NCBI GenBank assembly: GCA_031412295.1
Contig: JANOCU010000031.1
Span: forward strand, 66,330-130,329
DNA from: Bacteroidota bacterium
GTDB lineage: Bacteria; Bacteroidota; Bacteroidia; Palsa-965
Direction of reading: 5' to 3'
DNA length: 64,000 nt
The position numbers and the translations under genes were made by a program. Below the pieces are notes generated by a model. That model was not told where the DNA came from and ran no database searches. It worked only from the letters and a program-made list of their open reading frames with translations. Below, piece by piece: positions 1-64,000 of this stretch; positions within the stretch are counted from its first letter, which is position 1; each line of letters starts with the position of its first letter.

Positions 1-241
1 GAGGAATAACAGGTTGTTGCACCGGCGGCGGAACTACCGGCGTGTGATAGTGCGGTTGTGGTGGAATGAATGGTTGGGGCGGGGGAGTGAATTGCGGCGG
101 TGGTGGTGTGTAAGTTGGTTTCTCAACAAAAAAATTACTCTCCTGCAAAAGTGTATTAAGCGACATTAATTCTTTCCTGATCTCTTCTGTCTTATAGTAA
201 AGATCATTCAGTTTCTTTCGTACTTCTTTTTTGGGATCCAT
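1..241 (-). CDS. Partial (runs off the window) protein with N-terminal coiled segment and Pro-rich linker, possibly the N-terminus of a DUF2339-like membrane protein
   Basis: Not in ORF track. Manual translation from ATG at 241: MDPKKEVRKKLNDLYYKTEEIRKELMSLNTLLQES...TPPPPQFTPPPQPFIPP, open to base 1. Family guess is weak. Confidence 0.65.
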   Translation of the reverse strand, partial: MDPKKEVRKKLNDLYYKTEEIRKELMSLNTLLQESNFFVEKPTYTPPPPQFTPPPQPFIPPQPHYHTPVVPPPVQQPVIP

Positions 242-714
242 ATTAGTTTAGCGTAGGTAAGTAAAGGGGATGTGATACGATAGGAACATCGTATAAAAAA
301 AAGCTGGAATGTTCCGGGAATTGCGCTACAGTCGTCGCTGCTTTTATACAACAGGTCTGAAGTGACACTGTTGCAAAAGGGAGATAGGAAATGAAAACCG
401 CGTTGTGTAGCATTTGTGGAAACAATGAACCGATTTTTGCAAGCCGAGCCATTATTCGTTGGCTGAATTATACGGGCCTGTTCACGCAGGGTTCCGAAAG
501 GTAATTCAATAACACTGACAGATTGACTGAAAAACCGTTTGCGAATTTTAGTAAAACCTATGTATGCATAAGATTTTCAGCCATTCATAAGGGTTCCAGG
601 AGTTCCGTTTCATAAAAAAATATCATTCTTAATAAATGCTAATTAAGAAAAACTGGCTAAAACCGGGTGAAACCACGTCTCATTATTCAGCCCGTTTCAC
701 ACTTTTTTTATTTC

Positions 715-722
715 TACCTTTG
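715..722 (+). promoter_or_regulatory. Bacteroidota sigma-70 -7 box (TACCTTTG) for the panD operon
   Basis: Exact TAnnTTTG consensus, 8 nt upstream of the panD ATG. Confidence 0.65.
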
Positions 723-730
723 TCCCCGCT

Positions 731-1084
731 ATGACAATTCAAGTGTTGAAATCCAAGCTGCACCGTGTCCGCGTTACACAAGCTGATCTTAATTATATCG
801 GAAGTGTTACCATTGATGAGAATTTGATGGACGCAGCTAACCTGATCGAAAACGAACAAGTTCATATTTTTAATTACCGTAATGGTGAACGCATCATTAC
901 CTATGTAATTAAAGGGGAACGCGGAAGTGGTGTTATTTGTCTTAACGGACCGGCCGCATTAAAATTCAATCCGAACGATGAAGTGATCATCATTTCTTAC
1001 GCAACGATGGATTTTGAAGAAGCAAAAAATTTCCAGCCACTGGTTATTTTTCCTGATTCGCAGACCAACCAATTAAAATCCTGA
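731..1084 (+). CDS. panD: Aspartate 1-decarboxylase
   Basis: KSKLHR..VTQADLNYIGSVTID (G-S self-cleavage site), NGERIITY, CLNGPAA. Confidence 0.97.
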   Translation: MTIQVLKSKLHRVRVTQADLNYIGSVTIDENLMDAANLIENEQVHIFNYRNGERIITYVIKGERGSGVICLNGPAALKFNPNDEVIIISYATMDFEEAKNFQPLVIFPDSQTNQLKS

Positions 1085-1087
1085 AGC

Positions 1088-2101
1088 TTGAATCCAAAGT
1101 TTCGCCAGGCGCTTCAATTCATTCTTTTCTTTGGCCTCGGCATCGGGCTGATGTATTGGCAATTCAGTGGATTTAACGAAACACAAAAAGAAGAATTTTT
1201 CACTGCGCTGCGCACGGCAGATTATAAATGGTTTGCTCTTGCTGTTTTTGTCGGCGCACTTTCTCATATGAGTCGCGCCATTCGCTGGCAGCAATTACTT
1301 ATTCCATTAGGTAAAAGAGCAGGACTCGGCAATCGGTTTTATGCGGTGATGGTTGGTTATCTCGCTAATTACGGATTACCACGATCAGGCGAAGTATTCC
1401 GTAGCGGATTATTAAAAAAAACAGACGACGTTCCTTTCAGTGAAGCATTCGGAACAGTTGTCGTTGAACGAATTGTTGATTCACTTTGTCTGCTTACTGT
1501 TTTTCTTTTCGTCCTCATTTTACAATTTTCACAGCTGCAAAAATTATGGCTGGAATATATCTGGAATCCTGCACAGATAAAAATTGAAGCGCTTTCGGAT
1601 AATTCGAATGCGATGATCATTCTTTTTACCTGCGGCGTAGTTTTTTTCCTTGCCATGTTTATGCTGCGGAAAAAGATCAGGAATTTTTTCAGCGGGAAAG
1701 TCGGTGCATTTTTCAAAGGCGTTAAGGAAGGTATCCTCGGCATTCGTAAAGTGCCGAAGCCCGGTTGGTTTATTTTTCATTCGTTATTTATCTGGACCGG
1801 TTATTTGCTTGCGCTTTATTTTTGCTTCAGGTGCTTTCCGCTAACTGAAAACATGAGCATGAACGATGCGCTGGCGATTTTACTTTTCGGAACTTTCGGT
1901 GTTGTATTTACTCCCGGTGGCATCGGTCTTTACCAGGTAATTGTAACAGGAATTATTGCCATTCTTCTGAATCTTGAAGAAGGTTCGCAGGCAGCAGCAT
2001 CGTATGCATGGCTCAGCTGGGGCTCACAAGTTGCGACGGTCATTATTTTTTTCGGAGTAGCAGTTATTTTCAAACCATTTTTTAACCGCATTTCAAAATG
2101 A
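1088..2101 (+). CDS. Lysylphosphatidylglycerol synthase TM / flippase-like (UPF0104) membrane protein
   Basis: RAIRW, GYLANYGLPRSGEVFR, GTVVVERIVD, TPGGIG motifs; multi-TM; TTG start. Confidence 0.85.
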   Translation: MNPKFRQALQFILFFGLGIGLMYWQFSGFNETQKEEFFTALRTADYKWFALAVFVGALSHMSRAIRWQQLLIPLGKRAGLGNRFYAVMVGYLANYGLPRSGEVFRSGLLKKTDDVPFSEAFGTVVVERIVDSLCLLTVFLFVLILQFSQLQKLWLEYIWNPAQIKIEALSDNSNAMIILFTCGVVFFLAMFMLRKKIRNFFSGKVGAFFKGVKEGILGIRKVPKPGWFIFHSLFIWTGYLLALYFCFRCFPLTENMSMNDALAILLFGTFGVVFTPGGIGLYQVIVTGIIAILLNLEEGSQAAASYAWLSWGSQVATVIIFFGVAVIFKPFFNRISK

Positions 2102-2619
2102 ATTATACTGAAATCATCAAGAACAAAATCTACACACGCGAGTCAATCAAACATCTGCTTGAGCGCATGCACTATTTCAAAAAGAAAGTAGTTTTTACCA
2201 ATGGATGTTTTGATATTCTCCACCTTGGTCACGTAGATTATTTAGCAAAAGCTGCAGACCAGGGAAATTATCTGGTTGTGGGATTGAACAGCGATGCTTC
2301 AGTAAAATTATTGAACAAAGGTGCGAATCGTCCGTTGCAGGATCAACAATCACGTGCGATGGTCGTTGCTGCGTTGGGTTTTGTGGATGCAGTAATTTTA
2401 TTCGATGATGAAAATCCAAAAGAGCTCATCGAATTTGTGCGTCCTGATGTTTTAGTGAAAGGCGCTGATTATAGTGTGGAAGAAAAAGATCCGAAAAGCA
2501 AAAAATACATTGTAGGTTCTGATTTTGTGAGTAAGAATGGTGGTGAAGTTGTGACGATTGAATTTGTTGATGGATATTCTACCAGCGCAATTGAAAAGAA
2601 AATTTCAGGTTCCAAATAG
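2098..2619 (+). CDS. rfaE2: D-glycero-beta-D-manno-heptose 1-phosphate adenylyltransferase
   Basis: VFTNGCFDILHLGH, GLNSDASV, PDVLVKGADY, GYSTS motifs. Confidence 0.92.
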   Translation: MNYTEIIKNKIYTRESIKHLLERMHYFKKKVVFTNGCFDILHLGHVDYLAKAADQGNYLVVGLNSDASVKLLNKGANRPLQDQQSRAMVVAALGFVDAVILFDDENPKELIEFVRPDVLVKGADYSVEEKDPKSKKYIVGSDFVSKNGGEVVTIEFVDGYSTSAIEKKISGSK

Positions 2620-2660
2620 AATTGATTTTTTTACTAAATTCCCTTACTAAACTTTCCCTA

Positions 2661-5036
2661 ATGAAAAAACTCTTACTTACTCTTTCGGTGTTCGCTGTTT
2701 TATGCGTTAAGCTTTCTGCGCAATGCCTTACCATTAATTGTCCTGCGAACATTGCAGTGAATAATGATGCATCAACCTGTGGCACAGTTGTAAATTATAA
2801 TCTGCCAAACGTAAGCTCTACTTGTGTCATAACAGCCACAGATACTTTTATTTATTCAGGCTCCATGCAAACGTATGTTGTTCCTTCAGGAGTCACTATG
2901 CTGACCATTGAAACCTGGGGAGCACAGGGCGGCGCGAATTGGGTGAACAATACCAATTTCGGTGGCTACAGCAAAGCAGATTTTCCTGTTACACCGGGTG
3001 AAACACTTTATTTATACGTCGGTGGACAAGCAACTTCAATCACCGGTGGTTTTAATGGCGGTGGAAATGGTGAAGGTGTTGGAAAAGGTGGTGGCGGTGG
3101 AACGGATGTTCGCCAGGGTGGCACAAGCTTAAACGACAGAATTATTGTTGGCGGCGGTGGTGGCGGCGCAGGATATTGGAGCAATTTACATGTTGTTGGT
3201 GGTGTAGGCGGCGGATTAACAGGTGGCGATGGTTACAGAAATTCAACTGCTGATCCGGGTGGATTAGGTGGTACACAAACAGGTCCGGGAGCAAGCGGAA
3301 CTTGTGTGTCATTTAATAATCCATCTGTTGCAGGAAGTTTTGGCCAGGGTGGTGCTCCTTCCGGATGCGGATGTGAAGGTTATGGCGGCGGCGGCGGATG
3401 GTACGGTGGTGCCGGAAGTGGAAATTGTCGCGGTGGCGGTGGTGGAAGCGGATACATTCTTCCGATTGCTTCCAATCCTTCAATGATGCAGGGAACAAGA
3501 GTTGGAAATGGAATGATTGTTATCGGAATTAATACCACATCCGTACCAACACTTAACCAAACAGCAGGACTTCCATCAGGTTCAACTTTTCCTGTTGGTA
3601 TCACGACAAACACATTTACAGCAAGTGATGCATTCGGAAATTCATCATCGTGCAGCTTTCTTGTAACCGTAAGCGATAATGAAGCTCCGGCTATCAGCAA
3701 TTGCCCTGCGGATTTTACAATGTGTGCAGGTGTTGTAACATTTGCAAACACAACAACTGCTATTGATAATTGTTCTACCGTAAACGTTACACAAACAGGC
3801 GGTCCGTTAACCGGCGATACATTAGCATCAGGAACATATATAGTAACCTATACCGCAACTGATCCGGCAGCAAACACTTCTACATGCAGCTTCACCATTA
3901 CAGTAAATCCAATTCCGACTGTTATCGCCAATGCAACAGCAACTACAATCTGCGACGGAGATGCTGTTACACTTTCAGGGACTGGTGCAACTTCTTATTC
4001 ATGGACTTCAAGCGTAACAGATAATGTTGCTTTCAATCCTGCTGCAACCGATACGTACACAGTAACCGGAACAGATGCAAATGGTTGTACTGCTACAGAC
4101 AATATCACTGTTACGGTTAACCCGCTTCCAACTGTTATTGCGAATAGCACAGCAAGTATAATTTGTGAAGGATCGCCGGTTACGCTTACAGGAAGTGGCG
4201 CTGTTTCTTATACATGGACAGGTTCAGTTACTGATAATGTTGCTTTCAATCCAACAGTAACTGATACGTATACAGTGACCGGAACAGATGCAAATGGTTG
4301 CACGGATACCGATGTTATTACAATTGCTGTTAATGCAGCTCCACTTGTTGTAGGTAATGCTTCGCAAACGGCAGTGTGTGACGGTTCACCGGTTACACTT
4401 TTCGGTAGCGGCGCAACTTCTTACACATGGACAGGAAGCGTAACTGATAATATTGCTTTCACGCCTGTTGCAACCGATACATACACAGTAACAGGAACCG
4501 ATGCGAATGGCTGCACGAATACAGATGAAATTACAATAACAGTAAACCCGATTCCTGTGGTGACACTTTCATTGTCGGCGTCTACAATTTGTTTGGACGA
4601 TGCAGATCTTGCGCTTACAGGCGGATCACCCGCAGGAGGAACATGGAATGGAACAGGAGTTACAGGAAGCAGCTTTGATCCAACAGTGGCCGGTGCAGGA
4701 ACAACTACAATCACTTATCTGTTTACGGACGCAAACGGTTGTGATGCATCAGCAACAGATAACATCAGTGTTGACGCTTGTGTTGGAATCACAGAACAAG
4801 GAATTAAAGTCTTCAGCATGTATCCGAATCCTGCAACAACAGTTTTCTCTTTTGTAACAGAAGAAAAAGGTTTATTGGTAATTATGAATGTGAATGGACA
4901 AGTTGTAAAAACTGAAAATATCACAAGCAATAAACAGGATATTGATGTGAATGAATTTGCAAACGGAACTTACTTGGTTCGGTTTATTACTGAGGATGGG
5001 AAAGTTTCTGAAGGGAAATTGATTATTCAGAAGTAG
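2661..5036 (+). CDS. T9SS-secreted surface protein: Gly-rich (ALK/LTK-like) domain, HYR domains, Ig-like repeats, type-A CTD
   Basis: Signal peptide MKKLLLTL..LSAQ (ATG 2661 preferred); WGAQGG plus GGGGG runs; SGSTFPVGITT..VSDNEAP HYR motif; YPNP..GTYLV CTD. Confidence 0.85.
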   Translation: MKKLLLTLSVFAVLCVKLSAQCLTINCPANIAVNNDASTCGTVVNYNLPNVSSTCVITATDTFIYSGSMQTYVVPSGVTMLTIETWGAQGGANWVNNTNFGGYSKADFPVTPGETLYLYVGGQATSITGGFNGGGNGEGVGKGGGGGTDVRQGGTSLNDRIIVGGGGGGAGYWSNLHVVGGVGGGLTGGDGYRNSTADPGGLGGTQTGPGASGTCVSFNNPSVAGSFGQGGAPSGCGCEGYGGGGGWYGGAGSGNCRGGGGGSGYILPIASNPSMMQGTRVGNGMIVIGINTTSVPTLNQTAGLPSGSTFPVGITTNTFTASDAFGNSSSCSFLVTVSDNEAPAISNCPADFTMCAGVVTFANTTTAIDNCSTVNVTQTGGPLTGDTLASGTYIVTYTATDPAANTSTCSFTITVNPIPTVIANATATTICDGDAVTLSGTGATSYSWTSSVTDNVAFNPAATDTYTVTGTDANGCTATDNITVTVNPLPTVIANSTASIICEGSPVTLTGSGAVSYTWTGSVTDNVAFNPTVTDTYTVTGTDANGCTDTDVITIAVNAAPLVVGNASQTAVCDGSPVTLFGSGATSYTWTGSVTDNIAFTPVATDTYTVTGTDANGCTNTDEITITVNPIPVVTLSLSASTICLDDADLALTGGSPAGGTWNGTGVTGSSFDPTVAGAGTTTITYLFTDANGCDASATDNISVDACVGITEQGIKVFSMYPNPATTVFSFVTEEKGLLVIMNVNGQVVKTENITSNKQDIDVNEFANGTYLVRFITEDGKVSEGKLIIQK
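3909..4547 (+). repeat. Three intragenic 213-bp (71-aa) tandem repeats
   Basis: Units P.PTV.AN....IC.G..VTL.G.GA.SY.WT.SVTDN.AF.P..TDTYTVTGTDANGC start near 3909, 4122 and 4335. Confidence 0.85.
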
Positions 5037-5055
5037 ATTTTGAAAAATAATTGAG

Positions 5056-5090
5056 AAGCGTCCCGGTAAATATATCGGGACGCTTTTTTT
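5056..5090 (+). terminator. Rho-independent terminator
   Basis: AAGCGTCCCG / CGGGACGCTT stem followed by a T-run, just after the T9SS gene. Confidence 0.85.
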
Positions 5091-5179
5091 AGTACTATGC
5101 CTGTGGTGACTCTACAACATTCTATTTTGCGCAGACAGAGGCGCGTTATTAAAAGCAGGTTTTACCACAGAAAGAATTA

Positions 5180-5476
5180 CTATTCTTTTTTAAATCTTTT
5201 TTTAGGTTGACGACCGGCATAAATGACGTTATAGACCACGACGGTTTCGGGCTCATTTTCAAATATAATTACATAAGGAAATCGCTTTAAACCCAACAAC
5301 CGAAAGTTTTTATATGTCTTTTGGCAGGATTCAGGATAACGGCTGAGAAATTCTAAGGTTCTTTCCCATTCATCTAAAAATGACACACCTAATCCTTGTT
5401 GTTGCTCTTCATACCATGCACATGCAAGCAACAAATTATTCGCAGCGAGATCGCGAACAACCAGTTCTTTGTTCAT
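5180..5476 (-). CDS. Type II TA toxin, RelE/ParE family
   Basis: 98 aa; WYEEQQQGLG..F, LKRFPYVIIF motifs; ATGA overlap with upstream small gene. Confidence 0.82.
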   Translation of the reverse strand: MNKELVVRDLAANNLLLACAWYEEQQQGLGVSFLDEWERTLEFLSRYPESCQKTYKNFRLLGLKRFPYVIIFENEPETVVVYNVIYAGRQPKKRFKKE

Positions 5477-5718
5477 TTCTTTAATTCGTTCAAAACCATT
5501 TTTCTTACTGCAGCAATTGAATGGTTTTTGCCTTTTCCGGACTTATATAATTTTCGTTCTTTATCAAGGATAGACTTTTCGGATAAACTAAGTTCATAAC
5601 TGCCCCCATAGCTTGACGCATATGTTTGAAACATTGCATACACAGCCTCGAGAAAACTTTCGTCAGGCATTGCATCAATGGATTTATGCAATTGCTTTTT
5701 AAGTGAGGTAGATTTCAT
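5473..5718 (-). CDS. Putative antitoxin (addiction-module component)
   Basis: Small gene directly upstream of and overlapping the toxin; LKKQLHKSID..DESFLEAVY and LS..EKSILD pattern; ATG 5718 preferred. Confidence 0.7.
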   Translation of the reverse strand: MKSTSLKKQLHKSIDAMPDESFLEAVYAMFQTYASSYGGSYELSLSEKSILDKERKLYKSGKGKNHSIAAVRKMVLNELKK

Positions 5719-5777
5719 ACTGTTATTTTGCCTACAAATATACAAATTTGGAAGGTTTGTTTTGAACTGGCTTCATA

Positions 5778-6497
5778 TTATTGAATCATCACACACTCTT
5801 CCGGAATCAAATTCTCTCCCCGAAATTTTTTCAAAATTTGCACAACCGTCAGCACATCTTTCTGGCAATAAGTAACGATTCGCTCCAGGTTTTTTTCTTC
5901 GTAATAAACTTTATGTACCATGCTGCCGTCGATATCATCTTTCGGAGTTGGTACGCCGAATAATGCTGCAAGCAAATTCAGTGAAGTATGATTTTTAAAA
6001 TCGCCGAACTTCCACATTTCCATTGTATCGAGGTGATTTACTTCCCACGGTTTTTTGCCGGATGTATTCAGCAAAGCAGGAATTTTTATTCCATGGATCA
6101 TCATACGTCGTGCGATCCAGGGGAAATCAAATTCCTTTCCGTTGTGCCCGCATAAACGATGATCGGCACCGCAAAAATGTTTGTTCAATAATTCCGCGAA
6201 GCCGAGCAACACCTGTTTTTCATCGTGACCATAAAATGATTTGATGCGGAATTGTTCTTTGCCGCCAACCGTTTTCAGGAAGCCAACAGAAATACAAATA
6301 ATCTTTCCGAACTCAGCGTAAATTCCTGCGCGACCGTATAAATTTTCAGGCGTATCGTCAGCGCTTTTTGTGATCAGCTGCGATTTTTTATCCCACAACT
6401 TTTTCCAATCATCAGGAACATCGGAATAAGTTGGAAACGCGGGAACAGTTTCAATGTCGAGAAAGAGAATGCATTCAAGGTTGAGGGAAGAGAGCAT
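5778..6497 (-). CDS. 3'-5' exonuclease (PolB-like DnaQ family)
   Basis: ExoI FLDIET, ExoII HNGKEFDFP, ExoIII YCQKDV. Confidence 0.9.
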   Translation of the reverse strand: MLSSLNLECILFLDIETVPAFPTYSDVPDDWKKLWDKKSQLITKSADDTPENLYGRAGIYAEFGKIICISVGFLKTVGGKEQFRIKSFYGHDEKQVLLGFAELLNKHFCGADHRLCGHNGKEFDFPWIARRMMIHGIKIPALLNTSGKKPWEVNHLDTMEMWKFGDFKNHTSLNLLAALFGVPTPKDDIDGSMVHKVYYEEKNLERIVTYCQKDVLTVVQILKKFRGENLIPEECVMIQ

Positions 6498-6591
6498 TGC
6501 TATGAATTTTACATAATTGTAACCAAAGCAAATATGGCTCTAAATATGCAATTCGCCAATGTAAAATTTCAACATCTTATCAAATGAAATC

Positions 6592-6993
6592 TCACCTGAT
6601 CATCACACCTTCCACATTCAGCAGCGGAACTTTTGTAAAATTTTTCGGGTTGATTGTTTCGGGAAGAAAAATATATTGCTTGTCGTAAATTTTATCGCCG
6701 ATGTAAAAGCTTACCCAATATTCATTTGTCAATCCGAATGTATCTTCCATGATTGGTTCCACACGTGTAAATTCGAGATCTGGAATCTCTTCGAAGAAAT
6801 GACGCAATACAGAAGTCTTTTTTACTTCACCATTCAATTCACCGTAACCTTTGGAAGTGACAATGACATTTTTAATCGGAACAATATGAAGATTCACGAG
6901 AAAAACATTCCAGATATTTTCTCCATCTTTTTCTTCCAGCACGATTGCCATTGCGATATCTTCTACTTCCGGACGTTCAATATCTTTTTTCAC
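6592..6993 (-). CDS. Conserved Bacteroidota hypothetical protein
   Basis: 133-aa ORF with GTG start, in line with neighbours; SKGYG..TSVLRH..NEYWVSF pattern; function unknown. Confidence 0.7.
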   Translation of the reverse strand: MKKDIERPEVEDIAMAIVLEEKDGENIWNVFLVNLHIVPIKNVIVTSKGYGELNGEVKKTSVLRHFFEEIPDLEFTRVEPIMEDTFGLTNEYWVSFYIGDKIYDKQYIFLPETINPKNFTKVPLLNVEGVMIR

Positions 6994-7041
6994 AATTGGT
7001 TTTGTTAGTCAGTACTGAATGATGAACTGCAATAACTGCTC

Positions 7042-9078
7042 CTAATTTATTTCCACTGCAAGAATTTTTCCTGTCAGCGGTTTTTTCGGATAAGGAATAT
7101 TTCTCTGATCATACGGTGCAGGAACCCACCATTCGGAATCATGAAATTCCTGGCTTACTACAAGGATCATTTGATTATCAGGAACAGCAGTTACTGTATT
7201 GTCCATGTAACCTACAACACGCAAATGCTGCTTATCAGGACCGATGCGCCAAACAATATGATCGGGAGTCCATTCAATTTCGTACCAGTAAAAAGGTCGT
7301 TTAAAAAGATCTGCATTTGGCTGCGGCGTTTTAATCGTGAGTGCCTGGTACCATGAATCCCAGCGGTGCAAATCAAATTTCCTGTTTTCAAAAACGAGCG
7401 GAACAATTCCTGTCACATAATTTTTCGGCTCGCGACAAGCCAAATCCCAATTCGTGCAAGCAACGGCAATATTATCTGTATTCGCAATATTATCATCGGC
7501 AGGCTGCGGCTTATCGCCATAAGAAGATTTCGGCCAGTTGCGCGACGACTTCATAATTTCAAAATCGATCTCGGAATAACTTTGCATTGGATAACGTGCA
7601 GCTTTTACTCCGCGGTTATCTGTTTTCGGAATATATCCGCCTTCACAGCTGCGGCGGCTGTTCCATTTTTCTTCATCCTGGTACAAGAGCCAAACCGCAT
7701 TCGTCAATCCATTCCAAACATGATCCTCGGAAAGCAACTCAGGAAATGCGATGCACATAGAGAATTTTCCATAGGTAAAACCCACACGCGATTTTACTCC
7801 TATGTTTTCTTTGCGATAAGGTGGCGCATCATTTCCCGGATTTGAAAGTGTGATGGAATGTTCTTCCGGATCAACTTTTACTGTTGAGCAAGGACGTGTT
7901 GTGCTTCGCAGATAATCCTGCACGCGCTCTTCTTTCGGATATTTATTCTTGTTCTCTTCGTACTGCGCACGCGTATAATTTTCTCCAACAACATCAGCAA
8001 CAACAGGAATGATAGGCAGAATATGTGATTTGTCTTCGTAGAAAAAATACTGCATGAATTGTGATTTGCGATATGCCATGCTATCCGTTCCGCAGGTTTC
8101 GCAATACGCAGTGGTGTCAATTCCCGACTGCATCAATTCAAACGGATTTACATAAACGCCAGCACCGGGATCGAGCTTTGCTTTTACAACAAGCTGCTCT
8201 TCGGCCACAACAACATTCACTGCATTGTTTTTACTGCCGGGTCCGTAGAGGAAATAATAAAACGGATTGATAAATCTTCCACCGGTTTCGCGTTCCGTAA
8301 TATTCCTGATCGAAGCAGGAAGCTCGTTCATCCCGCTTTCAGAAGTTACTACCAGAATAAATTTATAATTTCCTGTACGCGGATTTCTTTTCCAGCGGTT
8401 ATTTGAAATTTCGAGCTTACGATTATTATCAATTTGCCAGATTGCATCGCGGTACACTTGTTGATCTTGCGTTACACCATTTGCGCGCGCTTTTCTTTCC
8501 ACTTCCTTCATCCAGTTCGGCTGACTGCGGATGTAATTGATCATGTTGGAAATTTTCAACGCAGATAATCCGGCGCGATCGTCCTTACCAAAATACACTT
8601 CTTCATTCCGCGGGTTGCCGACAATGCGAAATGAATCAGTTATCGTCAGCTCATCGCCCCAGCTTAATTCATTTGTTGATTTAAATCCGTGGTCAATCTC
8701 TCCCCAGCTTCCGTAAAAATTTCTTACAGCATACGAATGTTCGTAATTGAATTTCCCGCTTTTTTCAAACTCAGGAAATTTATACGTTTCGTCCTGGTAA
8801 TAAATTTTGTAGTACAATTTTCGCTTCGTGAAGTATTGATTTTTCACATTGAAAGTAAATGTGAATTTTCCTCCCGGCAATTGTTTTACTGTTGGAATCT
8901 CAATGCCTTTATAAACGGCATCGGTGAGATCGACGGTAATTGTTTTGTCGGGAGATTTATAATTTGCGAACGGATGAAAATCATTTACGCGTATTCCCGC
9001 ACCGATTGCGCGAAAATATAAATAGCCACTTCCGCAAAGCAGTAAAATGATTCCGTAAATAATGAGTTTTTTGCGCAT
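7042..9078 (-). CDS. Membrane-anchored protein with C-terminal GH16-like (ConA fold) glycoside hydrolase domain
   Basis: N-terminal TM; YGKF, NAVWL, EIDFE (ExDxE catalytic motif), YEIEWTPDHIVW, VPDNQM. Confidence 0.7.
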   Translation of the reverse strand: MRKKLIIYGIILLLCGSGYLYFRAIGAGIRVNDFHPFANYKSPDKTITVDLTDAVYKGIEIPTVKQLPGGKFTFTFNVKNQYFTKRKLYYKIYYQDETYKFPEFEKSGKFNYEHSYAVRNFYGSWGEIDHGFKSTNELSWGDELTITDSFRIVGNPRNEEVYFGKDDRAGLSALKISNMINYIRSQPNWMKEVERKARANGVTQDQQVYRDAIWQIDNNRKLEISNNRWKRNPRTGNYKFILVVTSESGMNELPASIRNITERETGGRFINPFYYFLYGPGSKNNAVNVVVAEEQLVVKAKLDPGAGVYVNPFELMQSGIDTTAYCETCGTDSMAYRKSQFMQYFFYEDKSHILPIIPVVADVVGENYTRAQYEENKNKYPKEERVQDYLRSTTRPCSTVKVDPEEHSITLSNPGNDAPPYRKENIGVKSRVGFTYGKFSMCIAFPELLSEDHVWNGLTNAVWLLYQDEEKWNSRRSCEGGYIPKTDNRGVKAARYPMQSYSEIDFEIMKSSRNWPKSSYGDKPQPADDNIANTDNIAVACTNWDLACREPKNYVTGIVPLVFENRKFDLHRWDSWYQALTIKTPQPNADLFKRPFYWYEIEWTPDHIVWRIGPDKQHLRVVGYMDNTVTAVPDNQMILVVSQEFHDSEWWVPAPYDQRNIPYPKKPLTGKILAVEIN

Positions 9079-9162
9079 GAGGAAAAGCGAGAGCGAAGTT
9101 AAGAATTGCTGCTGATTTCGCTGCTGCTAAAATGCTTTGCGGGGTAAATGGAGAGGAAATAG

Positions 9163-10011
9163 TTAAGTCCGCTTGTTTTTTCGGTCTTGAGAGGGAAGAA
9201 TGGCCAAAGTTTCTGTGGAAGAGGGCAATGCAGGTTTTTCCGGTTTTGGTTTTTCCGGAAGAGCTGCCAGTGCTTTAAGGTTGACAGACTCATTAAGCTC
9301 CGAATTTCTCATGAATAATGTGCATGATTTATGATACAGAATATCCCATATTCCTAAATGCCAGATGTCAGGCTTTCTGTTTTTCATATCGATACAAGCA
9401 TCTTCTTTAAACGGTACGAAAGTTTCATTAGGACTGACACAAATGGCGCCCATGATCATAACGTAAGGTCCGCCCGTTGCGATCATTTCAATATTCGGAC
9501 GGGGCAGCAGCACATTTGTAATTATGGAATCCGCAGGAAGAACATTATTCGTCAGCGGTTCTGACGCAATATTAACTGAATCTGTTTTTGTTTTCGCAAG
9601 TTCTACAGAGTCAACTTTATTTTCGAGCGTTACCGGGTTAATAATAGAATCAATTTGCGAATGCGATTGTTTGTCTGCATTTACATAATCCACATATTGC
9701 GCTTTTGCCGACTTGCTGAATAATGAAAGTGAAAGCAGCGCAAGCACTCGCCACCAACCTGCTTTTCTTGTTTTTTCAGGAAGCAATTTTATCCGCCTGT
9801 TGAGCTGTTCATTTGAAAATACTCCGCAAAGATTTTGCCGGCTATGTTTGAAATACAACATCAATTCATCATCGCTCATTGCAGAAAAGTTGGTGATGAC
9901 TTTATCGCAGGAAGAACAATGCCGGCGTTCATTATCCACAGGCGACATTCCATCCCAGGGAACATGACATGGCTGCGGAATTGCAATTTGTAAATGTGTT
10001 GGCCGTGTCAT
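9163..10011 (-). CDS. Hypothetical exported protein with N-terminal Cys4 motif (paralog 2)
   Basis: IPQPCHVPW..M..RHCSSCDKV.NFS.MSDDE..CG, then hydrophobic segment ending AKAQ. Confidence 0.75.
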   Translation of the reverse strand: MTRPTHLQIAIPQPCHVPWDGMSPVDNERRHCSSCDKVITNFSAMSDDELMLYFKHSRQNLCGVFSNEQLNRRIKLLPEKTRKAGWWRVLALLSLSLFSKSAKAQYVDYVNADKQSHSQIDSIINPVTLENKVDSVELAKTKTDSVNIASEPLTNNVLPADSIITNVLLPRPNIEMIATGGPYVMIMGAICVSPNETFVPFKEDACIDMKNRKPDIWHLGIWDILYHKSCTLFMRNSELNESVNLKALAALPEKPKPEKPALPSSTETLAILPSQDRKNKRT

Positions 10012-10869
10012 TTAGGTTCGCTTGTATTTACGTTCGTCTTTCGGAAGTATTGCTAACAGATCTGTTGAAGCAGGTAATGCAGGTTGTTGTGGTTTTGGTT
10101 CTTCCTTTGGCTTTTCACTGAGGTCGTGATATGGATTTTGAGCAGAAAGATGTTTTTCGGTTTCTGTATTTTGAAGCGTATCTATTCCTGGTAGTTGAGG
10201 AGAATATTTTTTCCACCCAATAAGTATTTTACGCAATGTATCGCTGATGATATTTGGTGTTTTATAATCCGGTTCTCTAATATAAACCGCAATCCCATTA
10301 CCCAACCAATCTGTCAACCAGGTATCAATGCAAATAGTAGTTATAATGACAGGATGGGAAGAAGGAAGCCAAACATACTGTAACCGTGAGGAATCAGGAG
10401 GCATTGTTGCTAAATGTAAAATCGAATCAGCCGCAGGAACAACAACATCGCTCAGGGAAGTTGAATCTATTAAAGAAGAATCTGCTTGTAAAACCGGTTG
10501 TTTAGCTAACTGTGAAGTATCAGGAGTATTTGCATTATGAATCACTTCAAAGTATTGGGCTTTTAATTGTTTTCCGAAAAATGTCAATGGAATCAGCGCG
10601 AGTGTTCTCCACCATTTTGCATTACCAGATTTTTCAGGAAGAAGATTAAAAGGACGATTCAATTGTGCCTTCGAATATTTTCCGCAGGCATTACCACCGC
10701 TATGACGAAAGTGAAGCATTAATTCATCATCGCTCATTTTCGAAAAGTCGGTGATCACTTTTTCGCATGACGAACAATACCGTTGATTTTTGTCAACAGC
10801 AGTCATTCCATTCCAGGGAACAGTACACGGTTCAGGAATTGAAAATTGTATTTGGCTTTGCCGGGCCAT
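10012..10869 (-). CDS. Hypothetical exported protein with N-terminal Cys4 motif (paralog 1)
   Basis: IPEPCTVPW..M..RYCSSCEKV.DFS.MSDDE..CG, then hydrophobic segment ending LKAQ; its stop abuts the ATG of paralog 2. Confidence 0.75.
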   Translation of the reverse strand: MARQSQIQFSIPEPCTVPWNGMTAVDKNQRYCSSCEKVITDFSKMSDDELMLHFRHSGGNACGKYSKAQLNRPFNLLPEKSGNAKWWRTLALIPLTFFGKQLKAQYFEVIHNANTPDTSQLAKQPVLQADSSLIDSTSLSDVVVPAADSILHLATMPPDSSRLQYVWLPSSHPVIITTICIDTWLTDWLGNGIAVYIREPDYKTPNIISDTLRKILIGWKKYSPQLPGIDTLQNTETEKHLSAQNPYHDLSEKPKEEPKPQQPALPASTDLLAILPKDERKYKRT

Positions 10870-10960
10870 GCTCTAAAGTATAGAGAATGGAAATGCGTGC
10901 TAAAAAAATTAACACATGTAGGGGAAATTTAACAAGCGGAAAAATGAATCAGGAAGAAAA

Positions 10961-12193
10961 TTATTTTTTCCACAACAGGCTGCTATCACCGTAGCTTAAA
11001 AAACGAAAATCATTTTTCAATGCGTAGTCATATACGCGCTTACAATCGTCACCGATAAAAGCGGAAACAAGCAGGAGCAAGGTGCTTTGTGGCTGATGAA
11101 AATTCGTGATCAATGCATCCACAACTTTAAACGAATAACCGGGTGCAATTAAAATTTGCGTGAATCCTGTCAGCTCGCTGTGATTATTTTCCTGCATCCA
11201 ATCAAGAATTGCACGTAATGCCACAGGCAAAGGAACTTCGGGAGAATTGTCATACGGTTCCCATTGTCCGACAAATAACGAATCGAAATGCCGGCCGGGC
11301 TGCGTTATGATTTGTTTGCCGAACCAATAAATGCTTTCCAGTGTGCGCAACGCTGTAGTTCCGACTGCAATAACGGGCGCATCTTTTTGCAGCAGTATTT
11401 TTTCAATCAGCGCTCGCGGAATAATTACCTGCTCACGGTGCATATCGTGATCGCTCATCTGCTCTGCTTTCACGGGCTTAAATGTTCCGGCCCCAACATG
11501 AAGCGTAACATTTTCGAACTTGATATTTTTCGCTTCAAGTGTTTTGAGCACAGAAGGTGTAAAATGCAATCCCGCCGTTGGTGCAGCCACAGAACCATTA
11601 TGCTGCGCGTAAATTGTTTGATAACGTTCTTCATCCACCACTTCTTCTTCTCGGTTGAGATATGGTGGCAATGGAATTTTTCCTGCAGCTTCTATGATTT
11701 CTGCGAAGGAAAGATCGTCAGGCGTCCACGAAAGTTTTATCACAGATTGATCGCCTGCATTTCCTTCGCGTGTAGCATTAAGAATGATTTCCGTTTCTCC
11801 CGAATTAATTTTTGTCACTAACGCTTCATCATCCTTCCATCGTTTCCCATTCCCGATAAACGCGCGCAGCACCACTTCTTTTTTCGATTGCAGCATCCTG
11901 ACAAAATTGACAGAGCTATCAGCAGCATCCGTGCAAAAAATTTCCACTGTCGCCCCGCTGATACGTTGCATGAAAATTCTTGCTCTTACAACCCGTGTAT
12001 TATTAAAAACGAGCAACGTATTTTCAGAAATTTCTTCCTTGATCTGAAAAAATAATTTCTCTGTAATTTTTCCCTCACGATAGATCAGCAACTTCGAAGC
12101 ATCTCTTTCTTCCGCAGGATAACGCGCAATGCGATCCTCCGGTAATTCGTAGGTAAAATCTTTAATGGAAAGTATTCCCGGGTGGTTTGTCAT
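10961..12193 (-). CDS. queA: S-adenosylmethionine:tRNA ribosyltransferase-isomerase
   Basis: PLPPY, YQT.YA..GSVAAPTAGLHF, TLHVGAGTF, TNFHQP, FLSYGD; ATG 12193 preferred because TACCTTTG lies at 12203-12210. Confidence 0.95.
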   Translation of the reverse strand: MTNHPGILSIKDFTYELPEDRIARYPAEERDASKLLIYREGKITEKLFFQIKEEISENTLLVFNNTRVVRARIFMQRISGATVEIFCTDAADSSVNFVRMLQSKKEVVLRAFIGNGKRWKDDEALVTKINSGETEIILNATREGNAGDQSVIKLSWTPDDLSFAEIIEAAGKIPLPPYLNREEEVVDEERYQTIYAQHNGSVAAPTAGLHFTPSVLKTLEAKNIKFENVTLHVGAGTFKPVKAEQMSDHDMHREQVIIPRALIEKILLQKDAPVIAVGTTALRTLESIYWFGKQIITQPGRHFDSLFVGQWEPYDNSPEVPLPVALRAILDWMQENNHSELTGFTQILIAPGYSFKVVDALITNFHQPQSTLLLLVSAFIGDDCKRVYDYALKNDFRFLSYGDSSLLWKK

Positions 12194-12329
12194 AGAAGAT
12201 TGCAAAGGTAATTTTTCATTCTCGTTTTCCTTCATTTATCTGTATTCATTGCTTTATTAAGGTATTTTGAACGGGTAAGAAAATAATATAAACGTCTTTT
12301 TTCGCGAATCAATGCATCGTAAACTTGTA

Positions 12330-12510
12330 TCCTCAACATTAAGCAACAATACAATCGATATAAGTCAAATTACTGAGTTTGGATTTCGGAAGTCATTAAA
12401 GTCCGGGCTTGATACACCGGGGACTGAAATGGTTTTCTTACTTCTGATTTTTAAACTTCCCTTGTGTTTGGTGAAAACGGTCTCAACCCTGGGACCGTTT
12501 TTTATTTTCT
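12330..12510 (+). ncRNA. Candidate small RNA between queA and rprX
   Basis: -7-like TAAACTTG at 12320-12327 and a terminator hairpin at 12474-12510 with no credible ORF in between. Confidence 0.35.
12474..12510 (+). terminator. Rho-independent terminator-like hairpin in a divergent intergenic region
   Basis: AAAACGGTCTCA-accc-TGGGACCGTTTT followed by TTATTTT. Confidence 0.6.
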
Positions 12511-12572
12511 ACGTAAAGTATACATGTAGAAACTAATGCCCGTTCATATTTATCTCATTCGTTTTCTCCTCA

Positions 12573-12622
12573 GTTAAAGAATGTTAACCACTCGCAGAAG
12601 GGGAAGGGGTTTGTTAATTTTG
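12573..12622 (+). promoter_or_regulatory. rprXY promoter: GTTAA direct repeats (12573, 12583) and -7 box TAATTTTG (12615-12622)
   Basis: 10-bp-period GTTAA repeat resembles an OmpR-family site (inference); exact TAnnTTTG 6 nt before ATG 12629. Confidence 0.5.
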
Positions 12623-12628
12623 TTAAGA

Positions 12629-14194
12629 ATGAAAATTGTCTCGCCTAAACTTATCACATTTCTCGCAGGTACCGCCTTGATCGGTCTTTGTGTGATCCAG
12701 TATTATTGGATCAGCGGGGCGGTGGATCAGAAGCGAGAGCATTTCGGGCAGGATGTTCGTGAGGCAATGATTGCAGTGTCGAGAAATTACAGCCACAATC
12801 AAACGGGTTCACGTTTACGCCGCAAGCTTAGCTATCGTCGGCAGAGTTTTGTTACTAATCCGTATAAATCACAAACCGGAAAAGTAAATGTGTACGAAGA
12901 ATTCGTTTCTGATTCCGGTGGAAATAAACAAACGAGCTCGCGAACAAGAAGCTATCCGGGTGATACATTATCGCGTGAGCATAATCATGCAATGACCGCC
13001 AATAATATCGCGGCCAATGCAGAACGTCCATCGAATATGAATCCGCAAACTGACCACAGCTCAGTACCGGGCATCTTCAATAATTTATTTGATGAGGTTA
13101 TTCATATCAATGTGTATAATGACTTTTCAAATTTTCTCGATACTTCGTTAGTTGATTCGCTTTTGCGCAATGAGCTGATGAGCCGCGGAATCAATACACG
13201 TTATGTGTATGCGATTTTAAATTCTCCGGTTTATAAATTTGATATCAAACATCCTTCAGGAAACGCTTACCAGGATAGTTTGATCACCAGCCGTTATCGT
13301 GTTGCGCTTACTGCCGACAATCTTTTTTCGCAGCCCCGCATGCTTTCGATTTATTTTCCGAATGAGCAGGGCTATATTCTGCGTTCAATGTGGCTGATGC
13401 TGATCCTTTCGGCAATGTTTATTCTTTTTATCATCCTGTTATTCTATTATTCCATCTCAACTATTTTCCGCCAGAAACATTTATCGGAGATCAAAAATGA
13501 TTTCATCAGCAACATGACGCACGAGCTGAAAACTCCTATCTCTACCATTTCACTTGCATGCGAAGTTTTAGGAGATGATGCAATCGCTAAAACAAAAGAG
13601 CGAACCGATCGTTATCTCACCATGATCAAGGAAGAGAATAAACGATTGGGTGTATTGGTAGAAAATGTTTTGCAGACAGCACTTCTCGACAAAGGCAATT
13701 TCAAGCTCAAGCCAATTAATATTGATCTGCATGAAATTATTTTGCAGGCTGTAGGAAGTGTTCAGCTTGCGATTGATAAAAAGGGTGGTGAGATTTCCTG
13801 CTCATTGCGTGCGAAGAAGTTTGAAATTTTCGCAGATCATACACATGTTCAGAATGTGATTTACAATTTGCTTGATAATGCAATTAAATACACACCGGAA
13901 AAACCGAATATCCGAATCTACACAGAAGATCTTCCGACCGGAATTGAATTTTGTGTGCAGGATAATGGAATCGGAATTTCGCGTGACCAACAGAAAAAAA
14001 TCTTTGAAAAGCTATACCGCGTTCCCACCGGAAATATTCACGATGTAAAAGGCTTCGGACTCGGTTTGAGTTACGTGAAAGCGATCGTGGAAAAGCATGG
14101 TGGAGAAATTTGGGTAGAAAGTGAACCGGGGCGCGGAAGTAATTTCCATGTACGGTTGCCATATATTTTAGACGAAAAACCCTCCTTGTCATGA
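12629..14194 (+). CDS. rprX: Sensor histidine kinase (HisKA + HATPase), RprX-like
   Basis: Two TMs; FISNMTHELKTP H-box, NLLDNAIKY, DNGIGI, GFGLGL; ATG 12629 preferred; adjacent to RprY-like regulator. Confidence 0.8.
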   Translation: MKIVSPKLITFLAGTALIGLCVIQYYWISGAVDQKREHFGQDVREAMIAVSRNYSHNQTGSRLRRKLSYRRQSFVTNPYKSQTGKVNVYEEFVSDSGGNKQTSSRTRSYPGDTLSREHNHAMTANNIAANAERPSNMNPQTDHSSVPGIFNNLFDEVIHINVYNDFSNFLDTSLVDSLLRNELMSRGINTRYVYAILNSPVYKFDIKHPSGNAYQDSLITSRYRVALTADNLFSQPRMLSIYFPNEQGYILRSMWLMLILSAMFILFIILLFYYSISTIFRQKHLSEIKNDFISNMTHELKTPISTISLACEVLGDDAIAKTKERTDRYLTMIKEENKRLGVLVENVLQTALLDKGNFKLKPINIDLHEIILQAVGSVQLAIDKKGGEISCSLRAKKFEIFADHTHVQNVIYNLLDNAIKYTPEKPNIRIYTEDLPTGIEFCVQDNGIGISRDQQKKIFEKLYRVPTGNIHDVKGFGLGLSYVKAIVEKHGGEIWVESEPGRGSNFHVRLPYILDEKPSLS

Positions 14195-14892
14195 CAGAAA
14201 CAGAAGCAAAAGCAAAAATTCTTCTTGCCGAAGATGATCCGAACTTAGGTCGCCTTTTACAGGAGTATCTCGATGCAAAAGGTTACACCACCGTTCTCGC
14301 CACCAATGGCAAAGAAGGATTTGACCAGTTCCGAAAGGGAACGTTTGATCTTTGTTTGCTGGATGTGATGATGCCGGTAAAGGATGGTTACACTTTAGCA
14401 AAAGAGATCAGGACAGTGAATCACGAAATTCCGATCGTGTTTCTCACTGCGAAATCGATGAAGGAAGATACGATCGAAGGATTCAATGCAGGAGCCGATG
14501 ATTATATCACCAAACCATTCAGCATGGAAGAATTGCTGCTGCGTTTGAAAGCGATCCTTCGCAGAACAAAAGGCGGAGCGCTCAACATGGAGCAAACGCT
14601 TTTCACGATCGGTGATTATAAATATGATTACACGCGCCAGATGCTGGAGTTCGGCGACAAAGCACAAAAGCTTACTTCGAAAGAAGCTGATCTGCTTCGT
14701 TTGCTTGCGTTGCATAAAAATGAAGTGCTTGATCGTTCCTTCGCTTTAAACACAATCTGGGGCGACGACAGCTATTTCAATTCACGCAGCATGGACGTTT
14801 ACATCGCGAAGTTGAGAAAATACCTGAAAGACGACCCAACCGTTGAGATCATGAATATCCACGGAAGAGGATTCCGGTTGATTGCAAAATAA
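14191..14892 (+). CDS. rprY: OmpR-family response regulator, RprY-like
   Basis: ILLAEDDPNLG, DVMMP.KDG, FLTAK, ADDYITKPFSMEEL, RSMDVYIAKLRKYL. Confidence 0.88.
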   Translation: MTETEAKAKILLAEDDPNLGRLLQEYLDAKGYTTVLATNGKEGFDQFRKGTFDLCLLDVMMPVKDGYTLAKEIRTVNHEIPIVFLTAKSMKEDTIEGFNAGADDYITKPFSMEELLLRLKAILRRTKGGALNMEQTLFTIGDYKYDYTRQMLEFGDKAQKLTSKEADLLRLLALHKNEVLDRSFALNTIWGDDSYFNSRSMDVYIAKLRKYLKDDPTVEIMNIHGRGFRLIAK

Positions 14893-14897
14893 TTACG

Positions 14898-14987
14898 GGG
14901 TACGAAAAACGAAAAAGGTACGAACCTCAAAAGAGTCGTACCTTTTTTGTTTTTTGCCTTTTCACCCTGATTTCGTTTTTCGTACCC
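14898..14987. repeat. Nested inverted repeat / bidirectional terminator
   Basis: Perfect 17-bp arms GGGTACGAAAAACGAAA (14898-14914) / 14971-14987; inner 12-bp stem AAAAAGGTACGA / TCGTACCTTTTT; lies between convergent genes. Confidence 0.75.
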
Positions 14988-14988
14988 T

Positions 14989-15954
14989 TTAAAATTTTAC
15001 GCCAAATCCAACACCAAGCACTTGCCTGAATTGTAAGCGTGGACCTTTTCCATCGATGATCCCATCGCGCGGACTATTATCGATTTCAATATTTACATCA
15101 TGATCGTAGATGATCTGCGAAGCAAGTGAAGCGGTAATAAATTTATTCACCTTCATCGTGATCAGCGTTTCAGCATTGATGTCAATATTTTCCGGGCGAT
15201 CGAGGTAATTGGTGAACAATTCTAAACGCGCTTTGAAATTTACATTGGTCATAATTTCAGCCTGGTATTGTGCGCGCACATAACCACCGAACTCATAACG
15301 AACATGCTCTCCCGGAACAAGACGCTCACCGGAAGTATCATATTCCGCCGCTTTCACACCGTAAGCGCCCTGGTCGGCAAGCTCCTGATTTCTTACGTAA
15401 GTTACTTTTCCTGTAATAGGCGCGATGAAAAGCGAAAACCTTTTGTTTGGTTTGTAATCAAGCCCGATCGCTAAAATGGTGTAGGCAGGAGATAAGAATT
15501 CCGATACAAGTGTACGTGCAGTGTCGCCCTGGAAATTATAACCTTCAATGAACTGCGTTTTAAAACCCAACAATGCGGAATAGTACCACACATCACTAAA
15601 TGCATAACGCGAATATTTTGAAGTAAGATCAATCCGGTCGTCTGTTTTACGAACGAATCCTTTGCCTTGCTGCACAAGTCCGAATGCAAAATCACCACTG
15701 TTTTCCCATGTAGTGGAATCTTTTCTATAATTTACATAGAGCCCGAGAAGCAATTGGCCAGATAGAGAATTCACACCACCGGCAGCCCAGTTATTATAGG
15801 TAGTTTGTGTAAAATTAAAACCAAAGTTTCCGCCTTTTTTCCAGTGGCGTGGCAACGGTTCTGTTTTAACTTTCAACGTATCAGTTACTGCAGGTGCCTG
15901 GGAAAAAGCAAAGAATGGAAACAGGATAAATGCAAAAAGTAAAATGCGTTTCAT
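14989..15954 (-). CDS. DUF3078 family outer-membrane beta-barrel protein
   Basis: Signal peptide MKRILLF..FSQ; NW.AGG, RKTDDRI, GLDYKP, alternating beta strands, C-terminal Phe. Confidence 0.85.
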   Translation of the reverse strand: MKRILLFAFILFPFFAFSQAPAVTDTLKVKTEPLPRHWKKGGNFGFNFTQTTYNNWAAGGVNSLSGQLLLGLYVNYRKDSTTWENSGDFAFGLVQQGKGFVRKTDDRIDLTSKYSRYAFSDVWYYSALLGFKTQFIEGYNFQGDTARTLVSEFLSPAYTILAIGLDYKPNKRFSLFIAPITGKVTYVRNQELADQGAYGVKAAEYDTSGERLVPGEHVRYEFGGYVRAQYQAEIMTNVNFKARLELFTNYLDRPENIDINAETLITMKVNKFITASLASQIIYDHDVNIEIDNSPRDGIIDGKGPRLQFRQVLGVGFGVKF

Positions 15955-15964
15955 AATAATTTCT

Positions 15965-16459
15965 TTAAGATTTAATTGGGTTGTCTGATGGTTTAAGCAA
16001 ATCAGGGGTATGTGATTGTTTAAGAAGATCACGTATTTCGGTAAGCAATAATTCTTCTTTGGTTGGTTCTGCTACAGGTTCAGGGATTGCATCCTGTTTG
16101 CGCTTCATCCTGTTCACTCCTTTTACTACGAGGAAAATAACAAACGCAACAATGAGGAAATCAAAAATGGTATTGATAAAAAGACCATAACGAACCGCAA
16201 TCTCCGGAACTTTTGCCTGGATAACTGTCCCTGTTGGCGATTTGATTTCTTCAATGCCTTTTTGCAGAAGCCATTGTTGATCCTTAATATCCACATTACC
16301 CAAAAGCTTACCAATCGGGGGCATGATAACATCATTGATGAGCGAAGAAGTGATCTTACCAAAAGCAGCACCAATTACAACACCTACAGCAAGGTCGATG
16401 ATGTTGCCACGCATGGCAAACTCTTTGAATTCAGTTATGAAAGCGGAGGTTCGTTTCAT
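15965..16459 (-). CDS. mscL: Large-conductance mechanosensitive channel
   Basis: EFKEFAMRGNIIDLAVGVVIGAAFGKI, LLTEIRDLL. Confidence 0.97.
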   Translation of the reverse strand: MKRTSAFITEFKEFAMRGNIIDLAVGVVIGAAFGKITSSLINDVIMPPIGKLLGNVDIKDQQWLLQKGIEEIKSPTGTVIQAKVPEIAVRYGLFINTIFDFLIVAFVIFLVVKGVNRMKRKQDAIPEPVAEPTKEELLLTEIRDLLKQSHTPDLLKPSDNPIKS

Positions 16460-16527
16460 GGGTCGCACTAAATTAGAGGGGTCAAGAGGGATTGGCATAA
16501 GTTTTTCGATTATATGAGGGAATTTGT

Positions 16528-17310
16528 CTACAGATTGCCGGTGCGACCACCATCAACCGGAAGATTGATACCGTTGATGTAAGCCGCTGCAGGTGAAGCT
16601 AAAAATGCAATCGCAGCCGCAACTTCATCAGGCGCAGCAAACCGTCCGGCAGGAATTTCATGGATCATTTCTTTCGCCGCATCGTCTTTCGATATTCCTG
16701 TTTTGTTCGATTTATTCTCAAGAATAGAATCAAGTCGTTGCGTAGCTGTTGCGCCCGGTAAAACATTATTTACCGTAATGCCGAATGATGCAACTTCCAT
16801 TGAAAGTGTTTTTGCCCAATTCGCCACTGCAGCACGGATTGTATTCGAAACGCCAAGACCTTTCAAAGGAATTTTTACTGAAGTGGAAATCACATTGATG
16901 ATGCGTCCGAAATTTGCGGCTTTCATTCCCGGCAATAATGACTGCACAAGAATGTGATTGCACAACAAATGGTTTGAAAATGCATCCACAAATTCTTCCG
17001 GTTTTGCTTCTGTGATTGGTCCGCCGGGAGGTCCGCCGGTATTGTTGATGAGAATATGAAAAACAGTTCCCTTGTGCAGGTATTTTCCAACAGCTTCGCG
17101 GACAGCTTGAGGATTAGAAAAATCAGCGATGATATAATCGTGGGTTCCATCACCGGGAAGATCTGCAACTGCATTTTTCAATCGCGCTTCATTTCTTGCA
17201 ACAAGCGTAACGTTCGCGCCGAGCAATGCAAGCTCGATAGCAGCAGCTTTTCCGATTCCCTGTGTGCTTCCGCAGACAAGCGCGTGTTTTCCGGTAAGAT
17301 CTAAGTTCAT
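16528..17310 (-). CDS. SDR family oxidoreductase (atypical active site)
   Basis: CGSTQGIG Rossmann motif, NNTGGP, SNTIR in place of YxxxK, INLPVDGG. Confidence 0.9.
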   Translation of the reverse strand: MNLDLTGKHALVCGSTQGIGKAAAIELALLGANVTLVARNEARLKNAVADLPGDGTHDYIIADFSNPQAVREAVGKYLHKGTVFHILINNTGGPPGGPITEAKPEEFVDAFSNHLLCNHILVQSLLPGMKAANFGRIINVISTSVKIPLKGLGVSNTIRAAVANWAKTLSMEVASFGITVNNVLPGATATQRLDSILENKSNKTGISKDDAAKEMIHEIPAGRFAAPDEVAAAIAFLASPAAAYINGINLPVDGGRTGNL

Positions 17311-17330
17311 GCGGCAAAGGTAATCGGAAA

Positions 17331-17460
17331 GGGACGAGGGACGGAAAGAAAAGGGGACGAGGGACGGAAAATATAATCGTTGACAATAATTTTATGAGAA
17401 ATAATCAATGAACTTTTTTCTTTCCATTTGTGCGACGTCCCTATTTCGCCCCTCGCCCCC
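17331..17460. repeat. GGGACGA heptamer-based direct and inverted repeats between divergent promoters
   Basis: GGGACGAGGGACGGAAA at 17331-17347 and 17354-17370; degenerate inverted copies at 17436-17460. Confidence 0.7.
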
Positions 17461-17497
17461 TTTTTTAGTAACTTCGTCAGGACAAAAATTTAATCTC

Positions 17498-18031
17498 ATG
17501 ATAACACGCCCTTTTAATTTCAAAAAGTGGATCGATGAAAATCGACACTTACTTAAACCGCCGGTGAATAATAAGGTGGTGTATAAAGACACTGAATTTA
17601 TTGTGATGGTGGTGGGCGGACCGAATTCACGAAAGGATTTTCATTTTAATGAGAGTGAAGAATTCTTTTACCAGCTCGAAGGAAATATAAAAGTGCGCAT
17701 CCAGGAAGACGGGAAAGCGGTTGACGTGCCGATCAATGAAGGAGATATTTTTCTTTTACCTCCGAATGTTCCGCACAATCCGATACGTGGTGAAAATTCA
17801 ATCGGCCTGGTGATGGAAAGAAGACGTCGTGAAGGTGAACGAGACGGATTGATGTGGTTCTGCGAAAATTGCAATGAAAAATTATACGAAGAACATTTCA
17901 TGCTCACCGATATTCAGAACCAGTTCCAGGGTGTTTTCGAAAAATTTTACGGCAGCGAAGAATTACGCACGTGCAAAAAATGCGGAACAGTAATGCAACC
18001 TCCGGAACCTGTAAAAGTGAGCAGTCATTAA
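17498..18031 (+). CDS. nbaC: 3-hydroxyanthranilate 3,4-dioxygenase
   Basis: LKPPVNNK, VGGPNSRKDFH, EEFFYQL, VPHNP; rubredoxin-like CENC..CKKC; ATG 17498 preferred. Confidence 0.95.
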   Translation: MITRPFNFKKWIDENRHLLKPPVNNKVVYKDTEFIVMVVGGPNSRKDFHFNESEEFFYQLEGNIKVRIQEDGKAVDVPINEGDIFLLPPNVPHNPIRGENSIGLVMERRRREGERDGLMWFCENCNEKLYEEHFMLTDIQNQFQGVFEKFYGSEELRTCKKCGTVMQPPEPVKVSSH

Positions 18032-18033
18032 TT

Positions 18034-18104
18034 ATTCAAGATTCAAGATTCGAAATTCAATATTGGAAATTTTAATCTTGAATCTTGAATGTTGAATCTT
18101 GAAT
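18034..18104. repeat. Inverted heptamer arrays (ATTCAAG)x4 / (CTTGAAT)x4
   Basis: Directly visible between the 3-HAO and ACMSD genes. Confidence 0.85.
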
Positions 18105-18109
18105 TCCTT

Positions 18110-19138
18110 ATGAATCATTTCTCTATTGACATTCACACCCATATTCTTCCTGAAAATATTCCGGGATGGAAAGAAAAATTCGGGTATGGTGGATTTATTC
18201 AACTCGATCACCATTCCGATAGCCATCGGAATTGTTGTGCGCGGATGATCCGTGATGATGGAAAATTCTTTCGCGAGATTGAAGACAATTGCTGGAGCGC
18301 GGAAAGAAGAATGCAGGAATGTGATGCGCATCATGTGAATGTGCAAGTGCTTTCTACTGTGCCCGTGATGTTTTCCTATTGGGCAAAACCAGATGATTGT
18401 TTGGAGATTTCAAAATTCCTCAATGATCATATTGCAGAAATTGTAACGCGTTTCCCAAAACGATTTGTCGGTCTCGGAACAATTCCGATGCAGGATCCGA
18501 AGCTGGCGATACTGGAATTAGCGCGTTGCAAAAGCATTGGATTAAAAGGAATCCAGATCGGCACAAACATTAACCAGGAAAATCTGAACGAAGAAAAATA
18601 TTTTGAAATTTTTGCAGCTTGCCAGGAATTGGACATGGCAGTTTTTATTCACCCGTGGGAAATGATGGGTGAAAAAGAAATGCAGAAATACTGGCTGCCG
18701 TGGCTCGTGGGAATGCCAGCAGAAACAACACGCGCAATTGCATCGCTGATCTTTGGCGGTGTGATGGAACGTTTACCAAATTTGCGAATTGCTTTTGCGC
18801 ATGGCGGAGGATCTTTTCCTGCAACAGTCGGAAGATTGCAACACGGTTTCGATTGCAGACCTGATTTGGTTGCGATCGATAATAAAATAAATCCGAAAAG
18901 CTACATCGGAAAATTCTGGATTGATTCTTTAGTGCACGATCCGAACATGCTGGATTTTGTGGTGAATCAATTCGGTGCAAATCGTGTTGCGCTGGGAAGT
19001 GATTATCCGTTTCCGCTTGGAGAAAATGTTCCGGGTGATTTGATACGCGGAATGAATTGGGATGATGCGAAGAAGGAAATGGTGTTGAGTGGTGCGGCGC
19101 TTGAATGGTTGGGGATGGAGAAAAAAGATTTCATTTAG
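18110..19138 (+). CDS. nbaD: 2-amino-3-carboxymuconate-6-semialdehyde decarboxylase (ACMSD, amidohydrolase 2)
   Basis: IDIHTH, QVLSTVPVMFSYW, FIHPW, WLVGMPAET, AHGGG, GSDYPFPLGE; follows 3-HAO. Confidence 0.92.
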   Translation: MNHFSIDIHTHILPENIPGWKEKFGYGGFIQLDHHSDSHRNCCARMIRDDGKFFREIEDNCWSAERRMQECDAHHVNVQVLSTVPVMFSYWAKPDDCLEISKFLNDHIAEIVTRFPKRFVGLGTIPMQDPKLAILELARCKSIGLKGIQIGTNINQENLNEEKYFEIFAACQELDMAVFIHPWEMMGEKEMQKYWLPWLVGMPAETTRAIASLIFGGVMERLPNLRIAFAHGGGSFPATVGRLQHGFDCRPDLVAIDNKINPKSYIGKFWIDSLVHDPNMLDFVVNQFGANRVALGSDYPFPLGENVPGDLIRGMNWDDAKKEMVLSGAALEWLGMEKKDFI

Positions 19139-19328
19139 CAGGTAATAACCCGCTTGTTATCCGCCAAATCCGCGTCATCTGTGTTCTATTTTCACGCATG
19201 AGTGATACAGTGGAGCAAAGATGAAATGAACCAGTTTTATTTTTCAGGGTTTCTTTCGTTAACGGCCTATTCATTTTTTTCATTTTGTTTTATTAATTGT
19301 TTTTTTCTGAATTAAAACAAATCGCGCT

Positions 19329-20987
19329 ATGCAAAACCTGGGAGAATTTATTGGAGGGCTGGGGGTTTTTCTCTTTGCCATGTTTCTCCTCGAAGATTCA
19401 CTTAAAAATCTTGCAGGAAGATCTTTCAAATTATTTCTCAAGAAACACACAAGCAATAAGCTTGAAGCTATCGGAAGCGGCGCTGTTGTAACCGGTGTTT
19501 TACAAAGCAGTTCGGTCGTCATTCTCATGATCCTTGCTTTTGTCGGGGCAGGAGCAATGAGCATGAGAAATGCATTGGCCGTTGTGATCGGATCGAATTT
19601 CGGAACTACGCTTGATAGCTGGATTGTTGCTACTCTGGGTTTTAAATATGATATCGCAGATTTTTCAATGCCGGTGATTGGAGTAGCAGGAATTCTCGCG
19701 GTAATTTTCAGTGATAGAAAAAAGGTTTACGAATTTTCCCGGTTTTTTCTCGGCTTCGGATTTCTTTTCCTGGGACTGAGCTTTATGAAGGAAAGCATTG
19801 AATTATTTCTTAAAGATTTTGATTTTACGCCATATGAAGGATACCATCGGATTGTTTTTGTATTAATTGGTTTTGTCATCACTGCGCTTATTCAATCCAG
19901 CTCTGCTACTATCGCAATAACGCTTAGTGCGCTCAGCACAGGAGTTATTCCATTCGATTTCGCGGTATCAGTTGTAATTGGCTCAGAGCTTGGAACATCA
20001 ATGAAAATTGTTCTTGGTTCAATCGGTGGAATTTCAGCAAAGAGAAGGATCGCGATGGGGAACCTGATATTTAATTTTATAATAACACTGATCGCATACT
20101 TCCTGATGTACCCGCTGATCCATGCGATTGAAAAAATTACAGGAACAAAAGAACCATTAATTGCGCTGGTCTTGTTTCAAAGCGCGATGAACCTGATGGG
20201 AGTGATATTGTTCATTCCTTTCCTCGATCGTTTTGCCGACTTTCTTGAAAAACGCTTTGCTAACAAAGAAAATTCCACAACATTTTATATCCTTGATGTA
20301 AGTGTGAATGGTGCGGCTACAGCAGCTATGGAGAAAGAAGTTTTATTATTTATTCATCGCACCATTCCATTGAACCTCGAAGCTTTTCATGTAAAAGAAA
20401 TGATTGTCGATCCGGGAAAAGAGCTGCAATTAAAAATGGACGAGCGGAATAAAAAATTTAAAAAGTATTCGGAAAAATATGAAGACCTGAAACATTCAGA
20501 AGGTGAAATACTTGCCTTTTATTTGAAGTTGCGAAAAGAACCCGATGATAAGCTTGATAGAAATCGCCTGGAACAGCTTGTTTCCGCTGTGCGCTATGCT
20601 ATCCATTCGGCAAAAGCAATGAAAGATGTGCGGCACAACAGGAAAGAATTCCGCGACTCTGCGAACGACGCTAAATATGCCAATTATAAGTTTTTCCAGG
20701 GACACGTTGAAGAATTTTACAAAGAGATCAACGAAGCTTTTAGAATAAAGCAAGAGACAAGTTGTTTCAATAAACTTAAACATTTATATGAACTTGCTAA
20801 GGAAAATCATGAGGCAGGAATGAAACATATATACAGTCAAGCCGAAGCGGAAGAGCTGAACGAAGTTGATATTTCTTCATTGCTTAATACAAACAGCGAA
20901 ATTTATTCATCATCAAAAGGGATTGTTCTTTCGTTAAAGAATTATTTATTGAGTGTGGAAGACGCGACGAAGTTTGGCGAAGAATAA
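19329..20987 (+). CDS. Na/Pi cotransporter family protein
   Basis: Two QSSS motifs, IGSNFGTT and GSELGT repeats, helical PhoU-like C-terminus. Confidence 0.9.
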   Translation: MQNLGEFIGGLGVFLFAMFLLEDSLKNLAGRSFKLFLKKHTSNKLEAIGSGAVVTGVLQSSSVVILMILAFVGAGAMSMRNALAVVIGSNFGTTLDSWIVATLGFKYDIADFSMPVIGVAGILAVIFSDRKKVYEFSRFFLGFGFLFLGLSFMKESIELFLKDFDFTPYEGYHRIVFVLIGFVITALIQSSSATIAITLSALSTGVIPFDFAVSVVIGSELGTSMKIVLGSIGGISAKRRIAMGNLIFNFIITLIAYFLMYPLIHAIEKITGTKEPLIALVLFQSAMNLMGVILFIPFLDRFADFLEKRFANKENSTTFYILDVSVNGAATAAMEKEVLLFIHRTIPLNLEAFHVKEMIVDPGKELQLKMDERNKKFKKYSEKYEDLKHSEGEILAFYLKLRKEPDDKLDRNRLEQLVSAVRYAIHSAKAMKDVRHNRKEFRDSANDAKYANYKFFQGHVEEFYKEINEAFRIKQETSCFNKLKHLYELAKENHEAGMKHIYSQAEAEELNEVDISSLLNTNSEIYSSSKGIVLSLKNYLLSVEDATKFGEE

Positions 20988-21059
20988 AAAAAGGAAGCAG
21001 ACAATCCGTCGGGCAGAGGGGCAGGCTGCAGGAAAAGGTTTTTCAGAATCTTGAATGAT

Positions 21060-21713
21060 TCATTTCAGGGCATTCTCAAAAAGTCCCATTGTAAATCCGG
21101 AATGAGTCATTATCACTACATCACTCGTATCTCCTAAAACTTCGTCGATTATGCCGAACTCTTTTGCTTCAGGGGCGGTCATGTATTTATCGCGTAGAAA
21201 ATAATCTTCGATCTCTTTCCAGGTGTGACCGGAATGTTTTCCCATGAGATGAAACAACTGCGTTTGGATTCGTTCCTGCTCGCGGGTTGCAATGCGCACA
21301 TCTTCTGTATAACCTTGCGCGCCACCACCTGTTGGATGCATGTGAATGGTGGCGTGCGGTAATGCGTAACGTTTTCCTTTGGCGCCGGATGTGAGCAATG
21401 CTGTGCCCATGCTTGCGGAAACGCCAATAGCAACAGTAGAAACCGGTGCTTTGATCATTTGCATGGTATCATAAATTGCCAAACCGGCATACACATGTCC
21501 TCCTGGACTGTTGATGTAAAGATTGATCTGTTTATGCGGATCTACGCTGTCGAGATAGAGTAATTGTGCAACGATCACATTCGCAACTGATTCATTTATT
21601 CCTGTGCCCAATATGATAATGCGCTCTTTCAGAAGTAAACTATAAATGTCGTACGCTCTTTCCCCCATGCCATTATTATCAATGACCATTGGAACGAGAT
21701 TGGATTGTAGCAT
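21060..21713 (-). CDS. clpP: Clp protease proteolytic subunit (accessory, divergent paralog)
   Basis: PMV..ERAYDIYS.LLKERII, YINSPGG, ASMG (Ser), IHMHP (His), RD (Asp); not flanked by tig/clpX. Confidence 0.92.
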   Translation of the reverse strand: MLQSNLVPMVIDNNGMGERAYDIYSLLLKERIIILGTGINESVANVIVAQLLYLDSVDPHKQINLYINSPGGHVYAGLAIYDTMQMIKAPVSTVAIGVSASMGTALLTSGAKGKRYALPHATIHMHPTGGGAQGYTEDVRIATREQERIQTQLFHLMGKHSGHTWKEIEDYFLRDKYMTAPEAKEFGIIDEVLGDTSDVVIMTHSGFTMGLFENALK

Positions 21714-21717
21714 ATGA

Positions 21718-21987
21718 TTATTTTTTGAAAAATTGAAAAATCGTTTCCTGGAATTCTTTTTTTGCAGGGTCGTCGAATAACCGCCGGTGAATAATTTCAG
21801 CTTCTTCTTTTAGTTTTTTCCGGTGATAGAGCTCTACAACGGAATAAACCTTTTGCTGAAAAAACAAATTTATTCTCAATAAAGGATTGCTGAGTATTCG
21901 TGCTTCAAATACCAGCCTGTCTGGTGTATCCATTTCTTTCAGAAGATATTTTTCAGTTTCTTGAATTTCAATCAGTGAAGTCCTCAT
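21718..21987 (-). CDS. Small soluble protein, putative anti-sigma domain
   Basis: 89 aa, overlaps sigma stop by 20 bp; EKYLL.EM...DRLVFEARIL.NP.L helix pattern like N-termini of Bacteroidota anti-sigma factors; no TM. Confidence 0.6.
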   Translation of the reverse strand: MRTSLIEIQETEKYLLKEMDTPDRLVFEARILSNPLLRINLFFQQKVYSVVELYHRKKLKEEAEIIHRRLFDDPAKKEFQETIFQFFKK

Positions 21988-22516
21988 AAGAAATAGATTT
22001 AGTTTTTATTGTTTCTCTTATTTTTTCAATGCATTTATATTTTTGAACTGTTGCAGAATGTTCGCTACGGTAATTGAAGACGCCGGCAATATTCCTCATG
22101 GGTAATTTCTCATAATAAAAAGCCCGCAATAAGTCCATGCATTTTTTCCCTGTGGACCCGAGCAATTGCAAAAGCTTGTGATCGTTGACCTTTGTCGTAT
22201 GATCGTCAACAAAAATTTCGGATTCAAAATGATCAAGCGAACTATTTTTATGATCGCGATTGAATTTTTTTATCCACAAATTTTTTGCAATTCCAACGAT
22301 GTATGCTTCTTCTGACGAGGTAATACTGAAATCGGGCTGCTGACTTTTTTCATAATAGATCACCAGCGCATCCTGGAAAATATCTTTCGAATCTTCAAAG
22401 GAGCCATTCATCTTGCTTACATATTTGACGACCGGCAAAAAAGCGGTTTCATATAACCTTTCGAAAAGCTGTGCCGGACTTTTCGCCTTCGGTTTGGTCA
22501 TTTCTAATACTTCCAT
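21968..22516 (-). CDS. ECF-type RNA polymerase sigma-70 factor
   Basis: Region 2 NGSFEDSKDIFQDAL..AYIVGIAKNLW; region 4 CMDLLRAFYYEKLPMRNIA..QKYKC. Confidence 0.9.
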   Translation of the reverse strand: MEVLEMTKPKAKSPAQLFERLYETAFLPVVKYVSKMNGSFEDSKDIFQDALVIYYEKSQQPDFSITSSEEAYIVGIAKNLWIKKFNRDHKNSSLDHFESEIFVDDHTTKVNDHKLLQLLGSTGKKCMDLLRAFYYEKLPMRNIAGVFNYRSEHSATVQKYKCIEKIRETIKTKSISYEDFTD

Positions 22517-22600
22517 AACAAGTGATTTATTACTAGTGCGATTAAAGATGAATATATCACCTTTTATGGGAATTTTATTGCCGTTTTTCTTTCAGCAGGC

Positions 22601-22752
22601 AACCCTCAAAGGTCGCAGACGCACTTTCCTGCGGAGACCTTTAAGGGTAATTCTTCTCTATTGCAGCCGCAAATTTCTCCCGCAATATTTCCTTGCATCC
22701 GCAAACCCTCAAAGGTCGCAGCCGCACTTTCCTACTGAGACCTTTGAGGGTT
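22601..22752. repeat. Two direct copies of a 49-bp REP-like palindrome
   Basis: 22601-22649 and 22704-22752, 44/49 identical; arms AACCCTCAAAGGTC / GACCTTTGAGGGTT. Confidence 0.8.
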
Positions 22753-22774
22753 ACTTGCCATTCAGATTTTCTCA

Positions 22775-22910
22775 ACACTTATTTCTTTATTTCTCAATTT
22801 CCTTATTTCTCAAATTCCCAGTTTCCTTATTCCCAAATTTCCTTATTTCTCAATTTCCCGGTTTCCTTATTCCCCAATTTCCCAGTTACGAGATTACGAG
22901 ATTACCAGAT
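22775..22910. repeat. Degenerate 8-bp tandem array (TTCCTTAT/TTCTCAAT/TTCCCAGT) followed by GATTACGA/GATTACCA units
   Basis: Periodic pyrimidine-rich tract upstream of the DUF5686 gene. Confidence 0.7.
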
Positions 22911-23013
22911 CCACCGCTGTAACATTCTCTCATCGATAGCCGTCTTACACCCAACTTACGGGAGATAATGCGCGTCTTCATTGAGTTGACTACCTTTGCA
23001 CGTCTTCCTGAAC

Positions 23014-25635
23014 ATGCGGTACTTTATACTTTTTCTCTTTTTATTTATTCTTCCGGTTACTTCGCTCGCGGGCGTTGTAAAAGGAACAATTCGCGATACG
23101 ACGGGTGAACCGATTCCGTTTGTGGTGGTGAGCGTGAAAAATTCTTCATACGGTGTGAATTCAAACATCGGCGGCTATTATTTTATGGAGCTGAAGCCGG
23201 GAAAATATACACTTGTTTTTTCGCAGCTGGGATTGACTACACAAGAACATGTGGTGACGATCACCGAAGAAAATGTGGTGGTGCTGAATGTGACGATGAA
23301 AATGTCGGCGAAAGAATTGGGTGCGGTGGAAATTGCAGCGAAAGGTGACAGAGACCGTGGGAAAGAAATAATGCATAAAGTAATAGATGCGCGCGGTGAT
23401 TACTGGGATAAAGTAGAAAATTACAAATGCAATACGTACCAGAAATCGTCGCTTGAAAAAATTCCGACGGATAAAGCCCTTGCAAAGGCGAGAGAAGATT
23501 CGCTTGATTTGGTAGAAGAATCTAAAAACGATTCGCTGACTGTTTCGGTGAAAAAAACGGAAGATTCGTTGCAGGTGAAACAAGTGAAGAACGATGATTT
23601 TGAACGTGCGATAAGCAACAAAAAATTAAATCTTATTGAGTCTGTTACCGAAACTTATTTCCGGTCACCGAATGCATTCAAGGAAAATATTCTTGCGTAT
23701 CATGATTATGCGGAAACGGGAAAGCAGTATAACGGGAAAGGTGCTTCGGCAAGTGTTGAATATGGTGAGCATGAAATAGCGCCGGTGCAATATGAAGATG
23801 AAAACCCGTACCTGCTGGTAAGAGATGCGCAGAGTGGTGATTTTAATTTTTATAAAAATCAGCTGGATGTTCCGGCATTGTGTAATCGCCCGCTTTTGTC
23901 GCCGGCTGCGGGAACTGCGTTTTTGAATTATCGATTTGAGCTGTTGGATTCTATTATGGAAAACGGGCGGCTTATTTACAAAATAGGTGTGAGCCCGCTT
24001 TTCAAATCGGATGCATTATTTTCCGGGTTGATATTTGTGCAGGAAGGAAGCTGGGCAATTGTATCGGTGAATTTGTGTGTGAATGAAGATGTGCTTTTAT
24101 ATTGCAAAGAATTTTGCGTGATACAGGATTATTCGGAAGTGGCTCCCGGAATTTTTCTTCCTGTACGCCGCGAATTCATGTACACGATACGCGATGGAAA
24201 ATTTAATATTGTAGGAAACACACGCGTGGATCATTCGGATTATGTGGTGAACGGAACATTGCCGCCGAAATTATTTACGGATGAAGTAAAACGTTATGCC
24301 GACGATGCATTTGATAAAGACAGCTTGTACTGGTCGGAACACCGGACAATTTCACTCGACGAAAAAGAAATTAATTACATCACCGAAGCCGATAGTCTTG
24401 CTGCTTATTATCAAAGTCCGAAATATTTAAATTCAATTGACTCTGCATTTAATCACATCAACATCTGGAGCTTTTTGATCAATGGTGTTGGTCATCGTAA
24501 TCGTGTGAATGGAACAGAGTGGGGCGTTGATCCGCTGATTGCACAAATGGTTCCGTTTGGTGTGGGTGGTTATCGTCACAAGCTCGGCGGTTATTTCAAT
24601 AAAGATTTTAATAATGGAATGACGCTTGAAACGGACGGGCAAGTTGATTATGGTTTTTTGAATAAAGATGTGCGTGGAAAAGTTGGCGTTGGACTCACCT
24701 ACATTCCTTTGCGTTTTGTGAGAACCTTCGTTCGCTTCGGAGATTATTACGACATGATCAATAATTTTGCTTCGTTGTCTTCTGTTTTCAGTCGAAGCAA
24801 TTATGTTCGGACAAAACAATTCAGCGTGGCGCAGCGGATGGAATTGGTAAACGGATTATTCGGTGAGCTTACGTTTGAGTACAGCGACCAGTTCCCGATT
24901 ACAGGAATGCGACTGGAAGCTTGGTCGACGCAGGTTTTCGGTGCGCTGAATACGCCGACGGATTTTGAACGTTATGTAAAATCGGAAATACGTCTTGAAT
25001 TCAAATACCGTTTCCGCCAGAAATATATTATCAAGAAGCACCGGAAAATAATTCTCGGAACAAAATACCCGGAGATTCGTTTTTTATATCGCAAAGGAAT
25101 CCCGGGATTATTCGGGAGCGAAGTGAATTTTGATTACATCGAATTCGGTTCGGCAGATGAATTTAAATTTGCGCGTTTCGGAACCAGCAACTGGAATGTA
25201 TTGGCAGGCGCATTCGTCAATAAAAAAGATCTGCGTGTGCTTGAGTATAAATATTTCCGTGGTTCAGACTCGTTCATTTTTTCTGATCCGATTCGTTCCT
25301 TCCAGCTTTTGGGTCCGACGCTGAATACGCCGAATGCTTATTTCCGCGTGAATTACATTCATCATTTCGAAGGATGTTTCTCGAGCAAAATTCCGTTGAT
25401 CAATAAATTAAAGATCACCACTTCTATCGGTGGTGGTGTGGTGATGATCCCGAGCCAGAATTTTTATCACGAAGAATTTTTCCTGGGTATTGAAAGGGTT
25501 ATCCGCATTAAAAAGCAATTGTTCCGCCTTGGATTTTTTGCAGTGACGGCGGATAATACATTCGTGAAGCCGACCATAACATGGAAATTCGGCATCAGCT
25601 TTTATAATTCGTTTACGCGGAAGTGGAGCTATTGA
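23014..25635 (+). CDS. Carboxypeptidase-regulatory-like domain + DUF5686 outer-membrane protein
   Basis: Signal peptide; G.IRDTTGEPIPF..GKYTLVFS N-domain; NFY.N..LSP motif; C-terminal beta-barrel; TACCTTTG at 22991. Confidence 0.82.
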   Translation: MRYFILFLFLFILPVTSLAGVVKGTIRDTTGEPIPFVVVSVKNSSYGVNSNIGGYYFMELKPGKYTLVFSQLGLTTQEHVVTITEENVVVLNVTMKMSAKELGAVEIAAKGDRDRGKEIMHKVIDARGDYWDKVENYKCNTYQKSSLEKIPTDKALAKAREDSLDLVEESKNDSLTVSVKKTEDSLQVKQVKNDDFERAISNKKLNLIESVTETYFRSPNAFKENILAYHDYAETGKQYNGKGASASVEYGEHEIAPVQYEDENPYLLVRDAQSGDFNFYKNQLDVPALCNRPLLSPAAGTAFLNYRFELLDSIMENGRLIYKIGVSPLFKSDALFSGLIFVQEGSWAIVSVNLCVNEDVLLYCKEFCVIQDYSEVAPGIFLPVRREFMYTIRDGKFNIVGNTRVDHSDYVVNGTLPPKLFTDEVKRYADDAFDKDSLYWSEHRTISLDEKEINYITEADSLAAYYQSPKYLNSIDSAFNHINIWSFLINGVGHRNRVNGTEWGVDPLIAQMVPFGVGGYRHKLGGYFNKDFNNGMTLETDGQVDYGFLNKDVRGKVGVGLTYIPLRFVRTFVRFGDYYDMINNFASLSSVFSRSNYVRTKQFSVAQRMELVNGLFGELTFEYSDQFPITGMRLEAWSTQVFGALNTPTDFERYVKSEIRLEFKYRFRQKYIIKKHRKIILGTKYPEIRFLYRKGIPGLFGSEVNFDYIEFGSADEFKFARFGTSNWNVLAGAFVNKKDLRVLEYKYFRGSDSFIFSDPIRSFQLLGPTLNTPNAYFRVNYIHHFEGCFSSKIPLINKLKITTSIGGGVVMIPSQNFYHEEFFLGIERVIRIKKQLFRLGFFAVTADNTFVKPTITWKFGISFYNSFTRKWSY

Positions 25636-25677
25636 GGTATTTATATATCTTGCAGTGAAACTAAACCCGCTTCCTGA

Positions 25678-26889
25678 ATGAAACACCTCTTCTCTTTATC
25701 AGCTTTATTTATTTGCTTATTCGTGAATGCACAATCGTGGGTTCCGCAAACGGGAGTAAATACAATCGATCTTACCGGCGTACATTTTGTAGATGCGTAT
25801 AATGGATGGGCTTGCGGGTTTACAGGTTTTATTGAGCATACAAATGATGGTGGACAAAATTGGTTGGCGCAAACTACACCGGTCACGGATAATTTGAGAA
25901 GTGTTCATTTTGCAGATTTGAATAATGGCTGGGCAGTGGGTGATAACGGAAAAATTATTCATACAACTAATGGCGGAAACACCTGGACCGCACAAACCAG
26001 CGGCACAACAAATCAATTGCGTTCTGTGCATTTCGTAACCACGTTACTGGGTTGGGCGGCAGGACAAGCAGGAACCATTCTTACCACTATAAACGGAGGA
26101 TTAAGCTGGGCACCACAAACAAGCACCACCACACAAGCTATTTTTTCGATTCACTTTGTCGATGCAGTTAATGGATGGGCTGCAGGATCATCATCACCTT
26201 CATCACAGGGATTTGTTCTGCACACGACAAATGGTGGTTCAACATGGACGCCGCAGGTAACACCCACAACACAAAATTTGTATTCAGTGATGTTCACTTC
26301 TTCAACGATTGGCTGGGCGAGTGGTGCAACAGGCGCATTGTTTAATACAGTAAACGGCGGCACAACATGGACCACACAAAATACACCTGCGGTTCATGCA
26401 TGGAGAAGCATTATGTTTCCTTCGCCACTTATCGGCTGGGCTGTTGGTGATTCAGGTTCGATCGTAAATACAGTTAACGGCGGCGCAACGTGGACTGTGC
26501 AACCAACATTTATCATCAGCTGGATGCGCAGTGTTTATTTCGTGGATAATTTTGCGGGATGGACAGTGGGAGATAACGGAACAATTCTGCGTTACTCATC
26601 GCCGGGCGCGATCAATGAAAATGGAAATCAAATTTCAGCGCTTAGCAGCTATCCGAATCCTTCGCAAGGAACATTTACTGTCAACCTGAATTCTGTGTCA
26701 GGAGAAGCGGTGCATATCCGTATCGCTGATGTTTTCGGGAAGCTGATTTCGGAACAGTTTATTGAGCTGCAACCGGGCGAAAGCATCCAAACGATCCAAT
26801 TGCCTGAATCCTGTGCCAACGGGATCTATATGGTGAGTGTTGACGGACTTAATGTTCGCCGCACAGGCCGGGTGATTTTACAGCGGTAA
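25678..26889 (+). CDS. YCF48/BNR-repeat beta-propeller with T9SS CTD
   Basis: About 7 repeats of SVHF.D...GWA.G..G.I.HT.NGG.TW; YPNP..GIYMV CTD. Confidence 0.85.
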   Translation: MKHLFSLSALFICLFVNAQSWVPQTGVNTIDLTGVHFVDAYNGWACGFTGFIEHTNDGGQNWLAQTTPVTDNLRSVHFADLNNGWAVGDNGKIIHTTNGGNTWTAQTSGTTNQLRSVHFVTTLLGWAAGQAGTILTTINGGLSWAPQTSTTTQAIFSIHFVDAVNGWAAGSSSPSSQGFVLHTTNGGSTWTPQVTPTTQNLYSVMFTSSTIGWASGATGALFNTVNGGTTWTTQNTPAVHAWRSIMFPSPLIGWAVGDSGSIVNTVNGGATWTVQPTFIISWMRSVYFVDNFAGWTVGDNGTILRYSSPGAINENGNQISALSSYPNPSQGTFTVNLNSVSGEAVHIRIADVFGKLISEQFIELQPGESIQTIQLPESCANGIYMVSVDGLNVRRTGRVILQR

Positions 26890-27089
26890 GTCACTGTTTT
26901 ACTGTCGTTCATACCGCTGAAACCGCCTGTCACTGGATGGTTTGGGCTATTGATCGGAATGCTTGCCGCCATTGAATTTCCTGTCTTTTTTAATCGTAAA
27001 TTTGTGGCCCGATTGACGGATAATATTGAGCATTTGGACCGGGCAAACCGGTTCCGATACTGGAAAAGAAAGGTCAAGCGGAACACCTT

Positions 27090-28985
27090 ATGAGCGACCA
27101 GATCAAGCACGAGTGCGGGATCGCACTTATTCGTCTTCTCAAGCCACTTCAATATTACATCGACAAATATGGCACGCCCATGTACGGGTTGAATAAGCTG
27201 TATTTGCTGATGGAAAAGCAGCATAACCGCGGACAAGACGGCGCCGGTGTTGCTACAATCAAATTCGATATTCCACCCGGAACAAGATATATTTCACGTT
27301 ACCGTTCGACTGCTCCGACGGCGATCAAAGATATTTTCGGAAAGATCAACGATAAGTTTGCTGATGCGCATAAGAGACATCCGGAAAAATTAAAAGATGC
27401 AAAGTGGGTGAAAGAGCATATCGCTTTTTCGGGTGAATTACTGCTTGGTCATTTGCGTTACGGAACTTACGGTGGAAACAGCATAGAAAATTGTCACCCT
27501 TTTCTTCGCCAGAACAACTGGATCACACGTAATCTTGTTGTGGCAGGAAATTTCAATCTTACAAACGTTGACGAATTATTTGATCAGCTGGTAGAATTGG
27601 GTCAGCATCCGAAAGAAAAAGCGGATACGGTGACGGTGATGGAAAAGATCGGTCACTTTTTAGATCGTGAAGTGGATAAGCTTTTCGGCGTTTATAAATC
27701 GCAGGGAAATACGAACGAGCAAATCACTGATCTCATTGCGAAAAATCTGAACATCGGAAAAATTTTATCTGATGCAGGAAAAAAATGGGACGGTGGATAC
27801 ACGATGGCCGGAATGATCGGTCATGGTGATGCATTTGTGTTGAGAGATCCTAATGGAATTCGTCCTGCGTTTTGGTATGCGGATGAAGAAGTTGTGGTTG
27901 TTACATCAGAGCGTCCGCAAATTCAAACAGCATTTAATGTTCCGATCGAACAAATTCATGAGCTTACTCCGGGTTGCGCGCTGATCATTAAGAAAAACGG
28001 CGAATACGGAGAGAAACAAGTTCGCACACCGAAAGAAAAAAAATCATGTTCCTTCGAACGCATTTATTTTTCACGCGGTAACGACAAAGATATTTACGCA
28101 GAAAGAAAAGCGCTTGGTCACCAGCTTACGGCAAGTGTTTTAAAATCGGTTGATTTCGATTTGAAGAATTCTGTTTTTTCTTTTATTCCGAATACGGCTG
28201 AAGTTGCGTTTTACGGATTGGAAGATGGCTTGCATTCGTATCTCAATACGGTGAAGAAGCATAAGATCCTTACGATGGGAAATGTTTCTGATCCGGAGCT
28301 TTCCGAAATTCTGAACATGCAGCCGCGAATTGAAAAGATCGCATTGAAAGATGCAAAGCTGCGCACGTTTATCAGCAGCGATTCTACACGCGATGATATG
28401 GTTTCGCATGTGTACGATACCACTTACGGAATCATCAAGCCGACGGATAACCTTGTGATGATCGATGATTCTATTGTACGCGGTACAACATTAAAACAAA
28501 GCATTCTTAAAATTCTCGATCGTCTTGGTCCGAAAAAGATCATCATCGTTTCTTCAGCGCCACAAATCCGTTATCCTGATTGTTACGGAATTGATATGGC
28601 GAAGATGGGAGATTTTGTTGCGTTCCAGGCGGCAGTTGAATTGCTGAAAGATACGTACAGGGAAAATCTGCTTGATGAAATTTACGAGAAAGCAAAAGCG
28701 CAGGATGATCTGCCTGCCGACCAGGTGGTGAATGTTGTGAAAGAAGTTTACAAACCATTCAGCGCAGAAGAAATTTCATTGAAGATCTCCGAGCTGCTTA
28801 CGCCTGCCGGAATTAATGCTGACGTAGAAATTATTTACCAGACCATCGAAGGTTTGCACAATGCATGTCCGGGCCACAAAGGTGATTGGTATTTCACCGG
28901 AGATTATCCAACACCTGGTGGAAATAAAGTGGTGAATCGTGCTTTCATTTATTACATGGAAGGAAAGAACGTGAGGGCTTATTGA
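27090..28985 (+). CDS. purF: Amidophosphoribosyltransferase (long Bacteroidota form)
   Basis: HECG propeptide/Cys, QHNRGQDGAG, GHLRYGT, CSFERIYFSR, IDDSIVRGTT, YGIDM. Confidence 0.93.
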   Translation: MSDQIKHECGIALIRLLKPLQYYIDKYGTPMYGLNKLYLLMEKQHNRGQDGAGVATIKFDIPPGTRYISRYRSTAPTAIKDIFGKINDKFADAHKRHPEKLKDAKWVKEHIAFSGELLLGHLRYGTYGGNSIENCHPFLRQNNWITRNLVVAGNFNLTNVDELFDQLVELGQHPKEKADTVTVMEKIGHFLDREVDKLFGVYKSQGNTNEQITDLIAKNLNIGKILSDAGKKWDGGYTMAGMIGHGDAFVLRDPNGIRPAFWYADEEVVVVTSERPQIQTAFNVPIEQIHELTPGCALIIKKNGEYGEKQVRTPKEKKSCSFERIYFSRGNDKDIYAERKALGHQLTASVLKSVDFDLKNSVFSFIPNTAEVAFYGLEDGLHSYLNTVKKHKILTMGNVSDPELSEILNMQPRIEKIALKDAKLRTFISSDSTRDDMVSHVYDTTYGIIKPTDNLVMIDDSIVRGTTLKQSILKILDRLGPKKIIIVSSAPQIRYPDCYGIDMAKMGDFVAFQAAVELLKDTYRENLLDEIYEKAKAQDDLPADQVVNVVKEVYKPFSAEEISLKISELLTPAGINADVEIIYQTIEGLHNACPGHKGDWYFTGDYPTPGGNKVVNRAFIYYMEGKNVRAY

Positions 28986-29059
28986 CCTCGATACATCTCG
29001 TCAAATTGATCATTCTGCTTTTAATGAGAAATTCTTTTGACGAGATACTCGGTCTGACA
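28984..29059. repeat. REP-like element (same family as 63356-63392)
   Basis: Ends CCTCGATAC...TACTCGGTCTGACA with inner inverted repeat ATCTCGTCAAA / TTTGACGAGAT. Confidence 0.6.
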
Positions 29060-29075
29060 ATTCAATAATATTTAG

Positions 29076-29108
29076 AAACCGTCATACAAAATGTGTGACG
29101 GTTTTTTT
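29076..29108 (+). terminator. Rho-independent terminator after purF
   Basis: AAACCGTCATACA / TGTGTGACGGTTT plus T-run. Confidence 0.8.
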
Positions 29109-29163
29109 AATGTTGAATTGTCAAACTTGATTTTAGTCAGCAATTATGTACACTGGAATAATT

Positions 29164-30120
29164 TCACTTACTGTAGAATGTGTAGGTATAAGTGAAAACA
29201 ATAATGTCCGTGGAGGCAGTTGTATTGTTGGCCATACGCTCTTTTCGCAGCAGGCCTTTCTTGCTATAGCAGTAGGTTGTTATGATCTCACCTGTTCCGG
29301 CTATACCAGCCAAGTCCAGCTTCACACGTTTCGAAAGGAGCATTCCCTCATCTGAATAGGTAAAAAAAGCGTAATCCCTTTGGTCCATTATGGAGTTGTA
29401 GATTAAATATTCGCGAAGATTTCCTGTTGTATCAAACCTTGAATACATCGTGTCGCCGTTATATGAAATGCGTTCAAAAACGATGGATGTATCGGTATAT
29501 TTATTAATATAAGTACGGTTCACAAATTCATTTCTCTCTCCCCTGGAATTAATTTCCTGGCGAACGACGCGGCCATAGTTATCATAATAATATTTTATAC
29601 GCTTTGTTAACACTGAATCGATCACGGATGCAATTGATACGTTTGGACGATAGCGGTACATATCAGATCGCACAAGTTTCCCAATACTATCATACCAGTG
29701 AAGATTGCTCTCATAAACTTTACCATCATGGGAAATAATCGTTTGAAGGATCATGTGCCCAAGCGAATCAAAATCGAACAAGATGGTTGTATAGTTGCTT
29801 TTTATCTGCGTAAGTTGATCAGCCTTATTATAAATGTATTCCCATTTGAAGCTGATGGAATCGGAAAGCAGCTTACCGGTTCTGTCAAACGTTGCGGAAT
29901 AGCTTCTCCTTTTGTCTGATACAACCGTATCATTTCCATTGATCTTGTATGTTGTGGATTCTTTAACCAACGTATGCACGCGATGCTCTTTCATCCGGGC
30001 TTGCTGACTATTGTACTTCACGGGGTCATTGTTCAAATTCATGAGCGTTTGTCCTTTAAGACCCACGTAGATGAAAACGAAGAGTGCACACTGCAGGCGA
30101 ATGATCTGGTTGAAGTTCAT
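29164..30120 (-). CDS. Hypothetical exported protein with YD/RHS-like beta-hairpin repeats
   Basis: Signal-like N-terminus; recurring FD..G / YD..G / Y...G motifs. Confidence 0.6.
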   Translation of the reverse strand: MNFNQIIRLQCALFVFIYVGLKGQTLMNLNNDPVKYNSQQARMKEHRVHTLVKESTTYKINGNDTVVSDKRRSYSATFDRTGKLLSDSISFKWEYIYNKADQLTQIKSNYTTILFDFDSLGHMILQTIISHDGKVYESNLHWYDSIGKLVRSDMYRYRPNVSIASVIDSVLTKRIKYYYDNYGRVVRQEINSRGERNEFVNRTYINKYTDTSIVFERISYNGDTMYSRFDTTGNLREYLIYNSIMDQRDYAFFTYSDEGMLLSKRVKLDLAGIAGTGEIITTYCYSKKGLLRKERMANNTTASTDIIVFTYTYTFYSK

Positions 30121-30174
30121 TTTGGAAAATATTTTAGGAATAGCTTAAAAACCGTTTCATCCGTGTTCTATTCT

Positions 30175-30777
30175 TCATTGAATTTTAAAAGACATTACCG
30201 GCAATTTCAATTCTTTTCCTACTGTGCTTTTTGCTTTGATCTGCTCGAAGTAAATTTTTGTTCCGGGCTTTGATGAACGAATAACGGTTTTGACTTCTTC
30301 CGTGATTTTGTTACCGTCGGTTTTAAATTCTTGAAATTTCCCATCGATAACGATCGATACCCCAAATGATATATAGTTGGAATCGACAGTGATGTTTGCG
30401 AGATCTTCCGCTTTTATTGGTATTGTATTATACACATCTCTTTGTGCAGGCCGCGTATTTTTTAATCCGACTGCATAGCGCACATTTGGCGACTTTACAA
30501 CTTTCCCATTTTTGCTGCTCGAAATTTCATGATAAAGAATGTTTGTTTCTTTGGACGCAGTGCTGATTTTGTAAATAAGATTGGAAGGCAGTTTATTTCC
30601 CCGCAACATGGTATCGAAAGAAATGTTTCCGGAAGCAATTGAAACGCGACAAGACACAATATTCGTATCGAGTGGAATATAATATCCGAGCAAAACTGTA
30701 TCGGTTTGTACAGTCGATGTTTGTGCGAATAATCCTGTTGAGGCTGCTATCACGAATAAGAGAAGAATTTTTTTCAT
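30175..30777 (-). CDS. Exported protein with GldM/PorM C-terminal-like domain
   Basis: Signal peptide MKKILLLF..FAQ; C-terminal GNKIT..I..SKPGTKIYFEQIKAK resembles the last GldM domain. Confidence 0.55.
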   Translation of the reverse strand: MKKILLLFVIAASTGLFAQTSTVQTDTVLLGYYIPLDTNIVSCRVSIASGNISFDTMLRGNKLPSNLIYKISTASKETNILYHEISSSKNGKVVKSPNVRYAVGLKNTRPAQRDVYNTIPIKAEDLANITVDSNYISFGVSIVIDGKFQEFKTDGNKITEEVKTVIRSSKPGTKIYFEQIKAKSTVGKELKLPVMSFKIQ

Positions 30778-30928
30778 GATTTTTTCTTTTCCTAATGCGG
30801 GGAAACGATAAAAGATACAAGAATATTTCCTGTTCACTGCTATTGAAACAATTGGGTATTTAACACAGAAATAATAGAGTTACACAGGAGAAATTACTAA
30901 ATTAGCAATGCCTCCCACAACTCAAACT

Positions 30929-32749
30929 ATGAAAAAAATATACCTGTTTATCCTTGCAGCAACCTTTTGTGTTAGCGTAAGAGCACAAACATTTAATTCA
31001 ACTTCCACTGCAGCAATTTATGATAATCAATGTTCGTTTGTTTCGGTGATTGCATCAGGTTTGCCGACATCGATGGATACAACATTCGGCATTTGTTCGG
31101 TAACTGTAAATATTTCGCACACGTATGTCGGTGACCTTGACCTTTGGCTTATAAATCCGAACGGTGATTCTATTCCGCTCACCAATAATAATGGTGGCGC
31201 CGGCATTGATTTTATAAACACTGTATTTACGATGGCCGCACCGGGTTCTGTCAACCAGGGCAGTGCACCATTTACAGGAAGCTACTGGCCGTTTAATTCT
31301 TTGAACAACATGAACAATGGTTCAGATCCGAATGGTACGTGGAATTTGGTTGTATGCGATGAAGTGCCAAACGACCAGGGAACAATCACTTCTGTCGAAA
31401 TTAATTTTTGTGCAAATCCACCAATAGATCCGCCCGGTTCATCAGGTCCTTGTTCGGTTACAAACGGTGCCGGATGTTCTTGTCCTGACGGCTCCCAGGA
31501 TTGTGTTCTTTTACCTGATATGATTGCAACTGCTGATATTATAACACAACAGCATACCGAAACGCCGGGATTAATTACGCTGAGCAATGCAACTCCGAAT
31601 ATTGGTTGGGGACCGATGGAAATTCATGGCGACACGAGTCATTGCTGGTGTGATACGGTTCCGGTTTCCTGTTCAACACCACTTTGCCCAAATGGCGATT
31701 CACCGACACAACAATTGATTCAGCGATTATATCATAAGAACGGAACTTCTATTACTTCATTTGATACGCTTACAACAGGAAGAATGGCGTATCATCCGAG
31801 TCATGGTCACGTGCACGTAAATGACTGGGCAGTTTTTTCTCTCCGCAAGCAAGACACAACACAGGCAAGTCCGCTTAGCTGGCCAATCGTTGCACAAGGT
31901 GCTAAGGTGAGCTTCTGCCTGATCAATCTTGGTGATTGCACATTGAATAATGGCTGGTGCAAAGATTCAGCAGGAAATACAATTACCATGGCTGATATTC
32001 CGAATGCCCCTTTTGGAATTGTCAGCGGCTGCGGCCAGGACCAGGGGATTTTTACCGGCAATCTCGATATTTATTCGGAAGGACTTCCGGGAATGAATAT
32101 TGATCTTACGAATGTTTGTAATGGTGATTATTATATTGTTTCTATCACAGATCCGAATAATGATTTTGTTGAAACGAATGATAATAATAATTGGGTTGCT
32201 GTTCCGATCACCTTAACGCAACAGCATAACCCGATCGGCAACGGAATTAATCTTACTTCTGTTTCCGGGAATACGGTAACAGTAAGTAATAATAATACAG
32301 ACCTTACCTCATTCGAATGGGATTTCGGTGATGGCACAACGGATACCGTGAATAATCCTGCAATGCATACGTATGTATTTGGTGGAACGTATACCATTAC
32401 ACTTTCACAAACCAATGCATGCGGAACATTTGATACATCTATGATCGTTGTAATTACGGGCATGGAACAAATAGGAAATTTCTCGGAACAAATCCTTAAA
32501 GCAATGCCGAACCCGGCGCAAGGCTTAACAACAATTTCTTATCAGCTGCCACAAGCCGGCGATATGGTGCTTGAACTTTTTAATGTGCTCGGCGAACGTG
32601 TTGCAGTGCTTGATAAAGGAACTCAAACCACAGGATGGCAAACAACAGAAGTTGATTTCAATTCTTTGGGTGCGGGTGAAGGAATTTATTTTGTAAAGCT
32701 TACTACACTAAATCATGCTGCAACATTACGTGTGATCAATATAAAATAA
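30929..32749 (+). CDS. T9SS-secreted protein: proprotein-convertase P-domain + lysyl-oxidase-like domain + PKD + CTD
   Basis: ISHTYVGDL..L.NP and NGTWNL.V.D (P-domain); YHPSHGHVH, KVSFCL, DIY..IDLT.V..GDY (LOX); WDFGDG (PKD); PNP CTD. Confidence 0.85.
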   Translation: MKKIYLFILAATFCVSVRAQTFNSTSTAAIYDNQCSFVSVIASGLPTSMDTTFGICSVTVNISHTYVGDLDLWLINPNGDSIPLTNNNGGAGIDFINTVFTMAAPGSVNQGSAPFTGSYWPFNSLNNMNNGSDPNGTWNLVVCDEVPNDQGTITSVEINFCANPPIDPPGSSGPCSVTNGAGCSCPDGSQDCVLLPDMIATADIITQQHTETPGLITLSNATPNIGWGPMEIHGDTSHCWCDTVPVSCSTPLCPNGDSPTQQLIQRLYHKNGTSITSFDTLTTGRMAYHPSHGHVHVNDWAVFSLRKQDTTQASPLSWPIVAQGAKVSFCLINLGDCTLNNGWCKDSAGNTITMADIPNAPFGIVSGCGQDQGIFTGNLDIYSEGLPGMNIDLTNVCNGDYYIVSITDPNNDFVETNDNNNWVAVPITLTQQHNPIGNGINLTSVSGNTVTVSNNNTDLTSFEWDFGDGTTDTVNNPAMHTYVFGGTYTITLSQTNACGTFDTSMIVVITGMEQIGNFSEQILKAMPNPAQGLTTISYQLPQAGDMVLELFNVLGERVAVLDKGTQTTGWQTTEVDFNSLGAGEGIYFVKLTTLNHAATLRVINIK

Positions 32750-32837
32750 AAGTTGCCACACCTGCCGCCACAGCACAGACACGCGCGTCTGCAGGCAAGG
32801 ATTACGCGGATTCTTTGTGTGGATGATGTAAAAATAT

Positions 32838-32868
32838 AAAAGGACGATCAACACGATCGTCCTTTTTA
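32838..32868. terminator. Bidirectional terminator
   Basis: AAAAGGACGATC / GATCGTCCTTTT between convergent genes. Confidence 0.8.
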
Positions 32869-32919
32869 TGTTCAACTATTTTTCTGAAAATAATCAGCGT
32901 AAATCAGCGCAATCAGCGG

Positions 32920-34494
32920 CTAGTCCAGGATAATTTTCCCGTTTCCGATCATTTCTTTTTCGGTGCTTATCGTGTACAAATAACAACCTGCAGGAATAGC
33001 TTCTCTTGAAAACTCAGTTTGTTTATTTGTAAGCGATGTTCTTTTAATTTCATTGCCTAGCATATCAAACAAAATAAATACAGCGCCGTTATCGATCGCA
33101 GATTGGTCTGCTGTGATTATTGCTGATGTGCTGATAGGGTTTGGAAAAACTGAGCTGGTGTTTGGAGTTGTGACTTTATTTACATTCGAAGTGAGGCAAT
33201 AATCTGTAAGTGAAATTAGAGTAGTCTGAGACGATGAAAAAGTCGCTGTAGATAAAACGATCGGTCGAACCAAAGCTCCTGAAGTGACAACCGGTGTATA
33301 ATTCACTGTTGTTTCTGTCAGCTGATACGGTGTAACATCGCACCAATAAAGGTTAAGGTCAGTAGTGTTGAAAAAATAGGTAGTACGTTCAAATGATGGA
33401 CTATAAGTTGAATAAGTCAGCTGTAGTCCGGATGCACTCATGTCAAAGCCGGTGTAGTTGGAATAAATATTTTCCATTGCCGGAACTCCGATTGCGCGTG
33501 ACGATTGCAAGGTTCCGTTTGCATCCGTTTGAATAAGTATCCGCTGATCGTCATCTGCATTAACTGCAATCCCTAAAAAAGAACCATTGTACAGCTCTTT
33601 TATATCTGTAAAATAAAAATAGGTGGCGCTGTTATTACTATATTCTTTATACCAGTCTACACTACCATTTGCGCTCAACTTCATCAGGAAACCGGAATAG
33701 GCAAATGTCAGCACGTCCACTTTCATTCCGGCTGCAAGATAACCTCCATCTGAAGTTGGAACCATACGATAGACTCGGTTATAAAAATCGGTCATAGTAA
33801 AAATCTTTGTCCATTGGATGTTTCCTGAAGCATCCGTCTTAACGAAATACGGATCATTGCCTCTTTTTCCTGCGGCAAGAATTCCACCATCGTGGCTTAC
33901 AATTGCATCAAGCCCCGGATTTTTAGGTTCAAGTGAATCGCCGATAATTGATTTTGCAAAAATGACATTTCCCGAAGGATCCGTTTTAATAATTCCTACG
34001 CTGCTATACATGGCAGTACAAATAAGGAATTCACCTGACGGAAGCTCTTTTACTTTTGGCGAAACGCTTCCATAAATTGATTCACCAACAGGCATTTGAT
34101 ACAGCTGATCCCATAAAATGTTTCCTGCAACATCCATCTTAATCAGAAAAACATTTGGCTGGTAATTCAAATCTGTCGTGTAGCCTAATGCATAATATCC
34201 ACCTGTAATACATTCGCCTACACTATACACCATTACCTGTAGCTGGGCTGAATCAGAAAGCAATTTAGTCCACAGTACCTGGCTTGAAGCATCCAGCTTA
34301 ATAATAAATCCGGCAGTTGAATTATTTGCATCAAATCCGGATAAGAGAAACCCACCGTCATTGCAACGGTGAACCCCTGTGGAAATAAAATCAGGATAGC
34401 CGGCAACGGTAATGGTTTTTTGAAAGGTGGATTGTGCGCCCAGATCAAATTGGAAAATAAAGATGATCGCAACTAGTGTAAGGAACTTTTTCAT
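32920..34494 (-). CDS. T9SS-secreted beta-propeller protein
   Basis: Signal peptide; repeated DGG.L..G..LIK.D..GN..W.K; FPNP..GCYLY CTD. Confidence 0.82.
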   Translation of the reverse strand: MKKFLTLVAIIFIFQFDLGAQSTFQKTITVAGYPDFISTGVHRCNDGGFLLSGFDANNSTAGFIIKLDASSQVLWTKLLSDSAQLQVMVYSVGECITGGYYALGYTTDLNYQPNVFLIKMDVAGNILWDQLYQMPVGESIYGSVSPKVKELPSGEFLICTAMYSSVGIIKTDPSGNVIFAKSIIGDSLEPKNPGLDAIVSHDGGILAAGKRGNDPYFVKTDASGNIQWTKIFTMTDFYNRVYRMVPTSDGGYLAAGMKVDVLTFAYSGFLMKLSANGSVDWYKEYSNNSATYFYFTDIKELYNGSFLGIAVNADDDQRILIQTDANGTLQSSRAIGVPAMENIYSNYTGFDMSASGLQLTYSTYSPSFERTTYFFNTTDLNLYWCDVTPYQLTETTVNYTPVVTSGALVRPIVLSTATFSSSQTTLISLTDYCLTSNVNKVTTPNTSSVFPNPISTSAIITADQSAIDNGAVFILFDMLGNEIKRTSLTNKQTEFSREAIPAGCYLYTISTEKEMIGNGKIILD

Positions 34495-34900
34495 GAGTAT
34501 GGTTTTAAAAATAATAATTGCAAAAAGGGGATCGTGATTTGTATTATCAAAGTTGAATCATTAAGTCATGCAATACAAACAATAATTCAGCATGTTCTTA
34601 CGTGTCCAGACGCACCAGAAAGGAAAGTAAAATGCATTGCAGCTGATAATAGTACCTGCGGGGAGCTACAATTACGCCTTGATCAATTTATATAAGTCAA
34701 AAAAATCAGACTTATATGCTTCTGATTTTTATTTGTGAAACGCTTACCTGAACGGATCAGAATATTTCGGATCAGTAAGGAAGGCCGGGTCTGATAATGA
34801 TTTCAGAAATGCTTCAAGCGCAGTTCATCTATATTAACGCCGTCTTTTCTTTATTCATCACAGTGCTTTTGAATCGATTTTGTTTTAATTCGTTACCGTC

Positions 34901-34916
34901 TAGTGGTTAACCACTA
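34901..34916. promoter_or_regulatory. Perfect 16-bp palindrome, possible operator
   Basis: TAGTGGTTAACCACTA about 40 bp upstream of a -7-like CACCTTTG box of the 35001 gene. Confidence 0.4.
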
Positions 34917-35000
34917 TTCGTGTGTGATTCAAATTATACCAAGGCTTTAATGCACACCTTTGCGCCATCTTATTTTTTTAATCAATAATCTTAAACCTTA

Positions 35001-37253
35001 ATGAAAAAATTTTTACTCCCGGTTGTATTTGTGCTGGCCGGTTGGTTGATGCCACTCGTTTCAACCTCACAAACGTATTCTGCCTTTGGAATGGCGGTGA
35101 ACAATAACAATAATTTATTTGATACGATTGCGCAAACCGGTGATACACTCCCGTTTCGTTTTGTCAATGCACCTGACTATGCATGGGGTAATGTAACATT
35201 TGTTCTTTATTACGAAGGGTTTTTCGAACCCAACAATGCACATTTCCTTTACGTACTAGATGAAAACAATAACTTCCAGGGTCAAAACAATGCGAGCCCG
35301 GTTAATTGCGGTCCTGAAGATTCTACTGTTTTCACCTTTTCATTCAACGATCTTAATTCCTGGAATGTAAATGACACCATTGATTTTAAGATTCTCGTAA
35401 ACGGTGATACAGGGAATTGCCTCAGCACGGTTCGTGTAAAGCTTACTTATGAATATTGTGCTTCACCAACAGGACCTGCACAATTTGCATCTGTTGCTCC
35501 TTTTACTATGCCGGCATGTGCACTCGGTGGTAATGTTTATACATTAACAGGAACTCCTTCCGGCGGTACATTCTCCGGTCCCGGTGTAACGGGTTCTACA
35601 TTCGATCCTGCTTCATTTAACGTTGGAACTTACCAAATTTCTTACACTGCTACTGATTCTGTTGGTTGCACAACTTCAACTACAGTAGGTGTGTATGTCG
35701 GATCAGGACCATCGGTTAACAGCGATTCAACAATTTATGCTTGCTATAATACTTCTGTAATTCTCAATGCAAACCATGGAAGTGGTTTTATCTGGTATAG
35801 CGATGCCACAATGACACAAGTGCTGGATACCACAGATATGTATGCTACACCTGTGCTGACACAGAATGCTACTTATTATGTAGCAGGTCAGAATTTCACC
35901 AATAGCTTTCATTCAGATACTTTATTTGCCAGCGATTCATTAACTGTTGATGTAGATAACATAGCAGGTGATGACCGTGGAGGTATTGCTATTTCGCATA
36001 CGCACGTTTACCTGAATGGAGATGATTCTGGTATTCGTTTTGATCTTGATTTGAATCCTGCATCAGCTGTTGCGGTTCCGATTCGTGATGGTATGGTTTC
36101 TGACCTGGGTACCGGTAAGATCTGGACACTGTGGGATACTATTACTTCAAGCGATCCTTTTGATGCTCCAAGCCAGTTTACGGTAAACACACTTCGTGGA
36201 CTCGACAGCAACCTTGCTCTGACCAATGAAATGCTGACACTTTCCATGTCAATTAATATGGGAGGTGATAACGGTATTTTTGCAGGCGTTGGTTATATCG
36301 GACTTTACAGCAGCAATACAGAACACTGGTATGTGATCGATATGGATAATGGATTTGTAACTGATCTCGGATTTAATTCGAGCGTGAACTTTTATGGTTC
36401 GGAAAACTGGAGCGATTGGGGAGTGCTGGAATCGGATTGCAATGGTAATTTTTCTGCGATCTATCACGGTAATTCAAATTCAACAGATGATATTGAGATC
36501 CTTGCACTGCCGGATGGCGCTGTAGATACTTTGGCAATATTTGGTGACCTGGGTGATATGGCCAGCCTCATCTTCCATCCGGATAGCGCGCGTTGGTATT
36601 ACCATTACGAAGGCAGCACTACTACTTTCGGTGGGTCATCTGAAACTCTGGGTTATGCTGATGCTGATTTTTCAGATTCGTTATGCAGTGGTAGCAGCGT
36701 TGGTTGTCCTTCGATGGTAACTGTTAATGTTCCTTCTGACGTAACATTTACATTTCCATCCGGCACAGTTTGTTTGAATGATGGTCCGCAATTGCTTACA
36801 CAAGGAAATCCTGTTAATGGAACATACACCGGTATTGGTGTCGGAACAAATTCATCAGGCCTGGTTTTCTTACCTGCACTTTCCGGTAATGGAACTTTCA
36901 CACTTACTTATACTGTAACAGATAGTGCAAGCGGATGTGTTGATTTCGCAACATCAGTAGTTGTTGTTGATCCATGTACAAGCGTAGAAGAACAAACACT
37001 TGCAAATGCAATCAGTATTTATCCGAATCCGAATAATGGATCATTCACAGTTACTGTCAATGCAACTACAACTGATATGTTGATTGAAGTAATGGATTTA
37101 CAGGGACGGGTTGTTTTCTCTTCACTGGAAAATAATGTAACACCCGGATTCACAAAACAGATCAGTATTGAAGCTGTTGCTTCAGGAATGTATTTGATGA
37201 AAATTTCTGCTGGAAGTGAGCAGGAAGTTCAGAAGATCACGATCCAGCGATAA
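35001..37253 (+). CDS. T9SS-secreted multidomain protein (Ig-like modules, acidic propeller-like core)
   Basis: Signal peptide; GTPSGGTFSGPGV..FDP module twice; IYPNPNNG..GMYLM CTD. Confidence 0.82.
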   Translation: MKKFLLPVVFVLAGWLMPLVSTSQTYSAFGMAVNNNNNLFDTIAQTGDTLPFRFVNAPDYAWGNVTFVLYYEGFFEPNNAHFLYVLDENNNFQGQNNASPVNCGPEDSTVFTFSFNDLNSWNVNDTIDFKILVNGDTGNCLSTVRVKLTYEYCASPTGPAQFASVAPFTMPACALGGNVYTLTGTPSGGTFSGPGVTGSTFDPASFNVGTYQISYTATDSVGCTTSTTVGVYVGSGPSVNSDSTIYACYNTSVILNANHGSGFIWYSDATMTQVLDTTDMYATPVLTQNATYYVAGQNFTNSFHSDTLFASDSLTVDVDNIAGDDRGGIAISHTHVYLNGDDSGIRFDLDLNPASAVAVPIRDGMVSDLGTGKIWTLWDTITSSDPFDAPSQFTVNTLRGLDSNLALTNEMLTLSMSINMGGDNGIFAGVGYIGLYSSNTEHWYVIDMDNGFVTDLGFNSSVNFYGSENWSDWGVLESDCNGNFSAIYHGNSNSTDDIEILALPDGAVDTLAIFGDLGDMASLIFHPDSARWYYHYEGSTTTFGGSSETLGYADADFSDSLCSGSSVGCPSMVTVNVPSDVTFTFPSGTVCLNDGPQLLTQGNPVNGTYTGIGVGTNSSGLVFLPALSGNGTFTLTYTVTDSASGCVDFATSVVVVDPCTSVEEQTLANAISIYPNPNNGSFTVTVNATTTDMLIEVMDLQGRVVFSSLENNVTPGFTKQISIEAVASGMYLMKISAGSEQEVQKITIQR

Positions 37254-37266
37254 GCTTTTGGAAATA

Positions 37267-37310
37267 AAAAATCCCGGTTCCTGTTTACAGGATCCGGGAT
37301 TTTTCTTTTT
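37267..37310. terminator. Bidirectional terminator
   Basis: AAAAATCCCGG...CCGGGATTTTT between the T9SS gene and the end of the suf operon. Confidence 0.8.
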
Positions 37311-37330
37311 ACGAATGTGTAAAGTAAAAT

Positions 37331-37834
37331 TTATTTTGGCTGCTTATAAACAGGAACCGTAGAGCAAGGTTCGCCATACATTAAGCTTTTTACTACAGGG
37401 CGAAGCTTTCTTGTCAATTCAATGTAAGCTGATTTAGGAACGGGTTTATCACCGCAACCTTTAATTACAATTCGTGCATCACGATATTGTTCTACATCAA
37501 ACGCAGAAAGTGTTTCATAAAATAAAACAGTTTCCAATAATTCAAGCGAGCCGTAAACAATCTTTTTTGCAAATGGCTCTAACGCCGAAGCAAGCAACAT
37601 CCACGCCCAATCAGGGATGATCGCATCGGCCGAACAAATAAGCGCAACATATTTGTCTTTGTATTGCGTCCAGTCGTATGCCTTAATAAATTCACGAAAA
37701 TCTTTTTCACGCAAAATCAATTCCCGGAAAAGCTGGTCTTTAATATCCAGCACCACACGTTCTCCCGGAAGATATAAATCTCCAAGATCGATCGAAATCA
37801 ATCCGCTGTTTTCAACCCTGTTTATTATTTCCAT
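37331..37834 (-). CDS. DUF2480 family protein
   Basis: EIINRV..S.L..IDL, LREKDFR, CSADAIIP.WA, IKGC, MYGEPCSTVP; ATG 37834 preferred. Confidence 0.85.
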   Translation of the reverse strand: MEIINRVENSGLISIDLGDLYLPGERVVLDIKDQLFRELILREKDFREFIKAYDWTQYKDKYVALICSADAIIPDWAWMLLASALEPFAKKIVYGSLELLETVLFYETLSAFDVEQYRDARIVIKGCGDKPVPKSAYIELTRKLRPVVKSLMYGEPCSTVPVYKQPK

Positions 37835-37836
37835 GT

Positions 37837-37924
37837 GAGTATTGAGTATTTTGTATTGAGTATTGAGAAAGTAATTTGGGTAAAAGTTCTTGAACATTGA
37901 CTCAATACCCAATACTAAATACTC
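37837..37924. repeat. Inverted heptamer arrays (GAGTATT)x4 / (AATACTC)x3
   Basis: Directly visible between the DUF59 and DUF2480 genes. Confidence 0.85.
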
Positions 37925-37926
37925 CT

Positions 37927-38256
37927 TTACATGAATCCTAATTCCAATTGTGCAACTTCACTCATCATTTCTTTTATCCATGGTGGCTCGAAGGTGATCT
38001 TCACATCAGCAGCTTTTACTCCTTTAACCATTCTTACTTTGTCTGCCACATCAGCAGGTAAAGATTCTGCAACGGGACAATTCGGCGAAGTGAGCGTCAT
38101 TAATAATTTCACTTCTTTATCATCGTTAATATCGATCTCGTATATCAAACCGAGCTCCCAGATGTCAACCGGGATTTCAGGATCGTAGCAGGTTTTGAGC
38201 GCGTCAATTACTTGCTGCGTTAACGTGGGGTCGTTGGATATAATATTGGCGTTCAT
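37927..38256 (-). CDS. sufT: DUF59 / SufT-like Fe-S assembly protein
   Basis: DPEIPVDIWELGLIY, MTLTSPNCP, FEPPW. Confidence 0.85.
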   Translation of the reverse strand: MNANIISNDPTLTQQVIDALKTCYDPEIPVDIWELGLIYEIDINDDKEVKLLMTLTSPNCPVAESLPADVADKVRMVKGVKAADVKITFEPPWIKEMMSEVAQLELGFM

Positions 38257-38714
38257 TTTTCTTTTTGATTTGAATTGGCCTGCATCGCGAAAGCATCCAG
38301 CTTCATTTGTTTTACCATCGATACCAAACCGTTCGCGCGGGTAGGTGAGAGGTGTTCTGCCAAACCGATCTTGTTGATGAAGGTCAGTTGTGCTTCTACA
38401 ATTTCTTTAGGCGTATGATCTGAAAGCACACGCACCATCAGCGCAACAAGTCCTTTTGTAATGATCGCATCGCTGTCGGCATGGTAAATAATATTTCCCT
38501 GCCCGACTCCGTCATTCAGGCGGGCATCTTTTAATTCGGTGTACAGCCAGACGCGACTCTGGCATCCTTTAATAAGACGTTCGTCGGTTTTAAATGCATC
38601 GTCGAGCGGTGGCAAAGATTTTCCCATGTCGATGATGTACTGGTATTTATCATCCCATTGTTCGAAGATGGAAAATTCTTCTACGATCTCGTTTTCTGTT
38701 TCTGCAATGCTCAT
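38253..38714 (-). CDS. sufE: Cysteine desulfuration protein
   Basis: IKGCQSRVW, ADSDAIITKGL, HLSPTRANGL. Confidence 0.93.
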   Translation of the reverse strand: MSIAETENEIVEEFSIFEQWDDKYQYIIDMGKSLPPLDDAFKTDERLIKGCQSRVWLYTELKDARLNDGVGQGNIIYHADSDAIITKGLVALMVRVLSDHTPKEIVEAQLTFINKIGLAEHLSPTRANGLVSMVKQMKLDAFAMQANSNQKEK

Positions 38715-39250
38715 TCTTCTATTGCCTTGATGGAAATAAATTCTACTTTTTTCTTCAACGCTTTTTTCATGGTCGATTTTTTAATTGGAAATTTTCCATC
38801 AAAAGGAACATGAAATGCAATGCCTTCATATTCGTGGAACATATATCCTCCGTGCGTGTACCATTCACTTTTTCCATAAGCTTTTACCACATCACTCATT
38901 GTAGAAACGCCCGCGGTGATACCTTTTTCAGTTACAGCAGAAAAATTCGGATAGAAATAAAGGCTGAATGCAGTTTTTTGATTTGCCTTGAACCATGCTT
39001 TAACTCCATCCTTTTCAAAATGCAGGGATGTTGAATACAACACACTATCAGTGCCATTTTTAGAATAATGCTTTCGTTCTATAAAACCACTGCCAAACAT
39101 TTGCACTAACGCATCTTTAGTTATTACTCCAACGGCGATCTGGTCAGTGCCTTTGCCCGGAATTAGCTTTTTTATTTCATCTGTTACAAATGAAAAGCTT
39201 ATAATTCCAACTGCTACAACAAGCAGCATTATGTTTTTGGGGATTCTCAT
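38711..39250 (-). CDS. Hypothetical exported protein embedded in the suf operon
   Basis: Signal-like N-terminus; internal repeat (IAVGVITKDALVQMFG / ITAGVSTMSDVVKAYG); ATGA overlaps at both ends. Confidence 0.65.
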   Translation of the reverse strand: MRIPKNIMLLVVAVGIISFSFVTDEIKKLIPGKGTDQIAVGVITKDALVQMFGSGFIERKHYSKNGTDSVLYSTSLHFEKDGVKAWFKANQKTAFSLYFYPNFSAVTEKGITAGVSTMSDVVKAYGKSEWYTHGGYMFHEYEGIAFHVPFDGKFPIKKSTMKKALKKKVEFISIKAIEE

Positions 39251-40494
39251 GAAAGCATTTTTATCGCCTTTTGCAAAGCAGTGAACAACAAATCAATTTC
39301 TTCTTTTGTATTATACAACGCGAATGAAACACGAACTGTTCCCGGAATTTTATAGCATTCCATTAAAGGTTGTGTGCAATGATGTCCTGTGCGAACAGCG
39401 ATTCCCTGCTGATCAAGAATAGTTCCGATATCGAACGGATGAATAGTTGAAAAGGAAAAAGAAATAACGCCGGCTTTTTCTTTCGCTGTTCCGATGATTT
39501 TTAACCCGGGAATGGTAAGCAGCTTTTCGGTTGCGTACACCAGCAGCTCATGCTCATGCGCGTAAATATTTTCCATCCCGATTGCATTCACATAATCGAT
39601 CGCTTTAGCAAATGCAATTGTTCCTTCGATGTTCGGTGTGCCTGCTTCAAATTTCAGCGGACCTTCAACGTAAACTGTTTTTGCAAATGAAACAGTCTTG
39701 ATGGTTCCGCCGCCAATTTGATACGGAAGCATTTCATTTAAAATATCTTCCTTCACATAAAGCGCACCGATACCTGTCGGACCGTAAACTTTATGCGCGG
39801 AGAAACAATAAAAATCGCAGTCGAGCTCTTGCACATTTACAGGCATATGCGGAATAGCCTGCGCGCCGTCAATCAGCACAGGAATATTTGCAGCATGTGC
39901 AAGCGCAATCATTTCTTTCACGGGATTGATCGTTCCCATGGTATTGGAAACATGTGTGAAAGCAAAAAATTTTGTTTTTGGTGAAAGCAGCTTTTGCAAA
40001 TGCGCAACTTCCAGCTCACCATTCTCATTGATAGGAACGACACGAAGGACAGCACCTTTTTCTTCACAGATCATTTGCCATGGAAGAATATTGGAATGAT
40101 GTTCCATTTCGGTGACAAGCACTTCATCGCCCGGTGTCAAACGGTTTCTGAGGAACGACCAAGCAACAAGATTGATGCTTTCGGTTGTGCCGCGTGTAAA
40201 AACAATTTCATTTGGTGAAGCTGCGCCGATATGTTTTTGAATTGTTGCACGCGCATCTTCATACGCTTTCGAAGCAACCTGGCTGAGATGATGAACACCG
40301 CGATGAATATTTGCATTGTAGCGCGAATAATAATCGACGATGGAATCAATAACTGCTTGTGGCTTTTGTGTGGTGGCGCCATTGTCAAAATAAACCAATG
40401 GCTTGCCATTTACCTTCTGAGAAAGAATAGGAAAGTCTGCACGATATTTTTCAACGTCGTAAGTCAGTGTTTCTATGTTTTCAGATTTTACCAT
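39247..40494 (-). CDS. sufS: Cysteine desulfurase
   Basis: YFDNGATTQKP, NIHRG, MEHHSN, SAHK (PLP Lys), RTGHHC. Confidence 0.95.
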   Translation of the reverse strand: MVKSENIETLTYDVEKYRADFPILSQKVNGKPLVYFDNGATTQKPQAVIDSIVDYYSRYNANIHRGVHHLSQVASKAYEDARATIQKHIGAASPNEIVFTRGTTESINLVAWSFLRNRLTPGDEVLVTEMEHHSNILPWQMICEEKGAVLRVVPINENGELEVAHLQKLLSPKTKFFAFTHVSNTMGTINPVKEMIALAHAANIPVLIDGAQAIPHMPVNVQELDCDFYCFSAHKVYGPTGIGALYVKEDILNEMLPYQIGGGTIKTVSFAKTVYVEGPLKFEAGTPNIEGTIAFAKAIDYVNAIGMENIYAHEHELLVYATEKLLTIPGLKIIGTAKEKAGVISFSFSTIHPFDIGTILDQQGIAVRTGHHCTQPLMECYKIPGTVRVSFALYNTKEEIDLLFTALQKAIKMLS

Positions 40495-41273
40495 TTGGGA
40501 AGACTTTGTGGAAGCATTAGTAAAAAAGGAATGCTCAGCGAATAATCTACTTCACTGTAATTTTTGCCGAGCTGAAGATTTGTAGAATAGTCTTCCCTGT
40601 TTTCAAAATATTTTTTTTCAGATGGAATCGCCCAGCCTTTTTGTCCGAGTTTACCAGCGAGAAACCATTTCTCCAGCAAACGTGTTGCGCGACCATTTCC
40701 ATCTGTGAACGGATGAATATTTACGAATACAAGATGGATCATCGAGGCGAAATAAAACGTCTCTTCAATCGAAAGCTTTTCGTTGCTGAGAAATTTAATA
40801 TCAAGAAAGAGCTTTCTCAATTCTTCTTCCGCATTTTCCGGTTCGATAGCAGAATAGACAATCTTTCCGTTATTGCTTATTGCTGCTTTTGTTTTACGAA
40901 TTACGCCGAGCTCTTTTTTTGACGGAATGATATCCTTTCCGAAAATTTTATGTGATTGAAGAATTGCTTTAGATGAAATTTCATTCTCCTGCGCAAAAAC
41001 ATAGGCGGAAATTAAATCATCAATTTCGGCAACTTCTACAGAATCATTGCTGAGATTAAATGTCTTGTTCTTGAAATACGAATCAAAATCGACAGAATTC
41101 CCTTCGATGTTTGATGAATAGGTCGCAGCGCTTGCCAGGTAAAAATTAATCTTTCCGATTGGCTCTTCATTTTCCTCCAGCTCTGAAAAAGAGTGAAACA
41201 GATTTACTTCGAGTTCTTTTTTATACTGCTCAAAGTAATCGTAACGAAGAAGCTGAAGTTCCGAATGATTCAT
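40488..41273 (-). CDS. Fic-domain protein (AMPylase), class II type
   Basis: HPFTDGNGRATR catalytic motif; N-terminal SSNIEGN inhibitory motif. Confidence 0.9.
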   Translation of the reverse strand: MNHSELQLLRYDYFEQYKKELEVNLFHSFSELEENEEPIGKINFYLASAATYSSNIEGNSVDFDSYFKNKTFNLSNDSVEVAEIDDLISAYVFAQENEISSKAILQSHKIFGKDIIPSKKELGVIRKTKAAISNNGKIVYSAIEPENAEEELRKLFLDIKFLSNEKLSIEETFYFASMIHLVFVNIHPFTDGNGRATRLLEKWFLAGKLGQKGWAIPSEKKYFENREDYSTNLQLGKNYSEVDYSLSIPFLLMLPQSLPKW

Positions 41274-42571
41274 TATTTCAATATCCTGTCAATTCTGCTG
41301 TCGATGTAATTTCTTAGTTCTTCTATTTTCACATGATCAACTACTTCTTCTGCGAATGCGCGGATCAACAATGCTCGTGCGCTTTCTTTTCCAATTCCAC
41401 GCGCCTGTAAATAGAACATCGCTTCTTCATTTACTTTTCCTGTCGATGTTCCATGCGAACATTTTACATCGTCGGCGTAAATTTCTAATTGCGGTTTTGT
41501 ATTTATTGTCGCGTCATCACTCAGCAAAATATTTCGGTTCGTCTGGAATGCATTTGTCTTTTGCGCATCCTGCCGCACGAATATTTTTCCGTTGAAAACC
41601 GCAATCGCTTTATCATCGATCACACCTTTGTACAATTCGTTGCTCATGCAATTCGGTACCGCATGATCAACAACAGTGTGATTGTCGACGATCTGAGTTC
41701 CGTTGATCGGGTACAAGCCGAATAAGTGCGCTTCACCATTTTTCCCGGTGAAAAGAATATTCAGATTGTTGCGAACGAAATTTCCTCCGAGTGTAAATGT
41801 GTAGGTATTGTAAAGTGAATTTCCACACACTGCAGCATTCAGCGTATTCATTTGTTGCGCAACTTCACTTTCTGTTTGAATGCGATAATGATCCAGCTTA
41901 GCATTCGGCGCTACGTAAACTTCGGTAAGCGCATTGGTAAATGATTTTACCGGACCAATTGATTCATACGATTCGATTACAACCGCTTCTGAAAAATCTT
42001 CCGCCACAATTAAATTTCTCGGCTGAAAGATAGAAGCAACTTCATTATCTGAAATATGCACTACTTGAATTGGTGTTGTGCTTACAGCTTTCTTTTCGAT
42101 GTGAATAAATACGCCGCCGATATTCAAAGCTGTATTTAATGCAATGAACGGATCACTATTAGAAGAAGCATATTTGCCAAAATGTTTTTTAGCTGTTTCA
42201 TTCGTATGAACTGCATCGGCAATTCCGGTTACAGTAATTCCTTTCGGAAGTGTAGCAGTAACAGAAAGTTCAGGAATAAAAACGCCATTCACGATAACGA
42301 GCACAACAGAATCTTTTACCAACGTAAATTGTGCAATGTCGGCAGCAGTTACGCCGCGCATCATATCGGTGCGGAAGCCAAAACCTTTTTTCAGAACGGC
42401 TTCCGGGTTGATGTATTTATAATCTTCCCATTTGCGCGTAGGAAATCCCTGCTCTTCGAAAATTTTCGCAGCATCCTGTCGCAATTCTTTCTGACCGTAT
42501 AAAGTAGAAAGCTGCTGCTCAAAATGTGCGAGCAGCTGATCTTTGAATGTCATTGTTTCTGTTGCGTTCAT
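41273..42571 (-). CDS. sufD: Fe-S cluster assembly protein
   Basis: FPTRKWEDYKY, FNGKIFVRQDAQKT, PQLEIYADDVKCSHG; ATG 42571 preferred. Confidence 0.95.
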   Translation of the reverse strand: MNATETMTFKDQLLAHFEQQLSTLYGQKELRQDAAKIFEEQGFPTRKWEDYKYINPEAVLKKGFGFRTDMMRGVTAADIAQFTLVKDSVVLVIVNGVFIPELSVTATLPKGITVTGIADAVHTNETAKKHFGKYASSNSDPFIALNTALNIGGVFIHIEKKAVSTTPIQVVHISDNEVASIFQPRNLIVAEDFSEAVVIESYESIGPVKSFTNALTEVYVAPNAKLDHYRIQTESEVAQQMNTLNAAVCGNSLYNTYTFTLGGNFVRNNLNILFTGKNGEAHLFGLYPINGTQIVDNHTVVDHAVPNCMSNELYKGVIDDKAIAVFNGKIFVRQDAQKTNAFQTNRNILLSDDATINTKPQLEIYADDVKCSHGTSTGKVNEEAMFYLQARGIGKESARALLIRAFAEEVVDHVKIEELRNYIDSRIDRILK

Positions 42572-42575
42572 AATT

Positions 42576-43331
42576 TTATGCTTCAACAGATTCAGATTTC
42601 AACCAATCGTATCCTTTTTCTTCCAGCTCCAATGCTAATTCTTTCGGGCCTGTTTTTACAATTTTCCCATTGTATAAAACATGCACAAAATCAGGCGTGA
42701 TATAATCGAGCAAACGCTGGTAGTGAGTCACAACAATAAACGCGCGATTTTCGCCACGCAATTTGTTTACACCATTTGCAACAATGCGCAATGCATCAAT
42801 ATCAAGTCCTGAATCTGTTTCATCCAATATTCCCAATGTTGGCTCTAACATCGCCATCTGGAAAATTTCGTTGCGCTTTTTTTCTCCGCCGGAAAATCCT
42901 TCGTTAACAGAACGTCCTGTTAATTTTCCATCGAGCTCTACCAGCTTCTGTTTCTCTTTCACCATCGCAAGAAATTCTTTCGGCTCAATTGGTCCGAGTC
43001 CTTTGTAGGTGCGGATTTCATTGATCGCAGTTTTCAGGAAGTTGATGTTGCTCACTCCCGGAATTTCTACCGGGTATTGAAACGCAAGAAACACACCTTC
43101 ACGCGCGCGATCTTCGGGCGACATGTCGAGAAGATCTTTGCCGTTGAATCGTACTTCGCCTGCAGTTACTTCGTATTCTTCTTTACCTGCAAGTACAGAA
43201 GCAAGCGTGCTTTTTCCGGAACCATTCGGTCCCATGATAGCGTGTACTTCGCCTGCTTTTACTTCAAGATTTAATCCGCGGAGGATTTCTTTTCCGTCTA
43301 CAGATGCGTGGAGATTTTTTATTGAGATCAT
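42576..43331 (-). CDS. sufC: Fe-S cluster assembly ATPase
   Basis: GPNGSGKST, FSGGEKKRNE, LDETDSGLD. Confidence 0.97.
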   Translation of the reverse strand: MISIKNLHASVDGKEILRGLNLEVKAGEVHAIMGPNGSGKSTLASVLAGKEEYEVTAGEVRFNGKDLLDMSPEDRAREGVFLAFQYPVEIPGVSNINFLKTAINEIRTYKGLGPIEPKEFLAMVKEKQKLVELDGKLTGRSVNEGFSGGEKKRNEIFQMAMLEPTLGILDETDSGLDIDALRIVANGVNKLRGENRAFIVVTHYQRLLDYITPDFVHVLYNGKIVKTGPKELALELEEKGYDWLKSESVEA

Positions 43332-43345
43332 AGTTTTGTTGTATA

Positions 43346-43365
43346 CCCCAACCTGAAGGTTGGGG
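43346..43365. repeat. Short REP-like hairpin between sufB and sufC
   Basis: CCCCAACCT-GA-AGGTTGGGG. Confidence 0.55.
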
Positions 43366-43370
43366 ATAAG

Positions 43371-44831
43371 TTATCCTACTGAGCCTTCAAGTGATACACT
43401 CAGCAATTTCTGTGCTTCAACAGCAAATTCCATTGGCAGTTGATTCAATACTTCACGGCAATAGCCATTGACAATTAATCCAATTGCCTTTTCAGTATCA
43501 ATGCCGCGTTGTTTGCAATAGAAGATCTGGTCTTCACCGATTTTTGATGTGGTTGCTTCGTGCTCTACAACACCGGTCTTATCGTGAATTTCGATGTATG
43601 GAAAAGTGTGTGCGCCGCAACGGTCTCCCATCAAAAGCGAATCGCATTGAGAAAAATTTCTTGCGTTGGTTGCGCCCTTCCCGATGCGAACTAATCCGCG
43701 GTAGGAATTCTGACTTTTACCTGCGGAAATTCCTTTCGAGATAATTGTGCTGCGTGTATTTTTTCCGATGTGCAGCATTTTTGTTCCGGTATCGGCTTGC
43801 TGCATGTTATTGGTAACGGCAACAGAATAAAATTCACCGATTGAATGATTTCCTTTCAGAATAACGGAAGGATATTTCCATGTAATAGCAGAACCGGTTT
43901 CCACTTGTGTCCAGGAAATTTTAGAATTATCGCCTGCACAAATTCCGCGTTTGGTAACGAAATTGTAAATGCCGCCTACACCATCTTTGTTCCCGGGATA
44001 CCAATTTTGTACAGTAGAATATTTCACTTCAGCATCTTTATGCGCGATGATCTCTACAATTGCAGCGTGCAATTGATTTTCATCACGCATCGGCGCAGTG
44101 CAGCCTTCGAGGTAGGAAACATAAGAACCTTCATCAGCAACGATCAGCGTTCTTTCAAACTGTCCTGTTCCGGAAGAATTAATTCTGAAATACGTTGACA
44201 ATTCCATCGGGCAGCGAACACCTTTTGGAATGTAGCAGAAAGAACCATCGCTGAAAACTGCGGAGTTCAATGCCGCGTAAAAATTATCTGTGTAAGGAAC
44301 AACAGATCCCATGTATTGCTTTATCAACTCGGGATGTTCCTGCACGGCTTCACTGAAGGAGCAGAAAATAATTCCTTTTTCGTAAAGCACTTCTTTGAAT
44401 GTCGTTTTCACAGAAACAGAATCGATAACTGCATCAACAGCAATACGCGATTCCACTCCGACCAAACGTTTTTGTTCTTCGAGTGAAATGCCGAGCTTTT
44501 CAAATGTCTTGAGCAATTCCTGGTCGACTTCATCAAGGCTTCCAACTGTTTTCGTTTTTTTCGGAGCAGCATAATAGCTGGAATCCTGGAAATCGATCGG
44601 AGGAAAATTTACATGCGCCCAATGATTCGGCTCTTCCATTTTCAGCCAGTGACGGAAAGCTTTCAATCGGAATTCGAGCATCCATTCCGGTTCGTTTTTC
44701 TTTTGGGAAATGAAGCGAACAATATCTTCATTCAAACCTTTCGGCGCAAACTCAGTATCGATGTCGGAAACGAATCCATATTTGTATTCGCCCTGGGTGA
44801 ACTCTTCTAATATTTCGTTTTTCTCGGCCAT
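43371..44831 (-). CDS. sufB: Fe-S cluster assembly scaffold
   Basis: [40 protein letters not shown]; ATG 44831 preferred. Confidence 0.97.
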
Positions 44832-44876
44832 AATTATTTTATTCACCTCACCAATGCTGGGGAGAATGGGTGATTT

Positions 44877-45203
44877 TTAAACAGAAAAACTTTCTCCGCA
44901 ACCACAAGTGCGAGACGCATTCGGATTAACAAAAACAAATCCTTTTCCGTTCAAACCTGCCGAATAATCGAGCTCGGTTCCAACGAGGTAGAGAAAGCTT
45001 TTTTTGTCGACAACGATTTTGATTCCTTTATCTTCAAAAACCTGGTCGGTCGGTTGCAGCACATGGTCAAATTCGAGCTTATAAGAAAGCCCTGAACATC
45101 CGCCGCTATCCACACCAACGCGAATAAATGAATCTGCAGGACGATTTTCTACCCTGATCAGGTTTATCGCCTGGTTTTTAGCATTTTCAGTTACAGTGAT
45201 CAT
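44877..45203 (-). CDS. sufA: A-type Fe-S carrier (SufA/IscA/HesB)
   Basis: GGCSGLSY and CGCGESF motifs; first gene of the suf operon. Confidence 0.9.
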   Translation of the reverse strand: MITVTENAKNQAINLIRVENRPADSFIRVGVDSGGCSGLSYKLEFDHVLQPTDQVFEDKGIKIVVDKKSFLYLVGTELDYSAGLNGKGFVFVNPNASRTCGCGESFSV

Positions 45204-45231
45204 TGATTTTCAGTATTTTGTGTAATCCCGT

Positions 45232-45252
45232 TTATTTAGACTAAATCTAAAC
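45232..45252. promoter_or_regulatory. Palindromic operator upstream of suf, probably iron-responsive
   Basis: TTTAGA-ctaaa-TCTAAA dyad about 30 bp upstream of sufA; regulator identity is inference. Confidence 0.6.
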
Positions 45253-45297
45253 AGCGTACAAAAATACCTACTTTTAGGTAGATGTGCAAGTAATAGT

Positions 45298-45440
45298 TAG
45301 GAGTTCGGAGTGTTTAGTTCGGAGAAAGGGATTAAGTGATTTCACTATCTAAAAGCGGGATGGAGCTTTATTCATAATTGCTGGCGGACAACACGTTATA
45401 AACCAACTTAAATCTCCGAACTAAACACTCCGAACTCCTA
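45298..45440. repeat. MITE-like element with perfect 28-bp terminal inverted repeats built from 7-bp units
   Basis: TAGGAGTTCGGAGTGTTTAGTTCGGAGA (45298-45325) is the exact reverse complement of 45413-45440; 87-bp spacer. Confidence 0.8.
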
Positions 45441-45454
45441 CCTACCTTTACCAC

Positions 45455-46501
45455 ATGCTTGACAATTCCTCCACCACAGAACTTTCGAAACTCGGCGAAT
45501 TCGGTTTGATCCGCCATCTCACCCAACATATTGAGCTTAAAAACCCATCTTCCATAAAAGGAGTTGGCGATGATGCAGCTGTAATTGAATACGGCGAAAA
45601 AAAGATGACTGTGGTTTCTACCGACATGTTAGTAGAAGGCATTCATTTCGATTTAGGTTATGTTCCGCTGAAACATCTCGGTTATAAAGCAGCAACAGTA
45701 AATTTTTCCGACATCTGCGCGATGAATGCGGTGCCGAAACAATTGCTCGTTTCAATTGCAATCTCCAGTAAATTTCCACTTGATGCAATTGAAGAATTGT
45801 ATTCCGGAATATTGGTTGCATGCGAACGATACGGCGTTGATCTTGTTGGCGGCGATACAACTTCTTCTACAAGCGGATTAATTATTTCCTGCACGATCAT
45901 TGGCGAAGGAGAAAAAGAAAAGCTCGTTTACCGTAATGGTGCAAAAGAAAAAAATCTGTTGTGCGTGAGCGGCGATCTTGGCGGTGCGTATATGGGATTG
46001 ATGATGCTTGAAAGAGAGAAGCAGGTTTTTAAAGCCGATCCGAAAATTCAGCCCGACCTGGAAGGCAACGATTATATTCTTGAGCGCCAGTTAAAGCCGG
46101 AAGCACGAATTGATGTGATACAAATGCTGAATACACTTGGCATAGTTCCGACTTCGATGATCGATGTTTCTGACGGACTTGCTTCTGAAATTCTGCATCT
46201 CTGCACACAATCAGGAGTAGGGGCGCAGATCTACGAAGAAAAAATTCCGCTTGATCCGATGACATTCGATCGTGCGAGAGAATTCAGCCTTGATCCCACC
46301 ATGTGCGCAATGAACGGCGGAGAAGATTATGAATTACTTTTTACAATTGACATGAAAGATTACGAAAAGCTACAGCATAATCCTGATGTAACTTTCATTG
46401 GCCATATCACTGCAAAAGAAAGCGGAGTAAATCTTGTTACCCGTTCCAATACCATGCACCCAATCAAAGCACAAGGCTGGGATGCGTTGTTGGGTAAATA
46501 A
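45455..46501 (+). CDS. thiL: Thiamine-monophosphate kinase
   Basis: GEFGLI, GVGDDAA, DMLVEGIHF, NFSDICAM, GGDT, DVSDGL, GGEDYEL. Confidence 0.96.
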   Translation: MLDNSSTTELSKLGEFGLIRHLTQHIELKNPSSIKGVGDDAAVIEYGEKKMTVVSTDMLVEGIHFDLGYVPLKHLGYKAATVNFSDICAMNAVPKQLLVSIAISSKFPLDAIEELYSGILVACERYGVDLVGGDTTSSTSGLIISCTIIGEGEKEKLVYRNGAKEKNLLCVSGDLGGAYMGLMMLEREKQVFKADPKIQPDLEGNDYILERQLKPEARIDVIQMLNTLGIVPTSMIDVSDGLASEILHLCTQSGVGAQIYEEKIPLDPMTFDRAREFSLDPTMCAMNGGEDYELLFTIDMKDYEKLQHNPDVTFIGHITAKESGVNLVTRSNTMHPIKAQGWDALLGK

Positions 46502-46529
46502 CAACCTGATTTGTAAACCACACTTTTAT

Positions 46530-46580
46530 TAACTCTGAAATTATATTCACATTTTGATTGTGAATATAATTTCAGAGTTA
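46530..46580. repeat. Perfect 22-bp AT-rich inverted repeat
   Basis: TAACTCTGAAATTATATTCACA-ttttgat-TGTGAATATAATTTCAGAGTTA. Confidence 0.85.
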
Positions 46581-46639
46581 CATGTACTACAGAATAAAAA
46601 TGGCCTACTTTCGCGGCAAACCCTCATAATCTTCCCAAA

Positions 46640-48748
46640 ATGAAAAAAACCCTTACTACATTTTTGTGTTTACTAATCGGATCTGCTTCGCTTTTTGCGC
46701 AGGCTGTTCCAGAATTGCTTTATTACACTTTTAACGGCACCGGCACTACAGTGCCTAACCAGGCAAGTGCACCGCCTGCGAACACCGCTACCGCCACCAT
46801 CATGGGCGGACTCACACAAGGGCCAACAGGTCAATGCCAGGGAGCCCTCATCGGTTCGGGTATTTCATCTTCCACCGATTACCTGAACACCGGCTGGGCA
46901 ACCAATCTCAGCGGTACTTCCTGGACCATTTCCATGTACACCAAAGATATTACAGCAAGCAGCACGTTGTTCTATATTTTCGGTGATGTCAATGCAGGCT
47001 CATTCCGCTGCTTTACGAATGGTGTTGCAGGTCCTAACAACTGGATCCTGCGCGGAACAGGCATGACTGATGTTCTTGTAACCGGTGCTGCTGTTGTTGC
47101 GCCACACGTTACAACATTCGTATATGATATTGGAACGAATACCATCTACGCTTATCTCGATGGTGTCTTGGTGAATACAGTTGCACAACCTGGTCCGGTA
47201 ATTAACGGATCCGGTCCTTTTAAAGTAATGGGTTACTCAAGCAATGTTGGCGCACCTGCGGGTGGAAAGCTGGATGAATTCCGCTTGTACAACCGTGCGC
47301 TTACTGCAGCTGAAGTTGCGCAGCTCATTAATCCTCCAACAGTGTTCAGCTCATTCAGCGTGAATGCGTGTTATTTGTACACTGTTCCGAGCGGTGACGA
47401 AACGTATACTGTAAGCGGAGTTTATAATGATACAATTCCTGCTATTGCCGGATGTGGAGACAGCATTATGACGATCACAGTAAACATGGCGAACAGCTCC
47501 AGCTCTTTCAGCTTTAGTGGTTGCGGGTTCTATACTGTACCAAGCGGCGACGAAACGTATGCTGTGAGCGGCGTTTATATGGATACAATTCCAAACGTGC
47601 TCGGTTGTGATAGTGTAATGACAATCACCGTTTCAATTAATAATACAACCAGCTCGTTCAGCGCGAGCGGATGTGCCAGCTATACTGTGCCAAGCGGTAA
47701 CATGACCTACACTGCAAGTGGAACGTACATGGATACGATCCTGAATGCATCGGGCTGCGACAGTGTTATGACCATCACCGTTTCGATCAATAATACAACA
47801 AGCACATTCAGCGCAAACGGTTGCAGCAGCTATACCGTTCCAAGCGGAAATATGACCTATTCTGTAAGTGGTACGTACATGGACACAATTCCGAATGCAA
47901 TGGGTTGCGACAGTATTATGACGATCATGGTTTCGATCAATAATACATCAAGCGCATTTAACGTAAGCGGATGCGGCAGCTACACCGTTCCAAGCGGCGA
48001 TGAAACGTACACCGCGAGCGGAACTTATATGGACACAATTCCGAATATGATGGGTTGTGATAGCATCATGACAATTACTGTTACACTCAATAATAGTTCA
48101 AGCGCATTCAGCGTTTCAAACTGCACCGACTATACAGTTCCAAGCGGTGATGAAAACTATGCTGTAAGCGGAACTTACATGGATACGATTCCGAACATGA
48201 TGGGCTGTGATAGTATTATGACGATCAACGTTACTATTTATGGATTGCCAACTGTAACAGGCTCATCTTCTGCTATGACATTGTGCGTTGATGATGCTAA
48301 TGCAACACTTACCGGAAGTCCGGTTGGTGGAACATGGTTTGGTATTGGTGTATCCGGAACATCTTTCGATCCGGGAATTGCAGGAACAGGATCACAAAAT
48401 CTTATCTACAACTACACCGATGCAAATAGCTGCTCAGGTTCTGCTACAATTACCCTTACAGTAAATGCATGCGTTGGTGTTGAAGAACAAACATTAATGA
48501 ATGGTGTAACTGTTTATCCGAATCCGAATAACGGTGTATTTACAATTGCTGTAAACTCAAACGTTGGCGATATGCAAATCGTGATCACTGACTTGCAGGG
48601 CAGGGTTGTTTATTCTTCCAATGAAAATAATATCAGCGCCGGCTTCACACAACAAATCAATTTACAAGGTGAAGCATCAGGTTTGTACCTCATGCAGATT
48701 ACCGGTAATGGCGAACAACGCATTGAGAAAATTGCTGTGCAGAAATAA
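46640..48748 (+). CDS. T9SS-secreted protein: LamG/ConA-like domain + six Cys-containing repeats + CTD
   Basis: Signal peptide; YLDGV..GKLDEFRLYNRALT..EV (LamG); repeats C..YTVPSG..Y..SG.Y.DTI....GCDS; YPNPNNG CTD. Confidence 0.87.
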   Translation: MKKTLTTFLCLLIGSASLFAQAVPELLYYTFNGTGTTVPNQASAPPANTATATIMGGLTQGPTGQCQGALIGSGISSSTDYLNTGWATNLSGTSWTISMYTKDITASSTLFYIFGDVNAGSFRCFTNGVAGPNNWILRGTGMTDVLVTGAAVVAPHVTTFVYDIGTNTIYAYLDGVLVNTVAQPGPVINGSGPFKVMGYSSNVGAPAGGKLDEFRLYNRALTAAEVAQLINPPTVFSSFSVNACYLYTVPSGDETYTVSGVYNDTIPAIAGCGDSIMTITVNMANSSSSFSFSGCGFYTVPSGDETYAVSGVYMDTIPNVLGCDSVMTITVSINNTTSSFSASGCASYTVPSGNMTYTASGTYMDTILNASGCDSVMTITVSINNTTSTFSANGCSSYTVPSGNMTYSVSGTYMDTIPNAMGCDSIMTIMVSINNTSSAFNVSGCGSYTVPSGDETYTASGTYMDTIPNMMGCDSIMTITVTLNNSSSAFSVSNCTDYTVPSGDENYAVSGTYMDTIPNMMGCDSIMTINVTIYGLPTVTGSSSAMTLCVDDANATLTGSPVGGTWFGIGVSGTSFDPGIAGTGSQNLIYNYTDANSCSGSATITLTVNACVGVEEQTLMNGVTVYPNPNNGVFTIAVNSNVGDMQIVITDLQGRVVYSSNENNISAGFTQQINLQGEASGLYLMQITGNGEQRIEKIAVQK
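47354..48243 (+). repeat. Six intragenic ~150-bp (50-aa) tandem repeats
   Basis: Unit FS..C..YTVPSG..TY..SG.YMDTIPN..GCDSIMTI.V repeated six times. Confidence 0.88.
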
Positions 48749-48765
48749 TTATTGAGCTTTATATT

Positions 48766-48804
48766 TAGAACAGGCTCCCCGAAAAGGAGCCTGTTCTATT
48801 TTTT
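48766..48804. terminator. Terminator hairpin between convergent genes
   Basis: TAGAACAGGCTCC / GGAGCCTGTTCTA followed by T-run. Confidence 0.8.
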
Positions 48805-49044
48805 CCCTGAACGCATAATAAGCGCTACCACTACTGCTATAATTGCGACAACAATAAAAATTCCTACTCCCATTCCTGCTTTAAAAACACCACCGATCAA
48901 TTCGCAGGAACTCATCAGCATGCTTATCATCAGCAATGCAAAAACAGTAAAAGTTTTAGCGACTTGAAAATCAATGGATGACTTTCTTAATGGTGCCGTT
49001 GATTTCGCTTTGGAGTCAATCGGATGGTTGTCAGAATTTTTCAT
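48796..49044 (-). CDS. Small membrane protein with lipobox-like motif and C-terminal TM
   Basis: LMSSC followed by IGGVFKAGMGVGIFIVVAII hydrophobic helix. Confidence 0.65.
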   Translation of the reverse strand: MKNSDNHPIDSKAKSTAPLRKSSIDFQVAKTFTVFALLMISMLMSSCELIGGVFKAGMGVGIFIVVAIIAVVVALIMRSGKK

Positions 49045-49269
49045 AACATAGAGTTTGTTATCTCTACACTAAAATATTCATGCCATTTCATTGTTTCCTG
49101 AAAACAAGTCATTTACAATTTTTTAGATACGAAGATGCTGAGTAAAAAAATCCACAAAATGAGATTTAAAAGCAGTTTCGGTCTACCTCATATGTAGTAT
49201 TGTAGAAGCAAGGCATTAAGTCTTCCTTTGAATCGAGTCACTTTTCCCCCTTCAACTCTTTATGCCTGT

Positions 49270-50529
49270 ATGAAAACCAAAAAACTCTCACCGCTATTTT
49301 TATTACTTTGTTTCTTGCCCGCAATTCTATTTTCACAAACGGGTGTATCCTGGTTCGGCGACAGCACAAGCAATCGTTTAAACAACCGGATCATTTCAAT
49401 CAAAGAAAGTTCCAATGGTGATATTTATCTATTAGGAAAAGCTACCGACGCTGTTTATAATAATCCGAGTCCGTATTGGGCAGTTTGTGATAAAGCCGGA
49501 AAGTTGAAATCTCAAACGACACTTGCTACAACGAATAAATTTTATGAAGTAAATAATTTCACCATCTGTTCCTCCGATCGTTGCAGAATATGGGGAACAG
49601 AAGTAGTGAATGATAAATTGACCATTTCGCTGAATACCATCAATACGAAAGGCGAAGTTCAGGGCACAGATGCAATTCTTACTTCAACAACTACGTTAAC
49701 CGGTGATGTTTGTCAGCTGGATAAAGAATATGCCGTGCTTGCAAAAACAGTTCAAAGCAGCAGCACAGGAAAATATCACATCTCGCTTTACAAATACAAT
49801 GTGCTCGACGATCAGCAGGTTTGGTATAAAACACTAACGACAGAAGAAAACGAAGAAGCGTCAAAAATTTTTGCGTTAAAAGATGGTTCAGTCATCGTGC
49901 TTGGGAAATTGTATAATGAAGAGCTTACTGCATATTCAAGCATCATCTATAAGCTTTCTGCAACGGGAGAAATGCTCTGGAGAAAAGAGATGATAACCTG
50001 CAGGGGATTTTATGCGCAAGGTGTTTCTGAATCAAAAAACAAAGGACTCATTTTCATTTGCAGCACAGGCAATGAATCTGTTCCCGAATCAAACACAAAA
50101 ATTTATTCCCTGGATTCAAACGGTACATTGATCATTATGAAAGAAGTGGAAGACATTCGTGCAAATGGTGTGCTAACGCTTGCAAACGGAAATATATTTA
50201 TTTACGGATCAGCTTTTAAAACAACCGGAACATATATTGTAAGCAAAGGTACTTTCCGGATTTTCTCTCCTGATATGACGCCGTTGAAGCAGGATGAAAT
50301 GGGAGTTTCAGATGGTCCTGATGCATTTTTACCTTCTATGTATATCTCTGCTTATCCAACCGCTTCCGATTTTCTTACTGCGATTCAGCTGGCAGACGGA
50401 AGAATTGCTTGCGCCGGAAGAGTGTATTTACCAATGGAAATGTCGGCAGACGCAATTATTGAAGCAGAGCGTCATAATATCGCATTCCTGGTTTTGATGA
50501 ATGCAGATGGAAAGTTCAGGAAGGAATAA
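49270..50529 (+). CDS. Hypothetical exported beta-propeller-like protein
   Basis: Signal peptide MKTKKLSPLF..FSQ; repeated beta-rich G...W.K motifs; no T9SS CTD. Confidence 0.65.
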   Translation: MKTKKLSPLFLLLCFLPAILFSQTGVSWFGDSTSNRLNNRIISIKESSNGDIYLLGKATDAVYNNPSPYWAVCDKAGKLKSQTTLATTNKFYEVNNFTICSSDRCRIWGTEVVNDKLTISLNTINTKGEVQGTDAILTSTTTLTGDVCQLDKEYAVLAKTVQSSSTGKYHISLYKYNVLDDQQVWYKTLTTEENEEASKIFALKDGSVIVLGKLYNEELTAYSSIIYKLSATGEMLWRKEMITCRGFYAQGVSESKNKGLIFICSTGNESVPESNTKIYSLDSNGTLIIMKEVEDIRANGVLTLANGNIFIYGSAFKTTGTYIVSKGTFRIFSPDMTPLKQDEMGVSDGPDAFLPSMYISAYPTASDFLTAIQLADGRIACAGRVYLPMEMSADAIIEAERHNIAFLVLMNADGKFRKE

Positions 50530-50892
50530 TTATTTTTTGTCCTTAATCACCATTATTCCGATCTCGCCTTTTTGTTTGATGGAAGATTTCTTCTTTCGCT
50601 TCGACTGCTTTGTTTTTTTGTAGAAACGAACAGTAAACGTTTTTTCTTCCGCTTTCAGAATTGTTCTGAAGTCGACAGTCAATCCTTCCGAGCGTTTGAT
50701 GCAGGAGCCACTTTCATCGTAAATCTCGAATGAAACTTCTTCGCTCATGGTCAGCACATGTTTTGTCTCATCGTAATTTGCAACGTATGTTTTTCCCTGC
50801 AAAGTAAATTCAGCATGTGTTGTAGCAGCATCTTGTGCGGAAAGGAAATTTGCCGCGAATATCAAAACAAATAAAACGAAGAATCTTTTCAT
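50530..50892 (-). CDS. Hypothetical exported protein with basic C-terminus
   Basis: Signal peptide MKRFFVLF..LSAQ; TACCTTTG 4 nt upstream. Confidence 0.65.
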   Translation of the reverse strand: MKRFFVLFVLIFAANFLSAQDAATTHAEFTLQGKTYVANYDETKHVLTMSEEVSFEIYDESGSCIKRSEGLTVDFRTILKAEEKTFTVRFYKKTKQSKRKKKSSIKQKGEIGIMVIKDKK

Positions 50893-50959
50893 GATGCAAA
50901 GGTAAAGTACATTTATCGAGCATTGGTGTTTTTAAACGGATGCGAAGAATAATCTAAGG

Positions 50960-52519
50960 TTAAATTTCCTGCACCGCTCCTGCTTTTTCCGATACGATTT
51001 CCCTGAACGAAATGTTACGTGCTTTACTTTCCGCCCAGGCAGGAAAATCAAAATATTCAAAAGCTGTTTTTTCAAAATGATCTTCATCAAGCTTTCGAAG
51101 GTTCACATTGAGCTCTTCGTATAAGGGGTGAATTGTTTTAGCATCGTCGGCTTTCGATATTTTTTCTGCGAATTTCAAAAACACATTTTCAAATTGATAA
51201 GCGCGGTTACGGGTTTTCAGGTAACGCTGCACCGAACGTCCGACATACGGGAGCACATCAAAATTGTTCAGCTCAATATGTAAAATGAGCGCAAATACCT
51301 GTGCAACCGCAAAGATCCATTCGTTTTCGCCGATCTCCGAATCGTTCAGCAAACGCGAAGTCCATTTTAAAGACTGCTGAAATTTTCCTTCACCATAATA
51401 CGCGACAGCAACACTGATGATAAAATGCGCTTCACGTAATTTGCTGATCCTTCCTTCAAACCGCTGAAGTCCTTCTTCAATTTTCGGAACCAGCTCCATC
51501 GCTTTATCAAAATGCCCGATTGAATTATAAAGCGTGAGCTCAAGACTGTATGCGCTTGAGAACAATTTAATTTCAAGATCCTCATTACGCGCGGTATCCA
51601 GTTTTTCAGGAAGCGATCGAAGCTTTTTCAGATTTTCTAAGACTTCTTTATACAGCTTGAGACGGCTGCAGACATAAATCAAATTGGTAAGCACACCGAA
51701 ATAAACATTCGGCTCATCGCGGAAAATATCTGTGTTTGATTCGATGAGTGAAACATTCGCAGCAAGATGTATCCTGCAATTTTCTGCATCTGTGATTGCA
51801 AAATAATAAGCGCTGTAGGTGTGATGGTACATAAAACGCGCATTCACACTCAGCACTTCCGGTTTTTGTTCCTGTAAAGATGCATCGATCAAATGACGGA
51901 ATTCATCCAGCTGTTCGGAACCACGCGCGCGGCCTTTTGTATTCAGCAATAAAAACAAACGGCTTTTTACATTCCACAATTCATTGTACACGCGAATGTC
52001 CTCCGCCACTTTACGATCTTCGGCAAGCACATCAAGAATGTTTTCATCGCGCATGCCCGAATACGAATCTTTTTCAGCAAGCGATTTTTCCAGCGCATGT
52101 ATTTGCACAAGCACCGCATGCTTCTCATATTTTTCTGCCAGCTTGCGCGCGCTCTTCAAACGTTTTGCGCACTGATCGTACAATGTTTTTTTGTAAAGTA
52201 TTTCAGTGTAATGCAATTCTTTCCAAAGTTGCGCATCGACAGAGCTGTTGTGATGAAAGACATCCAGGCTGCGCAAAATAGTTTCATACAAACGCGATTT
52301 GGTAATGCTGAAATTATTGAGTGAGCTTTCACCTTTGAATTTTTTCAGCAAAACCATTTCATCATACTCCTTCATCTTCTCAATTGCATCGAACAACAAA
52401 ACATAATTGTTCTGCTCACCGATCGTATGGCGTGAAGCAAAGATCTTAAAGTGTCTTTTTTCCTGTTTCGAAAGGGATTGGATGAGCCGGTGAAGGGAAT
52501 CGGAATGTTTGCCTGACAT
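50960..52519 (-). CDS. Hypothetical all-helical (TPR-like) cytoplasmic protein, possible regulator
   Basis: Basic N-domain LHRLIQSLSKQEKRHFK..TKSRLYETILRSL; TPR-like segments (GHFDKAMEL, AYYGEGKFQQSLKW); no signal peptide. Confidence 0.7.
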   Translation of the reverse strand: MSGKHSDSLHRLIQSLSKQEKRHFKIFASRHTIGEQNNYVLLFDAIEKMKEYDEMVLLKKFKGESSLNNFSITKSRLYETILRSLDVFHHNSSVDAQLWKELHYTEILYKKTLYDQCAKRLKSARKLAEKYEKHAVLVQIHALEKSLAEKDSYSGMRDENILDVLAEDRKVAEDIRVYNELWNVKSRLFLLLNTKGRARGSEQLDEFRHLIDASLQEQKPEVLSVNARFMYHHTYSAYYFAITDAENCRIHLAANVSLIESNTDIFRDEPNVYFGVLTNLIYVCSRLKLYKEVLENLKKLRSLPEKLDTARNEDLEIKLFSSAYSLELTLYNSIGHFDKAMELVPKIEEGLQRFEGRISKLREAHFIISVAVAYYGEGKFQQSLKWTSRLLNDSEIGENEWIFAVAQVFALILHIELNNFDVLPYVGRSVQRYLKTRNRAYQFENVFLKFAEKISKADDAKTIHPLYEELNVNLRKLDEDHFEKTAFEYFDFPAWAESKARNISFREIVSEKAGAVQEI

Positions 52520-52934
52520 GTATAAAGATGATTGATTTTGGTGTACGTTTTTGGGTTAAGCGGACTGGTTTTATTTCACAGCGTTAAAATGCACGAGCTA
52601 TTGTGCTTGTTCTGCTGTCTTGCTGCATTGGTAAGGGTTACGAGCATAACTTTTTTTTCGTTATGCATTGAATGTAGCGCAATTAATCGGTTTAATCAAT
52701 GATCATGAATGTCGTTTGTGATTAAAAATGCGCTTTTGAACACGTATAAAAATGGTCAAATGGTGTATAAAGTCTGGACAGGATAATTTTTCCATATTCA
52801 AATTATTGTGAATCAGTGCATTCCTTTCATCTTCAGTATTAAAAAAGTCCATAGACAGGTATAAACACATCAATGTCTGATTTGTTCCCGGTCCATGCTC
52901 CGGATAGATTTGTCACGTATTGGTAAATTTCATG

Positions 52935-52990
52935 CGATCCGCTGTGGGTCCGGTTTCAATGGGGATGTTGGCCGGACCCCGGCAATCGCG
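52935..52990 (+). ncRNA. Candidate structured RNA hairpin with GGGGAU apical loop
   Basis: GGGTCCGGT / GCCGGACCC stem, CAAT / GTTG closing pairs, outer GCGAT / ATCGC; no U-tract. Confidence 0.4.
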
Positions 52991-53038
52991 GAAGTGCTGA
53001 AAAAGCCGTACCGAATCACCCTTTCCCAATTAAATTTT

Positions 53039-54718
53039 ATGAAAACTTTTTTTACCGGATTCGCGTGTTTTTTTATTCTTTCTGTTTCTGCACAATTACC
53101 AGGTTGGATCTGGGCAACTTCCACGGGTGGAGGCGGAATGATAAGTACACAAAGCTATTCCGTAGCGACTGATCATATCGGTGGTGTATATAAAGCAGGA
53201 TCTTTTGGGAATTCCACTGACCTTATTATCGATACGACAACTTTGATGACAAATGGAATTTCGGATGTTTTTATAGCCAAATACAATTCAGCTGGTAATT
53301 TGCAATGGGCTCAATCTGCTGGGGGACCCGATTATGACGAAGCAATGGTTGTTGTAACTGATGTATTCAACAATGTTTATCTAACCGGCTATTTTGCAAG
53401 TCCATCAATCACGTTTGGGAATTTCACACTCGTAAACTCAAATACCACTAATGGATTTTCGGATATTTTTCTGGTAAAATTCGATCCTGCAGGAAATGTT
53501 CTTTGGGCGCGTTCATACGGAAGTGTTTATAATGAATTCTCTAGGGCCATGTGTGTCGATTCTTCCGGAAATGTTTTTATTGCAGGTTCATTTACCAGTT
53601 CCACATTGACATTTGACAGTATCGTCCTCGTAAAACCAGCAAATAATATTGGTGAAGAAGGATTTGTAGCGAAGATTGATTCGGCCGGAAATACTGTCTG
53701 GGCAAAAGCGATTCACGGAATATCCAGCGAAGTGGCGAACTCGTTAAGCGCAGATAGAAATGGGAATCTTTTTGTAGGAGGTACTTTCCATAGTCCTACA
53801 ATGACCTTTGGACCCTTTATAATTTATAACCAGGGAAATACCAGGAATGTTTTTATCGGCAAATACGATATTAATGGGAATGAATTATGGGCTAATGCAG
53901 CAGGTGGAGCCGGGGATGGGGATCATTACCTAATGTCACTTTGTGCTGATACAATTGGGAATGTTTATGTCACTGGTGGTTTCGAGGGCTCAGTGTTTAT
54001 TGTTGGAACTGATACGTTATTCAATTCTTCCCCAGGCACCTGTTCAGACATTTATCTCGTTAAGTACAGCGGAAGTGGTAATCCCATTTGGGCAAAAATG
54101 GTTCCGGCAATTAATGGGGCATATTGCGATTATGGTTTATGCCTTCGTATAAACAATGCTGGAGATATTTTTTTGTCATGTACATCGGGGAGCGCCTCAC
54201 TGGTTTTCGGACCACAAACAATTTCGCAACATTCTCTTTTTATTGCTTTATATGATTCTGATGGAATTGCACATTGTGCAACAGCTTTAATAACGTATGG
54301 ATTCTGGAACGCAATCAGCATTGACGATACTGGTAATATTTATTTAACCGGAAATTTCGAGAATGATTCTGTTACTTCTCCAAACAGCAGTACTGTGTTG
54401 ATGAGAGATGGCCTTTCAAATACTTTTCTCGCGAAATATAATTTTAATTGTTTGTTCCTTGGACTTGATGAAAACGAGCCGAAGTCCGAAGTAAAGTTAT
54501 TCCCAAATCCAGTTTCATCAAACTTTACCATTCGAACAATTTCTTCTCAGCCCCAATACTTTTCAATTTTCGATCTGACAGGGAAATTGCTGCAATCTGG
54601 AATTACATCAGGAAGTGAAACAACTGTTGATGTTGAACTTCTCTCCGATGGAATTTACTTTCTGCAGGTTGGAAATGAATCAAATATCAAAACATTAAAA
54701 TTTGTAAAAGCCGAATAA
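53039..54718 (+). CDS. SBBP-repeat beta-propeller with T9SS CTD
   Basis: Repeated D..GNVY.TG.F..DIFL.KY..GN..WA; FPNP..GIYFL CTD; ATG 53039 preferred. Confidence 0.87.
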   Translation: MKTFFTGFACFFILSVSAQLPGWIWATSTGGGGMISTQSYSVATDHIGGVYKAGSFGNSTDLIIDTTTLMTNGISDVFIAKYNSAGNLQWAQSAGGPDYDEAMVVVTDVFNNVYLTGYFASPSITFGNFTLVNSNTTNGFSDIFLVKFDPAGNVLWARSYGSVYNEFSRAMCVDSSGNVFIAGSFTSSTLTFDSIVLVKPANNIGEEGFVAKIDSAGNTVWAKAIHGISSEVANSLSADRNGNLFVGGTFHSPTMTFGPFIIYNQGNTRNVFIGKYDINGNELWANAAGGAGDGDHYLMSLCADTIGNVYVTGGFEGSVFIVGTDTLFNSSPGTCSDIYLVKYSGSGNPIWAKMVPAINGAYCDYGLCLRINNAGDIFLSCTSGSASLVFGPQTISQHSLFIALYDSDGIAHCATALITYGFWNAISIDDTGNIYLTGNFENDSVTSPNSSTVLMRDGLSNTFLAKYNFNCLFLGLDENEPKSEVKLFPNPVSSNFTIRTISSQPQYFSIFDLTGKLLQSGITSGSETTVDVELLSDGIYFLQVGNESNIKTLKFVKAE

Positions 54719-54827
54719 CTACTTTTCAATTTCTCTCTTTTACAATTGGCAGCACTTTATAGATAAGTGGTTATATAACCATTGGCAATTCAGCGTTTAT
54801 ATTTACCGAACGCTTATCTTTAACCTT

Positions 54828-57800
54828 ATGCTGCGTTGCGCTCTCCCGTTATTTCTCCTTCAGCAATTTTCACGTACGCTATTGCCTGCTTTCCTGGCAA
54901 TCATTTTTTCTTTTACTATTTCTTCTTCAAGTGCACAGACTTTCAACTTCAGAAATTATTCTGTGGATGATGGATTGCCATTTGTACAGGTGTACACCAT
55001 TTTCCAGGACAGCAAAGGGTATCTCTGGTCGGGCGGTTATGGCGGACTAAGCAGGTTTGATGGAAAAACATTTACTAATTTTTCTCCGCGAAGTGGATTG
55101 CCGAATTATTGGGTCACTTCCATCACAGAAGATAGCCGCGGCGATTTGTGGGTAGGAACAATTAAAGGAGCATCGCGTTACAAGGATGGAGTATTTGAAA
55201 ATTTCACTGTGAAAGACGGGCTGCCCGATAATTTTGTGAATTGTTTATTGCACGACGAACGTGATGTGCTTTGGGTAGGAACGCAAAAAGGTCTTTGCCG
55301 TTATACAGGAGAAAAATTTTCGAATTTCGGAAATGATGGTCCGGGACAAAAACCTGTTTTGTGCTTTTACCAGGAACCGAATACAGGAAGAATATGGATG
55401 GGAACAGCAAACGGCGTTTACGTTTATGAGAATAATAAATTCACATTTTACGATTTGCCGCCGGGAATTAATACTGCTGTTACTGCTATTTCAAAAGATA
55501 GGTATGGAAGAATTATTGCGGGAACAGCAGACGGATTGCTGAAGCTTGATAACGGACATTTCAATTTAATTTTTACACCACAAAAAATTGAAATGCCTGC
55601 TGTAAGCTCAATGATCACCGACCGTGATGGTGTAACGTGGATCGGTGCGAATAATGGTTTGTTTTCTTTCGACGGCGAACTATTTACCGCGTATCGTGTT
55701 TCTCCTGATGTCAATGCTTCCACGATCGGATGTTTGTATATCGATTATGAATCGAGTCTCTGGCTTGGAACACATCACGGACTTTTTCGTTTTCGTGGAA
55801 ATGGTTTTTCAAGCTTCGGACCGGATGATGGTTTAGCAAGCACTTTTATTTTCGGAATTACAAAAGATAAAAAAGGAAATATCTGGGCATGTTCACAGAC
55901 GAAGGGCGTGTTCAGATTTAATCCGGATGAATCGGATCGTAATGTTGAAGTAATAAATAAATCCAAAGGTCTTGCTTCTGATATTACCAATGCAGCGCTC
56001 ACAAGGCGCAATGGAGATGTTTTTATCGGCACGACAAATGGCTTGAGTAAAATATCAAATGGACAAATAACTAATTATCATCGGAAGGATGGATTATTTT
56101 CTGACTCCGTAAATTGTTTTATGGTTGATCACAACGGTCGTCTGTGGATGGGTGGCGGAAAAGGATTGACGTTCATGGAAAATGAAACCTTTAAAAGTTT
56201 TGGAATTACTTCTGCACCAGAGGAATCATTTGATATCTGGACCTTGTTTGAAGATCGCCGCGGAATTATTTGGGTGGGAACTTATAACGGCGGACTTTTT
56301 TCTTTTGATGGAAAAACATTTACAAATGAGCAAAAACGATTAGGGCTTGCTTACGATTCTTATTTCCAGGTATGTGAGGACAAAGACGGCAGATTGTATT
56401 TCGGTGCGCTCGGTGGCGTTTTTATTTTTGATCCGAAAATTAATGGCGGAACAGTCGTTGATAGTCTTACCGAAATTGATGGTCTGAGTTCTGATCTGAT
56501 TTATTGTATGATGATGGATGAGAATGCCGAACATCTTTGGATCGGTACCAACCAGGGATTAAGCCGTTTTGATGTTTTGTATTACAGGAAAGAGAAGAAA
56601 AAACATATTACAACTTACGGCGAAGAAGAAGGATTTACAGGAGTGGAGTGTAATTCAAACGGAACTTTTATTGATGAAAAAGGTGATATGTGGTTTGGAA
56701 CTGTCAATGGTTTGATCCGCTACTCGCCAAAAAGTTTCAGAACAAATCCGGCGTATGCGAAAACTTCTATTAAAGGAATCCGTTTATTTTACAATGACAG
56801 TTTATTAGCATATAACCGCGAGCTTGAATATTCTGAAAACAGCATCACATTCGAATACGTAGGAATATGTCTTACGAATCCTGACAAAGTGCGTTATCGT
56901 TATAAGCTGGATGGATGGGAATCGGAATATTCACCACCAACGCCGGAACGAATTGCACGTTATTCAAATCTACCGCCCGGAAAATATACGTTCAATGTGA
57001 TCAGCTGTAATAATGAAGGATTGTGGACACCTGAGCCTGCCGCATTTTCTTTCCTTATTAAAACGCCTTTCTGGAAGCGTCCATGGTTCTGGCTGCTGCT
57101 TACGGGTATTGCTGTTTTTATTCTGTCTGCAGCAATTGTGTATCGCATTCGCCAGATCAAAAGGAAAGAACGATTGGAAACCGAATCACGCGTTGCAATG
57201 GCGAAGAATGAATTGAAAGCATTGCGTGCACAGATGAATCCGCATTTTGTTTTTAACTCGCTCAATTCGATCCAGCATTTTATTCTTACAAATAAATCTG
57301 CCGACGCAGGAAAATATCTGAACAAGTTTGCGCGTTTAATGCGTGTGATTCTGAATAATTCAGAAAAGTCGCTGATCACCATTCGCGAAGAGCTGGAATA
57401 TTTAGTGCTTTATCTTGATCTCGAAGAAATGCGCTTCGAAGGAAAATTTACAACAGCTGTGACTATCGCGGAAGAAATTGATATCGATTATTATGAAATT
57501 CCTGCGATGCTGCTTCAGCCGTATGTGGAAAATGCCATTTTGCACGGACTTACCCCGAAACAAACAGGAGGAGGGAAGCTCGAAATTTCTATGCGCCTGA
57601 AAGCAAATACTATTATCTGCAGCATTACAGATAATGGAATCGGTCGCGAAAAAGCCCGTGAAATGCGGCAGCTCTCCAATAGAAAAGATCATACATCACT
57701 TGGAATGAAAATTACGCACGATCGCCTGGAGCTGATAAATCGCCTGAATGGTTCACAATTAAGTCTTACTATTACCGATCTTTACAATGATGATGGCACA

Positions 57801-57842
57801 GCTGCGGGAACAAGAGTTGATATATTCATACCTGTTTCCTAA
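54828..57842 (+). CDS. LytS-type sensor histidine kinase with Reg_prop beta-propeller and Y_Y_Y domains
   Basis: Repeated DGL..V..I.ED..G.LW.GT; YRYKL.G..YSNLPPGKY.F; ALRAQMNPHFVFNSLN; QPYVENAILHG. Confidence 0.92.
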   Translation: MLRCALPLFLLQQFSRTLLPAFLAIIFSFTISSSSAQTFNFRNYSVDDGLPFVQVYTIFQDSKGYLWSGGYGGLSRFDGKTFTNFSPRSGLPNYWVTSITEDSRGDLWVGTIKGASRYKDGVFENFTVKDGLPDNFVNCLLHDERDVLWVGTQKGLCRYTGEKFSNFGNDGPGQKPVLCFYQEPNTGRIWMGTANGVYVYENNKFTFYDLPPGINTAVTAISKDRYGRIIAGTADGLLKLDNGHFNLIFTPQKIEMPAVSSMITDRDGVTWIGANNGLFSFDGELFTAYRVSPDVNASTIGCLYIDYESSLWLGTHHGLFRFRGNGFSSFGPDDGLASTFIFGITKDKKGNIWACSQTKGVFRFNPDESDRNVEVINKSKGLASDITNAALTRRNGDVFIGTTNGLSKISNGQITNYHRKDGLFSDSVNCFMVDHNGRLWMGGGKGLTFMENETFKSFGITSAPEESFDIWTLFEDRRGIIWVGTYNGGLFSFDGKTFTNEQKRLGLAYDSYFQVCEDKDGRLYFGALGGVFIFDPKINGGTVVDSLTEIDGLSSDLIYCMMMDENAEHLWIGTNQGLSRFDVLYYRKEKKKHITTYGEEEGFTGVECNSNGTFIDEKGDMWFGTVNGLIRYSPKSFRTNPAYAKTSIKGIRLFYNDSLLAYNRELEYSENSITFEYVGICLTNPDKVRYRYKLDGWESEYSPPTPERIARYSNLPPGKYTFNVISCNNEGLWTPEPAAFSFLIKTPFWKRPWFWLLLTGIAVFILSAAIVYRIRQIKRKERLETESRVAMAKNELKALRAQMNPHFVFNSLNSIQHFILTNKSADAGKYLNKFARLMRVILNNSEKSLITIREELEYLVLYLDLEEMRFEGKFTTAVTIAEEIDIDYYEIPAMLLQPYVENAILHGLTPKQTGGGKLEISMRLKANTIICSITDNGIGREKAREMRQLSNRKDHTSLGMKITHDRLELINRLNGSQLSLTITDLYNDDGTAAGTRVDIFIPVS

Positions 57843-57885
57843 TTTGTGCCTCCGCTGCGACGGATAAACCCGAAACCTACCTGAT

Positions 57886-58644
57886 ATGAGTGACGTAATT
57901 AATGCCGTAATTATTGAAGACGAGAAAAAAAGCCGAGAAGTTCTTGAATCGCTCGTCACAACACATTGCCCGGATGTAAATCTGCTCGGCAATGCTGAAT
58001 CAGTTGCTACCGGTGTAGAATTGATTCGCAAATCAAATCCACGATTGATTTTTCTCGACATTGAAATGTCTGACGGAAGTGGTTTCGATTTGCTCGAGAA
58101 GCTCGACAGCTCTAACTACGAAGTGATTTTTACTACCGCTTCCGACGCACATGCATTACGCGCAATCAAATACAGCGCGATCGATTATTTATTAAAACCG
58201 ATCGATCCGGAAGAATTAGTGAACGCGGTAGAAAAGATTCGTGTAAAACATTCCAACACCGCGAATCTCGACAACCTGAAATTTCTCCTGCAGAATTTCA
58301 AAAAGCCGACTGATCAGTACACAAAAATTTCTCTTCCGACCGGTAATGCATACGAGATTGTAAACGTAAAAGACATTATCCGTTGCGAAGCCGATGGCAG
58401 CTACACCAGCTTTTTCCTCGAGAATAAAAAGAAGCTGCTTGTATCTGCAAGTCTCAAACATTACGAAGATCTTTTACCACCAGATGATTTTATCCGCGTG
58501 CATCATCACCATCTTATCAATATGAATCACGTGGTTCGCTTCCTGAAAACCGACGGCGGCTACGCAGTAATGAGCGACGGAACACAAATAGAAATCTCCC
58601 GCCGCAAAAAAGAAGCATTCGTGGCCAGGCTCAATAAAGTCTAG
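57886..58644 (+). CDS. LytTR-family response regulator
   Basis: IIEDE, FLDIEM..GSGF, IFTTA, DYLLKP; LytTR domain DIIRCEADGSYT..FIRVH..LIN..ISRR. Confidence 0.94.
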   Translation: MSDVINAVIIEDEKKSREVLESLVTTHCPDVNLLGNAESVATGVELIRKSNPRLIFLDIEMSDGSGFDLLEKLDSSNYEVIFTTASDAHALRAIKYSAIDYLLKPIDPEELVNAVEKIRVKHSNTANLDNLKFLLQNFKKPTDQYTKISLPTGNAYEIVNVKDIIRCEADGSYTSFFLENKKKLLVSASLKHYEDLLPPDDFIRVHHHHLINMNHVVRFLKTDGGYAVMSDGTQIEISRRKKEAFVARLNKV

Positions 58645-58666
58645 AAACATCTCCTCAACCGTGATC

Positions 58667-58867
58667 TGGTAATCTGGTAATCTGGTAACTGGGTAATTGA
58701 AAAAATAAGAATGAGAATTAATTTAAAATGGTTGCCGGATTATATCTGGCAACCATTTTAAATTTTCACCAATCACCTCCGCCGCGGCGGACACCAATCA
58801 CCAGGCACAGTCACCAATCACAATCACCACAATACAATTTCCAAGTTACCAGATTACCAGATTACCA
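58667..58867. repeat. Inverted octamer arrays (CTGGTAAT)n / (ATTACCAG)n enclosing a 21-bp hairpin
   Basis: 33-bp arms 58667-58699 / 58835-58867 with 2 mismatches; inner stem 58720-58764. Confidence 0.85.
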
Positions 58868-59348
58868 AATCCCTCCCAAGGTAATCTCCTTCCACAGTAA
58901 TTTCCCTCAACAGCAAAACCAGTTAATCTCCATTTTTCTCCGTTTACAGTTTAGCGTATGCCACCTGTTAAATGTCACTAACCTAATCTTAAATACATGC
59001 GTAATATTGAATGTAAGAAACAACGAGAGTAGTACAAGCTCAAAAATTTCTGATTCGTTCATTGAAAAATAAGTTCGCAACAAATTCATTTTTTACCAAT
59101 GAAAAAATGAATTTGTTTACGGAATAAAAATATTAAGAGCGTAGGCCCTGAGCCTAAGGGTATACCGGAACGGCTGACGTATTCGGGGATGTTGCGGCAA
59201 CTGTTTGGTATACCCGGCTCTTAAAACATTAAAACAAAAGTGTAACGTTTCTAAGATGAAGCGTTATAAAAGAAGTCACCCGCTCTTCGGCAAACAAAGC
59301 GGTAACCCGGTTAGTCCGGAAATATATTAACCCTCTAATAGTAGTGCC

Positions 59349-59480
59349 ATGAAAAAGTCATCTAATCACCGCAAAGGTCACGAGTATCACATCGACGGCC
59401 TTGGTACAGTAAGTATTGTTTTAGGAATTGCTTGTGTTGGTTTTATTCTTTACAATGTGTTTCATGTAGTGTTTTCCTGA
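59349..59480 (+). CDS. Unannotated 43-aa single-TM small protein
   Basis: Manual translation MKKSSNHRKGHEYHIDGLGTVSIVLGIACVGFILYNVFHVVFS*; basic/His-rich N-terminus plus ~22-aa hydrophobic helix; below the ORF-track cutoff. Confidence 0.6.
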   Translation: MKKSSNHRKGHEYHIDGLGTVSIVLGIACVGFILYNVFHVVFS

Positions 59481-59608
59481 GTGTGTAAATTTTGTGTGTA
59501 GAGTCCCGTCCGTTTTTCAGGTTGTAAGAGAATAGAAAATGCGGGCGGGACTTCTTAAATCAACATCGACCTCCAGGTTGCAACACGCAGCCGTCTTTAT
59601 AATCACCC

Positions 59609-59643
59609 ATCGCCCCGGAAAACCCCTCGGGGCGATTTTTTTT
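59609..59643 (+). terminator. Rho-independent terminator
   Basis: ATCGCCCCG / CGGGGCGAT followed by a T-run. Confidence 0.85.
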
Positions 59644-59727
59644 AGACATGTTTAATCATGTAAAATGTTGGTTGCGAAAAATTTTATTCGATTCTCTTTC
59701 TTTACAATATTATAAAACTAATATGCT

Positions 59728-61401
59728 ATGAAAAACATTCTACTTTCATTTTCTCTTTTCTTCATCCTGGCTGTTTCATTAAATGCACAGCCATGGGCAA
59801 ATGCAACGCTCGATATTAACCAGGCAGCTGCAATGGTTAATTCCAATGGTGATCTTTTTACAGATTACAATTCACCTCAATTCAACATTCCTAAAGGAAG
59901 CACTACGAATACAATTTTCACCGGCGCACTTTGGATCGGCGGACTTGATGCCGGCGGACAATTAAAAGTAGCTGCGCAAACTTATCGCCAGACAGGAAAT
60001 GATTTTTTTCCAGGGCCAATAATGAATGGGCTAAGTTATTCTACTGCGAATGATGCGCTCTGGAATAAAGTCTGGAAAATAAATCGTTCCACAATTGATA
60101 GTTTTCGTCTCGGATTATTTTCAACTATTCCAAATGAAATTGCAACATGGCCGGGCAATGGAGATGTCGCACAAGGACAAGCCGCGCAGCTTGCAGATTA
60201 TGTAGATGTCGATAATGACCAAATTTATAATCCTGCTGCAGGTGATTATCCGTGCATCAAAGGTGATCAGGCGTTATTCGTAATTTTTAATGATGACAGA
60301 AATGTTCATTCAGAAACCGGCGCAGCAAAACTGAGTGTTGAATTTCACATGATGTTATATGCTTACAGCGCACCGGGCACATGGCTTGATACGACAGTGT
60401 TTCTGAATTATAAAATGTTTAACCGGTCAACTATTTCAGTGAATGATGTTTTCATAGGCTCCTTTATTGATTTTGATATTGGTGCTTTTGATGATGATTA
60501 TGTTGGTTGTGATGTATCCAGAAATATGTTTTATGGTTACAACGGTGATGCAAATGATGGAACATCATCACTACCAACAGTCGGAACGTATGGCGCAAAT
60601 CCTCCTGCACAAGGAATGGTTTTTCTTCGCGGACCAATACCGGATTCACTTGATGGAATAGATAATAACCGTGATGGTATGATAGACGAGGTCGGCGAAG
60701 TTTGCCTGATGAATAGGTTCATTTCCATTAACAATGATTTTACGCAAACAGGAAATCCGCAAAACGCGCAACATTTTTATAATTACCTGGATAGATTCTG
60801 GACAGATGGTTCACCGCTCACGTATGGTGGAAATGGATATGGCGGAAGCCAGGTGGCAGATTTTATGTTCCCGGGCAATACTGATCCTACAGGCTGGGGA
60901 ACAGGAGGCAATCCACAAGTTCCATGGTATGAAAGCACTTTGCCCGGCGATCGCAGAGGCTTTGGATCATCAGGACCATTTACACTTCAACCGAATGCGG
61001 AGATGTGTTTGGATTACGCTTTCGTTTATGGCCGCGGAACTGCTGGTCCTGCATCAAGCGTTGTTGATTTGCAAATGAAAGCCGACAGCGCGCGTGTATT
61101 TTACAATGGAAATTCCCCATGTACATGCGTGACAAACCCACTCGCTGTAAAAGAAAATTCAAATGAATTGCATTTCCAGCTTTATCCGAATCCGGCTTCC
61201 GATAATATTACAATATCCTACAAGCCTGAAAATGGAAACGCAACTTTAGAAATTTATGACGTAACAGGAAAAAGGATTGCAACAGAAATGATTTCCAAAT
61301 CGTCAACAGTTATTGATTTGAAAAATCTTTCCCCGGGAATTTATCTCATTCGGATTGCTGATGGGAAATCTTCAGGAGCTGCGAAAATACTGAAGCAATA
61401 A
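59728..61401 (+). CDS. T9SS-secreted protein of unknown function
   Basis: Signal peptide ..LNAQ; YRQTGNDFFPGP motif; Asp-rich loops DVDNDQ and DGIDNNRDGMIDE; YPNP..GIYLI CTD. Confidence 0.82.
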   Translation: MKNILLSFSLFFILAVSLNAQPWANATLDINQAAAMVNSNGDLFTDYNSPQFNIPKGSTTNTIFTGALWIGGLDAGGQLKVAAQTYRQTGNDFFPGPIMNGLSYSTANDALWNKVWKINRSTIDSFRLGLFSTIPNEIATWPGNGDVAQGQAAQLADYVDVDNDQIYNPAAGDYPCIKGDQALFVIFNDDRNVHSETGAAKLSVEFHMMLYAYSAPGTWLDTTVFLNYKMFNRSTISVNDVFIGSFIDFDIGAFDDDYVGCDVSRNMFYGYNGDANDGTSSLPTVGTYGANPPAQGMVFLRGPIPDSLDGIDNNRDGMIDEVGEVCLMNRFISINNDFTQTGNPQNAQHFYNYLDRFWTDGSPLTYGGNGYGGSQVADFMFPGNTDPTGWGTGGNPQVPWYESTLPGDRRGFGSSGPFTLQPNAEMCLDYAFVYGRGTAGPASSVVDLQMKADSARVFYNGNSPCTCVTNPLAVKENSNELHFQLYPNPASDNITISYKPENGNATLEIYDVTGKRIATEMISKSSTVIDLKNLSPGIYLIRIADGKSSGAAKILKQ

Positions 61402-61420
61402 CTATTGGTTAATCCATTTT

Positions 61421-61460
61421 AAGTCCTGTTCTGAATATTTCGGAGCAGGACTTTTACTTT
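61421..61460 (+). terminator. Rho-independent terminator
   Basis: AAGTCCTGTTCTGAA / TTCGGAGCAGGACTT stem with T-rich tail. Confidence 0.75.
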
Positions 61461-61611
61461 ATATGGCGTGCCGGTTTTTTAATAATAGAAGTTGATTCCC
61501 GGCTTCATCCTTGTTTTAACCGCCTTTATCGAATTGTTTCAACTTCTGTGAAACCTCTTACGTAAAACTTAATGAATTCTCCCCCGGTACCCAATCTATC
61601 AGCAAATCTTC

Positions 61612-61851
61612 ATGGAAAAAGTGATGATTGAAATCAGCATTACAGACAACAGGTTGTTGCTGAATTACGAGCAACTTACAGAAAAATGCTCGTGGAGTAT
61701 TTTTGATCTTTCAGGAATGGAACTTTCTAAAGGGAACTTAGACGGAAAACCACCGCATAAAATTTCTGTAACAGATCTTTCGCCCGGATTGTATCAGCTT
61801 TGTGTCATCGATGGAGATACGCTTCGAAGCACAAAGTTTCGCATTAAGTAA
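61612..61851 (+). CDS. Stand-alone T9SS type-A CTD-like small protein
   Basis: IFDLSG..ISVTDLSPGLYQL..KFRIK matches the CTD pattern; no signal peptide; in-frame stop at 61573. Confidence 0.55.
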   Translation: MEKVMIEISITDNRLLLNYEQLTEKCSWSIFDLSGMELSKGNLDGKPPHKISVTDLSPGLYQLCVIDGDTLRSTKFRIK

Positions 61852-62695
61852 CTTTTCTCGAATAGCAGGATCCTGCAAACGCCCGAAGTTTTTTCACCGC
61901 GATTTCCTTCGCTTCTAAAAATCCCATGTGACCAACACGTTCAAGCGCAACCAGCTTCCCTGTCTTAGGAAGCTCTGCTTGTTTTTGCATCGCTTCGAAT
62001 GGAATAACAATGTCGCGTGTTCCGGCAATAAACAAAACAGGATATTTCGCGAATTTTAAAATGATCTCGCGATTGCGGCGAATCTTCATTCCTTCAATGC
62101 TCGCAACAATTCCCTGCTTTTTTGTTTTTGCAGCCATGCGCCGCACCCAACCGATTTCTTTCTTCATGTATTTCTGGTTGGCAACAGCAAATAAATTTCC
62201 AACCAGCGCATTGGTATATTTCACAGGATTGCGTTTCACCAGTTTTATTCCGCGGTCACGATCCAATTTTTTTTCTGCGCTATCCGGCGAAGCAGAAGAA
62301 TGAAACAAACAAAGTCCGCGCAAATTTTCAGGATAACGCTCAGCAAAAGCAAGCGCAACATATCCACCCATAGAGTGACCTGCAACAATATAACGACGGA
62401 GGTTTAATTCATCCATCACATCTTTCACCACATCCGCCATCAATTCCATCTTCTGCACATACCCAATGCATTCCGATTTTCCATGTCCCGGAAGATCAAT
62501 TGCGATTACACGAAATTTTTTCGCAAGCGCGTTTGCAAATCCATTTCCAAACCACATTTCAAGTGAAAAAGGAAATCCGTGCAACAAAACAATTACTCTT
62601 CCTTTGCCAATATCAGCGTAACGGATTTTTGCTCCGCGGGAAGTGATGAATTTTGTTGGGGGAACTGTTGGTTTGAAGGTGGGTTGTTTTAGCAT
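61844..62695 (-). CDS. Alpha/beta hydrolase
   Basis: LLHGF, IDLPGHG, GHSMGG nucleophile elbow, G.RD, GHMG. Confidence 0.92.
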   Translation of the reverse strand: MLKQPTFKPTVPPTKFITSRGAKIRYADIGKGRVIVLLHGFPFSLEMWFGNGFANALAKKFRVIAIDLPGHGKSECIGYVQKMELMADVVKDVMDELNLRRYIVAGHSMGGYVALAFAERYPENLRGLCLFHSSASPDSAEKKLDRDRGIKLVKRNPVKYTNALVGNLFAVANQKYMKKEIGWVRRMAAKTKKQGIVASIEGMKIRRNREIILKFAKYPVLFIAGTRDIVIPFEAMQKQAELPKTGKLVALERVGHMGFLEAKEIAVKKLRAFAGSCYSRKVT

Positions 62696-62732
62696 GGGCT
62701 ATTGAATTTATAGTTAACGTTAATATTAATTT

Positions 62733-63329
62733 TTATCTGCTTTCTTCGAAACATTTTCTACCGATTGCGCCGCCGCCAAATTCTAAAACAATATTTTCCT
62801 TATAATAGATATAAGTACAACCGTTATTATATTCTTTTTGCATGCTGTCGTTAAGAGGTTGATCGAATACTTTATAAAAATATTTTCCCATTCCACTTCT
62901 CTGGTATCCAATTGTAAAAGGTTCACCACTTTCAATTGAAATACAATTCGCATCATCCAGCTTTTCTTTTAAAGTCAAAAGCGTCTCATTCGTCCACCCA
63001 AGCTTTTGCAATAATGTATCAGCTTTTGGAGAATCAATTTTAATACCCCAATTGCTATCCCAATATCCGTTTTTTTCTACGACATGAAAAATTTCTATCG
63101 TTCCGTCTCTATCAAATTCAATATCGACAGTCATTGAATCAGGCACGATTTTCTTACAGTAATTTTTTAAATCAGCAAGTTCTTTTGTTTTTAAATTATA
63201 ATTATAAATAAGATCTTTTTTAGAATAATGCGAATCAAGCAATCCACCCATTGAGTAAATAAGTACCCCCACATATATTAATACTCCTGTGACTAAAAGT
63301 ATTAATGACCATTTGAGGGTTTTATTCAT
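62733..63329 (-). CDS. Hypothetical membrane-anchored protein
   Basis: 198-aa ORF with N-terminal TM; AT-rich; no recognised motif. Confidence 0.6.
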   Translation of the reverse strand: MNKTLKWSLILLVTGVLIYVGVLIYSMGGLLDSHYSKKDLIYNYNLKTKELADLKNYCKKIVPDSMTVDIEFDRDGTIEIFHVVEKNGYWDSNWGIKIDSPKADTLLQKLGWTNETLLTLKEKLDDANCISIESGEPFTIGYQRSGMGKYFYKVFDQPLNDSMQKEYNNGCTYIYYKENIVLEFGGGAIGRKCFEESR

Positions 63330-63355
63330 GACATTGCTTTAGGGCAATAAATAAT

Positions 63356-63392
63356 TGTCAGACTGAGTAGCGAAGCGTATCGAAGGCTGACA
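63356..63392. repeat. REP-like element (same family as 28984-29059)
   Basis: Reverse complement reads CCTTCGATAC-GCTTCGC-TACTCAGTCTGACA. Confidence 0.6.
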
Positions 63393-63395
63393 ATA

Positions 63396-64000
63396 TTATT
63401 TCTTCATCAGCATTTCAATTTCTTCGGCTTCGATCGGAATATTTTTCATCAGATCCACCGGACCTTTTTTCGTAAGGAGAATATCATTTTCAATGCGCAC
63501 ACCGATTGCTTCTTCCGGAATATAAATTCCCGGCTCACAGGTGTAAACCATTCCTGCTTCAAATTTTCTGTAGCGGCTTCCGACATCATGCACATCCAAT
63601 CCAAGATAATGCGAAGTGCCGTGCATGAAATATTTCTTGTAAGCAGGCAAGTTCGGATTCTGTTTTTTAATATCAGTTTTATTGATCAGGCGAAGCTTCA
63701 GCAATTCTTCTTCCATTGCCGCACCCACTTCACGGTGATAATCTGCAATATTATTTCCAACAACTAATCTTGAAAAAGCAAATCGCATCACACGCAACAC
63801 CGCATTGTAAACATTCTTCTGGCGCGCTGTAAATTTTCCGTTGACAGGAATTGTACGTGTCAAATCGCTGTGATAATTTGCATAACCTGCAGCAAAATCC
63901 ATCAAAATCACATCGCCATTCTGCGCGCGTTTATCATTGATGTTATAATGCAGCACACAAGAATTTTTCCCCGCAGCAATGATCGGCTCATAACCAGCGA
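63396..64000 (-). CDS. pepP: Xaa-Pro aminopeptidase (M24B), 5' part outside the window
   Basis: DF.A..YHSDLTRT, HGTSHYLGLDVHD, EPGIY, GVRIENDI metal-binding motifs. Confidence 0.9.
   Translation of the reverse strand, partial: AGYEPIIAAGKNSCVLHYNINDKRAQNGDVILMDFAAGYANYHSDLTRTIPVNGKFTARQKNVYNAVLRVMRFAFSRLVVGNNIADYHREVGAAMEEELLKLRLINKTDIKKQNPNLPAYKKYFMHGTSHYLGLDVHDVGSRYRKFEAGMVYTCEPGIYIPEEAIGVRIENDILLTKKGPVDLMKNIPIEAEEIEMLMKK

Follow-up and report, generated by a model that had tools for sequence, protein, structure and literature searches.

What do a LytS-type sensor kinase and the LytTR response regulator encoded beside it control in a member of the Bacteroidota, and does the DNA that follows the pair hold the answer? 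To our knowledge, no outputs are known for kinases that join a Reg_prop/Y_Y_Y sensor to a LytS-type core and have a LytTR regulator, and a literature search returned no described output for such systems. The window, a 64,000-nt stretch of contig JANOCU010000031.1, carries one such pair, and the gap between the regulator gene (57886-58644) and the next gene (59728) measures 1083 nt, in agreement with an earlier estimate of 1.1 kb. The original prediction held that this gap contains a structured RNA with a small membrane peptide, either a dual-function RNA output of the two-component system or a locus resembling type I toxin-antitoxin systems.

Here, we describe a comparative sequence analysis of the gap. 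In silico evidence supports a single transcription unit at 58919-59644, discrete and conserved, in which three boxes and a -7 box are followed by a leader of ~335 nt, a 43-codon ORF, a 3' UTR rich in structure, and a terminator. In silico, there is good support for reading this unit as an output of the LytTR system, from the conservation of the unit, from a promoter with the architecture of LytTR sites, and from the co-inheritance of kinase and regulator in four families. Furthermore, we weigh what the RNA and the peptide that it encodes may do.

Results

Organization of the locus

The features of the locus are collected in Table 1. The kinase has one TM segment, at about residue 753. The top NCBIfam match of the regulator is BtsR, and because its score of 112.6 bits is under the cut-off of 246, the protein is not a BtsR equivalog; an orthologue is present in 32 of the 35 genomes of the order. 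The terminator-like hairpin that comes after the regulator gene divides the two transcription units. Downstream of the second unit lies a gene for cargo of type IX secretion (T9SS), which in four relatives (G016, G021, G041 and G042, the two-copy clade) has its own promoter and its own copy of the hairpin described below.

Table 1. Features of the kinase-regulator-unit locus, in window coordinates
Feature	Positions	Strand	Basis and remarks
Sensor histidine kinase, 1004 aa	54828..57842	+	Pfam: Reg_prop beta-propeller repeats, Y_Y_Y, His_kinase PF06580 (LytS-type), HATPase_c
Response regulator, 252 aa	57886..58644	+	Pfam: receiver domain and LytTR DNA-binding domain
Terminator-like hairpin, 21-nt arms, 95% complementary, A/T runs on either side	58720..58764	.	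Inverted-repeat scan and sequence
Box A, CCAGTTA, promoter-distal direct repeat	58919..58925	+	82 bp ahead of the G in GTAATATTG; ungapped alignment anchored on the -7 box
Box B, CCGTTTA	58940..58946	+	21 bp past box A; CC at 2.0 and 1.8 bits
Box C, CCACCTG, inside GCCACCTGTTAAA	58961..58967	+	21 bp past box B
CGTAATATTG, holding the sigma-A type -7 box TAATATTG (59002-59009)	59000..59009	+	Compared with the Bacteroidetes consensus TAnnTTTG
5'-proximal hairpin P0 (AGAAA...TTTCT)	59016..59051	+	Per-sequence folds; covariation by eye only
Conserved single-stranded word CGTTCATTGAAA	59056..59067	+	Alignment
Perfect 16-bp hairpin	59079..59117	+	Inverted-repeat scan, alignment; only this genome and its closest relative G001
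Three-way hairpin, ~90 nt	59133..59224	+	P1 59133-59140 / 59217-59224; P2 59142-59156; P3 59158-59215
Hairpin TGTAACG-N14-CGTTATA	59241..59268	+	Alignment, MFE fold; kept in part of the genus
Conserved TTAACCCT	59327..59334	+	Alignment; the conserved start context GCCATGAAA follows ~20 nt downstream
Small ORF, 43 aa	59349..59480	+	Basic N-terminus with RKGHxYHxDGLGT, one TM helix, stop immediately past the TM helix
3' UTR module 1: GUGUGU tract right after the stop, then GC-rich hairpin 59502-59517 / 59537-59552	59481..59552	+	
3' UTR module 2: CCTCCAGG, hairpin 59576-59592, then GTCTTTATAATCA	59570..59605	+	Hairpin from terminator/hairpin scan
Intrinsic terminator, 10-bp stem with 7 G-C pairs (59609-59636), then T8	59609..59644	+	
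557-aa protein with T9SS C-terminal sorting domain, conserved neighbour	59728..61401	+	Pfam, synteny

A promoter with LytTR-type direct repeats

The -7-like box noticed originally is preceded by three direct repeats, boxes A, B and C, which align to it ungapped in every promoter examined. Among 28 distinct promoters, GTAATATTG carries 2.0 bits at G, T and A (positions 1-3) and at ATTG (positions 6-9), box A carries 1.8/1.5/1.3/0.5/1.4/1.8/1.3 bits, and the CC dinucleotides at -82/-81, -61/-60 and -40/-39 carry 1.5-2.0 bits each. The usual TTTG was not matched in the -33 region of the promoter. The available part of PMC9723704 places the Bacteroidetes -7 consensus at -12 to -5 from the start, and transcription would accordingly begin near 59014.

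LytTR sites are described, in passages of PMC4847170, as repeats of 9-11 nt with 11-13 nt between them, and an oligonucleotide table of that paper gives the site that E. coli YehT has at the yjiY promoter as three (A/G)CC(G/A)CT(C/T)A words at 20-21 bp spacing. A LytTR target promoter should then have at least two direct repeats at this spacing; three boxes in 21-bp steps were found, and box A of the relatives (ACCACTTA) matches the YehT-type word. The conserved boxes, at 58919, 58940 and 58961, lie exactly 21 bp apart; the original words at 58946 and 58963 do not keep this register, and the remark that the spacing is not canonical was therefore mistaken. Families f6, f22 and f44 share this arrangement, as does locus L041. 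Across the 5.47 Mb of the genome, the pattern of three boxes and -7 box has a single occurrence, the one described here (reversed-genome control, 0). These alignments support, in silico, a promoter with LytTR binding-site architecture.

A small membrane protein gene within a structured transcript

The predicted 43-codon TM ORF, whose conservation in relatives had been proposed as a check, is conserved at the protein level in each of the 19 genus loci retrieved. Median dN/dS is 0.18, and variable sites number 28/15/34 of 34 at the three codon positions. Comparative analysis of these sequences shows the ORF to be a real gene under purifying selection, and dN/dS, the codon-position pattern and conservation at the protein level argue for its translation. 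The ORF is single-copy in the genome, and DGLGT in its cytoplasmic N-terminal part is conserved (alignment A2). No match at the curated threshold was returned from Pfam-A or NCBIfam (best Pfam E 0.19), and the ESM Atlas gave top scores of 0.87 to unnamed clusters only; a PsbN label on one relative was set aside as a chance match (E 0.19). Many records overlook the ORF or give it the wrong start. It had been called hidden, which is true only in part, as relatives are already annotated as 'hypothetical protein' in MAG records. The hairpin after the stop raised the idea of UGA recoding with a SECIS-like signal, which was rejected: the ORF ends with TAA in four loci. Complex prediction for the peptide with two copies of the C-terminal 275 residues of the kinase scored 0.00, an outcome that gives no answer and speaks neither for nor against binding.

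The ORF lies behind a leader of ~335 nt; for two Bacteroidetes, the available part of PMC9723704 gives a median 5' UTR of 24-32 nt. The + strand of 59010-59645 folds at -183.4 kcal/mol (z -4.5, 20 shuffles) and the - strand at z -5.3, so folding energy alone cannot pick the strand; the + strand was chosen because covariation with G-U pairs, which fit this strand only, and the orientation of the ORF agree on it. Relatives carry GAAAUCAGC...GCUGAU and other sequences at the P0 site, and the hairpin at 59079-59117 is, on the alignment, a lineage-specific insertion in the leader. Behind the ORF, the GC-rich 3' hairpin and the strong terminator of the original description are both present. GTGTGT occurs within 22 nt of the stop in 25/25 family-f1 loci, and the hairpin that follows has a mean z of -4.2 with stem sequences unrelated between species. 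In 3' UTR module 2, a UCCAG-like word was found in 15/25 loci with a loose regex. The word CAACATC, originally noted as complementary to the 5' hairpin apex, is indeed present at 59561; its pairing with the loop (dG -10.4, z 0.57) is no better than that of shuffles, and an RNA contig of 93% identity differs in this word (A>C, A>T and C>T at 59562-59564).

The region is represented in RNA libraries. In 4/4 runs from four studies, contigs cover 59124-59298, one reaching 59486 and another 59601; these are assemblies from relatives at >=80% identity, from libraries that can contain DNA. These metatranscriptome contigs cover the hairpin, and two run through the ORF; strand and ends are not readable from contigs. 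No RNA contig aligned to the neighbouring genes, and 58885-59123 and 59625-59800 had none either, which is not evidence of silence. RNA contigs at 58828-58875 were rejected as evidence of expression of the locus, as they represent a low-complexity repeat of other organisms.

A covarying hairpin with an invariant apical loop

The nested stem of ~90 nt seen originally is formed by P1, in which TTAAGAGC (59133-59140) pairs with GCTCTTAA (59217-59224), and by P3, in which GGGTATACC (59158-59166) pairs with GGTATACCC (59207-59215). Its apical loop spans 59182-59192, and GGGGAUGUU (59185-59193) is unchanged in 31 distinct copies, with GGGGATGTT invariant. In alignment A1 (20 sequences), both sides had changed in 20 of 34 pairs, and the covariation score was 0.309 against 0.191 for shuffled alignments (0/500 as high; slid controls <=0.18). 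Alignment A6 (31 sequences) has double changes at 16/21 P3 pairs and scored 0.442 against 0.236 (0/500 as high; slid controls <=0.16). Conservation of the hairpin as an RNA structure is shown by this covariation, and it is centred on the apical loop rather than on the junction or a pocket. P2 is variable: its loop reads GAAA in genus g19, the two-copy clade has AGCAAU in its copy 1, and elsewhere P2 is absent. A kissing interaction between the P2 loop (CCUGA) and the apical loop (UCGGG) was dropped on account of this variability.

An RNA model of the hairpin, R1, matched 25 of the 27 genus genomes, including 19/19 high-quality ones, with a single match in genome G000. Negative results of the model understate the distribution, because R1 found 0/6 in genus g18, yet g18 has hairpins, in 1-3 tandem copies. 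Across the whole window no Rfam 15 family matched at gathering thresholds, and within 58600-59800 there were only chance-level, miRNA-like matches at the regulator's terminator.

Several other identities for the hairpin were considered and rejected. A genome-wide repeat does not agree with the one R1 match in G000, and the 15 other 12-mer occurrences in g18 lie outside any comparable hairpin. An intrinsic terminator was rejected because a U-rich tail follows 12/31 copies only, and a leader peptide begun at the AUG of the loop because the frame is not kept in the sequences read. The word GGCUCUUUAA after the hairpin, which we take to resemble BoxA/nut, was not retained as such an element, as family f22 carries CACCUUAAC there.

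We also searched for a partner of the loop. Loop-complementary sites in the same transcript (mean z 0.04, positions inconsistent) were not above controls, and pairing with the translation start of the regulator had a mean z of -0.24, with no CATCCC in 54700-58650. Near gene starts genome-wide, loop-complement k-mers were not above controls, the 9-mers giving 10 matches against 3, 8 and 3. CsrA (PF02599) had 0 matches in G000 (97.85% complete), with positive controls detected in 3/14 reference genomes, and CsrA was on these grounds rejected as the loop partner.

Joint inheritance of hairpin, peptide and two-component genes

A search of 401 Bacteroidia genomes with the peptide profile only found relatives of the peptide in five families, and 16 loci outside family f1 came from this profile alone. 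GGGGATG lies on the ORF strand within ~1 kb in 14 of these 16 (chance expectation ~0.06 per locus) and at a hairpin apex with 19-30 enclosing pairs in 13 of the 14. On the transcript of the ORF, these non-f1 hairpins stand 5', 3' or on both sides, families f43 and f44 having 3' UTR copies. Peptide without hairpin was found at L040, L042 and G051. Hairpin and peptide are inherited together in at least five Bacteroidia families.

In families f1, f6, f22 and f44, the unit is directly preceded by orthologues of kinase and regulator. In f1, 11 of the initial 19 loci have the order kinase-regulator-unit, among them L005, which shows just the regulator; the cargo gene stands between regulator and unit in G016 and G021, in G010 and G014 the regulator lies 3.9 kb upstream on the same strand, and the four remaining loci are cut by contig ends. 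The same order was found in all 8 loci newly found by the RNA model, L035 lacking upstream genes at a contig end. It recurs in G029 (f6) and G156 (f44), with regulators 61-62% identical, in 8/8 f22 loci (regulator 44-46% identical) and in 3/4 f44 loci. The unit has no visible kinase and regulator at L041, two f43 loci (one cut by a contig end) and G182. Adjacency in related genomes is partly inheritance and not independent evidence.

Discussion

We consider it rather likely that 58919-59644 comprises a promoter and transcript dedicated to the output of the LytS-type kinase and LytTR regulator next to it, with a hairpin that docks a trans-acting partner and a peptide that is an effector. The phosphorylated regulator would bind the three direct repeats (21-bp period, consensus CC[A/G]N[T/C]T[A/G]), which stand at a fixed distance upstream of the sigma-A type -7 box, and so activate transcription from ~59014, a step that we infer from architecture and co-inheritance. 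The product would be an RNA of ~630 nt that encodes a 43-aa single-pass membrane protein, a likely membrane effector, and that bears a long irregular hairpin presenting the invariant GGGGAUG(U) at its tip. Depending on the lineage, the hairpin precedes the ORF, follows it or flanks it on either side, is repeated in tandem, or stands before a T9SS cargo gene that has the same promoter type; it is therefore not a position-dependent switch. Most likely it would be a docking site for a conserved trans-acting protein or RNA. This partner would either govern what becomes of the transcript, through its stability, translation or localisation, or itself come under the transcript's control.

Parts of this arrangement have parallels in other bacteria. 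Like S. aureus agr P3/RNAIII (514 nt, carrying hld) and C. perfringens VirR/VirS-VR-RNA (386 nt, 72-aa ORF), as presented in the available part of PMC12612679, the unit has a LytTR-family regulator encoded next door and a structured RNA of several hundred nucleotides with conserved hairpin loops and a small ORF, whose peptide is hydrophobic or small. Unlike those RNAs it has G-rich rather than C-rich loops and no sequence or structure homology to them (no Rfam match), its kinase has a Reg_prop/Y_Y_Y sensor, unlike AgrC and VirS, and its phylum is Bacteroidota. The likeness covers architecture, as the original prediction foresaw in speaking of analogy rather than homology; any trans-regulation by the RNA here is putative. 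The E. coli systems BtsS/BtsR (YehU/YehT)-btsT (yjiY) and YpdA/YpdB-yhjX likewise have a LytS-type kinase core, a LytTR regulator and a single dedicated target promoter, and BtsR, the regulator's top NCBIfam match, is further linked by direct repeats of ~21-bp period with (A/G)CC(G/A)CT(C/T)A-type words (PMC4847170). The sensor here, however, has periplasmic propellers and a single TM segment, not a 5TM LytS domain, and in place of a transporter gene the target is a structured RNA that encodes a 43-aa peptide.

A riboregulator of the RNAIII/VR-RNA type, in which the peptide is accompanied by trans action of the GGGGAUG loops through pairing with C-rich targets or titration of an RNA-binding protein, is a minor possibility, less likely than the docking reading. 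It would agree with the architecture shared with those systems, with a loop that is invariant across families whose regulators are only 44% identical, with hairpins that number 1-3 and stand at any position, as a trans-acting module should, and with the conserved modules that also exist in the 3' UTR. Sites of CsrA and RsmE, and the loops of CsrB/RsmZ-type RNAs, have GGA in a hairpin loop, and GGGGAUG presents it at the hairpin tip, repeated 1-3 times in some lineages. Against this reading, complements of the loop were not enriched near gene starts, no CsrA homologue was found, and one to three loops per RNA are far below known sponge RNAs. CsrB and RsmZ have far more repeats, and the RNA here, unlike them, is also an mRNA. 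The further claim, that the Bacteroidota may here have their first dual-function RNA of RNAIII-like kind, activated by LytTR, encoding a small membrane peptide and capturing a highly conserved RNA-binding protein or RNA with one to three GGGG-tipped hairpins placed anywhere on it, is tentative and on balance doubtful; the word stem 'bacteroid' is absent from the available part of the dual-function RNA review PMC12612679.

A cis-acting riboswitch or attenuator, in which the three-way hairpin would sense a ligand or temperature and gate transcription or translation of the ORF, is improbable. The three-way junction of this genus, the position within a long 5' leader and the U-rich tails are what such an element might have, but the junction is not what is conserved, the distance from hairpin to ATG varies over 134-247 nt and that from -7 box to loop over 106-257 nt, and no alternative pairing with the start region rises above shuffles. 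A fixed upstream position with an expression platform would be expected of it, and 3' UTR, two-sided and tandem copies occur. Most improbable of all is the toxin-antitoxin alternative of the original prediction, in which a structured mRNA silences a toxic membrane peptide under the control of an antisense RNA. In type I toxin mRNAs, hok and tisB among them, a small single-TM peptide is encoded behind a long folded leader, and the hydrophobic peptide and highly folded leader here resemble them; the - strand also folds well. The ORF, however, is single-copy and under purifying selection, its cytoplasmic DGLGT is conserved, its synteny is fixed over five families, G-U pairs fit the + strand only, and the promoter appears to depend on an activator; a consensus scan for an antisense promoter found minus-strand TAnnTTTG in only 3/25 loci, at no conserved position.

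The dedicated-output reading gives one Reg_prop/Y_Y_Y, LytS-type and LytTR system a concrete, directly testable target. Two things are new at this locus: an RNA motif absent from Rfam, the long hairpin whose GGGGAUG tip does not vary, and a family of ~40-aa membrane proteins absent from Pfam and NCBIfam. If capture by the GGGG hairpin were true, it would represent a new post-transcriptional regulatory axis in a genome without a detected CsrA gene. The loop is better conserved than the surrounding proteins and is found at any position of the transcript, which points to a conserved partner; the hairpin may therefore be used as bait for an RNA-binding factor in this phylum.

The gap between the LytTR response regulator and the cargo gene

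The hairpins, the 43-codon ORF and the terminator of the original prediction were all found in the gap between the LytTR response-regulator gene and the gene encoding a T9SS-sorted (cargo) protein (table below). Rfam gave no matches at gathering thresholds in the whole window and nothing beyond chance-level matches within 58600-59800, and the window holds no tRNAs.

Positions of the locus features, of the RNA contigs aligned to the window, and of Shine-Dalgarno-like sites in relatives' loci (L040-L042, L092, L093; own coordinates)
Feature	Position	Remarks
Sensor kinase gene	54828-57842	Upstream; Reg_prop repeats, Y_Y_Y, one TM segment, LytS-type His_kinase PF06580, HATPase_c
LytTR response-regulator gene	57886-58644	5' border of the 1083-nt gap
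Hairpin, 21 bp	58720-58764	After regulator gene
Small ORF, 43 codons	59349-59480	
Terminator	59609-59636 + T8	
T9SS-sorted protein (cargo) gene	59728-61401	3' border of the 1083-nt gap
RNA contig 1	59148-59601	459 nt, about 93% identical
RNA contig 2	59124-59486	
RNA contig 3	59124-59286	
RNA contig 4	59127-59298	
AAGGAGG-type sites	L040 3290-3345; L042 about 3020-3116; L092, L093 start regions; L041 4990-5000	

Several further features surround the unit. A 37-nt inverted repeat (58663-58699 and 58835-58871, 92% complementary) composed of a repeated octamer, (GGTAATCT)n, lies on both sides of the regulator's terminator; matches to RNA contigs of other organisms are confined to this low-complexity word, and similar ATTACGAAT-like repeats occur in the leaders of two relatives' loci (L012, L014). 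A perfect 16-bp leader hairpin (59079-59117) is an insertion confined to the window genome and its closest relative, G001. Between terminator and cargo gene, the window (59650-59727) and several relatives, at the equivalent site, share the word GGACATGTATAATCATG. In the clade carrying two copies, the cargo gene has a promoter copy of its own with a similar -7 region (ATGTATAATTG), and the word may be a cargo-gene promoter. A stand-alone ORF of 79-81 aa (61612-61851, + strand; 5286-5531 in L041), kept in a distant relative, has the hydrolase gene on one side and the cargo gene or small ORF on the other; its match to the T9SS sorting domain is weak (E 9e-4 and 3e-3, neither reaching the cut-off). 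In two genomes (G010, locus L018; G014, locus L016) a 3.9-kb insertion separates regulator and RNA unit; that of L018 (619-2885) contains genes for a T9SS cargo, a PF00144 serine hydrolase, and for an EamA transporter. L040 too has a PF00144 gene, downstream of its distant homologue.

Three boxes in 21-bp register precede the unit

With the invariant CGTAATATTG (59000-59009) as anchor, all loci show three boxes upstream in ungapped alignment, and information across 28 distinct promoters peaks at CCAGTTA (-82), CCGTTTA (-61) and CCACCTG (-40), with a period of exactly 21 bp. The original prediction had judged the spacing non-canonical because the words it chose were out of register. LytTR sites are described as repeats of 9-11 nt lying 11-13 nt apart, and an E. 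coli YehT-site oligonucleotide contains three (A/G)CC(G/A)CT(C/T)A words 20-21 bp apart (PMC4847170); box A of several relatives (ACCACTTA) matches this YehT word. The downstream element TAATATTG is compatible with the -7 box reported for Bacteroidetes sigma-A, TAnnTTTG at -12 to -5 (PMC9723704), and its position would place the transcription start near 59014, giving a leader of about 335 nt; in the same source, the 5' UTRs of two Bacteroidetes have medians of 24 and 32 nt. Boxes and -7 element in full combination occur once in the genome and nowhere in a reversed-genome control.

The ~90-nt leader hairpin covaries as an RNA structure

The three-way fold (34 pairs), scored on 20 aligned sequences, shows 82.7% paired cells versus 74.6% in shuffles, 20 pairs changed on both sides versus 13.4 (0 of 500 shuffles as high), and a covariation score of 0.309 versus 0.191 (0 of 500), with controls in which the partner was slid reaching at most 0.18. 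One of the 20 rows, in both alignment and model, is an unpublished genome (G012), which was left out of later counts and on which no claim rests. When more lineages are included (31 distinct copies), changes on both sides affect 16 of the 21 long-arm pairs, and the score is 0.442 versus 0.236 shuffled (0 of 500; slid controls at most 0.16). The frequent G-U pairs are compatible with the + strand only. The structured stem that had been proposed covaries above shuffles in both alignments, and we conclude from these comparisons that the ~90-nt hairpin is an RNA structure. Its nine-base tip, GGGGAUGUU (59185-59193), is unchanged in all 31 copies, and the side arm P2 is variable or missing among them.

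Protein-level conservation of the small ORF

When 41 related genomes were searched at the DNA level, the region was detected in 19 of the 24 belonging to the genus and in none of 16 from other families, with similarity concentrated in two blocks, the hairpin (59133-59230) and the ORF (59320-59486). At the protein level the ORF is conserved in all 19 loci fetched from the genus; start and stop are alignable, and a TM helix comes after a common motif, RKGHxYH[IV]DGLGT. Over the last 34 codons dN/dS has a median of 0.18 (185 usable pairs of 299), variable sites at codon positions 1, 2 and 3 number 28, 15 and 34 of 34, and the alternative frames contain stops in 25/25 and 23/25 genomes. The ORF, single-copy in the window genome, is by these measures a real gene, and its peptide is probably the effector.

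The peptide matched no Pfam or NCBIfam family. Database relatives comprise 41 strong, close clusters and 92 of the type found in family f22; the named records seen are hypothetical proteins from Bacteroidia/Bacteroidota MAGs or metagenomes, apart from one mislabelled PsbN. This photosystem II label, on the public record of an f22-peptide relative (P0092), reflects chance (Pfam PsbN E 0.19; 12 bits versus a cut-off of 25). In the f22 loci L082-L091, gene callers choose a start that lies 15 codons further upstream and yields 56 aa (MATxLL...); a product of 41 aa is suggested instead by the conserved start context, GCCATGAA, and by the proteins of the window's family, f1. A strong Shine-Dalgarno-like AAGGAGG precedes the small ORF, or a short ORF upstream of it, in lineages that lack the 5' hairpin.

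Distribution across Bacteroidia

Of 27 genomes in the genus, 25 were hit by the three-way-hairpin covariance model (the two missed are 66% and 72% complete), as were 2/2 of a second genus, every new match in the order kinase, regulator, promoter, hairpin, ORF. Four genomes (G016, G021, G041, G042) have two copies of promoter and hairpin, one directly before the T9SS cargo gene and the other after it, before the small ORF. The family's third genus was missed by the model though it carries one to three tandem hairpins tipped UUAUGGGGAUG(G/A)U between promoter and small ORF, so that negatives of the RNA model understate the distribution; elsewhere in those genomes the 12-mer never lies within comparable hairpins.

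A long-arm-only model, run on 151 genomes of the class, added two carriers in other families (G029, G156), with kinase (49-55% identical), regulator (61-62% identical), boxes, hairpin and small ORF in that order. A peptide-only profile matched 27 of 401 genomes of the class (f1, 11/12; f18, 1/1; f22, 8/12; f43, 2; f44, 4), related genomes being non-independent samples. Of 16 non-f1 loci, 14 carry GGGGATG in the orientation of the ORF and no more than about 1 kb from it (chance ~0.06 per locus); in 13 of those 14 it forms the apex of a hairpin, enclosed by 19-30 pairs. The hairpin lies in the leader in f22 (8/8 loci), with a regulator 44-46% identical directly upstream and the same three boxes plus GCGTAATATTG, and in f44, with an extra 3' UTR copy in G077 and G156. 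In f43 it lies in the 3' UTR only, a strong Shine-Dalgarno-like sequence accompanies the ORF, and neither of the two loci showed a regulator within reach of the unit. The MAG contig L041 has boxes, -7 box, hairpin, ORF and the window's downstream neighbours, and no kinase or regulator was found upstream; L040, L042 and G051 have the 21-bp-repeat promoter and ORF without the hairpin.

The rest of the transcript and its presence in RNA libraries

Nearly all relatives have a 5'-proximal hairpin, of differing sequence. A GUGUGU tract follows the stop codon in all 25 f1 loci examined and is itself followed by a strong hairpin (mean z -4.2) whose stem sequences are unrelated between species; a second 3' module (UCCAG, hairpin, CUAUAUA-like) is present in about 15 of the 25.

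Seven RNA runs contain a small fraction of the stretch's sampled words. Each of four metatranscriptome runs, from four studies, aligned to 58700-59800 yielded a relative's contig on the locus, and none of their contigs aligned to the regulator's flank or the cargo gene. The contigs, being assembled, indicate presence in RNA libraries and are silent on strand, ends and abundance.

Discussion

Our search of the literature on LytTR with Bacteroidetes, small proteins, sRNA, T9SS, and Y_Y_Y or propeller domains found no description of this module. The original prediction had offered a type I toxin-antitoxin-like locus as an alternative, which is unlikely, the ORF being under purifying selection and single-copy. 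Four observations exclude a classical position-dependent switch as the role of the hairpin: conservation is concentrated in the apical loop; spacing to the start codon varies between 134 and 247 nt; copies are found before the ORF, after it and in tandem; and in four genomes a copy behind the same type of promoter serves a different gene. Sites complementary to the loop, sought in the same transcript, at the regulator's start and at gene starts genome-wide, yielded nothing usable, and a search of the window genome for CsrA as a partner found none.

The unit is best read as the dedicated output of the adjacent LytTR system, because its promoter has LytTR-site architecture, is unique in the genome and is co-inherited with the regulator over four families. 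Since it is not a position-dependent switch, the hairpin most likely docks a conserved trans-acting partner, which may act on the unit's RNA, or the RNA may act on the partner, as is described for RNAIII (PMC12612679).
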